This document shows, piece after piece, positions 1 to 38,246 of a DNA stretch of 38,246 nucleotides. Origin of the DNA: a virus (taxonomy: Duplodnaviria > Caudoviricetes). The translations under genes were made by a program, and so were the position numbers. The notes under the pieces were generated by a model, which did not search any database, was not told where the DNA came from, and was given only the letters and a program-made list of their open reading frames with translations. The DNA lies in the IMG/VR virus record IMGVR_UViG_3300037310_000419, positions 1 to 38,246 of that record, one strand, 5' to 3'. Position 1 is the first letter of the stretch. Every line of letters begins with the position of its first letter.

Positions 1-121
1 GTGCCAATCTTGAGAGTGCCTATCTTTATCGTGCCAATCTTTCGAGTGCCAATCTTTCGAGTGCCTATCTTTATCGTGCCAATCTTTATCGTGCCAATCT
101 TTATCGTGCCAATCTTGAGAG
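1..121 (+). repeat. Terminal direct repeat (assembly circular overlap), left copy
   Basis: Identical to 38126-38246, including the order of the 15-bp unit variants. Confidence 0.9.
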
Positions 122-240
122 TGCCAATCTTTCGAGTGCCAATCTTGAGAGTGCCAATCTTGAGAGTGCCAATCTTTCGAGTGCCAATCTTTCGAGTGCC
201 AATCTTGAGAGTGCCAATCTTTCGAGTGCCAATCTTGAGA
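1..240 (+). repeat. 15-bp tandem repeat array (16 units)
   Basis: Units GTGCC(A/T)ATCTT(GAGA/TCGA/TATC), coding [20 protein letters not shown] in frame 3. Confidence 0.95.
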
Positions 241-482
241 GTGCCTATCCAATAGCCTCTGTATCTGGTGTTGGCAGCGAAAAGCGCCATGCCTTCTTCT
301 GGATTAAAGACAACTGCCTGCAAATCATCGCAGGATGTTTCAATGGCACAAAGGAGAGATTGCTGGAGCGTAGCGAGATTCAACATGGCAAAGACAGCAG
401 TCACTACAAAGGTTACCTTGCCGCGATTGCCTATGCCGAAATCATCTTAGCCGAATATTTTACCGAAACGAAACCATCCTGA
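1..482 (+). CDS. Pentapeptide-repeat protein, 3' part (gene starts at 37915)
   Basis: Frame 3 gives A(N/Y)Lxx repeats, then [36 protein letters not shown]..., TGA at 480-482; missed by the ORF track. Confidence 0.88.
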
Positions 483-491
483 ATTCCCGCC

Positions 492-520
492 GTGAGATAA
501 GCCCACCTTATCTCACTAGC
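492..520. promoter_or_regulatory. Inverted-repeat site GTGAGATAA-N7-TTATCTCAC(TAGC), copy 1
   Basis: Upstream of the ORF564-parA-parB genes; second copy at 3215. Confidence 0.6.
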
Positions 521-563
521 ACTCACAACTGAAAACAGAATCATGTTCAAGAAAGGAATAGCA

Positions 564-1028
564 ATGCCCATCGAAATCAAAACAATCAGGCAGTTTATTT
601 TTCCAACCCCCCAGAAAGAAACGGATGATGAGTTGGCAGCACTCTTGAATGCTGGCTGGCAAATTATTGCGTTATCGCACCATCCCGAAGAAACGATTTT
701 GGAAGGTGATGTTACAACATTCGCTTTTCACCGCGTTGTCACACTCCAGATCGAAACCACAGACGCAAAGCCTCAATTAATCAGCAAAGAACACTATGAT
801 TTCGCCGATGGTCAGCGCGTTTACTTCGACGCCGAACTCGATACAAATCACCTACCCTTGCAAAAAGGGGATGTAGGCATGGTCATCAAAGCCAAGCACG
901 ATTTTGATTTGGACGGCGTGCTTTTTGACCGCTACGACACGGTTATCTATCTCCGCCGTGTTGATGATCGCATTGAGCCTATTCCGATTCTCGATTTCTG
1001 CCAACCCGTCCCCGAAGAAGGTAAATAA
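564..1028 (+). CDS. Hypothetical protein with C-terminal SH3-like domain shared with ParB
   Basis: AAAGGA RBS at 552-557; C-terminus aligns with an internal ParB segment. Confidence 0.75.
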   Translation: MPIEIKTIRQFIFPTPQKETDDELAALLNAGWQIIALSHHPEETILEGDVTTFAFHRVVTLQIETTDAKPQLISKEHYDFADGQRVYFDAELDTNHLPLQKGDVGMVIKAKHDFDLDGVLFDRYDTVIYLRRVDDRIEPIPILDFCQPVPEEGK

Positions 1029-1031
1029 CCC

Positions 1032-1814
1032 ATGAAAATTATCACACTCCTCAACGAAAAAGGCGGCGTTGGCAAAACCACGCTGGCCGGCACATTGGGC
1101 GCTGGCCTCGCCCTTCGCGGCTATCGCGTGCTGATGATGGATGCTGATGCCCAGGCAAACCTCACGCTGAATCTCGCATTGCCCAAAACACCGCATTTTT
1201 ATGATTTTGTGAAACGCTCCGAAATCGAAACAAAAGATTTGATTCGGCGCGTCCCGCAAGATACTTGCACAGGCCAGATTTATCTTGTCTCTGGCAATGA
1301 AGAAACATCTGGCTTGCCTTTTAGCAGCCGCGTCGCCGATATTGCCGCCATGCTCACCAAACGGTTTAAGCAGCTTGAACGCGCCTTCGACTTCGTTATT
1401 ATCGACACATCCCCCACGCCAAATACCCTGCACGATGCCATCACGCTCATCACCGATTGGATTATCTATCCCACTGATGCAGAGATGTTCAGTGTCGATG
1501 GCCTGGCATCCAGCATCAATCACACGCGCGTAAATCGGCAGGATGCCCTATCGCGCAATATGGACAAAGCTCGAATTATGGGCATCGTCGTCAACAAATT
1601 CCGCAACGTTGGCCTTCACGAAATGTTCCTCAAAGACCTGCGTGAAGAATATGGCGATTTGGTTTGGGAGCCTATTCCCCTCCGCATTGCCGTCAGCGAA
1701 TCACAATACGCCCGTGCCTTTCTCATGCAGGATGCCTCAGACATCAGCGTCACGAAAATTCTCTGGGCGTTTGTTGATCGTGTGCTTGAAACAATGGAGA
1801 AGCAAAATGTCTAA
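1032..1814 (+). CDS. parA: ParA/Soj family partition ATPase
   Basis: Deviant Walker A KGGVGKTT, DADAQAN, Walker B IIDTSP. Confidence 0.95.
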   Translation: MKIITLLNEKGGVGKTTLAGTLGAGLALRGYRVLMMDADAQANLTLNLALPKTPHFYDFVKRSEIETKDLIRRVPQDTCTGQIYLVSGNEETSGLPFSSRVADIAAMLTKRFKQLERAFDFVIIDTSPTPNTLHDAITLITDWIIYPTDAEMFSVDGLASSINHTRVNRQDALSRNMDKARIMGIVVNKFRNVGLHEMFLKDLREEYGDLVWEPIPLRIAVSESQYARAFLMQDASDISVTKILWAFVDRVLETMEKQNV

Positions 1815-3987
1815 GAAAGCATCCGAACTCAAAGCTAAATATGGCAATGCGGATAAAGAGGAATATCAACCATACAACGGGGTTGGGGATGATGTGCTGG
1901 ATGCCATCGCGGATACTGGCGAACTCATTGAATCCCTGCCTATCGCCAAAATCTTTCCAGATGTAACCCAGCCGCGTTACATCCTGCCCTCTCGCATCCG
2001 TGCCAGATGGAACGGCTCACCCGCCGCCATGCCAAAACTCCTGGAAGATTGGCAGCGCGAAGCCTTCAACAGCATCGAAAAGAAACCGCCCTATCTCCGC
2101 GATTTGCTCGAAGGCCGCGCCCAATCACAGCGCGAAGTCAAAGAATCACAGTATGGCAGCGCTGATTTGCCTGCTGTCTACACGAATTTCATCGCACTCA
2201 TTGATTTAGCCGCCAGCATTTACGAAGCCGGCCTACAGCAGCCCATCAAAGTCACCCGCGAAGGCGAAAACTATCGCATCGTCATGGGCGAACGCCGTTG
2301 GATGGCATATCAGCTTCTGAACATGGTTTTCGGCGAATACGAAAAAATCCCCGCGATCATCTCTGATTTGCACGGTTGGGAACGTGTAGTTGCCCAGGCC
2401 GATGAAAACAGCCAGCGCGAAGATTTAACGGCCATCGGCAAAGCCCGACAATTGGCACGCCTGCTCATCGAAGCACACGGCTCAGACAAATTCGATAGCT
2501 ACGCCAAAATCGTGGAAGTCTGTGACCGTCCCTATTTCGCGCAAGTCGCCAACGGCAACACGTGGGGCATTCCCCGCAATATGGGGCCAAAATTCGAGAA
2601 ATCCATGAAATGCTCTGGCGATATGCTGCGCCGTTATCGTGCATTGCTTGCACCTTTTGAGGATTTCGAGATTGATAACGCTATCTGGATGAAGGCCGAT
2701 GATGAGGCGTGGACAGAAGGGGCCATTCGCGCGATTCTTCCAGATGCCTCCTGGGGCGAAGATACCCGCACAGCTTATCTCGAATCCATACGCAAAATCA
2801 TCAACGCCAATGTCTGGCATTATGACCAGATTGCTCATCTTCGCAAGAATTCCGCTTCTCTTGTAGCGCAAGTGAAATCGAAATGGCATGGCGGCGAAGC
2901 CGTTCGCCTCACACAAAGCCTCATCGGGCAGGGCGGCGAACCCACGCTTTCCAAAGGGATTTGCGGCACTGTGGTTAAAAACAATCACAGCAGCGGCGCA
3001 ATATGGGGGGTTCTTTTTGAATCCCAGAAATATGTCATTGTCGAACGTATCGTTGATGGCCGCAAACGCTCCGTTCTCGATTTTTGCGAAATTATCCCCG
3101 AAGAAAAGAAAAGCACCCCTCGCCCATCGGGAGAGGGGCAGGGGGTGAGGGCAACTGCTGAGACAACAGCCCCTGCTCAACCCGCCGATACACCCGAATC
3201 GGCTGAAAACACTGGTGAGATAACGAAGAATTATCTCACTAGCGACACACCAGCAACCAAACCATTCATTCCACCAGCAAAGACCAATGGCGAGTTAATC
3301 ACCGAACATGCGGTGAAATATCTGGGCAAAGAAATCCGCACAAAACTCAATGAAACCGCCATCGTTCAGGGCATCGTCAGCAGCACTCACCTGAAAATCA
3401 TCATGACAGCGACTGGTGAAAAGCATCAAATCCATGTGAATGAAGTCGCCGAAATCCTGCCAGACAAAAATGCTGAGGCTGCCCCTGCTTCACCAGCCGC
3501 CGATACCCTCATAAAAGTTGGTGTCATGGTCATGACTCGTGCTGGTCATATCGGCACTGTTCAGAAAATCAGCGGCCGCCAGGCAATGGTTCAAACCGTT
3601 AACGGCGCAAATCCCCATTACATTGATACCCTTCGCCGCCTTTCATCCGAAGAAGTATCCGCCCATTTAGGCGAATCCCCCTCCATGCGAAGCGGGGAGG
3701 GGCTAGGGGTGGGGATGAAACCCGCGATTGATGGCGATGCCCGTGAACTGCTGGCGATTTTCATGCAGCTTGCCAACTTTCTTGGCAATGCCCAGAGTAT
3801 CCGTAGCCTTAACGAGCTGGCAGACCTCAGCATGGAAGAAGCCACAAGCTATTTTCATGCCAACACCTTGCACGAAGTGTTCAAAACCCATTTTCGCGAA
3901 CTTGGGGCCACGCTGGAACATGCACGCCTGAAATTTGGCGGCGAACTCGATGCCATTGAAGAACGTCTGGCGGTGCAAAATGATTGA
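1807..3987 (+). CDS. parB: ParB/Spo0J family protein with long C-terminal extension
   Basis: QPR motif, GLQQPIKV...IVMGERRW, ENSQREDL; ATG 1807 overlaps the end of parA. Confidence 0.88.
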   Translation: MSKKASELKAKYGNADKEEYQPYNGVGDDVLDAIADTGELIESLPIAKIFPDVTQPRYILPSRIRARWNGSPAAMPKLLEDWQREAFNSIEKKPPYLRDLLEGRAQSQREVKESQYGSADLPAVYTNFIALIDLAASIYEAGLQQPIKVTREGENYRIVMGERRWMAYQLLNMVFGEYEKIPAIISDLHGWERVVAQADENSQREDLTAIGKARQLARLLIEAHGSDKFDSYAKIVEVCDRPYFAQVANGNTWGIPRNMGPKFEKSMKCSGDMLRRYRALLAPFEDFEIDNAIWMKADDEAWTEGAIRAILPDASWGEDTRTAYLESIRKIINANVWHYDQIAHLRKNSASLVAQVKSKWHGGEAVRLTQSLIGQGGEPTLSKGICGTVVKNNHSSGAIWGVLFESQKYVIVERIVDGRKRSVLDFCEIIPEEKKSTPRPSGEGQGVRATAETTAPAQPADTPESAENTGEITKNYLTSDTPATKPFIPPAKTNGELITEHAVKYLGKEIRTKLNETAIVQGIVSSTHLKIIMTATGEKHQIHVNEVAEILPDKNAEAAPASPAADTLIKVGVMVMTRAGHIGTVQKISGRQAMVQTVNGANPHYIDTLRRLSSEEVSAHLGESPSMRSGEGLGVGMKPAIDGDARELLAIFMQLANFLGNAQSIRSLNELADLSMEEATSYFHANTLHEVFKTHFRELGATLEHARLKFGGELDAIEERLAVQND
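3116..3152 (+). repeat. REP-like hairpin plus G-rich repeat R1 (in-frame in parB)
   Basis: CCCCTCGCCCATCGGGAGAGGGGCAGGGGGTGAGGGC. Confidence 0.75.
3215..3243. promoter_or_regulatory. Inverted-repeat site GTGAGATAA-N7-TTATCTCAC(TAGC), copy 2
   Basis: Same arms, spacing and TAGC tail as 492-520; inside parB. Confidence 0.6.
3676..3715 (+). repeat. REP-like hairpin plus G-rich repeat R2 (in-frame in parB)
   Basis: TCCCCCTCCATGCGAAGCGGGGAGGGGCTAGGGGTGGGGA. Confidence 0.8.
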
Positions 3988-4237
3988 CCAGCTCATCTTA
4001 ACCATCGGCAGCAAACAAATCCTTTTCACGCTGACGGAAGATGCCCTTCTCATCAGTGAAGCGGTCTATCACGAAAAACACGTTTGCTTCAAGCAACGCC
4101 TCAAAATTCAGCCTGGCGCATGGTCACCACAGGATATTTATCCCCTGAGTGAACATGAAGATGAGCTTCGTTTGCTTCGTTGGCTCGAAATGCACTTAGC
4201 CGAACGCCGCAAGGCACAACTGGAAGAGGCCAACTAA
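3980..4237 (+). CDS. Hypothetical protein
   Basis: ATG 3980 overlaps the end of parB; operon packing. Confidence 0.65.
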   Translation: MIDQLILTIGSKQILFTLTEDALLISEAVYHEKHVCFKQRLKIQPGAWSPQDIYPLSEHEDELRLLRWLEMHLAERRKAQLEEAN

Positions 4238-4238
4238 G

Positions 4239-5132
4239 ATGCTTGCTCGTGAGATTCCGTCTCCATTCATCGTCACCACACGCCTGATTCCGCCGCGTGC
4301 CTGGCTGCCGAAGCTCGTGAAGCTCCGCGATTTGATGCTGGCTTTGGGCGGCTCAGAGATTGCGACTGTTGAAGCGCTCTGTCGGGAAATCGCTGGCGAT
4401 TATGTCGCTGGCGATATTCTCAACGAACTCTTGCGCCTTTTCCCGATGGGGATTCGCGCAGATGGCGGCGTTTGGAAAGAAGAAAAATATTGGAAAACCC
4501 ACTTCGCTCTCAGCCGCTACAAGATGAACAAGGCACGCGCCAAACTCGCGCCCTTCATCCGTGCCGAAGTCATCAAATCAGGCAAAGCCCCAACATGGCA
4601 TTACTGGCCGAAGCCCGAAGCCATCGTTTCAGCGTTGGCGAAAATCTATGGCAAATCAGAAACCTTCATCGAAGCCATCTGCTTTGAGGAAGTCGAAGTT
4701 TCGCAAATCGAAATGCAAGGATTCGTTCAAAGTCGAAATACAACACTTCGGCAAAAATCCATAACATCACCTGATACAGGTGAACCATCAGATTCAGATG
4801 ATGATGAAAAAATCATCCATCTGTCCTCGATGAAGGAAGTTTTCAAAGAAACTGCCAGCGATAACGAAATCGTGGGCTTGCTGGTGAGGAATGGGGTTTG
4901 GCGTTCTGTAGCCCGAGCCTATGCCGATTTGCCGCGCCATGAAATCGAAGCCTTGATAACCCGCGCCAGAGCCGCCGAAAAAGCCGGCAAGGTACAGCAG
5001 GATTATCCCGGCTATCTCGCCGCCAGCCTGAAAAATCTCAAACAATCCCGGTCAGAAGACTGCTCTGTGAAAAAAGATGCAAACGCGCCGAAAGCCGTCG
5101 GCAAATGGTCAGATTTTGCCAGCCAACCGTGA
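4239..5132 (+). CDS. Putative phage replication initiator (N-terminal winged HTH)
   Basis: W..EEKYWKTHFALSRYKMNKARAKL HTH-like segment, acidic linker, C-terminal YPGYLAASLKN; position after parAB. Confidence 0.55.
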   Translation: MLAREIPSPFIVTTRLIPPRAWLPKLVKLRDLMLALGGSEIATVEALCREIAGDYVAGDILNELLRLFPMGIRADGGVWKEEKYWKTHFALSRYKMNKARAKLAPFIRAEVIKSGKAPTWHYWPKPEAIVSALAKIYGKSETFIEAICFEEVEVSQIEMQGFVQSRNTTLRQKSITSPDTGEPSDSDDDEKIIHLSSMKEVFKETASDNEIVGLLVRNGVWRSVARAYADLPRHEIEALITRARAAEKAGKVQQDYPGYLAASLKNLKQSRSEDCSVKKDANAPKAVGKWSDFASQP

Positions 5133-5143
5133 CAATTGTCACG
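5128..5143. promoter_or_regulatory. 16-bp palindrome CGTGACAATTGTCACG (candidate parS), copy 1
   Basis: Perfect palindrome overlapping the stop codon of the 4239 gene. Confidence 0.7.
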
Positions 5144-5174
5144 CTTCATATCATTTTAGAAAAGGAAATTAACC

Positions 5175-6290
5175 ATGTCCCAACCTATCGCACGCGAAAC
5201 AATCGCCCTCATCATCAATCTGCTCAGCCCCTATATGAGCGTCAATTATGAGAACGTCATGGCGGCCCTGTTTGCCTCCGATATTGATTTCGCATCCGTC
5301 CGCGAAGCCGTCAAAAATCAGGCTCATGTCGGCAACTCTGCCCTTATCGCCCTTGTTCAGCATGGCTTGGAAAAGCAGCTTGATTTCATTCATCCCAACT
5401 GGACAGAGCAAACCATCACCAGCATCGAAAAACGCATCGCTGGCAGCGGCAACATCACATGGAAATGCGAACTCCTGAATCGGGATAAACCCCTCTTCAT
5501 CCGCCAGCAGAACAAAGCGCTTTTTGTGGAGCATTATCCGCAAATCGAAGATATGGCGCTCAATTTTGTCCATACCGCCGAAATCAAAGTCTACACCTCC
5601 CCCGATGGCGATTTCCTGAAGCTGGAGAAAGTTATTCCCGGTGGCAAACTGAATTACATCAAAGTCACCGCCGACAATTTAACCGCCGAAAACACGCGCC
5701 GCCAGGCCGAAGCCGTTCACGAGCTGGGCGATTTAACAACCGCCGCCTATGCCGATTTTGAATCGACTTGCCTGGGCGAAAAAGCCGAAATTGTTCAAGC
5801 GGGTCTTGTCATTGTCGATTATGGCACCTGCGAGAAAATCAAATTTCTCATCAAGCCCGAAGAACCCGAAAACCTTAGCCTTATCACCAAAGGCAAATCC
5901 GCCCAGGATATTCACGGCATCAGCGCCGAAATGCTGACAAACGAAAAACCCTTTGAGGAATTCTACGCGCTGCTGCAAAAGCACATCGAAGGCAAAACAC
6001 TTGTGACCTATGGCGACTTTGATTTGAAGCTGCTGACTCAGGTTTGCGAACGTCACGAACTCGCGCCCATCGTTCCCAGCCGCCATGTCAATCTTATGAG
6101 CATCTATGCCAAATATCACGGCGAAGCGGGTTTCATCCCAGGCGATTACAAATGGCAAAGCCTCGAAGCCGCCTACAAGCAAATGACTGCTGAAGATTTC
6201 GTTGGCGCTCATGATGCCCTTTGTGATGCTGAAGCGCTCCAAACTATCGTTCTCAAGATGCAATCCAGCATCGAATCAGCGGAGGGCTAA
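5175..6290 (+). CDS. DEDDh 3'-5' exonuclease (DnaQ-like) with N-terminal extension
   Basis: ExoI DFEST, IHGIS, ExoII YGDFD, ExoIII HDALCDA. Confidence 0.88.
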   Translation: MSQPIARETIALIINLLSPYMSVNYENVMAALFASDIDFASVREAVKNQAHVGNSALIALVQHGLEKQLDFIHPNWTEQTITSIEKRIAGSGNITWKCELLNRDKPLFIRQQNKALFVEHYPQIEDMALNFVHTAEIKVYTSPDGDFLKLEKVIPGGKLNYIKVTADNLTAENTRRQAEAVHELGDLTTAAYADFESTCLGEKAEIVQAGLVIVDYGTCEKIKFLIKPEEPENLSLITKGKSAQDIHGISAEMLTNEKPFEEFYALLQKHIEGKTLVTYGDFDLKLLTQVCERHELAPIVPSRHVNLMSIYAKYHGEAGFIPGDYKWQSLEAAYKQMTAEDFVGAHDALCDAEALQTIVLKMQSSIESAEG

Positions 6291-6294
6291 GGAC

Positions 6295-7086
6295 ATGGCT
6301 AAAAAAGGCAGTGGTAACTCAATTGAAGATATTCGTGCCGCAATCATCGAGGCAAAAGGCGATGCTCTGCGTGCAGCAGAACTCTTGGGAGTAACGCGGA
6401 CAAGCTTCTATAACTACATGCACAAAAATCCAGAATTGGCGGCCTTGCGTGATGCCCAGAAACAAGCGGCGAAATCCAATTCTCCGATGGCTGAGGATGT
6501 GCTTAAAAGTGAAGATGACCCGGATGATGCCCCTGTCCTTACGCCAAAGCAGTTGGAGATTCTTGAATTTGTCGATAAAGAAAGCGGCAACGAAGGATTG
6601 CGAGCTTGTGTAAGCACATTTGGCACAGCGGTTTTGCTCAAATTGGAGCAAAGAGGCTTTATCAAGCTGCGTTATGAAGATGGCGGCAAGTGGGCGATAT
6701 TAACAGAGAATGGCGATATTGCCAGACTTTGGCATGTGATTTATGGCAGTCGTGAATGGGAATTGCAGCAAGGCTACAAGCGGAATCGCACGGAAGATAA
6801 GAATCCTCAAAACCCTCAGAGCAATTTTATCCAACCCATTGAGGATGAAGTGCCAGCGCTGGGGACTTCTTTGGGCAACCATGTCGTTGCGCTTCCTCCG
6901 CCCAATCCTGTTTCAACCAGACAAGAAGTCTCATGCGCGAATTGTGCTGAATGCTCTCATCGAGATGTTCTGGAATATTTGATTGCCGAGTATCCAGAAG
7001 TCAAAAGCCTTTACGAGCATGTCGCCGCGATAAAAGCCCATGAAAAAGAAGCCGCAGCAGTTTTGCAAAAGCTGAAAGGGCAATAA
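6295..7086 (+). CDS. DNA-binding protein with Fis-type HTH and winged-helix-like domain
   Basis: GDALRAAELLGVTRTSFYNY; LTPKQLEIL...LEQRGFI...LTENG; CxxCxxC near the C-terminus. Confidence 0.65.
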   Translation: MAKKGSGNSIEDIRAAIIEAKGDALRAAELLGVTRTSFYNYMHKNPELAALRDAQKQAAKSNSPMAEDVLKSEDDPDDAPVLTPKQLEILEFVDKESGNEGLRACVSTFGTAVLLKLEQRGFIKLRYEDGGKWAILTENGDIARLWHVIYGSREWELQQGYKRNRTEDKNPQNPQSNFIQPIEDEVPALGTSLGNHVVALPPPNPVSTRQEVSCANCAECSHRDVLEYLIAEYPEVKSLYEHVAAIKAHEKEAAAVLQKLKGQ

Positions 7087-7089
7087 GCC

Positions 7090-7542
7090 ATGAATCCGCG
7101 CAAAGCCAAAGTAACCCACATCGAAAAATGGGGAAGCTACCTTTCGCGGCGCGATGGTGGGATGCGCTGTCACTATTGCAGCATCCCCCTCATTCGTGGC
7201 TTCAAAAACAATCTCGAAGCCATTGAATCTCTCAAAAAAAATGGCTTCGGCCTGGCAACAGTTGACCATATCGTGCCGTTGTCAAAAGGCGGCAGCAACG
7301 AACCCTGGAATATGGTTTTAGCCTGCCTCGATTGCAACGAAGCCAAAGGCGATAGCAGCTATCGCCAGTTCCTGAAAACCATCCGTCTCAAGAAAACGAT
7401 TGGAGCTTATCCATGTCACAAGGAAACATCATCCCGCTTCACGAAGCCCGACAAATTGCCGCCGACTTCATGGAATACATTCACGGAGTCAGCCACTTCG
7501 CCGAAGTCGCTGGCAGCGTTCGCCGCCTCAAACCCAGCGTGA
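7090..7542 (+). CDS. HNH endonuclease
   Basis: CHYC...TVDHIVPLSKGGSN..WNMVLACLDCNEAKG. Confidence 0.9.
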   Translation: MNPRKAKVTHIEKWGSYLSRRDGGMRCHYCSIPLIRGFKNNLEAIESLKKNGFGLATVDHIVPLSKGGSNEPWNMVLACLDCNEAKGDSSYRQFLKTIRLKKTIGAYPCHKETSSRFTKPDKLPPTSWNTFTESATSPKSLAAFAASNPA

Positions 7543-8087
7543 GCGATATTGATATTGTGATTCAACCTCACAACACAGCCGCCATCTGGAATCGCATAGA
7601 TGTGATGCTCGATAACGGCACCGTTCGGAAAGCCATTTATGGCGATGGTAAAACCCGTTGGGGCGAAACCTATCGCGGCTGCCTTTTCATGGGCATGAAA
7701 GTTGAAATTCATCTCTGCACGCCCGAAAATCGCGGTTACATCTATTGGCTTTATACGGGCGACGGCGACAAAAATCAGTATGTCATGCGCAAACTCATCG
7801 AGCACCAGAGCCTGATTCGCTTTCATGATGGCAGCGCCTGGCACGTCAGCTATGACAAAAATCACCCTAAATTTAATGTCGGCTTCGGCTATGCCAAACT
7901 CGCCAGACTCGCCGTTCCCGATGAGCAAACCTTTTACACCTTAATCGGGATGCCCTTCATCGCGCCGCACAACCGCAGCGAAATCACTTATCGCCGTTAT
8001 CTTGAACGCGCCATCAATGTCCCGCCGCTCGAAGCCATCCAGCTTCGCTATGCCGAAGAAGCTCAGAAGCAGGGGCGTTTGTTCTGA
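7413..8087 (+). CDS. DNA polymerase X/beta-like nucleotidyltransferase
   Basis: AGSVRR....SDIDIVI motif; LYTG resembles PolX YFTGS. Confidence 0.8.
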   Translation: MSQGNIIPLHEARQIAADFMEYIHGVSHFAEVAGSVRRLKPSVSDIDIVIQPHNTAAIWNRIDVMLDNGTVRKAIYGDGKTRWGETYRGCLFMGMKVEIHLCTPENRGYIYWLYTGDGDKNQYVMRKLIEHQSLIRFHDGSAWHVSYDKNHPKFNVGFGYAKLARLAVPDEQTFYTLIGMPFIAPHNRSEITYRRYLERAINVPPLEAIQLRYAEEAQKQGRLF

Positions 8088-8338
8088 TGGAGCGCAATCG
8101 TTACAAAATTCACGTTTGGGAAATTACTCTGAACCATCTCAGCCATCACGATATTGTGTGGCAAGACAGAGAAGGTAATTTCTGGCAGCTCATTCTTCTC
8201 ATCGGCATTGATTCGCGTTGGCGCATGGTTGGAGGTCAATACTACAAGTGGCTGATTTTCCATCCAAATGGCGGTTATCGAATTCACAACATCGAATCAA
8301 ACGTGTTTGTTTACCTCGATGCCCTGACGAAAGAATAG
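8087..8338 (+). CDS. Hypothetical protein
   Basis: Stop/start overlap (TGATG) with the upstream gene. Confidence 0.6.
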   Translation: MERNRYKIHVWEITLNHLSHHDIVWQDREGNFWQLILLIGIDSRWRMVGGQYYKWLIFHPNGGYRIHNIESNVFVYLDALTKE

Positions 8339-8458
8339 TTTTAGGTATTAGACAGAGGGCTACCTTCTGGCTGTACAAGAGATGAAGCAGGGCGGGAACT
8401 AAGAGACCCCGCCCAAAATTATCGAAAACGGGCAACGCCCAATAACGGAGGTTCTACT

Positions 8459-8752
8459 ATGAAATGGTTGGTTTACCCCATTGGCGAACACAAAGAACGG
8501 CTTATGCAGAATGTCGGTCTTGACCACTATACGCTTCTGAATAAACCCGAAAAAGAGCGCAATCCACTTTATCCAGTCGAAGATATTTACACCTTTCATT
8601 TTTCTGACATCGAAGAAGAAAAAGTAAAGGCTTCGATGGTCAATAAAACGGCTGAATCGCGAGGCATCAGCGAAGAAGATGCGCTTCATACTCTGCTGAT
8701 GTCATGGCAAGGTGTTCCAGTGTCGCATGTGAAGATTGTTGAGGTGGAATAG
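8459..8752 (+). CDS. Hypothetical protein
   Basis: GGAGG RBS, 97 aa. Confidence 0.7.
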   Translation: MKWLVYPIGEHKERLMQNVGLDHYTLLNKPEKERNPLYPVEDIYTFHFSDIEEEKVKASMVNKTAESRGISEEDALHTLLMSWQGVPVSHVKIVEVE

Positions 8753-8754
8753 CC

Positions 8755-9309
8755 ATGTTGATGAAAGAAGAGTTGGCGAAGCTGGTCATTGAAGGCGTGA
8801 AGACGCAAACACGGCGGCCTATCAAATCTGGCGAATCGCTCGTGACGATTGATGGCGTGACAACTGTCATGGCGGGCAACGGCAAGCGGATTAAGTATCA
8901 GGTTGGGCGGGAATATTCCCTGCAATATGGGCGTGGTTTGCCTACTCGCTATTGGCATAAAGGCGAAGGGCTGATGGATTGGGAATTCTATCAGGATGCT
9001 CTCGCCCAGGAAGGCGAAAACTTTCACAAGATAAGCGGTCTCATGGGATGGAAACCCCTCAAAATCAAGCTGCTGGATATTTGTGAGGAGGATGTGCGGA
9101 CGATTTCAGAGCAAGATGCTATCTGCGAAGGCTTTGAGCATCCTGAAGATACAGCACGCTGGGGTTTCATTGAAACGTGGGCAGGCTTCTATGATAAGCC
9201 TATCGCTAAGGCCATGAAATCATCTGAGGCATTCTTCATGCCGTTATTGAATGCACGCCCAGAAAAACTCTATCTGGCGTGGGCGCTGAAATTCGAGGTG
9301 GTGAGATGA
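8755..9309 (+). CDS. ASCH/PUA-like domain protein
   Basis: GVKTQTRRP and ISEQDAICEGF motifs typical of phage ASCH-like proteins. Confidence 0.75.
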   Translation: MLMKEELAKLVIEGVKTQTRRPIKSGESLVTIDGVTTVMAGNGKRIKYQVGREYSLQYGRGLPTRYWHKGEGLMDWEFYQDALAQEGENFHKISGLMGWKPLKIKLLDICEEDVRTISEQDAICEGFEHPEDTARWGFIETWAGFYDKPIAKAMKSSEAFFMPLLNARPEKLYLAWALKFEVVR

Positions 9310-9416
9310 ATAACTCAATCGAGCAAATGAATATATACGAGCTTCTTCACGAATTGAACGAAATCTATATGATGCTCGAATCAACCTTCGATTCGCTAGA
9401 TGCACAGGATGAATAA
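9306..9416 (+). CDS. Small acidic hypothetical protein (36 aa)
   Basis: ATGA overlap with the upstream gene; MNNSIEQMNIYELLHELNEIYMMLESTFDSLDAQDE. Confidence 0.5.
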   Translation: MNNSIEQMNIYELLHELNEIYMMLESTFDSLDAQDE

Positions 9417-9419
9417 ACT

Positions 9420-9737
9420 ATGACAGATACATACCCGCAAATGCACAAAATCAATGAATTGGCTGTCGAGCTTATCAATCAATTGAATATGTACCAAAGC
9501 AATATTTATGCCGAAATCAGCTATGCAGATTACAACGAACAAGGCTATGAGGAACAATGGTACATGCTGAGAGGCTATGACCAAGAAAGCGCCCGAATGA
9601 AAGCGAGTGAGTCCTTAGCCAAATATCACGAAGAGCACGGTCACGAAACACCGTATGATGAGGAACTTAAAACGATAGCCGAGGCGCTTAAAGTCCTGCA
9701 AAAACTTGTGGCAAAGGGTGAGTCAGAAAGCCAATAA
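9420..9737 (+). CDS. Hypothetical protein
   Basis: 105-aa ORF in the operon. Confidence 0.65.
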   Translation: MTDTYPQMHKINELAVELINQLNMYQSNIYAEISYADYNEQGYEEQWYMLRGYDQESARMKASESLAKYHEEHGHETPYDEELKTIAEALKVLQKLVAKGESESQ

Positions 9738-9793
9738 ACCAAGCCAGGGCGGGATCAATCTCGCCCATAGTACCCAATAAGTGAGATTCCATC

Positions 9794-10909
9794 ATGGCAG
9801 CGAAAAAACGATACACAGCAGGCAGCTTGTTTAGTGGTATAGGTGGGATTGATTTAGCCTTTTCATTGGCCGGCTTTGATATTCTCTTCCAAGTGGAAAT
9901 CGACGAGTTTTGCCAGAAAGTTCTAGCCAAGCATAGTAAGGAGTATTGGCCTAATGCAGAAATATTTGCCGATGTTCGAGCCGTTGGGCAGCACAATCTC
10001 CCCACCGTTGATATTCTCTTCGGGGGATTCCCATGCCAGGACATATCCAACGCTGGAAAACGAGAGGGCTTGGTTGCTGGCAAGCGTTCTAGTCTCTGGT
10101 TCGAGTTCGCCAGAATTATTAGCGAGCTTCGACCTGGAATTGTGCTGCTGGAAAATGTCGAAGCAATTACCACGCCACGAAAAAAAGAAGATGGGCAACT
10201 TTCACCGCCAGATATGGCAGTGGTTGTTGATACGCTGGCCTCAATGGGGTACAGCGCGAGATGGGGAATTATCGCGGCTTCTGATGCCGGCGCTCCCCAC
10301 CAAAGAAACCGTTGGTTCTGTTTGGCCCACACCGAACGCAGAGGATTACTATCTGCGGCAACCACCATCAGAAGAGCAAACCCATGTGACAAAATCAGGG
10401 ACATTGAAACTGGATTCGGGGAACAAGTCGCATGTTCGCCTCTCTCAAACAGTGATTTACTACCAGAACAAGAAGGATTGGCACACGCCAATCGCCAACG
10501 ACGCCCTGAAATCAGGGGATATAGAGCAAAAGCGCGAAAACGGCTTATCAGCGCAAGTGCTTTGGGCGTTGCCCAAAGCACGGGACGCAAAAGGTTCATC
10601 AGGCGACCGCTTCCACAATTCTTGTCTTCCCAAGCAAGTGGGCGACAAGGGAGTGAAACAAGAGGCAGCACTAAACCCAGAATGGGTAGAGATGCTTATG
10701 GGATTTCCTCCAAATTGGACGGCGCTGGATTAATGGCGCATCGATGGCCGGCGCGTCCGAACGAGCTACAGCATGATTATGAACCGCCGCGCCTGGTTGG
10801 TGAAATCGTCGATCGACGAAACAGAATTAAGTCTTTGGGCAATGCAGTAGTGCCACAAGTAGTTTATCCAATCGCAATCGAAATAATGAAGCTGCTGGAA
10901 AGAGAGTGA
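9794..10909 (+). CDS. C5 cytosine DNA methyltransferase (large/alpha chain)
   Basis: Motifs I LFSGIGG, IV GGFPCQD, VI ENV, VIII QRNRWF, X LGNAVVP; motif IX absent in frame. Confidence 0.92.
   Translation: MAAKKRYTAGSLFSGIGGIDLAFSLAGFDILFQVEIDEFCQKVLAKHSKEYWPNAEIFADVRAVGQHNLPTVDILFGGFPCQDISNAGKREGLVAGKRSSLWFEFARIISELRPGIVLLENVEAITTPRKKEDGQLSPPDMAVVVDTLASMGYSARWGIIAASDAGAPHQRNRWFCLAHTERRGLLSAATTIRRANPCDKIRDIETGFGEQVACSPLSNSDLLPEQEGLAHANRQRRPEIRGYRAKARKRLISASALGVAQSTGRKRFIRRPLPQFLSSQASGRQGSETRGSTKPRMGRDAYGISSKLDGAGLMAHRWPARPNELQHDYEPPRLVGEIVDRRNRIKSLGNAVVPQVVYPIAIEIMKLLERE
9954..10733 (+). CDS. Nested +1-frame ORF: C5-MTase small/beta chain (TRD-like repeats plus motif IX)
   Basis: WPTP/WHTP/WALP repeats and LNPEWVEMLMGFPPNWT; true start uncertain (for example ATG 10284). 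Confidence 0.72.
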   Translation: MQKYLPMFEPLGSTISPPLIFSSGDSHARTYPTLENERAWLLASVLVSGSSSPELLASFDLELCCWKMSKQLPRHEKKKMGNFHRQIWQWLLIRWPQWGTARDGELSRLLMPALPTKETVGSVWPTPNAEDYYLRQPPSEEQTHVTKSGTLKLDSGNKSHVRLSQTVIYYQNKKDWHTPIANDALKSGDIEQKRENGLSAQVLWALPKARDAKGSSGDRFHNSCLPKQVGDKGVKQEAALNPEWVEMLMGFPPNWTALD

Positions 10910-10916
10910 GGGCAGG

Positions 10917-11147
10917 ATGTTAAAACTTTCAAAGGCACAACTAAGAGCCTTAAGGCTTGCCGCTAAATACGGCATTGTCGATACGCTTTCAATCGGCGGG
11001 AATACAGGCAAATCTCTGTACAAGAAGGGCTTGTTTATTCGTCACGATAGCGGTGATGATGTCAGCACATTCTCTTACGAATTAACTGATAAGGGCTTGG
11101 CTCTGGCAAAAGAACACGGTTTTCATCTCGAAAAGGTGAGAGAGTGA
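10917..11147 (+). CDS. Small winged-helix-like protein
   Basis: LSKAQLRAL...LYKKGL...YELTDKG. Confidence 0.6.
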   Translation: MLKLSKAQLRALRLAAKYGIVDTLSIGGNTGKSLYKKGLFIRHDSGDDVSTFSYELTDKGLALAKEHGFHLEKVRE

Positions 11148-11154
11148 GGGCAGG

Positions 11155-11415
11155 ATGGCGATTGACTACAGAACATGGGCGCAAAACATGCAGAAATTAG
11201 CCTCATGCAATACCTTTGGAAAACGAATGTATTGGAAGCGAGTAGAAAAGAGTATAACCCTGATTGAACTCAGTCTCGCTACTGCGATTCCAGTTGGACA
11301 TCTTTTCCACATCGAGCGGGACGATGAACCTCAAAATGTGCTTGATATGAATGTCAGCAGTTATATTAGTTTGGAGCAGGCAAAAGAGCGTATTGAAAAG
11401 GCTCTAAATACTTAG
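11155..11415 (+). CDS. Small protein, possible XRE-type HTH
   Basis: FGKRM..KRVEKSITLIELS.ATAIPVGHLFHIER. Confidence 0.55.
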   Translation: MAIDYRTWAQNMQKLASCNTFGKRMYWKRVEKSITLIELSLATAIPVGHLFHIERDDEPQNVLDMNVSSYISLEQAKERIEKALNT

Positions 11416-11509
11416 AGAGCGGGAAGGGAATTTATTGGGCATAAACCAAATTTCAACCAATGCCCTAAAACATCCGTGCTAAAATCCATCAAAAAAACAA
11501 GGATGGATT

Positions 11510-11689
11510 ATGAACGAAGAAGAACTTCAAGCTTGTCTCAATTGGCTTTGCGCGAAGCTTACCATATCCAACGGCCTATTCTGTTTAAGCACCGATTACA
11601 GCCATGAGCAGCCTGTATATTTCGGCTCAGACATTGACAAGCTGCTGGAAATAGCGCTCGAAGATTATGCCGATTGGGATGAAAGCTGA
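11510..11689 (+). CDS. Hypothetical protein (59 aa)
   Basis: AAGGA upstream; MNEEELQACLNWLC...DWDES. Confidence 0.5.
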   Translation: MNEEELQACLNWLCAKLTISNGLFCLSTDYSHEQPVYFGSDIDKLLEIALEDYADWDES

Positions 11690-11711
11690 TTTCACCTTAT
11701 AAGGAGATTTT

Positions 11712-11966
11712 ATGGAAGAATATCCAAATCTTGTGCTAAAAGCATATGTACAAACGGAAAAACCAAAGGCCGATGTTTTGATTATCGGATTCATGCCATC
11801 AACAGAATCTGCTATTTTTATCAACGGGGAAAAGTATATCAATTTTGAGGCATTAAACAGCATAGGTTTGATGATTCGAAACTGTCAGCCAGATAGCGTA
11901 ATTGAAATCAGACTTTCAAACAACACGAAGCGCTTTTACTTCGATGGCATGATTATAATACTCTAA
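11712..11966 (+). CDS. Hypothetical protein
   Basis: AAGGAG RBS. Confidence 0.7.
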   Translation: MEEYPNLVLKAYVQTEKPKADVLIIGFMPSTESAIFINGEKYINFEALNSIGLMIRNCQPDSVIEIRLSNNTKRFYFDGMIIIL

Positions 11967-11968
11967 CT

Positions 11969-12004
11969 AAAAAAAACCTCTCCGTTCTGGAGAGGGGATT
12001 TTTT
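11969..12004. terminator. Bidirectional intrinsic terminator
   Basis: A-run, CCTCTCC-GTTCT-GGAGAGG, T-run, between the convergent arms. Confidence 0.8.
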
Positions 12005-12016
12005 GAATCGTGACAA

Positions 12017-12475
12017 TTATCCTGGATTCCCAGCGCTGGCGAACGGCTCATCATCTGCTGGATGAGGCTTACTCGCCTTCGGCACGCCATCGCTGGCTTC
12101 TTCAATGAAATCATCGGCTTTCTCAAGTGCCTCGAAAACAATTTTAGGCAACACGCCCTTGCTTACAGCCGCAATCACATCCAGTGCCTTATCCAACGTT
12201 CGCACAATATCTTTCGTGCCATTGGATGAAGCATCGTAGCGTTTTTCCAGAATCGTCATAATTTTTTCGTTTGCCGTCAGCCAGTTCAGCACGCCCAGCA
12301 ATCCGCCAATGCCGCCGAACAAACCAACACCGAAAGCCACCAGCACAACAACAGCGACAGCCGTTTCATTGAAGCCATCGCCGCTGTTCACAATATCTTC
12401 CTCTTGTGCCAGCGCTGGAAAAATCAGCAGCAGCACAACCAAAAATGTCAGCAAAACTCTCATCAACTGCTTCAT
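12017..12475 (-). CDS. Membrane protein (signal peptide plus TM helix), putative lysis gene
   Basis: PALAQ signal-like site, hydrophobic helix; end of the late arm. Confidence 0.55.
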   Translation of the reverse strand: MKQLMRVLLTFLVVLLLIFPALAQEEDIVNSGDGFNETAVAVVVLVAFGVGLFGGIGGLLGVLNWLTANEKIMTILEKRYDASSNGTKDIVRTLDKALDVIAAVSKGVLPKIVFEALEKADDFIEEASDGVPKASKPHPADDEPFASAGNPG

Positions 12476-12879
12476 GGAATCACCTTCTTCTCTTCTAAAA
12501 TTTTGTGCAAGCGCTTCAGATAACTCTCAATCGAAACGAGCTTCTTATGGCTTTTCTCGCCCGATTGCCCCAGACCTACCGTGTTTTGCAAAGTCGCCTG
12601 TGTTGTCGCATCAATCCGAACAAGACTGTTTTTATACAAATCAATCAATTCTTTGTGGAATGTTTCAGTCTTATCGTTGTTTTTCTGGAATAAGTTGCGC
12701 CACTGTGCCATTTCATCCATAAAGCGTAGCAGCGTGGCATTATCTTGGTTCGTATTTTTGCTCATCGAGAGCATCACGCCCAGACTTCCCCAGACAATCC
12801 GCGCCATTGCATAAGCGAACACGGCCCAAACCAACCAATTCTCTTGTGGATTCTCCAGAGCCAATCGAAGCCATTCCAT
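12472..12879 (-). CDS. Holin-like membrane protein with coiled-coil tail
   Basis: N-terminal TM segment, charged C-terminus. Confidence 0.5.
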   Translation of the reverse strand: MEWLRLALENPQENWLVWAVFAYAMARIVWGSLGVMLSMSKNTNQDNATLLRFMDEMAQWRNLFQKNNDKTETFHKELIDLYKNSLVRIDATTQATLQNTVGLGQSGEKSHKKLVSIESYLKRLHKILEEKKVIP

Positions 12880-12945
12880 CAGCGCCGCCCATTAAACGAA
12901 AACGCCCCAAACGGAGCGCTCTTTTTTCTTATTATATTTTTGAGG

Positions 12946-13101
12946 TCAATTAATAAAATGCAAAAATGCTTCCCACGCAAAATACAGAATGATGAGAACG
13001 ATTGGAATAAGAATCACCCAACCCATTTTCACTTCTTCTGACTTGGCTTTCTTCGGCTTGTAACCAAGTATTTCGCGCTTATTTTTGAAAAATGGCAGCA
13101 T
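12946..13101 (-). CDS. Small membrane protein (51 aa)
   Basis: MLPFFKNK...MGWVILIPIVLIILYFAWEAFLHFIN. Confidence 0.5.
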   Translation of the reverse strand: MLPFFKNKREILGYKPKKAKSEEVKMGWVILIPIVLIILYFAWEAFLHFIN

Positions 13102-13103
13102 GG

Positions 13104-13514
13104 CTAATCAATGCTCTCTTTAATATATTCCCCGATAATATCACCAATATGCTGTTCAAGCCAGAAAGCCATGGGCCCCATGAAAGGCCGCGCCTCCATC
13201 TTGCTCGTGCCATATTCCAGATCGGGGCCATAAATCGAGCCGCTTCGGATTACCCAGACAAAGGTTTTTTCCTGCTGAACATTGATATTATTGACCAGAT
13301 TCCCCGTATCAATTCGCGGAGGATTGCCAGGCGAAGAGGCGGTATGATTACCATAGCTAATCCCATCAGCAGGCGATTCGCTGCTACTTCGCTTTACATA
13401 TCCCTCGCCCTCACGAGCCGCCGCCGCAATCCCATTTCCAACCGCTTGCGGCATTTTCTGGATTAATTCAGGAAAATCGTTCCGTGTTACCTTTACGTAT
13501 CTGTTTGTCGCCAT
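13104..13514 (-). CDS. HK97 gp10-family tail completion/neck protein
   Basis: PRIDTGNL..., LEYGTSKMEARPFMGP. Confidence 0.88.
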   Translation of the reverse strand: MATNRYVKVTRNDFPELIQKMPQAVGNGIAAAAREGEGYVKRSSSESPADGISYGNHTASSPGNPPRIDTGNLVNNINVQQEKTFVWVIRSGSIYGPDLEYGTSKMEARPFMGPMAFWLEQHIGDIIGEYIKESID

Positions 13515-13530
13515 CTCATTCTTCCTTAAA

Positions 13531-13576
13531 TCTCCCTCTCCCAGCGCAGCGTTCGGGAGAGGGTAGGGGTGAGGGC
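13531..13576 (+). repeat. REP-like hairpin plus G-rich repeat R3
   Basis: CTCCCTCTCCCAGCGCAGCGTTCGGGAGAGGGTAGGGGTGAGGGC, abutting the stop of the 13577 gene. Confidence 0.8.
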
Positions 13577-13954
13577 TTAATTCCCCTCATCCTTAGTCGC
13601 CAGAACAGCACGCCTCACGCCGCTGGCACTCTGCCCCCGAAATATCTGTAGGCATTCATATGTTTTGCTGGAGATGCTGAGTCTGTCGCCATCCCGCAAA
13701 TCAGCATTATAAGGAATGCTCAGTTGGTAGTAAGTCTTTCCCACCTCAGCATCAGCAATAATCCCGGCAGAATCATCCCGACTGATGCTGTCCACGCGGC
13801 AAACCACAGTTCCAACATTGCTCCATGTCGGATCATGCCCACCATAAAGCCCAGTTCCCGCCGATGCCCGTTGAATAATCGCCGTGCCTGGCAGCAGTTG
13901 ATAAACATCATCTCGCAGTGCCGCCAATTCAGCGTCTGTTAGGAATCCTGTCAT
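13577..13954 (-). CDS. Head closure/head-tail adaptor (SPP1 gp16-like)
   Basis: YGGHDPTW, DLRDGDRL..SKTYE pattern; position before gp10. Confidence 0.72.
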   Translation of the reverse strand: MTGFLTDAELAALRDDVYQLLPGTAIIQRASAGTGLYGGHDPTWSNVGTVVCRVDSISRDDSAGIIADAEVGKTYYQLSIPYNADLRDGDRLSISSKTYECLQIFRGQSASGVRRAVLATKDEGN

Positions 13955-14547
13955 CTCAAATCACTCCGTAGCTGTCGGCCTTTCCCGAAGCCCACTTTGC
14001 CGATTTTGGCCTTTTTCAGCATATCCTTCGCTCGTGCCATGTACATCGCATGAAGCTGTGAACGTTTCAGATTGTGATTATCCGTCTCAACATCAAAGCG
14101 CTCCGCAACATGCGCCGCCTTTTTCTCCCAAACCTCAGCAGCAGCCCGATACAAGTCGAAGGAATAATAACTCAGATAACGCGCCTCGCCTTCCGTATTC
14201 GCGTTAAACGTGATTCGCCTCTGCTTATAATTCACGCTGTAAGTCGCCGTGCCGATTGCCGAACCATCGCCATCTTGCACGAGCCAGATACTTGTGCCAC
14301 TGGGAGCTTCTTCGGGATACGTTTCCTTAAATTGATAATTCACATAAATCGCGGAGCCGCCCGTTTGCCATTCTCTCTCAGATGCCAGCAATTCACGCTG
14401 GATTCGCATCGAATATTTATCCAGCACCTCCTGAAGCTGCTCGTCAGTCCAGTAGGAAACGCCGCCAGCCGTGTAATCTGCTGTGCCAACATTACAATTT
14501 GAACGCATCTCCGTGATGAGATTGCTCATTCCCGTTCGCGCTGCCAT
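13951..14547 (-). CDS. Head-tail connector/adaptor
   Basis: WTDEQLQEVLD...DLYRAAAEVWEKKAA; synteny. Confidence 0.6.
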   Translation of the reverse strand: MAARTGMSNLITEMRSNCNVGTADYTAGGVSYWTDEQLQEVLDKYSMRIQRELLASEREWQTGGSAIYVNYQFKETYPEEAPSGTSIWLVQDGDGSAIGTATYSVNYKQRRITFNANTEGEARYLSYYSFDLYRAAAEVWEKKAAHVAERFDVETDNHNLKRSQLHAMYMARAKDMLKKAKIGKVGFGKGRQLRSDLR

Positions 14548-14550
14548 AGC

Positions 14551-14865
14551 TCACCATTTCCAGTCTAAATCTTCCCAAAAACCCTTGTTTGGGTTGATAA
14601 ACCATTGCGATTTATGAACTTGTTTCCCACTGCCAGAAAAGCCATTCCAGCCAAATGTAGCCGCGCAATTGAAAATATTCACAGTCTCATTTGCTTTTGG
14701 CTGATGTGCAAGCACGATTGCCATCGCCCGAAATCGTTCATTCGCGTTCTCAACCCGCGCTCTCAAAGCATCAAGCGATGCCACACCAACAAAATCGCCA
14801 GATCGAACCAATCGCTCTTTGCGTGAGCCATCATAATCCTTGATGCAAAGCCAGAACATTACCAT
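14551..14865 (-). CDS. Hypothetical protein
   Basis: Tight operon packing. Confidence 0.6.
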   Translation of the reverse strand: MVMFWLCIKDYDGSRKERLVRSGDFVGVASLDALRARVENANERFRAMAIVLAHQPKANETVNIFNCAATFGWNGFSGSGKQVHKSQWFINPNKGFWEDLDWKW

Positions 14866-15794
14866 CGCTCCCCGCTGGCGACACGATTCAGCGCCTTCTC
14901 AACACCATCCACCATCTTCGCCAGACTATGCTCATCAGCAACCCATTCGCGCATTTTCTTCGCATCAAGCCATTGCACATCGTTTGCAGCATCCAGCATT
15001 TCAGCCACATCCGCGCAAATAAAGCCCGAAACGCAGTCCTTTACGTGCGAAGCGTTTCCGCTTGTTTTCCAATCCAGCACAATCGAAGGACAGCCGCACG
15101 CAGCAGCTTCCAGCAAAACCCGCCCACCAGCATCAACCCGTGCTGGATGAACAAGCGCCTTCGCCGTATGCAGCAAATCATAAAACCGTGCCTTTTCATG
15201 GATTTCGCCGCGCCAATTCGGAACATTTTCCGTTGTCAGCAACTGCCCGAAGAAGAAAAATTCTTCGCCGCGCGGCAATCGCTGAAAGAATTCCAGCGCC
15301 AAATCATACCCCTTTTGCGGATGGATTTTCGCAGCATACATCCAGAATCGCCGTGCCTTAGCCGAACCATCGAGGCCAACAGGATGAGGGATAGCATCAA
15401 TATCAATTCCAACCCTCACAATTTCGCCGCCATAGCGCGATTGCATCACCTCAGTCCCTGAAATCGTGTTGGGGGGGCGAAACTTACATTCCCAATCCAT
15501 CATAAAATTGACGATTTTCCCAAAATCAGGCTTTTCGTAACTCACCTGATGGGTATGGCTGCAATCTAACCAGGCATCCACGCTTTGGGTATCCAGCATC
15601 GCAGCGCGGCTGATTTCATCCTGAGCCGTGACAATTGTCACGCCATCGAGCGCCGAACCCTGCCCCGCGTGCAAAATAATCTCGTGGCCTTTGGCTTTCA
15701 ACCCCTTTGCCAAATCAATCACGAGCCGCCCCAAACCATGACTGCCACTGTCAACAGTCGCCATCCGCGTATCGCTCAAAATCCCGATTTTCAT
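14859..15794 (-). CDS. Glycosyltransferase family 4 (GT-B)
   Basis: HGLGR..GHEI, HPQKG, DAGGRVLLEAAACGCP. Confidence 0.88.
   Translation of the reverse strand: MKIGILSDTRMATVDSGSHGLGRLVIDLAKGLKAKGHEIILHAGQGSALDGVTIVTAQDEISRAAMLDTQSVDAWLDCSHTHQVSYEKPDFGKIVNFMMDWECKFRPPNTISGTEVMQSRYGGEIVRVGIDIDAIPHPVGLDGSAKARRFWMYAAKIHPQKGYDLALEFFQRLPRGEEFFFFGQLLTTENVPNWRGEIHEKARFYDLLHTAKALVHPARVDAGGRVLLEAAACGCPSIVLDWKTSGNASHVKDCVSGFICADVAEMLDAANDVQWLDAKKMREWVADEHSLAKMVDGVEKALNRVASGERW
15627..15642. promoter_or_regulatory. 16-bp palindrome CGTGACAATTGTCACG, copy 2
   Basis: Perfect copy inside the glycosyltransferase gene. Confidence 0.7.
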
Positions 15795-17242
15795 TTTCCT
15801 ACATCCTCAGCCGTTTCAAGATTTTTATCCCATCCCGAACGCAACTCATCAAGCCACTTATTATCTACTAAGAGTTCGGCATCCTGAACACATTTAGTGC
15901 TGCAATAAATCCCTCCGATGATTCTCGATACAGCGGCAGAAGGTTCAGTAGAAATTTTTCCACAATGGCTGCAAGTCCATTCGCGCTTTTTGCTCCCTTC
16001 CTCATCGCTATGGGGAAGGGTTGGGGATGGGGGTAAAACATGGAGCGCCAACCGTGCCTCTTTGCGCCGTTTTTCTTCATCCCGATTTCGCGCAGCCTTG
16101 AAAATCGCTGGCCTCATGTATTTTTCCCAAACCAACTGGGCGTCATACTGCATAGCGAATTCTCGTGCCGTATCGCGCATCGCCTGGTTATTCTTCGTTT
16201 CCAATGCCGCTTCCAATCCCTTGAAAATCAGCGAAGGCCGAATCCGCGCTTGTTCACTGCCTTGCAGCGTAAATTCCATATCATCGAAGGGGTCTACTTC
16301 CAGTCGCCAACCAGAGCCGCAAAGTTCCCGTTGGGCGCTAAAATCCGAAACAATCACAGGGCATCCAGCCGCTTGCGCCTCAATCACAGGAATGCCAAAG
16401 CCTTCCCCGCGAGATGGAGCCAGCAGCACATCAGCAGCGTTGTAAAGCGTGTTCATCGTGTCAGGCGAATACTGATTCATCATGTAGCGATAATCGTCTG
16501 GCAAACGAACATGCTCCGAACTAACCCCATGAAACGCCATCAATTGAGGAATATCAAGCCCATGGTTGCCAGGGGTATCAAACGGCTGAGTATGAAGATG
16601 CAAAATGCTTTTCGGATATTTCTTGACGAACGCCGCCCACGCCTTAATCACTTCGGGGATGCTCTTCCTGTTGGGAAAACCCTTATTCGCTGCCACCATC
16701 GCCACAGCAAAGGTATCCTTATCAATACTCAGCTTGCGCCGCGCTTCTTCCCTGTCGATTGGCTTGAAAATACCGGTATCCACGCCATGAGGAACATAAT
16801 CCGCGAAAATCCCCGCGTTGTGCATTTCCTTCAGCCCGAATTTGCTCATTGCCCAGATACTTTTGCAGAAATGCAGCCGTGCCTTCACACTGGGCGTAAT
16901 CGGGCTATGGTCAATCGGCACCCAAAACGTAGCATCCGCCGCCTTAATCGAATTCGCCGAAAGCACCCAAATATCCTGCAAACAAATATAAATATCGGGC
17001 CTGTGCATTTGGGCATGAGCCGCCATCAAATCATCACCATAAGCATGAAAGCCACTGGGCAAAATTGTCAGATCTGCTTGCGGCCTCAACATCGCCCCGT
17101 GCAAGCCATAATGCGCGGCGATAATCACGCCATGCCCATCAGCAATCATCTTCTTTGTGAAAATATCCGTTTGGTTTCCGTATCCGCTCGGTGCCCAGGG
17201 CGCGTTCGATTGCCACAAAATCTTTAATTTGCGTTCTTCCAT
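15791..17242 (-). CDS. Glycosyltransferase family 4 with C-terminal Cys4 zinc finger
   Basis: PSGYG, VPHGVD, PSRGEGFGIPVIEAQAAGCPVI; CSHC...YCSTKC; AAGGA RBS favours ATG 17242. Confidence 0.92.
   Translation of the reverse strand: MEERKLKILWQSNAPWAPSGYGNQTDIFTKKMIADGHGVIIAAHYGLHGAMLRPQADLTILPSGFHAYGDDLMAAHAQMHRPDIYICLQDIWVLSANSIKAADATFWVPIDHSPITPSVKARLHFCKSIWAMSKFGLKEMHNAGIFADYVPHGVDTGIFKPIDREEARRKLSIDKDTFAVAMVAANKGFPNRKSIPEVIKAWAAFVKKYPKSILHLHTQPFDTPGNHGLDIPQLMAFHGVSSEHVRLPDDYRYMMNQYSPDTMNTLYNAADVLLAPSRGEGFGIPVIEAQAAGCPVIVSDFSAQRELCGSGWRLEVDPFDDMEFTLQGSEQARIRPSLIFKGLEAALETKNNQAMRDTAREFAMQYDAQLVWEKYMRPAIFKAARNRDEEKRRKEARLALHVLPPSPTLPHSDEEGSKKREWTCSHCGKISTEPSAAVSRIIGGIYCSTKCVQDAELLVDNKWLDELRSGWDKNLETAEDVGK
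15993..16033 (+). repeat. REP-like hairpin plus G-rich repeat R4 (in-frame in the glycosyltransferase)
   Basis: CTCCCTTCCTCATCGCTATGGGGAAGGGTTGGGGATGGGGG. Confidence 0.7.
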
Positions 17243-17298
17243 GCTCAAATCCTTACATTTTCATCTATCTTTATTGTATGGGGATTGAAAAGGGGAAT

Positions 17299-17324
17299 AA
17301 AAAAAGCCCCTGCAAAGGCAGGGG
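17299..17324 (-). terminator. Intrinsic terminator after the capsid/decoration genes
   Basis: CCCCTGC-AAAG-GCAGGGG stem with U-tract on the minus strand. Confidence 0.8.
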
Positions 17325-17352
17325 ATTTCACTCAAAATCATTCGAATCTGGA

Positions 17353-17751
17353 TTACTTGCCCAGCACGTAATCCACCTGTAGCTGATAGCGGTCTCCCGA
17401 CTGCCAGCCACCGCCGACTTCGGTACCAAGCCAAACCAACCATTCACCCTCATCAAGCTGAGCCTGGCTTGCGTTCACGGTAAAAGCCGTTGGCACATCC
17501 GCCGCGATACCTGTTCCCAGCGCGTTCGTAACCGTGCCGCCGCTCTGGACAGCCGTTCCCGCCGTGCCGTAGTTCAGAAGCTGGAAGGTGATACCCGTTC
17601 CCGCCGCCTGAGCATTTTCGCCTACATAGTAAGCGCCAATCACAGTCGCCGCAGCCGGCATCCTCATAAGCTGATAAACATCGTTGCCAGCAGGGTCAGT
17701 TTCGATATTCAGCAACGCCGTGTGCTTAATCAATCCACCAAAAGCGCCCAT
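17353..17751 (-). CDS. Putative capsid decoration protein
   Basis: Small Gly/Ala/Thr-rich beta-type protein directly after the major capsid gene. Confidence 0.55.
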   Translation of the reverse strand: MGAFGGLIKHTALLNIETDPAGNDVYQLMRMPAAATVIGAYYVGENAQAAGTGITFQLLNYGTAGTAVQSGGTVTNALGTGIAADVPTAFTVNASQAQLDEGEWLVWLGTEVGGGWQSGDRYQLQVDYVLGK

Positions 17752-17762
17752 TTCGCACCTTC

Positions 17763-18620
17763 CTAAGTAGGCTCAGTAGCATCGTGGAGAAGCTCCACGC
17801 CTGCTTCTTGCCGTTGAATGCCGATGCCATAGCCAATAGAACCATTCAGTTCCCACGCTTTGCGGGAAGCGTCGCGTTCAGGTTCCATCATGAAGGCTTC
17901 GCGTTCGTCATAAACGATGGCTTCCAATGTCAGCACAGCGCTGGAAGCATCTGCATTGCCATCAATGCTCACATTCGGATTAGAATACCAATCCGCGCCC
18001 AGTTGCCGCGCCACATTGAATTGGCGAAGTGCTTCATTTGCGATTTCGCCCAGAAGCGCCTGATTAGCCGAAGGCTGCCCAAGTTGAACCCAGATGTCGT
18101 GCCAGCCATAAGGATGCAGCACAACATTGATGCCCCCACGAGCCTTGTTTGTCTGGATAACGGAAATCGCCGCCGCCACATGCGTCAAAGTCAAAGCGTT
18201 ATTCGCCGTGCCTTTGGTTGTGCTGAAGCTGGCGAACAGCTCCATGATGTTCACATCAACATCGGATGCAATCGCGCCGCCCAGTTCATTCGCCGCACGC
18301 GCCTGTAAATCACCTTCAGATTCAGTAGCAATCATCTCATCTGTGAGAATGAAGCCCGACATCGAAACAGCAGGCGTAATAGTCGCCGCTTCGGTTTTTT
18401 CAAAAGTCGTATGACCTGTGTAGTCATCGCCTTCAGCCTTCGTTGTCACCGTCGCCGTATTCCATTTCGGAATTTTGCGGTCAGCAAACCCGCGCGCATT
18501 TTTCCGGGTAACAAGTCCGCCAGCCACCATCAGATTATCCGCCCGTAAAACCGAGAGCGAATCATCAATGATGTTGTCGAAAAGACTATTGAGGTCTGAT
18601 ACTTTACTAATGCTGCTCAT
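17763..18620 (-). CDS. Major capsid protein
   Basis: 285 aa after the scaffold; ELGGAIASDVD, VLHP, MEPERDAS...GYGIG patterns of HK97-fold capsids. Confidence 0.8.
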   Translation of the reverse strand: MSSISKVSDLNSLFDNIIDDSLSVLRADNLMVAGGLVTRKNARGFADRKIPKWNTATVTTKAEGDDYTGHTTFEKTEAATITPAVSMSGFILTDEMIATESEGDLQARAANELGGAIASDVDVNIMELFASFSTTKGTANNALTLTHVAAAISVIQTNKARGGINVVLHPYGWHDIWVQLGQPSANQALLGEIANEALRQFNVARQLGADWYSNPNVSIDGNADASSAVLTLEAIVYDEREAFMMEPERDASRKAWELNGSIGYGIGIQRQEAGVELLHDATEPT

Positions 18621-18637
18621 AGTGACCTCTCACCATA

Positions 18638-19285
18638 TTAGCCAAATGAAGTTTTTGCATCGCCGCCGCTTCTCAAGCGTCTGATTCGCTGTTCATGCGT
18701 CTCAGTCACAGGATTGCCGCTGGGCGAAGCATTTGTTGTCTGATTTTTCCATTGCGGGTTCGGCATCAGCGCCGCCAGAGCCTTCGCATCTTCGCGTAAA
18801 CTCGCCTCATCAGCGCCGTTCAAACGTGCTGCCAGAATCGCTAAAACTTCGGCCTTGTTATCGCCGCCGACTTTGTCGCCAAAGATTTCAGCAGCAACTT
18901 TCAGGCGAAGCGCCTCATGCTTTTCTTTCGCCGCCGCGCTCAAAGCCTCTTTTTGTTGAGCTTCAAACGCCGCGATTCGCGCTTCCAGTCCCTTCACAGG
19001 GTCAGCATCTGGCGCATTTTCCTGCTTCGGCAAACGCCCATCCAGCAGATTCATGATCGCCGCGAATTCCTCACGGCTGCCGTTACGCTGGTCACGATAA
19101 CCGGCTGATTCTTTCCGCAATTTCTGAATTTCTTTCCACGCCTTGTCAGGTTCTTTGACGAAATCGGGCATTTCTTCACCACTGGCTTCTGGTTTTTGCC
19201 CGGCGTTTGGCTGATTTGTCGGCGGAATCAATCCGCCAGTCTTTTCATCGTCGCTGAAAAGCGTGAAACTTTTACGATAAAGCAT
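18638..19285 (-). CDS. Capsid scaffolding protein
   Basis: IQKLRKESAGYR, coiled coil, RLNGADEASLREDAKAL; precedes the major capsid gene. Confidence 0.78.
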   Translation of the reverse strand: MLYRKSFTLFSDDEKTGGLIPPTNQPNAGQKPEASGEEMPDFVKEPDKAWKEIQKLRKESAGYRDQRNGSREEFAAIMNLLDGRLPKQENAPDADPVKGLEARIAAFEAQQKEALSAAAKEKHEALRLKVAAEIFGDKVGGDNKAEVLAILAARLNGADEASLREDAKALAALMPNPQWKNQTTNASPSGNPVTETHEQRIRRLRSGGDAKTSFG

Positions 19286-19297
19286 CGAGCTTATCTC

Positions 19298-19606
19298 CTA
19301 AATCACATGTCCCTGCGTGAGGGCGATGGCCTGCATCTCAGTCATAGCTATTCCCCGCTTAAATGCCACATCAATAATCCATTTCGTGAGCATCTTCGGG
19401 AAGATAATCCGTGCCTCAAAATTCCCCGCTTGCGCCTTGCGCTCATCGTAATTCTTCAGTACAAGAATTCGGGATTGTGGGCTTGGAGCGCCGAATTTCC
19501 AAATATCATGCAGCGCGTCCACATCGCCTTTTTCCCAGAGATGAAGCGGCGACATCACTTCAGCCAACTCACGCCAGCTTAAGATGAGCGGTTTGAGACT
19601 TTCCAT
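19298..19606 (-). CDS. Hypothetical protein
   Basis: GAGGA RBS; first gene of the head block. Confidence 0.65.
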   Translation of the reverse strand: MESLKPLILSWRELAEVMSPLHLWEKGDVDALHDIWKFGAPSPQSRILVLKNYDERKAQAGNFEARIIFPKMLTKWIIDVAFKRGIAMTEMQAIALTQGHVI

Positions 19607-19625
19607 CGCATCCTCTGAAACAGAA

Positions 19626-19646
19626 ACGCCAGCTTCAAGCCAGCGC
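19626..19646 (-). promoter_or_regulatory. Conserved RNA hairpin (terminator/attenuator-like), copy 1
   Basis: GCGCUGGCU-UGA-AGCUGGCGU followed by a U-rich tract. Confidence 0.55.
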
Positions 19647-19667
19647 TATTTCCCTTATCTTATGAGT

Positions 19668-19880
19668 TCAGTCAAGACTCGCCACATACTTAATAATCTT
19701 GCGCTGCCGAATAAGGCATCGCCTAATCACCTGAATCACTTGGGCATTTGTCGGGCTTCCATCCAGAATCGCAATATCGGCATTGATTTCAGTGATAACC
19801 GACTCCGCCTTCGCATCCACAAATTCCGATTTCGCATCCAGCTTTTTCCCAGCCGGAGTATTGGGACTAATCACACCCAT
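19668..19880 (-). CDS. Small tail-associated hypothetical protein
   Basis: End of the tail block. Confidence 0.55.
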   Translation of the reverse strand: MGVISPNTPAGKKLDAKSEFVDAKAESVITEINADIAILDGSPTNAQVIQVIRRCLIRQRKIIKYVASLD

Positions 19881-20336
19881 TTAAGCCTCCGCAAGCACTT
19901 GGCTAGAACCGCTGCCAACGCCGTTCAAATTGACGATATGCACTGCATAAGTCCCTGCAACATTCACAGCCAGCGTCAGTGTAACAACGCCAGCAACAGC
20001 CGCCTCAGTTCCCGAAGCATACAATTCACCATCCCGGTAACAAAACCACTTCACCGATGGCTGGGCCGTGTTATGCGTAAACGTCACCGTATCCGTGCCA
20101 TTTGGCAGAATCGCGGCTTTGTTCTTATTGATGCTGAGCGTGTCAATCGAATTCAGCGCATTCTGAACAGCGATTTGATTCGCTGGCGAAATCGCATCAT
20201 CCACCAGAAACACGGCCAGATTCCCGCGCGATAAATTCCCCAGGGTATTCGGCGTGAGCTTGCGAACTTCGCCCAGAAATTCCAGCAGGGCCTTATTGCT
20301 TCCCAGTCCATTGATTTCGCGTGTTATTTCCATCAA
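19881..20336 (-). CDS. Tail-associated protein with Ig-like domain
   Basis: AAILPNGTDTVTFT...VAGTYAV pattern. Confidence 0.55.
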   Translation of the reverse strand: MMEITREINGLGSNKALLEFLGEVRKLTPNTLGNLSRGNLAVFLVDDAISPANQIAVQNALNSIDTLSINKNKAAILPNGTDTVTFTHNTAQPSVKWFCYRDGELYASGTEAAVAGVVTLTLAVNVAGTYAVHIVNLNGVGSGSSQVLAEA

Positions 20337-20848
20337 CTCACCTCGAAAACATCCATCTTGGGATGCACTTGTTCACCGGCAGAGCCGTTGCCGCCATACA
20401 AGGTTGAAGAGCCGCCTGCATCATTCTTCCACATCAATGTGAAAGTGTGGTCTCCTGCCGAAAGCCCTGTTATACGGACAAACAAAGTAATCGGAATTCT
20501 GTCAGTCCCCGCAGCCTGAGCGCATTGCCAAACACCGTCATCTCCAGCAATTCGAGCGCTATCAACATGCACATCGAGGTAAGTTTTTCTTGCGCCGCCA
20601 AGGACACCGGTGAAAGTGACAATAACCGTATCGCCTGTGATGGTAATCGTCCGCGATAAATTCGTGCCGTCGATATTGGCATAAGTAGCGCTGTTGATGG
20701 TGTAATCGCTCACATCGAGGAAACCGCTCGTTTGCGATGGCGGATCCCAGAGCGCTTCCGTATTCGCTTCAATGCGATTCATATCCGTGTACAACACCGG
20801 ATCGCCAGCCGCCCAATCTGTTACAGGAGTTGTAAAAGGCATCGTCAA
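20333..20848 (-). CDS. Minor tail/tail-fibre protein
   Basis: TDWAAGD...DMNRIEAN N-terminus; GLSAGDHTFTLMWK beta domain. Confidence 0.7.
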   Translation of the reverse strand: MTMPFTTPVTDWAAGDPVLYTDMNRIEANTEALWDPPSQTSGFLDVSDYTINSATYANIDGTNLSRTITITGDTVIVTFTGVLGGARKTYLDVHVDSARIAGDDGVWQCAQAAGTDRIPITLFVRITGLSAGDHTFTLMWKNDAGGSSTLYGGNGSAGEQVHPKMDVFEVS

Positions 20849-22356
20849 TACCCCACTACATTCGTTCCATCGAGTTCATCCCTTCCAGTCACGCTGACCA
20901 GCAGGGTCTTGTTCTGTGAAATCGGGCTGAGAATGAATGTTGCATCATGTAGCTTCATCCCTTCGCGGACAGTGTGCCGTTCGCCCACAATCACATATTG
21001 CGAATCGTGAGCCAGCTGCGCATCACTAACGGCAATCACGGTTCCCATCGTGTATCCCAGCGTCTGGCTGCTGGGGAAGCGTCCAGATCGAATTGTGACA
21101 GATTTCGCAATTCCAATAGGTTGAGCTTTTCGTGTGCTTTCATAGGAAGCCACAGCGATACCCAAATCCAAATCATTCATAACACCCGTGTCAATTGTCA
21201 CCCTTCGCTTGCCATAAACCATCGTGCTTGACGCATCTTCGCGTTCAATCGTCTGAACACGCTGAGAAACTAATTTTTGTCCATAAATAATAGAGTTCGT
21301 TAGCGTTTGATCGCGGGGGCCGTTATTGCGCAATGTAATTTTTGCGCTTTTCGCCGCTAACTCAACATGCTGCTCAATCCATCTTCGCGGATTCTGGTAA
21401 GTGAACACGGGCGGCTGAAAATTCCGCCCGGCAATCTGCAATTCTTTATCAGCTTCGTTGTAATTTGCCCGAATAACCTTCTCTGAGCGAGCTGGAATCT
21501 CAACGTCATCATCAAGCTGCCAGAGCGTTTCGCTGCTCCCCGAAGAAATCGTTCGCGGCCAAACCTTCACATTGGCTTGATTGACAATATTCCCGTATTC
21601 ATAATCCATCGTCATGGGGTCAGCGATGGTTCCCTGGCTCAGATAAAGACTCTGGATATGTTTCCGATTCCAAAATCGTGCCGTTCCGCCCCTGTCGAAG
21701 AAGAAGCGACCGCGCTCACCTTTAACAACATCCGCAATCGCTTGATATGCGCTTGTGTTTTCCCCCCATTTGTCCCCAACAAATGGGAAGCTGTTTTGCC
21801 CAACCTGAAAATTAATCCCTGTCGTATGGTCAGGCAAAACATTCCCAACCGTGCCAAGTGTCGCATGATTAACCGTGAAACCAGGCTCCATCCCAACGGG
21901 AAATTCTTTTGTATCAACAAGAATCTGCTCAATAATTGCATCAGCAGTCTCATTCTCAATCAACTGAGCATGATAATTGTGCTGTTCTAAATAAGTCTTG
22001 GGGCCAACGCCGTAAAGTGTCGCTTGCTTGTCGCGGTTTTCTCCGGCTTGTGGCTCAATACGCTCATAATAGCCGCTCCACATAATGACAGTCCCTATGC
22101 CGTCATCAACAGCACGAATCTGCATTCTCCGCTTCGGCACAAACTTGCCGTAATAAGTCCCGCCCGAATATTCTGGCGAAAACCGCTTATCCCAGTTTTT
22201 TAGCTGAAGCCTTGCATTCTGCTCACCAGCCGTCAATTCATCGCCAGTACTTAGACCATTATTCCAACTGGCTTCCAGCACGTAAGCGCTGATTTCATCA
22301 CCCGCGCCAAAGCCATCGTTATCCCAGTCTAGGTATACTTTCCACGAAATCGCCAT
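20845..22356 (-). CDS. Minor tail (tail tip/baseplate) protein
   Basis: 503 aa directly after the tape measure; L.N.DKRFSP, GRFFFDRGG..RF. Confidence 0.7.
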   Translation of the reverse strand: MAISWKVYLDWDNDGFGAGDEISAYVLEASWNNGLSTGDELTAGEQNARLQLKNWDKRFSPEYSGGTYYGKFVPKRRMQIRAVDDGIGTVIMWSGYYERIEPQAGENRDKQATLYGVGPKTYLEQHNYHAQLIENETADAIIEQILVDTKEFPVGMEPGFTVNHATLGTVGNVLPDHTTGINFQVGQNSFPFVGDKWGENTSAYQAIADVVKGERGRFFFDRGGTARFWNRKHIQSLYLSQGTIADPMTMDYEYGNIVNQANVKVWPRTISSGSSETLWQLDDDVEIPARSEKVIRANYNEADKELQIAGRNFQPPVFTYQNPRRWIEQHVELAAKSAKITLRNNGPRDQTLTNSIIYGQKLVSQRVQTIEREDASSTMVYGKRRVTIDTGVMNDLDLGIAVASYESTRKAQPIGIAKSVTIRSGRFPSSQTLGYTMGTVIAVSDAQLAHDSQYVIVGERHTVREGMKLHDATFILSPISQNKTLLVSVTGRDELDGTNVVGY

Positions 22357-24677
22357 TATCCATAACCCTCATCTCTGGCGGCCCTTCGTGTCATTTCCAG
22401 CACTTCATAAGGCGATGAACCATAGACGGTTACATTGTAATTTCCGCCCATCCCTTGACCCATGCGCGATCCCAGCGCGGCCTCTTGCTCTTGCGTGCGA
22501 ATAACTTCACCATCTTCGAGCAAAGCAATCGCTTCGGATTGACCATGTGGTGCCTTAAAAATACCCCCGCTGTGATGCTCATCAAGCTCCATACCGCCAG
22601 ATCCTCCTCCTCCCGTTGTGCCAGTAGTCGTCGTTGATGTGGACATTCCGTTGATGGTTGCAATAACCGTCGCAGCAGCCTCATTCACAACTTCTCCAGC
22701 CACAATCGTGATATTCGCCGTGACTGTTGCATCAACCTCAGCACCTGCCAGGCCGCCATCAATACCTGCAAGAACATCGTTCACAATGGCATCAACATCT
22801 ATCCCCAGAGCAATCGCAGCAGGTATTAACGCATCCAGCGCCGCCTGGTCACCCGTTGCCACTGCTACCGCAATATCCGTTTCGAGTTGTTCAGTTGCAT
22901 CAGCCAGAATCTGGTCTGCATCCATGCCAAGATTCGCGGCAATCGTCATATTGAGCGCCAGCGCTGTGCTGTCACCGCTCAAAACAGCATCCTGAATCTC
23001 TTGTTCAACCTGAGTTCGCAGAGTCTCAAGCGTCATCGGATCCAGCTCAGCCAGAATCTCTGGATTAAGCAGCAAATCTTGCATATTCATCGTGAACGTT
23101 TCCCCACTTGCCGTAGTAAACGTTACATCAGCCTCAAGATTTATTGGCTCTCCGCTTGCTAGCTGTGCATTAACATCATCTTCAATCTGCCGTGCCGCAG
23201 CGATAGCCTGCTCTTCATCAACAATCGCACTGATTCTGGTTTGCAATCCTAAAATAGGCTCATCGTTAATACCGTTGACGTTCGTAGCCTCAAAGACAGC
23301 CAGAAGGCCAGTTAACATTTCACGTTCCAGATTCAAAAAGAAAAGCCGAACATCCTGCAAAATATCTTGCGTTACGGCTTGCAGCGCCATCCACACGAAA
23401 TTCCACTCGTCTATCGTGCTTTGGAAGTCGAAGCCTTCAACCCCTGTGACGATTTCGCCAATGCCTGAAGCAATATCCTTCATCCCAGTGCCAATATCAG
23501 CAAAGCCTTCATCTGGATTGCCATCGAGAATTTCTGAAAATCCATCCGCAACATCAGCCAGACCAGGGACAAATTTCTCGCCCAGCTCAATCCCGAGTTC
23601 AGTTATCGTATTGTGAAGGCGATTGGTTGCGCCTTGCAGTGTATCTGCTTTTGCCTGAGCTTCAGCCATCGCCGCGCCGTTGCCGGCCCATGCTTCGTTG
23701 GCAATTTCAACGCCTTGCGTGACAGTATCATAACCCTCAGCCAGCGTGAGAAGCGTCCGTTGCTGTTCTTGGCCCGTGATGCCCAGTGCATTCAGCGTCT
23801 GTAGCTGTTCATCAATATCCATTCCCGCCAAACCAGCCAGAAATGCATTAAACGCGCCTTCGGGGTCAGAGTTTGCCAGCTCAGTGAATTCATCAGCCGT
23901 CATTCCCGCCGTTGCTGCCCAGACTTCAAGCTCTGGTGTGCTGTTGGCGACAGCCGTTGTCATATCCGTGACGGATTTGATGAAATTCGTACTGCCCAGC
24001 TCAGCCGTAAGACCCAGCGAAGCCATTGCAGCGGCATAGCCCAGAATGTCCGCCGGATTCCAGCCAAAAGCGGAAAGCGATGCCATGCGTTCGCCGAAAG
24101 CCGCAATTTCGGTTTCGGTTGCCGCCATGTTATTGCCAAGCGTGACAATCGTATCGGCAAGATTATCAATATCAGCAGCAATATCGAGGCCAGTCACGTT
24201 CGCAAATCGTGCCGCAAAGTTCGCCGCCGATTCCGCTGTTAAATCGCTGGCAACATCCAGCGCCGCGACACTCTCCGTAAACTCATCAATTGCCGATGTT
24301 TCAACGCCCAGCGCCCCGGCCTCCGCCGCAATCTGTGCTAATGATGTATGCGCATTATCAAGACTGCCCAGCACTTCATCAGTCGCCATATTGCGGAGAA
24401 TATCTTCAAGCTCCGCCAACTCTTCAGCGCTGGCATCAACCGTTTTCTCAACATCAGCGAATGCCGATTCCCATTCGCTGGCCGCATTAATAGCAAATGC
24501 GCCAATACCAATGAAAGCGCCGCCAGCAATAGCACCAACACGCGCAGCAAAACGGCCTATCCGATTCTCGCCGTTCTGGGCGAAGTTATTAATTTGACGG
24601 TCAGCATCACGCAAACCGCTTCCGAGTTGGCCCGTATCGGCACCAACGATAACATCAAGTGTTGCAGCGATTGTCAT
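22356..24677 (-). CDS. Tail tape measure protein (TP901-family core)
   Basis: WESAFADVEKTV, LGNNMAATETEI; Ala/Gly-rich; follows the chaperone genes. Confidence 0.92.
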   Translation of the reverse strand: MTIAATLDVIVGADTGQLGSGLRDADRQINNFAQNGENRIGRFAARVGAIAGGAFIGIGAFAINAASEWESAFADVEKTVDASAEELAELEDILRNMATDEVLGSLDNAHTSLAQIAAEAGALGVETSAIDEFTESVAALDVASDLTAESAANFAARFANVTGLDIAADIDNLADTIVTLGNNMAATETEIAAFGERMASLSAFGWNPADILGYAAAMASLGLTAELGSTNFIKSVTDMTTAVANSTPELEVWAATAGMTADEFTELANSDPEGAFNAFLAGLAGMDIDEQLQTLNALGITGQEQQRTLLTLAEGYDTVTQGVEIANEAWAGNGAAMAEAQAKADTLQGATNRLHNTITELGIELGEKFVPGLADVADGFSEILDGNPDEGFADIGTGMKDIASGIGEIVTGVEGFDFQSTIDEWNFVWMALQAVTQDILQDVRLFFLNLEREMLTGLLAVFEATNVNGINDEPILGLQTRISAIVDEEQAIAAARQIEDDVNAQLASGEPINLEADVTFTTASGETFTMNMQDLLLNPEILAELDPMTLETLRTQVEQEIQDAVLSGDSTALALNMTIAANLGMDADQILADATEQLETDIAVAVATGDQAALDALIPAAIALGIDVDAIVNDVLAGIDGGLAGAEVDATVTANITIVAGEVVNEAAATVIATINGMSTSTTTTGTTGGGGSGGMELDEHHSGGIFKAPHGQSEAIALLEDGEVIRTQEQEAALGSRMGQGMGGNYNVTVYGSSPYEVLEMTRRAARDEGYG

Positions 24678-24949
24678 CGCGTTTCAGGCTTTCGTTTGGC
24701 CCTTTTTTGCGCGTTCAGAATCGCCACGCAGTCATTCAATTCGTAGCGTTTCACATCAATAAAATCGCGCAGCCACCAGGGCGCATCTTCCATCGCGTCA
24801 AAGTCAGCCGGCTTAAATGCAGGCAAAAGCTGAGTTAGCTTCCAGCGCTGATATTTCCAACGGCCAACTTCATCAAGTTCTTCGGGCGTGCCTTCGCACA
24901 TTTCAGTCCCAAAAACCAAAAGGAACCAGACACGCCTCCCTAGTTTTTT
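24674..24949 (-). CDS. Tail assembly chaperone extension (gpT-like), reached by -1 frameshift
   Basis: A-AAA-AAC slippery heptamer at 24943-24949; -1 frame reads KLGRRVWFLLVFGTEM... into this ORF. Confidence 0.78.
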   Translation of the reverse strand, partial: KKLGRRVWFLLVFGTEMCEGTPEELDEVGRWKYQRWKLTQLLPAFKPADFDAMEDAPWWLRDFIDVKRYELNDCVAILNAQKRAKRKPETR

Positions 24950-25245
24950 GAAGACATCGCGTTGATGATGTCGGCGATGTGCTGAACAATCTGTTTCCAG
25001 ACAAGGAAGGGGATTTTCAGGTAAGTTTCTCGCGCCTTAGAATCACCCCATTCTTTGGGAATAGTCAGGATGAATGGGATGATTGCATCCGTGATTTTGT
25101 TCATATCGTTGGCACGATTCGCCGCCAGAAATTCATTCACATTCCCTGCCGTGAACGCATCCAAATCAACGGAAACCTGTAGCGCCTGAGCCTGAGCCTT
25201 CTGTTTTTCTTCGGCAATCAAAGCCTTAACATCGTTCGCCATCAC
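24940..25245 (-). CDS. Tail assembly chaperone (gpG-like)
   Basis: Between tail tube and tape measure; ends SKN over the slippery site. Confidence 0.78.
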   Translation of the reverse strand: MMANDVKALIAEEKQKAQAQALQVSVDLDAFTAGNVNEFLAANRANDMNKITDAIIPFILTIPKEWGDSKARETYLKIPFLVWKQIVQHIADIINAMSSKN

Positions 25246-25265
25246 ATCACCTTTTCAGATTCCAA

Positions 25266-25685
25266 CTATGGCCAGACAGCCGTGCGCCCATCGAAAACGT
25301 ATGCGCCGTCAGTGACAACGAATTTCACGGCTTCGACCTGTACATCATCGTATTGCTGCTTGGGCTGGGCCTTCACCACGCGGCAAACAACACCCCATTT
25401 CGGATTCCCCGCAGCGGTGCCATATTTGCCCCATAGCAGCGTGCCAGACTGCCCTTCTTCGAGAACAGCAGCAGCAGCAGTCCCAGCCGTGCCGCTGTCG
25501 GGAACCCATTCGAAGCTGGGTTCAAGCTTGTCAATCGTCTTGACATAATTGCGGATGGCATCTGTGCCGCCTGAACCCTCCGCCATTTCCTCTTCCAGGC
25601 CAGGGTCAAAGGTACGGAATGGAATATTCGAGATAACCACACCTTTGAAGCTGGCATATAGTTCATTACCAACATGACGTGCCAT
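25266..25685 (-). CDS. Major tail (tube) protein
   Basis: 139 aa between the tail terminator and chaperone genes. Confidence 0.7.
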   Translation of the reverse strand: MARHVGNELYASFKGVVISNIPFRTFDPGLEEEMAEGSGGTDAIRNYVKTIDKLEPSFEWVPDSGTAGTAAAAVLEEGQSGTLLWGKYGTAAGNPKWGVVCRVVKAQPKQQYDDVQVEAVKFVVTDGAYVFDGRTAVWP

Positions 25686-25699
25686 GTTTAATTTGCCTT

Positions 25700-26101
25700 T
25701 TAGTTGGGCTTATTCGCCCTGATTCTGACAATATGCCCATATCGAAAGTATGAAACACGGTCAACGTGCTCGACTTGTCGAATCATGGTCAGAATTTGCG
25801 TGCGATAGGCGCTCCATCCACTGCCAAGCGTCAGGCTGGCATCTTTGAAGGTCTCACGAATTGCATCAGCCAGCGCGAGAGCCTTGTTCACATCGGGCGA
25901 AACACCTATAACGGCATAGCGCAAATCGACATTATCATCATTGGCATCGTTCGTTTTCCCGCCAGCATTCGGAATAATCAGCACATAGCTTCCCCCTGCT
26001 GTGCTGGGCGCGAAAACAGGATAGACTTCGCTCGTTTGCGCCGTGACATTGCTATTCGCCAGCAGCGCGTTATACATCGCAGTTTCAACCAGCGTTTCCA
26101 T
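25700..26101 (-). CDS. Tail terminator (DUF3168/gp17-like)
   Basis: AMYNALLA...VYP..AP...ALALADAIRE. Confidence 0.75.
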   Translation of the reverse strand: METLVETAMYNALLANSNVTAQTSEVYPVFAPSTAGGSYVLIIPNAGGKTNDANDDNVDLRYAVIGVSPDVNKALALADAIRETFKDASLTLGSGWSAYRTQILTMIRQVEHVDRVSYFRYGHIVRIRANKPN

Positions 26102-26122
26102 CCATCCGCCTCAGAATCAAAA

Positions 26123-26143
26123 GCGCTGACCTCAAGCCAGCGC
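26123..26143 (-). promoter_or_regulatory. Conserved RNA hairpin (terminator/attenuator-like), copy 2
   Basis: GCGCUGGCU-UGA-GGUCAGCGC followed by UUUUG. Confidence 0.55.
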
Positions 26144-26233
26144 CCCAAAATGTCTAACTAAATTGTATGTATCGCGTCAACGCCAAATAAGTCGCCTTAT
26201 CGAATGCAATCTAAAACTGTAATATTTCCGTAA

Positions 26234-26263
26234 TTGACAATGGTTGTACAACCATGCTATACT
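26234..26263 (+). promoter_or_regulatory. Sigma70-type promoter with palindromic operator in the spacer
   Basis: TTGACA-N18-TATACT with TG extension; ATGGTTGTACAACCAT at 26240-26255. Confidence 0.8.
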
Positions 26264-26319
26264 ATAGATAGTTAAGCAATCAAGCTTGACAGAAAATCAG
26301 AAGCTACAGGAGCAATATC

Positions 26320-26541
26320 ATGTTAGAAGTTACAGTTCGCCGCACAGTTACCCACCCTGAATACCAAGTTTTCACAAGCGATGTTCGTTTGAACGGTTTT
26401 GCCAAACTTACACCTGCGGCTGCTCGCGCTGCTGTAAATGTGGCTTTCGGCGCTGGTGGCGGTGAGGTTACTTGCAGCGAAGGTTATGGCTACAAGGTTT
26501 ATGCAAACAGCGTTCGCAAATTCCAAGTGACCAATTACTAA
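26320..26541 (+). CDS. Small hypothetical protein (moron gene 1)
   Basis: AGGAG RBS; own promoter. Confidence 0.75.
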   Translation: MLEVTVRRTVTHPEYQVFTSDVRLNGFAKLTPAAARAAVNVAFGAGGGEVTCSEGYGYKVYANSVRKFQVTNY

Positions 26542-26635
26542 AACGGAAAAGCCCTCTGTGCTAGCAGAGGGCAATCCTGGACACCCTATACGGGCGAGAA
26601 AATCAGAAGTCCTACACGGACAAAGGAATTATACC

Positions 26636-26836
26636 ATGCCAACATCAAACAAGCGCTTGCCAATCGACTATGAGCCAAACGAATATGCACAGATTGAGTC
26701 CATCGCACAATCACTTGGCCTAAATGTAACGCAGTTCATTCGTCAGGCCGTGCGCAAAGAAGTGAAGGCTTTAGGCCACACTCCTAGCACGTATGAATAT
26801 AAATCGGGGAAGAAGAAACAACAAACGGGCAAATAA
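26636..26836 (+). CDS. Ribbon-helix-helix (CopG-like) DNA-binding protein
   Basis: KRLPIDY.P.EYAQIE.IA..LGLNVTQFIRQAV; AAAGGA RBS before ATG 26636. Confidence 0.75.
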   Translation: MPTSNKRLPIDYEPNEYAQIESIAQSLGLNVTQFIRQAVRKEVKALGHTPSTYEYKSGKKKQQTGK

Positions 26837-26877
26837 GCCCGTTTTTGATTCCATGCGGGAAAAACGGTTATCGGGTA

Positions 26878-27723
26878 TCATCGTGGCGTGACAAATGGCG
26901 GCTTTCCTTCGGGCGTGAATTTGATGAGCGGAGTATTTGCCTTGAGGAACATCACTTCGACTTCGCTGTAAGTCTGAGTGTATGTCCGCCGCGAAACATC
27001 AAAAACTGTAAAGCCAGCAGGCAAACCCCAAATTTCCGAAGTATCACGAACAACTATCAATTGATTGCCAACAAAACAGGGGTTTTGTTGTTCAAAAATC
27101 CGAATGAGATTGCGGAGGATTCCCGCCTTCTCATCAATCGAATGTTCTCGAAACTGCCCTCCGCCCATCTTCTCAGTCAAATCCACTGACAATCCGCCAT
27201 AAATCCGATTTTCTTCCATATCCTTCGTGATAACACTGCCTAAAAGCGCCATACTCTTCGCAGCAACCTTCACTGGCGAAACAAGACAGCAGCCAACAAA
27301 CCATGCATCGCGTCCGATGTGCATATAATTCCGCGAGAAGAAGCGGCTGCCTTCGACAATATCGCCGAACTGGCAATGCGTCCAAATCTGCGAATGCGCT
27401 CCAATCCCCACGCCATCATCAATGCACAATCCGCCCTGGCTATCCAGCACAACATTGCCGCCAATCCAACAGTTTCGCCCAATCTGCAATTCTTCCTGCC
27501 CATGACAGAACGAATAAGCATTCAATTTGCTGTAATCGCCCAACCGAAATTCAGGGCAAAGGATTTTTGTGTTTTCGCCAATGTAGCAGAAATCGCCCAG
27601 CACGAGCCGCTTCATTGGGCCGTGTTTGCCGCGAATCACCACACCTTTTTCAACGACAACGCCACGTCCCAAAATCACTTCATCAGCTTCGATTGTTCCT
27701 TCAATCCTGTTGGGCCAATCCAT
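26878..27723 (-). CDS. Left-handed beta-helix (hexapeptide) acyltransferase
   Basis: IGRNCWIGGNVVL, IDDGVGIG, LLGSVITKD repeats; ATG 27723 likely. Confidence 0.85.
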   Translation of the reverse strand: MDWPNRIEGTIEADEVILGRGVVVEKGVVIRGKHGPMKRLVLGDFCYIGENTKILCPEFRLGDYSKLNAYSFCHGQEELQIGRNCWIGGNVVLDSQGGLCIDDGVGIGAHSQIWTHCQFGDIVEGSRFFSRNYMHIGRDAWFVGCCLVSPVKVAAKSMALLGSVITKDMEENRIYGGLSVDLTEKMGGGQFREHSIDEKAGILRNLIRIFEQQNPCFVGNQLIVVRDTSEIWGLPAGFTVFDVSRRTYTQTYSEVEVMFLKANTPLIKFTPEGKPPFVTPR

Positions 27724-27727
27724 AAGC

Positions 27728-28063
27728 TTAATCCTTTTTGTAGCGTTTCGCATAAATTTCAGGGTCTGTCATTACCTTCAATGTTGAATCATAATCCCAA
27801 TCGGGAGGGGTCTTTACATCTTGCAGACAAACCCATTCGTTTTCAACAATTCGATAATCAACAGGCATTGATATGCAAGGGTAGGGTTTTGGTGGCAGAT
27901 GAGACATCAATCCATAAACAGTGATGACATCGCCATTGATCTCTGTGATTTTGGCGTATCCGTTATAATCAGCAGTTTCAACATGTCCACGCCAATCAAT
28001 ATGTGGTTTTCTAACGTGCCAGGGCATATTTTCGCCTAGAAAAACTATGTCACCGATTTTCAT
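27728..28063 (-). CDS. Hypothetical protein (SH3-like)
   Basis: MKIGDIV...AKITEINGDVITV. Confidence 0.6.
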   Translation of the reverse strand: MKIGDIVFLGENMPWHVRKPHIDWRGHVETADYNGYAKITEINGDVITVYGLMSHLPPKPYPCISMPVDYRIVENEWVCLQDVKTPPDWDYDSTLKVMTDPEIYAKRYKKD

Positions 28064-28067
28064 GTGC

Positions 28068-28376
28068 TTATTCCTTCTTCTTTTTGGGATTGATAGTTTT
28101 TAGGGGAATGTACGGCACAACATCATCAATCAAAATCCCGCTATCATCGCCTTCGCTCCCCTCTCCTAGCGCAGCGTTCGGGAGAAGGGGAGGCGTGCTG
28201 TCACTTTGCGCCGCCGATAGGGGTGAGGGCGTCAGTTCCGCCAGCTTCGCCTTCACTTCATTCAGGTTTTTAGAATGAAAAACAGGCTCCATCGTCTTCG
28301 GCCTGCCTTTTTCATCGCAATCCATAATCGCCCAGAACTGTTGACGCCAGCGCATCATTCGGTAGTTATTGCCCAT
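28068..28376 (-). CDS. Hypothetical protein with in-frame repeat insertion
   Basis: Contains R5, read as TPSPLS...PLLPNAALGEGS. Confidence 0.55.
   Translation of the reverse strand: MGNNYRMMRWRQQFWAIMDCDEKGRPKTMEPVFHSKNLNEVKAKLAELTPSPLSAAQSDSTPPLLPNAALGEGSEGDDSGILIDDVVPYIPLKTINPKKKKE
28156..28230 (+). repeat. REP-like hairpin plus G-rich repeat R5 (interrupted)
   Basis: Shares AGCGCAGCGTTCGGGAGA and TAGGGGTGAGGGC with R3. Confidence 0.7.
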
Positions 28377-29373
28377 TTCGCCGCCTTTCGATGCTGCTCA
28401 GCGAAGAAGCCCGTTGCATCTCGCCGAAAATACCGTTCTGATAAGGTTCGCTCATATCATCCCAGCCAACATCCCCATTTCTCCATGCGTCATACAGCGC
28501 ATTATTATGAAAGATGGCCCGTTGATCCGCTTCGCTCAATTCTGCGAAGCGCTCACGCCCCGTGCGATAGCCGATATTCCAGCGTGAAGCCCGTGTTATC
28601 GGCGCTGGCGTGCATCTTCCCCGATGATGATCATTCAGATTCCGCGTGATGGGGAAAATCATTCCATCCATAGACCAGCACGAAATGCAAGTCCGCCTAT
28701 CCTTCGCGCTCAGCCACATCCAACCGGTAACGATGCCCGGATTTGCCCGATAGCCTTCGTGTGTAGCATCTCGCGCCGCATAAATCTGAGTCGTTCGGCT
28801 GATATTCTCCGCCCAGGAATACGGAATATTTGTCCAATCAGAAATAATCCCGGCGACTTGCCTGGGATTTCGCCCCTGGGCAGCACCAGTAATTAGCAAA
28901 TCGGCGATATGATTCGCGGCATTTTCCCCAAATTGAGACAAAGCCAGACGCATTTCAGGGCTATCCGCATAATTCACAGCAGCGCGAACAGCACCGGGGT
29001 CAGGTCGAACCCAACCGCCAACATTCACGCCAGCCGAAGCATTCACCATATTTTGCGAAGCGTTCAAACCCGCCTGTATCCCCGCAGTATTGCCGGCATT
29101 CACTTCTTGCCCTAATATCTGCGAAAACCCATCCATCTCGGTTTTTACCGTCGCCAGCAAATCAATATATTCCGGCAGGCTCACGAGATTTGTAGTTTCA
29201 TCGCCGTGTACTAATGCCTGAACAAGCCGATTCGCCGTCGCTTCAATTTCTGGCAGGATATTTTCATAAGCATCGAGCAAACGCTGGCTGCTCTGGGCGT
29301 CAAATTGCGCCATTTCTTGCCGCCAGTCATTCCGCCGAATGATTTCAGCAGTTCCATCAGCATCTTGGCTCAT
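28366..29373 (-). CDS. Minor head protein (MuF/SPP1 gp7 family)
   Basis: ISRTT, WMWLSAKDRRTCISC...DG, HHRGRC. Confidence 0.88.
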   Translation of the reverse strand: MSQDADGTAEIIRRNDWRQEMAQFDAQSSQRLLDAYENILPEIEATANRLVQALVHGDETTNLVSLPEYIDLLATVKTEMDGFSQILGQEVNAGNTAGIQAGLNASQNMVNASAGVNVGGWVRPDPGAVRAAVNYADSPEMRLALSQFGENAANHIADLLITGAAQGRNPRQVAGIISDWTNIPYSWAENISRTTQIYAARDATHEGYRANPGIVTGWMWLSAKDRRTCISCWSMDGMIFPITRNLNDHHRGRCTPAPITRASRWNIGYRTGRERFAELSEADQRAIFHNNALYDAWRNGDVGWDDMSEPYQNGIFGEMQRASSLSSIERRRNGQ

Positions 29374-29539
29374 CGGCTTTTTCCTTTTTGCTGAAAAGCT
29401 TGCGAATATCTCTCCGTGCCATAATGAGTCCGCTAATCAAACTTGCTACCAGATACCATTCTTCTTCTGCTATCAAACGCACGAGCGCAATCAATAGCAC
29501 TCCAAAGAGGATAATCATCAGAAACTTGTCTGTTTTCAA
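29357..29539 (-). CDS. Small two-TM membrane protein
   Basis: Two hydrophobic helices and a basic tail. Confidence 0.5.
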   Translation of the reverse strand: MKTDKFLMIILFGVLLIALVRLIAEEEWYLVASLISGLIMARRDIRKLFSKKEKADEPRC

Positions 29540-29580
29540 AATGCACCTACTGACAAGATGTCAAAATGATTCCCAGCGAA

Positions 29581-29619
29581 TCCCCTCCTTGCGAAGCGGG
29601 GAGGGGTTAGGGGTGGGGA
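29581..29619 (+). repeat. REP-like hairpin plus G-rich repeat R6
   Basis: TCCCCTCCTTGCGAAGCGGGGAGGGGTTAGGGGTGGGGA, abutting the portal stop. Confidence 0.8.
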
Positions 29620-31029
29620 TTAGAAAACGCCCCGTTCATTCATCTTCACGCGCTCATTGATTTTCAATTCCGCCTCAGCCTTCGATGATTCTTGCCGTTT
29701 CTGCAACTCAGCATCATAATCGCGGCCTAATTCCTTCGCCAAAGTTTGCGGCGAAGTCACGCCAATCTGCTTTTCAGTTTCGGCGGCTGCCACCAACTCA
29801 GCCCGATTCACAGGCAAGGGGTCAGTCCATCGCGTGACAATTGTCACGCCATCGATGCCAAACATCGCCAGAATCCGCCGCGCCAGCTCCGCGAAACCAT
29901 CGCCGTAAAGCTTGCGTTTCTCATCAATCATCAGCAGCATATTGAGATACAGCATCCGCACGCCGAAATTCGTCAAGCCGCCAACTTTATCCTTAATCGC
30001 CGCCTGGTCTAAAACGCGCCGTTCGCTGAAAAAACGGCTTTCCAGCTTTTCAAGAAAATGGGATGAAGAAGCCAAATCGCTCTGCATTTCGAGATTAAAC
30101 ACATCCAAACCATCGTTCTTGCCGATTGGGAACGTCACCAACCCATCTGGGCGAACATCAATATCACCAGAATCAGGCAATCCCGTGATAATCGTTTTCG
30201 GATGCCCGTGGAATTTGATGATTTTGCCGATGTTGCTTGCCACGAAATTCACGCCATTATTCAGCCGCAAGCTGCTTTCCGTGAGTGTGGTATTGCCATA
30301 AAAGGAATGAGGTTTCCGCGCATTCTTCCAGTCAACAATCGGCGCGAAGGGATAGGGCCAGACTTGCCGCGCAGTTTCCTCGAATTTGCTGCTGCTGTTC
30401 TTGCCCACATATTCGATAATCCACCAGACATCCTCGGCTTCTTCATCCTCTGTTTTCAGCAGAAAATCAGGCACAATATCCTGCATATAAATATCTTTGC
30501 CCACTTCCCACATGAGCCGATACCAAAGCCGCGCCTTTTTTGTGCCAACTCGCGTTATATCCCAAAAGACAGCCACATATCGCGCATCCAGCAGCGAAAA
30601 TTCAGGCAAATCATCTTCATCAAATTGCGGCATTTCGCCTTGCGTGGGCGTGCCATCAGGAATCGCCAATCGCAAAAAAACATGACCGGCGACATTCCCC
30701 GCTTCGATGGCATCCGCCGCCATCTCGCCGAAAACATTCGTTTCAAAAACCAGCTTCAGCAGTTCATTGGCAGTTTCGGCATTCTCGCCTTCCGCCACGA
30801 TTTGCGGCTGGCCCATGAATTCGCCAATATCATCAATGATTTGCCCTGCCAGATTGAAATAAAGGTTATCATCGCGCTCCCCAGCAACCACTTCCAGAGT
30901 CGCGGGATGATGCCCTTCGCGCCATTGCCAGAGCTTATTAATCGCCTCATTCCGCTCTTTGCGCTCTTTGTCGTAAATCTCCATGAGCGTCTTATCAAGC
31001 GGCTCATATTTTTTCAATACAGCAGGCAT
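29620..31029 (-). CDS. Portal protein (SPP1 gp6-like)
   Basis: 469 aa after the large terminase; PIVDWKN, WTDPLP..., SPQTLAKELG. Confidence 0.85.
   Translation of the reverse strand: MPAVLKKYEPLDKTLMEIYDKERKERNEAINKLWQWREGHHPATLEVVAGERDDNLYFNLAGQIIDDIGEFMGQPQIVAEGENAETANELLKLVFETNVFGEMAADAIEAGNVAGHVFLRLAIPDGTPTQGEMPQFDEDDLPEFSLLDARYVAVFWDITRVGTKKARLWYRLMWEVGKDIYMQDIVPDFLLKTEDEEAEDVWWIIEYVGKNSSSKFEETARQVWPYPFAPIVDWKNARKPHSFYGNTTLTESSLRLNNGVNFVASNIGKIIKFHGHPKTIITGLPDSGDIDVRPDGLVTFPIGKNDGLDVFNLEMQSDLASSSHFLEKLESRFFSERRVLDQAAIKDKVGGLTNFGVRMLYLNMLLMIDEKRKLYGDGFAELARRILAMFGIDGVTIVTRWTDPLPVNRAELVAAAETEKQIGVTSPQTLAKELGRDYDAELQKRQESSKAEAELKINERVKMNERGVF
29833..29848. promoter_or_regulatory. 16-bp palindrome CGTGACAATTGTCACG, copy 3
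   Basis: Perfect copy inside the portal gene. Confidence 0.7.
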
Positions 31030-31050
31030 ATCATTCCTCCAATTTCCATC

Positions 31051-31087
31051 TCCCTCCTTGCGAAGCGGGGAGGGTTAGGGGTGGGGA
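31051..31087 (+). repeat. REP-like hairpin plus G-rich repeat R7
   Basis: Near-identical to R6; abuts the terL stop. Confidence 0.8.
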
Positions 31088-32611
31088 TTATGTATAAAAT
31101 GGATTTTTCTTCTGACTCTTCGCTTTCCCGATAACATCAACCGCCATCACAGCATAACGACTTGCGTCAGCGCCATGATCATCAGCTTTCACGGGTTCTT
31201 CCTTTTTACTGGCATCGCTCCACACATAGCCGCCCATTTCTTCTTCGGTACAAGTCGGCTTGCCGGCTTCCTTCAATTCAATATCCATCTGAACACGAGC
31301 GCCGCGAACGAAGAAGAGTCTCGCTTTACCATCTTTTTGAACGCGCAAACGCTCCTGAACAGCCTGAATCCCATTTCGCACAGCTTTATTCGCTGCTTTT
31401 GTTATAATCCCATATTTGGCAAGCGTGGCCCGGTCTTCAGCATCATGGTCAGCCACCGAAAACTCAATTCTTTCATTCGCGGCTGCCTTCGCTCTCAGTT
31501 CCCGCCAGAATTTTCCGTTTGTCTTATCGCTGTCCTTATGCTGCTCTGCCAGCGCTTCAAGCTCTTCCTTAGATAATCCCGCTTCCAGTCGAAAAATCTC
31601 TATCGCCGCGTCAGAAACCAGCAATCCAGTCTGATAAATCTCCCGATAGCGATAAAGCCGCCCATCATGGTCAACGCCCCACCATTGAATAACAAGCGGA
31701 TGGCGAAAACCGAAGTCAATCGAGCGGAATCGCCGTACAAAATTCGGCACTTTATCTGGCGAAATAACGTGAATATCCTCATTCCATTCATCGTAAATCG
31801 CGCCTTCAGCCACTGCCCAGCGATTATGAACATAGCGCTCTTTGCGAACGCCCGTGAGTCTCGCCAGCTTTCCATTAACATAGCGATTCCCTTTTTCCGT
31901 CCAATTTTCGCCATCCCACCAGGCAGGGTTATCTTTGTGGTATGTGTTCAGCATCTTGACCAGGCCGCTATCAACACGCTGTTTTAGCCAGTGGTCAGGT
32001 CTATCGGGGTTTGTATCGCCCAGCAGAATAGCGTGAGGATAAACACCTCTCCCCAGCCGCATAATCATCATTTCCCATTCTGCCAGCGAAAATTGCACGG
32101 CTTCAGCAGGATAGATGATGTCATATTCCGCCGAAAGTACCGCGCCAGGTCTATCCATGCCGCCAACCACAATTTCCGAACCATTCGGATATTTGTAGCT
32201 CAGTCGATATTGCCTCGAAACATTCGTGACAACAGGATTATCCAAGCCCATCACATCGCGCTCGAACGTCACGAGCGTGCTTTGCGCCAAATCCGCTCGA
32301 ACAGCACGAATAATCAAAGCCCTCGCGCCTGGGAATTCCCACATTACCCAGTTGATGAATTGTAGAATGCGGAGGGTCTTGCCAGTGCCAGCCGCGCCGC
32401 AAAGCAAAACCTCTTCATACGCCAGCACAGCCTCATCGAAGGCTTTTCCCATGTTACCGCGAAATTCATAATCCCAGCGGCACTTCGCCTTCGCCTGACG
32501 GATAGCCGTTTTCTGCTTTGCCTTCGCCAGCTTCCCGCGCGATACAAAATCAGGCGGCGTTGATGGGGATACCCGCTTCCCGGAATAGTTGGGCTGCAAG
32601 GTCTCCTCCAA
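31088..32611 (-). CDS. terL: Terminase large subunit
   Basis: Walker A GAAGTGKT, DTNP coupling motif, nuclease IDFG and DDHGADASRY; start uncertain. Confidence 0.92.
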   Translation of the reverse strand: MEETLQPNYSGKRVSPSTPPDFVSRGKLAKAKQKTAIRQAKAKCRWDYEFRGNMGKAFDEAVLAYEEVLLCGAAGTGKTLRILQFINWVMWEFPGARALIIRAVRADLAQSTLVTFERDVMGLDNPVVTNVSRQYRLSYKYPNGSEIVVGGMDRPGAVLSAEYDIIYPAEAVQFSLAEWEMMIMRLGRGVYPHAILLGDTNPDRPDHWLKQRVDSGLVKMLNTYHKDNPAWWDGENWTEKGNRYVNGKLARLTGVRKERYVHNRWAVAEGAIYDEWNEDIHVISPDKVPNFVRRFRSIDFGFRHPLVIQWWGVDHDGRLYRYREIYQTGLLVSDAAIEIFRLEAGLSKEELEALAEQHKDSDKTNGKFWRELRAKAAANERIEFSVADHDAEDRATLAKYGIITKAANKAVRNGIQAVQERLRVQKDGKARLFFVRGARVQMDIELKEAGKPTCTEEEMGGYVWSDASKKEEPVKADDHGADASRYAVMAVDVIGKAKSQKKNPFYT

Positions 32612-33137
32612 ATTCTGAACTTAGCGCCTCAAAGTCAATCTGATTTGCACGAATCGCCGCAATCGCCTCATCACGCCAATCCAGCATCTGAACCTTATCC
32701 GTGAAGAGCTTGTGATAACGCCCCAACTGAACCAACGCGCTCTGGGCATCATGCAGCTCGACTTCGTTTTCGTAAATTGTGGCTTTATCCGTGATGGTTT
32801 TCTTTGTTTTCCAGCGCTTAATCAGGTGCATCTTCCCCGATTCTCGCGCCTTATCAATAGAAGGATTTCCTCTCGCATCCAGAAAATCCTCGAAGCTGCT
32901 GCGTGCATGTTCACTTAAGAGGAAGAGAACCTCATTCGCGCCCATCGCAGATTCTTTCAATCGTTCCTCAATCGCCTCTTTAATCTGAGGTTTTCTGAGG
33001 TTTTCATAACCAATCGAAGCCGCCGTAACGCGATTGTCCTTCACCTTATAGCCAGCGCGAATCACCGCTTCTGTGGCATTTCGCCCACACAGGAAATATT
33101 GATTGATGAACTCACGCTGTAAATTTGTCAGTGCCAT
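32550..33137 (-). CDS. terS: Terminase small subunit
   Basis: LTNLQREFINQY...NATEAVIRAGY...ENLRKPQI. Confidence 0.92.
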   Translation of the reverse strand: MALTNLQREFINQYFLCGRNATEAVIRAGYKVKDNRVTAASIGYENLRKPQIKEAIEERLKESAMGANEVLFLLSEHARSSFEDFLDARGNPSIDKARESGKMHLIKRWKTKKTITDKATIYENEVELHDAQSALVQLGRYHKLFTDKVQMLDWRDEAIAAIRANQIDFEALSSEFGGDLAAQLFREAGIPINAA

Positions 33138-33204
33138 GATTACAGTCCAGAATCAGTCCGAACGTTCAATCTGATTCTAGCGAGACTGTCAAAATTCAGT
33201 TTTA

Positions 33205-33492
33205 CTAGTAAATCAACGGCTGAAATTCTTCATCTCCTGTGAAATGAACAATAATCTCGCCGCTTTTCACCTCGAAGACCTTAACAATTTCAACCGTCTC
33301 AAACATTTCTGGCGATAAAAGTAAAATTCCATCCATGATATATTCTTGAACTTGGGGATGTGTTGGCCCTGATGCACTGAATCTAATCAAATTCTCCGAT
33401 TTGCTGTATGAGACCGCGCGAATGTAATGTTCTCTGCCCATCATTCGCACCCTATACATCTTATGTTGATACTTCTCTAGCATGGTCATCAT
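33205..33492 (-). CDS. Hypothetical protein
   Basis: Operon packing. Confidence 0.6.
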   Translation of the reverse strand: MMTMLEKYQHKMYRVRMMGREHYIRAVSYSKSENLIRFSASGPTHPQVQEYIMDGILLLSPEMFETVEIVKVFEVKSGEIIVHFTGDEEFQPLIY

Positions 33493-33867
33493 TCACCTTT
33501 CCTTCTTCAAAACCTTCGCCGCCGCCTGCAAATATCTCACGAAAACCTGTGTCTGGATGTAGCTATTTGGGTCAATTTTCTCCAGAGGCTTGAAGGAATT
33601 CTTCTCAATCACATCTTGTGTTTCTTCCAGAACATGACTGGTAAATTCCCGCAACGCCTCTAATTCTTGGCGTTCTTGAAAGTATGAATATGCATCCGAA
33701 ATCGCAAAGTGTAGCGTGTCTTCCTCATTCCGCTCAAAATCTGCGCTGTAGATGCAATCATAACCATCAGGACGAATGATTTGCACGAATGAGGTTGTAT
33801 GGTGCTGAACAATTTCCCACCCGTTCGTCTCCAATTCTTCGCGCATCTTCTGAATATCCGCCATCAC
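33493..33867 (-). CDS. Hypothetical protein
   Basis: GAGGTG RBS; overlap with its neighbour. Confidence 0.65.
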   Translation of the reverse strand: MMADIQKMREELETNGWEIVQHHTTSFVQIIRPDGYDCIYSADFERNEEDTLHFAISDAYSYFQERQELEALREFTSHVLEETQDVIEKNSFKPLEKIDPNSYIQTQVFVRYLQAAAKVLKKER

Positions 33868-34349
33868 GCCACCTCATATTTCATCGGTAGTTCCAGTTGA
33901 ATCATCTTATCATCCTGCCAATAATTCTCCTCAGCAGGAATCTCCCAGCGCCAATCTTTCTTCTCGCCGCGCTGCTGTGGCAGGCCAATCCACGCATCAT
34001 CAACCACGCGCCCAAACCAACCCACACCGAAACGCATCTCAACATCCACGCGGTTTTCCCCACGCAGCGTAATCGGCTCATAAACAAAACGCCGTTTCCC
34101 TTCCTGCCAGGGAAGAAATAGCGCAATCTTCTTTTCGCTCACAAATAATTCATGGAGATTTTCAGGATGCCGCGCAAAAAACGCCTTTGTCGCCGCCTCC
34201 TGCTTCTGAAAATGGCTTTCCTCATCGGCCTTCGCCATCCGCAAAGCCTCTAAATAGGGGTTCTCGAAATCGCGCTTCGACTTCGCCTTAAACAACTGCG
34301 AATTTCGCAGCTCTGCTTCCCGTTCATAAACGGTTTGGGGGATGCCCAT
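33864..34349 (-). CDS. Hypothetical protein
   Basis: 161-aa ORF. Confidence 0.65.
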   Translation of the reverse strand: MGIPQTVYEREAELRNSQLFKAKSKRDFENPYLEALRMAKADEESHFQKQEAATKAFFARHPENLHELFVSEKKIALFLPWQEGKRRFVYEPITLRGENRVDVEMRFGVGWFGRVVDDAWIGLPQQRGEKKDWRWEIPAEENYWQDDKMIQLELPMKYEVA

Positions 34350-34382
34350 ACAATCAAATCCATATCTTCCCCCGAAGATGTT

Positions 34383-34907
34383 TTACTTTGTGTTTTCTCT
34401 TGCGACTTTCAAAACCTTGAAATTCTGTTCAAGGCTGCCACTTTCCCAAGCCTTATGCCGCGCAAATGTCATAAATTCAATGAGTGCCGTCTCATGCGTC
34501 TCAAAATACACATCCAGTTTGACAGCTTCAAGGTATGGCATCACAGATTCCATAAGCAGTTCCATTTGCTTCATGCTTGGTTTCTGCCCGATTTTGATGA
34601 GTGCTTCTGTGTAACGCAAACGCTTGTAAACTTTTTCGTCTGACAGAATCGCGTCTAAAGCCTCATTTACAAGCCTGACACCATCTGGCACTCCACGAAC
34701 AGTATTTGATGCACCTTGCGAATCCTCAATATTGTGTGCTGCTTTGATAATATCAATAACAAAGGCAAGAGATTTTCCTTCATAAAGATACTTTTCCGCC
34801 AATTCACCGAAAAATCCTTTGGCGTATTCTTCCTTGCCGATACTTTTGTAGGTTTTCGCACATTCAAGAATCGCAGCATTAAGGCGTTCACGTTCTGCTT
34901 CACTCAC
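34383..34907 (-). CDS. Hypothetical protein
   Basis: 174-aa helical ORF with GTG start. Confidence 0.6.
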   Translation of the reverse strand: MSEAERERLNAAILECAKTYKSIGKEEYAKGFFGELAEKYLYEGKSLAFVIDIIKAAHNIEDSQGASNTVRGVPDGVRLVNEALDAILSDEKVYKRLRYTEALIKIGQKPSMKQMELLMESVMPYLEAVKLDVYFETHETALIEFMTFARHKAWESGSLEQNFKVLKVARENTK

Positions 34908-35124
34908 TCTTCCCTCTTCCGATAAACATTCGCGCCATTAATTGAAACCGATTTTACGCAATCAGGCATCTTCCCCGCCTGAATAATGGGCGCGTTCTGG
35001 TGCATCCTGCCATCCTCATCTGACATTGAGTCATCTCCTTGTAATCCAGCGTTTCACTCAAAGGGGTTCTTAGCCCCGACTGCATAGGACGCTCCTTCGG
35101 CTATTGACCATTCTTGTCTCTTAC

Positions 35125-35133
35125 ATTATATCA
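35125..35133 (-). promoter_or_regulatory. Leftward extended -10 promoter
   Basis: TGATATAAT on the minus strand, heading the leftward arm. Confidence 0.55.
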
Positions 35134-35139
35134 CTAAAT

Positions 35140-35168
35140 TTGCATTTTTAGCCGCTTTGTTCTACAAT
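35140..35168 (+). promoter_or_regulatory. Rightward promoter for the candidate sRNA
   Basis: TTGCAT-N17-TACAAT. Confidence 0.6.
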
Positions 35169-35174
35169 AAAATT

Positions 35175-35280
35175 GTAAGCTTACGAAACCCAACGGCGCG
35201 AACGCTGCTAGTTCCCCCGACAGCAATCCAGCCGATGTACTTGATGCCCAGTCCCGCGCCAACGTGGGATTTTTTGTTTT
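35175..35280 (+). ncRNA. Candidate trans-acting antisense sRNA
   Basis: Between a promoter and a terminator, no convincing ORF; contains TGTACTTGATGCC, complementary to the integrase leader. Confidence 0.5.
35252..35280 (+). terminator. Intrinsic terminator
   Basis: TCCCGCG-CCAA-CGTGGGA followed by TTTTTTGTTTT. Confidence 0.75.
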
Positions 35281-35284
35281 ATAC

Positions 35285-35300
35285 CGTGACAATTGTCACG
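35285..35300. promoter_or_regulatory. 16-bp palindrome CGTGACAATTGTCACG, copy 4
   Basis: Perfect copy upstream of the 35358 gene. Confidence 0.7.
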
Positions 35301-35357
35301 CCTCATGCCGTTTTTGTGTTATATTAATCCCAACATCAAGCACAAAAAGGGAAAATT

Positions 35358-35861
35358 ATGAAACCCGCCTTTTTCACCATTTTAATTTTCATTCTTGGGC
35401 TTTTCACCGTTCTCGCTCAGGACTCCGCCTACTCCGCCTGTGACGATTTAGCCGAACGCCTCACCACCATTCAGCAAAACACCGCCGCCCTCGATGCCAG
35501 CAGCGAAACCCTCTCCGAAGAAATTGCTTCTCTCCAGACGGAATTAAGTGCCCTCGATTCCGCCTGTCGTGGTCTAAGCTTCAACAGCGATGATGAAGGG
35601 CTTCAACCCGTTATTGGGCCAATCCTTTTGGAAGAAGGGGTGTATCGTTTAACATTTACCACTGATGGCTTCGGCGCTATTGATGGCACAATGCTTGATG
35701 GCGACTGCGAACGAGAAATCAATGTCATTTTTAATGAGGGACGCGGCGATGCTGAAGACGGTGCTCAACAGGTTCTGCAATTAGACGAAGATTGCGAATT
35801 CCTCTTAGAATTCAGCAATATCACCGAAGATTGGACATTCACAATCGAAAAGCTCCAATGA
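35358..35861 (+). CDS. Secreted acidic protein (possible superinfection exclusion/lysogenic conversion)
   Basis: Signal peptide ending VLA/QD; very acidic; next to the repressor. Confidence 0.7.
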   Translation: MKPAFFTILIFILGLFTVLAQDSAYSACDDLAERLTTIQQNTAALDASSETLSEEIASLQTELSALDSACRGLSFNSDDEGLQPVIGPILLEEGVYRLTFTTDGFGAIDGTMLDGDCEREINVIFNEGRGDAEDGAQQVLQLDEDCEFLLEFSNITEDWTFTIEKLQ

Positions 35862-35863
35862 AG

Positions 35864-35879
35864 CGTGACAATTGTCACG
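35864..35879. promoter_or_regulatory. 16-bp palindrome CGTGACAATTGTCACG, copy 5
   Basis: Perfect copy 2 bp after the stop of the 35358 gene. Confidence 0.7.
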
Positions 35880-35981
35880 CCATATACAATAAAAACTGTC
35901 ACTGGTTAAGGCCATTTGACAAAGGGGATGGGGGCCTTTCAACCCCCTTCCCAACCCCATTTACACCCCTCATTAGCAAAA

Positions 35982-35997
35982 TAGAATATACGTTCTA
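35982..35997. promoter_or_regulatory. Possible LexA (SOS) box
   Basis: TAGAATATACGTTCTA, one mismatch to AGAAC-N4-GTTCT. Confidence 0.4.
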
Positions 35998-36065
35998 GCG
36001 ATTTTCTAACAAAACTGTAACATGCTTTTGGGCGTAAATAGTGGTAAAATGTTTGTATACAAAGT

Positions 36066-36093
36066 TTGACAATTTCGTTCAAATGGCTATAAT
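36066..36093 (+). promoter_or_regulatory. Repressor promoter
   Basis: TTGACA-N16-TATAAT; TTTGTATACAAA palindrome at 36052-36063. Confidence 0.75.
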
Positions 36094-36108
36094 TTTACTA
36101 AATGGGGA

Positions 36109-36384
36109 GTGAATATGGTAAAGCGCGTAGTCAATCGCGTTGCTGAACTCATATCCATCAAAAATCGGAGAGATAATCGCCGATGGAAAATCGAAGAAAT
36201 TGCCGAAGCAACTGGCTTAATGCCAAAAACGGTTCATGCCTGGCTTCACAATAGCGTTCGCCGTTTTGACGAAAAACAGCTTCTGGCATTTGCCACATTT
36301 CTCGAAGTGGAAGTTAGCGAGTTACTGACAACACAAGAGGAAGATGAAAACTTGGGGAATATGGAAGCCGCGATACCTGCCTAA
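36109..36384 (+). CDS. XRE/Cro-CI-type HTH repressor
   Basis: IEEIAEATGLMPKTVHAW...FATFLEVEVSELL. Confidence 0.85.
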   Translation: MNMVKRVVNRVAELISIKNRRDNRRWKIEEIAEATGLMPKTVHAWLHNSVRRFDEKQLLAFATFLEVEVSELLTTQEEDENLGNMEAAIPA

Positions 36385-36535
36385 TCGAGAAAATTGTCGG
36401 GCATCGCGGCGGCATCAATTACAAACAGGGAGTACAAAGCCCTGAATGCACCTTAACATATGAATAGCACAGTCGCCAGAGCCATAAGGACGTCCTAATA
36501 TAGTTCACCTTGCCCATGACGAAGAGGGGAAAGCT

Positions 36536-36578
36536 GTGGACGCAGAGAGACTTGAACTCCCGACTTCACGGATTAAAA
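36536..36578 (-). other. attP core: 3' half of a tRNA (probably Lys-UUU)
   Basis: Minus strand TTTTAA-TCCGTGAAGTC-GGGAG-TTCAAGT-CTCTC-TGCGTCC-A; no 5' half; overlaps the integrase stop. Confidence 0.8.
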
Positions 36579-37543
36579 CGTTTTTCGTTACTTTTGGGGG
36601 CGTGCAATGCCCCCGAATTCTTGACCTCTTTTTCCACTGGCAGAGGCTTGCCTTCTTCGCCAAAAGCCACTTCGCGGATAGCCTTCTCCAGCGCTTCATC
36701 ATCGGGATTGCCATAATGCTTGGCATAAACGTTATCAGAAATCCCCATGCTCTTTGCAGCAACATGCGTTGGAATTTTATGAACACGCAGTTGCACGCCC
36801 TTTCGATGCCTTAGCGAATGCGTTCCCCAACTGCCAATCCCCGCTTCGATACAACGTCTCCTGAAAAATTGGGATAAGGCAGCCGCCGAAACCTTCGCGC
36901 CCTTCTGATGAAAAACATAATCGCCAGCTTCGGCTTTCTGGGCAATCTTCCACTGAATCAGCGCTGCTTTTGTCGCCTTGCCAAACCAGACTTTGCGGGT
37001 TTTCTGCCCTTTCTCAGTCACAGTGGCAAATTGCAGCTTCAAATTTACGTCTGACCAGCGCAACCCCACAGCTCCGCCGCGCCGCGCCCCACCATCGCCC
37101 AGGAACATAATCAGCGCCAACGCACGCGCATATTGCTTCGGCTTAAGCAGTGCCAAATCCTGATAAAACTTCACCATTCTCTGAAAAAGCGCATCGGGCA
37201 TTGCTTTCTGAACACTGTTCCCCTCATTGGCCTGTGGCACGGCTCGTTTCCGAACGCCATCAATCGGCGCTTTGGAAATCAAACCCGTTCGCACGGCCCA
37301 GCGGAAGAACGTCCCAACATGCTTGATGAATTTGTTCACGGTATGGACAGATTTCACACCTGGGCGCTTTTCATAATTCTGAACAGCGCGAAGCACATCA
37401 AATGACTTGATTTCTTCTAGGGGCAAAGAAGGGGAAACATACGACATGAAGACAACGAGGTCTTCCTTGTAGGTTCGGCGCGTGGTCGGGATGTACTCTC
37501 CTAAAAATACATCAACCGCCTCGCCAAGCGTGACAGTTTTCAT
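36566..37543 (-). CDS. int: Tyrosine recombinase/integrase
   Basis: SAM-like N-domain, GARR, EKG, HSLRH, C-terminal Tyr; AAAGGA RBS before ATG 37543. Confidence 0.9.
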   Translation of the reverse strand: MKTVTLGEAVDVFLGEYIPTTRRTYKEDLVVFMSYVSPSLPLEEIKSFDVLRAVQNYEKRPGVKSVHTVNKFIKHVGTFFRWAVRTGLISKAPIDGVRKRAVPQANEGNSVQKAMPDALFQRMVKFYQDLALLKPKQYARALALIMFLGDGGARRGGAVGLRWSDVNLKLQFATVTEKGQKTRKVWFGKATKAALIQWKIAQKAEAGDYVFHQKGAKVSAAALSQFFRRRCIEAGIGSWGTHSLRHRKGVQLRVHKIPTHVAAKSMGISDNVYAKHYGNPDDEALEKAIREVAFGEEGKPLPVEKEVKNSGALHAPKSNEKRFNP

Positions 37544-37554
37544 GGTGCTATTCC

Positions 37555-37587
37555 TTTGTACTTGATGCTTCTGTTTGTACTTGATGC
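37555..37587. repeat. Tandem 14-bp direct repeat TTTGTACTTGATGC in the integrase leader
   Basis: Copies at 37555-37568 and 37574-37587; related copies at 35236 and, inverted, at 36410. Confidence 0.8.
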
Positions 37588-37637
37588 CGATTCCAATTGT
37601 ATTCAATTTTTTGTTCTATGAAAGGGAACTAATAAAA

Positions 37638-37898
37638 ATGATGGCCTTAACCGAAAGTGAATTCTCAGTTCTGAATCTTTTTTATGTCACCAAATGGAAG
37701 AATCTTAAGCGCATCTCGCCATTTTTCATCAGGCGATTTGAAGCTTTAGGCTTCATCGAAATCCACGCAAACAACACCCATGCCCGAATCACGCCAGCAG
37801 GCCGCGCCGCCCATCGTGAAACTCACATCCTTCGCGGCAAAGGCGAAGCCTCCCCCTGCCTTGTCGAAGAACTCAACCGTTTCAGCCGTATGAAATAA
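37638..37898 (+). CDS. Small winged-helix-like protein, first gene of the early arm
   Basis: LTESEFSVL...FEALGFIE...RITPAGRAA. Confidence 0.6.
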   Translation: MMALTESEFSVLNLFYVTKWKNLKRISPFFIRRFEALGFIEIHANNTHARITPAGRAAHRETHILRGKGEASPCLVEELNRFSRMK

Positions 37899-37914
37899 TC
37901 TTTTAAGGAGAAAT

Positions 37915-38246
37915 ATGAGCAACTTACGCAGAAATCAACGCGGCACATGGGCAAAACTTATCATATGGCTTCGCAAGCGCAATAAAGGTGTTCTCAATCT
38001 TTATCGTGCCAATCTTTATCGTGCCAATCTTTCGAGTGCCAATCTTTCGAGTGCCAATCTTGAGAGTGCCAATCTTGAGAGTGCCAATCTTGAGAGTGCC
38101 AATCTTGAGAGTGCCAATCTTTCGAGTGCCAATCTTGAGAGTGCCTATCTTTATCGTGCCAATCTTTCGAGTGCCAATCTTTCGAGTGCCTATCTTTATC
38201 GTGCCAATCTTTATCGTGCCAATCTTTATCGTGCCAATCTTGAGAG
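37915..38246 (+). CDS. Pentapeptide-repeat protein, 5' part
   Basis: AAGGAG at 37905-37910, ATG 37915, [41 protein letters not shown]...; about 230 aa when joined. Confidence 0.88.
38006..38246 (+). repeat. 15-bp tandem repeat array (continues across the join)
   Basis: Same units; 8 unique units at 38006-38125, then the overlap. Confidence 0.95.
38126..38246 (+). repeat. Terminal direct repeat (assembly circular overlap), right copy
   Basis: Identical to 1-121. Confidence 0.9.

Follow-up and report, generated by a model that had tools for sequence, protein, structure and literature searches.

Does a short antisense RNA control the integrase of a phage that also carries parABS? The preliminary description of this locus proposed that an RNA of about 100 nt silences integrase translation. 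We analysed the window, i.e., the whole stretch of viral DNA (Caudoviricetes; 38,246 nucleotides). It turned out that the promoter, hairpin, U-tract, repeats, AAAGGA, TACAAT, TAGTTCCC and GGGAACTA all lie where they had been reported. The predicted RNA unit has the following features.

35140 to 35168, plus strand: putative sigma70-type promoter of the small RNA, TTGCAT-17-TACAAT, from the sequence (9/12 in a promoter scan).
35175 to 35280, plus strand: predicted non-coding RNA of about 100 nt with a putative start site, from folding and a terminator scan.
35236 to 35248, plus strand: S0, the predicted seed TGTACTTGATGCC, with a mean unpaired probability of 0.64 on folding.

The RNA is predicted to fold into a stem-loop (35194-35234) with a C-rich 13-nt loop (35208-35220), followed by a linker (35235-35249), a terminator stem (35250-35271) and a U-tract. 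S0 occupies the 15-nt linker that joins the stem-loop to the terminator, leaving 1 nt free at either end. The terminator is one of 2 detected by the scan in 34000-38246. The stability of the fold does not exceed that of shuffled sequences, with an MFE z-score of only -0.44 to -1.14. We agree that the unit holds no convincing ORF: its sole reading frame, a 56-aa TTG frame, begins within the promoter and runs through the terminator. Rfam, to which the preliminary description had pointed, yielded no family for the small RNA at the gathering threshold, and 2 unrelated weak matches for 34800-37800 at E<=10. Hexamer-spacer stretches resembling the promoter are present in four host-order genomes. Adjoining the promoter, and diverging from it, is a predicted late -10 that reads leftward (about 35127-35132). 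LexA control of the promoter was considered and rejected, the promoter being absent from the 10 box-like sites found with the consensus.

The proposed target lies ahead of the integrase gene (int), and related copies of the motif were found elsewhere.

36566 to 37543, minus strand: tyrosine integrase of 325 aa, by Pfam and PHROG.
37555 to 37589, minus strand: S1 (37587-37574) and S2 (37568-37555), two 14-nt copies in the int leader, from the sequence.
36410 to 36470, both strands: the S3 region, from the sequence, shuffles and cofolding.
35334 to 35344, plus strand: S4, a degenerate copy (10/11), from the sequence.

The int start is ATG 37543, and three homologues (62-82% identical) start at the identical residue. 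The motif copies listed in the preliminary description exist: TGTACTTGATGCC is present at 35236-35248 and 37576-37588, and its 12-mer at 37557-37568. The inventory was incomplete, as it missed S3 (36411-36423) and S4, and the leader repeat is 14 nt long with a period of 19 nt. S1 starts at the predicted int +1, and S2 touches the Shine-Dalgarno sequence (SD) AAAGGA (37557-37552). S4 coincides with the predicted +1 of a gene for a secreted protein (35358-35861), directly ahead of the SD of that gene; a comparable match in any of 59 leaders arose in 18 of 1,000 shuffles. Matches with up to 2 mismatches number 5 in the window, compared to a shuffle mean of 0.78, and none of 100 shuffles reached 5. 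The 13-nt exact match between the small RNA unit and the int/early intergenic region was reproduced in 4 of 20,000 shuffles. It is improbable that the copies have no regulatory role and arose by local duplication, through slippage in the leader and template switching between the leader and S3, together with a single chance match. In favour of such an origin, some pair of 20 intergenic pieces shared a 13-mer in 72 of 1,000 shuffles, nothing is conserved in relatives, and the leader is, by eye, about 19 nt longer than that of several relatives. However, the five close copies are boundary-matched, all non-coding, and stand at regulatory positions in one 2.4-kb region (35.2-37.6 kb).

The orientation of the copies is not uniform. 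S1-S4 lie in the sense of the local transcript, and S0 is the only copy antisense to it. The predicted duplexes of the seed with the two leader copies reach -22.5 and -19.1 kcal/mol, and that with S4 is weak (-11.1 kcal/mol). Among 60 start regions int ranks first as a partner (-22.5; the next is -13.1), and among the trans windows of the seed genome-wide the int leader is the best and S3 the third. Cofolding of the small RNA with the int leader, itself predicted to be largely open, gave a ddG of -21.0, which 0 of 300 shuffles matched. A 13-nt tag stands twice before int and is mirrored in the predicted small RNA and beyond the predicted attP, which makes RNA silencing likely, although a DNA-binding protein could account for the tags as well. 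We put at about one in two the probability that RNA pairing silences int, through the small RNA of about 100 nt and probably also through the strand beyond attP. The 13-nt linker of an RNA started at 35175 would bind both leader copies and block the ribosome-binding site. The proposed trans-acting antisense RNA is therefore the single most likely reading in view of the linker fit, the orientation and the rank of int (1/60); the survey of relatives given below yielded no homologue or covariation, and a protein site remains as the alternative.

The antisense RNA C4 of phages P1 and P7 controls lysogeny through a short seed and duplicated short targets. The CI RNA of P4, likewise small, also controls lysogeny by means of a short seed whose short targets are duplicated, as summarised in PMC4825925. 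Here the int leader matches the seed over 13 and 12 nt, and S3 over 12/13. Unlike C4 and CI, the phage RNA has no Rfam or sequence match. C4 and CI are processed from the target transcript, whereas a stand-alone promoter-terminator unit is predicted here. They act on a replication or antirepressor operon, and here the target would be the leader of the integrase on the opposite strand, 2.3 kb away. The second seed-target pair of C4 and CI has no counterpart either. The hairpin loop had been proposed to pair with GGGAACTA at the first early gene, and this is an ordinary 8-nt match (rank 4/60, -12.9 kcal/mol, 169 of 1,000 shuffles) that does not support a second seed. The best partner of the loop, gene 34349 (9 nt, -17.7), was rejected because the order of the sites is wrong for antiparallel pairing.

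The copy S3 lies on the other side of the attachment site.

36535 to 36573, minus strand: predicted attP core, the 3' half of tRNA-Val(CAC), overlapping the int stop codon, by tRNA match.

The core is 37/39 identical to the tRNA-Val of one genome (G001), and a search of 251 genomes at E<=1e-12 did not recover the exact attB. One DNA run, possibly the window's own source, showed no attL/attR joint and no variants at the sites. The order is int stop (36566), att core (36573-36535) and S3 element (36470-36410), so that integration parts the element from int. S3 is about 110 bp away from the core. Within the S3 region, 36410-36428 is an 18/19 copy of the int leader, and two 9-nt blocks (36431-36439 and 36462-36470) follow in the same order as in the leader; the likeness spans about 47 nt (0 of 20,000 shuffles). 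The plus strand is a potential target of the seed. The minus strand, beyond attP, holds a complement of about 36 nt to the entire int leader, SD included (duplex z -5.1; cofold ddG -28.8, 0 of 300 shuffles). Complementarity between leader and post-att sequence is not conserved: 1 of 39 relatives had it at p<0.05 (Fisher p 0.80). This test, like that of boxA below, left out 5 duplicates as well as loci flanked by too little sequence.

In our preferred reading, this second and stronger antisense strand (36470-36410) would act beside the small RNA. In the circular phage, the int message would carry it as a 3' tail, which would fold back onto the leader of the same message. In the integrated phage this strand would lie downstream of the rebuilt host tRNA-Val and be transcribed from the host tRNA promoter. 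We infer the transcripts, start sites, pairings and effects in this scheme, all of them, from the sequence. Lambda sib acts through a local hairpin cleaved by a nuclease. It resembles the S3 element in lying beyond att, distal to int, with a link to the int message that depends on integration (as outlined in PMC2951348). In contrast to sib, the tRNA strand here has no strong hairpin from the att core to S3 (the best 40-nt window has -10.8 and no U-tract). The S3 element is instead a complement of the int 5' leader with its SD, and in the prophage the host tRNA promoter would transcribe it.

The integrase is collinear with XerD from the N-terminus (profile alignment, 18-284 to XerD 20-287), i.e., it has no N-terminal arm-binding domain. 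This argues against arm-type sites as the identity of the repeats, and we rejected that candidate. Arm-less integrases are not known to possess a directionality factor, and therefore something must hold them off. Their control is described as running through the level of Int in PMC3694055, where BPs and Brujita likewise have an Int without an arm-binding domain, a direction set by the Int level and integration as the switch. Here, unlike in these phages, attP lies outside the repressor gene, and the proposed control is at the RNA level. The preliminary description suggested that the RNA could choose plasmid over integrated lysogeny. This is not supported, because silencing an arm-less, XerD-collinear integrase would equally hold an integrated prophage. 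Silencing would apparently hold the existing state, be it circle or prophage, and would not choose the plasmid.

The S3 region also carries signals on the strand antisense to int, behind a regulator gene.

36066 to 36384, plus strand: a perfect promoter TTGACA-16-TATAAT and the gene of an XRE-type HTH protein (36115-36384), by promoter scan and Pfam/PHROG.
36426 to 36458, plus strand: a hairpin (36426-36444) followed by boxA GCACCTTAACA (36448-36458), from the sequence and relatives.

The HTH protein is probably the repressor of the phage, and the promoter at 36066 is the likely source of read-through toward attP. The hairpin-boxA points at attP. Of 42 relatives, 12 carry boxA on this strand, none on the int strand and none within int; 10 of the 12 have an upstream hairpin at -8 kcal/mol or better. 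As in rRNA antitermination, the motif is strand-specific, stands behind a hairpin and is identical to the rRNA boxA of the host order; 4 of its 5 matches in a host-order genome (G583) precede 16S or 23S. Among Anaerolineae phages with int+parAB, the hairpin-boxA aimed across attP is conserved; this element has stronger support than the small RNA and suggests that the partition genes would be expressed in the circle only. In Tn916, transcription from a promoter on one side of att passes to the far side only while the element is a circle, according to a study cited in PMC12084037. Tn916 differs in that here the element is a phage, and the predicted read-through is antisense to int and leads to early, parAB and other genes.

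The seed could also pair with the read-through RNA of the HTH gene directly ahead of the hairpin-boxA. This could even be its main target, with the int-leader copies secondary, which we consider a long shot. The small RNA would then pair at S3 and cut short the Nus-protected transcription that runs across attP to the early operon. Premature termination at seqA/seqC is what PMC4825925 describes for P4 CI. The hairpin-boxA on the anti-int strand in 12/42 relatives fits this idea, as do the rank of S3 among the windows of the seed, the int/early intergenic region with no TAnnnT hexamer on its plus strand, and the stretch from the HTH gene to the first early gene, which has no plus-strand terminator. 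Against it, the S3 duplex is weaker than that with int (-16.3 versus -22.5 kcal/mol; 12/13 paired with a central C-U mismatch), read-through from the HTH gene would stop reaching the early genes in the integrated phage, and no such seed was found in the boxA-carrying relatives.

A bolder form of RNA silencing, which we regard as doubtful, is that integration itself creates the silencer. The trailer of tRNA-Val, with about 36 nt of antisense, would lock int, and the circle would use the small RNA and the fold-back while boxA crosses attP. The rRNA boxA would then be borrowed to carry circle transcription past attP to parAB and the early genes. If true, silencing at the int leader, with a contribution from a host tRNA trailer formed only upon integration, would be a new answer to the control of such integrases and a compact, testable state sensor. 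Among the titles and abstract openings listed from an open-licence library, none described RNA silencing of the int leader with such a trailer.

We also assessed the relatives. The comparison loci were 11 viral, 2 genome and at least 6 metagenome loci (18/64 metagenome parts scanned), with further loci from 3/401 and 34/382 genomes; all are only 26-44% identical, and no small RNA homologue through which seed and target could covary was found among them. Int homologues at 61-82% identity (4 of 8 matches) sit on contigs of 1.3-3 kb. A single-protein scan of IMG/VR gave no close Int relatives, the best 80 of 462 terminase relatives have no lysogeny module in common with the phage, and a palindrome scan of 78 loci revealed no related phage. 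Blastn with the small RNA gave short partial matches only, in 18 of 382 genomes. A covariance model built on the one sequence yielded nothing beyond itself in 98 sources (the next match has E 0.03), 2 weak matches within reading frames in 151 genomes and none in 8 related phage records. The exact 19-mer had 0 matches in IMG/VR, the 17-mer had 18 unrelated ones, and no homologue was found in phages and plasmids. A search for seeds beside terminators covered the 20 nt ahead of each terminator and used a rough gene caller. It passed 1 of 112 non-coding terminators in 14 relatives, and among 334 terminators of 20 further elements, in part overlapping with the first set, one scored 9 and none higher. 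The locus that passed (L085, in genome G768) has its motif at the int +1, at the +1 of the secreted-protein gene and, reversed, beside a terminator (0 of 4,000 shuffles). We rejected it as whole-seed covariation, since the motif is dispersed, with 17 matches on both strands. A dispersed DNA motif gives the same picture, and thus a DNA site can mimic the layout of a small RNA.

It is possible, though not the reading we favour, that a phage protein recognises the 13-15-mer as an asymmetric site on DNA. The most likely binder would be the first early protein.

37638 to 37898, plus strand: first early gene, a predicted winged-helix protein, from a single-sequence structure model (pLDDT 71).
37596 to 37606, no strand: near-palindrome TTGTATTCAA, overlapping the int -10 TACAAT (37601-37596), from the sequence.

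By binding at +1, such a protein would keep int and the secreted-protein gene repressed; it would also bind near attP, and the promoter-terminator unit would serve otherwise. The first early protein has no Pfam or PHROG match; the best matches of its model are of the MarR type (E 7e-3), none at E<=0.001. Its gene adjoins the repeats, and the protein is a candidate DNA binder. S1 and S4 begin at predicted start sites and S3 is near the att core, as expected of protein sites. The deviations of the copies point the same way: none of the internal ones in S2-S4 is a G-U wobble, and all four sense copies extend with AA, which the seed cannot pair. TorI, an RDF-repressor, represses intS, as reported in PMC2951348. 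The operators/stoperators of Cluster A mycobacteriophages are 13-bp, asymmetric, non-coding and oriented with transcription, as given in PMC9283540. Here, however, 4 of 5 sites are in the transcript sense and 1 is reversed inside the RNA unit, the HTH protein (89 aa) has no second domain, and the 5 sites lie at 4 loci in one 2.4-kb region and none in the early or late operons, compared to 17 in L085 and more than 20 genome-wide in L5 and its cluster. A protein site leaves unexplained why the single reversed copy falls exactly in the RNA linker and why leader and S3 resemble each other in several blocks over about 47 nt; an arm-less integrase offers arm or RDF sites no role. The candidate operator of the XRE repressor is another sequence, a palindrome. 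TTGTATTCAA has a perfect twin, TTGTATACAA, at 36053-36062, ahead of the HTH promoter, and of 8 matches with up to 2 mismatches these two alone are non-coding. They are likely repressor operators, separate from the 13-mer.

The carriage of parABS is borne out by parA (AAA_31), parB (ParB_N) and five perfect 16-bp palindromes, which are candidate parS sites. The position of parA next to int is typical of the family (12/19 loci, 15/20 elements), and int+parA elements include ones inside long chromosomal contigs.

The phage DNA is a complete circular contig with a 121-nt terminal repeat and a GC content of 49%. The early genes, with parA and parB, lie on the + strand from 37638 over the circular junction, and the virion genes lie on the - strand. 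Relatives of the integrase sit in Anaerolineae and Aggregatilineales genomes. Among 382 genomes of that order 34 contain them, which makes a host of this order probable. The lysogeny region has the following order.

late -10 element
35175-35280, + strand: predicted small-RNA unit, with a 13-mer at 35236-35248
palindrome
secreted-protein gene
palindrome
36115-36384: HTH (XRE) gene, probable repressor
36426-36458: hairpin, then GCACCTTAACA, directly after a block at 36410
attP
int, reverse, start ATG at 37543
37638-37898: predicted winged-helix gene, first early gene

All the elements named in the preliminary description were found at the positions given there, including the promoter and terminator of the unit and two copies of the 13-mer complement in the int leader. 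The 13-mer has five matches in the window at two mismatches or fewer, against 0.78 expected. Its exact sharing by the unit and the int/early intergenic region occurred in 4 of 20,000 shuffles; a shared 13-mer between any pair of 20 intergenic pieces occurred in 72 of 1,000. A one-mismatch copy at 36411-36423 had been overlooked. It extends to 18 of 19 nt, and two blocks of 9 nt follow, arranged as in the int leader (0/20,000 shuffles). A fifth, weaker copy coincides with the +1 predicted for the secreted-protein gene (18/1,000 shuffles; duplex -11.1). Each of the five close copies lies outside coding sequence, in the interval 35.2-37.6 kb. Four of them run in the sense of their transcript, the sole exception being the reversed copy of the RNA unit. 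The set of motifs is thus genuine and more extensive than first described, and neutral duplication is an improbable source of the copies.

Since int starts at 37543, its leader, counted from the predicted +1, consists of little else than two motif copies and the Shine-Dalgarno sequence. The fold predicted for the unit is a stem-loop and the terminator joined by a 15-nt linker; the motif fills this linker, with a mean unpaired probability of 0.64. Among 60 start regions, the best partner of the linker is int (-22.5; next -13.1). A second candidate antisense element lies beyond the 39-nt attP-like core, which overlaps the int stop and matches the 3' half of a tRNA-Val(CAC) of genome G001 at 37 of 39 positions. 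On the int/tRNA strand the 36410 block is complementary to about 36 nt of the int leader, including the Shine-Dalgarno sequence. The predicted ddG with the leader is -28.8 for the block and -21.0 for the small RNA (0/300 shuffles each). There is no terminator-like hairpin between the core and the block on this strand. In the circle, the block would be the tail of the int message itself. Once the phage has integrated, the block would come next after the rebuilt host tRNA; the sequence shows this layout, and transcription of the block is inferred from it. We give silencing of the int leader by RNA a probability of about 0.5. Against this reading, no homologue of the small RNA was found in Rfam, IMG/VR, the 382 genomes, annotated phages or plasmids, and its predicted fold is no better than that of shuffles. 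A second proposed seed, the loop against GGGAACTA at the first early gene, was dropped because it ranked 4th and was equalled in 169 of 1,000 shuffles. The start region of gene 34349 (- strand) is complementary to 9 nt of the loop (34367-34375) and to 8 nt of the linker (34341-34348), in parallel order and probably by chance. In one relative (L079), a stretch of about 13 nt directly after the att core is complementary to the region around the start codon of that relative's int (p 0.07), possibly a weaker form of post-att antisense.

The 13-mer could instead be bound as DNA by a phage protein, which we regard as the less probable reading. Internal deviations of the window copies are never G-U wobbles, and the sense copies share an AA that the seed cannot pair. 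The first early protein is predicted, weakly (E 7e-3), to be a winged-helix protein. In a relative (L085, genome G768; L251, L252) one of 112 non-coding terminators from 14 relatives has a linker that matches, as a complement, the int leader and three further leaders (0/4,000). We rejected this as covariation: the full scan gave 17 matches on both strands, 12 of them outside coding sequence, and downstream of the motif a second half is conserved. By its distribution this motif is a dispersed DNA site, so protein sites can mimic the pattern of the window. It is bipartite, CTCTG(T/A)GGAA...TTAT, occurs in degenerate form at the int +1, and is probably the parS or operator of that phage. Leader/post-att complementarity was absent from the relatives (1/39 at p<0.05; Fisher 0.80). 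At the low identity of this set, 26-44%, the result does not refute seed/target covariation; Int homologues at 61-82% identity exist. The palindromes TTGTAT(A/T)CAA at the HTH promoter (36053-36062) and over the int -10 (37597-37606) are candidate operators of the XRE protein, distinct from the 13-mer. A LexA-box-like site (35983-35996), one mismatch from a Gram-positive-type consensus, covers the -10 of another promoter (35960-35987) 5' of the HTH gene. A degenerate parS-like palindrome (13/16) covers the int start codon (37529-37544), through which ParB could also repress int.

The GCACCTTAACA motif also precedes 16S and 23S rRNA in a host-order genome (G583; 4/5 matches), which identifies it as the host boxA. 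After the int stop, 12 of 42 relatives have boxA on the anti-int strand (L079, L080, L082, L084, L085, L087, L088, L095, L096, L097, L117 and L128), usually behind a hairpin, and in none of the 42 on the int strand or within int. The conserved hairpin-boxA has the HTH gene on one side and attP on the other, and is always aimed across attP and antisense to int. In the window the + strand of the int/early intergenic region contains no TAnnnT hexamer, and no + strand terminator lies on the way from the HTH gene to the first early gene. The simplest reading is that boxA-protected transcripts from the strong 36066 promoter would cross attP, run antisense through int and enter the early and parAB genes, in the circle only. 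Tn916 reportedly provides a precedent for circle-only read-through across an attachment site. The conserved hairpin-boxA suggests that early and parAB expression is restricted to the circle across this phage family. An action of the small RNA on this read-through, as in P4, seems unlikely.

The proposed RNA system of the window would work like P1 C4, yet stands outside the C4 family. It would also work like P4 CI as described in PMC4825925 but is not a member of that family. Compared with sib, as treated in PMC2951348, the window would combine a sib-like att-dependent element with this antisense action and is not a family member. Among titles and abstract openings in a largely open-licence body of literature, none dealt with a phage integrase being silenced by a trans-acting sRNA or by a tRNA trailer.

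In the integrase profile, residue 18 stands opposite residue 20 of XerD, which indicates an integrase without an arm-binding domain. In arm-less systems, as PMC3694055 describes them, Int alone performs both reactions and its level decides the outcome. This argues against arm sites and gives a motive to control the int message tightly. The suggestion that silencing selects plasmid over integration does not follow, since it would stabilise circle or prophage alike. A parA gene adjoining int is usual in the family (12/19 loci; 15/20 elements).

Many relatives (L080, L081, L085, L093 and L095) carry a second gene of 370-510 aa divergent from the HTH gene, which the window lacks; the L085 copy is a tyrosine recombinase. 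REP-like repeated hairpins occur at 29540-29619 and 31030-31087 and at 35860-35983, the last also similar to other contigs of the source run. A pentapeptide-repeat gene spans the circular junction (37915-38246 and 1-482), and since the ends of the assembly fall within it, the number of repeats is uncertain. The intervals 14859-17248, 9794-10909 and 7413-8087 encode two glycosyltransferases, which lie within the virion operon, together with a C5 DNA methylase and a protein that has weak DNA polymerase beta-like matches and occurs in many relatives.
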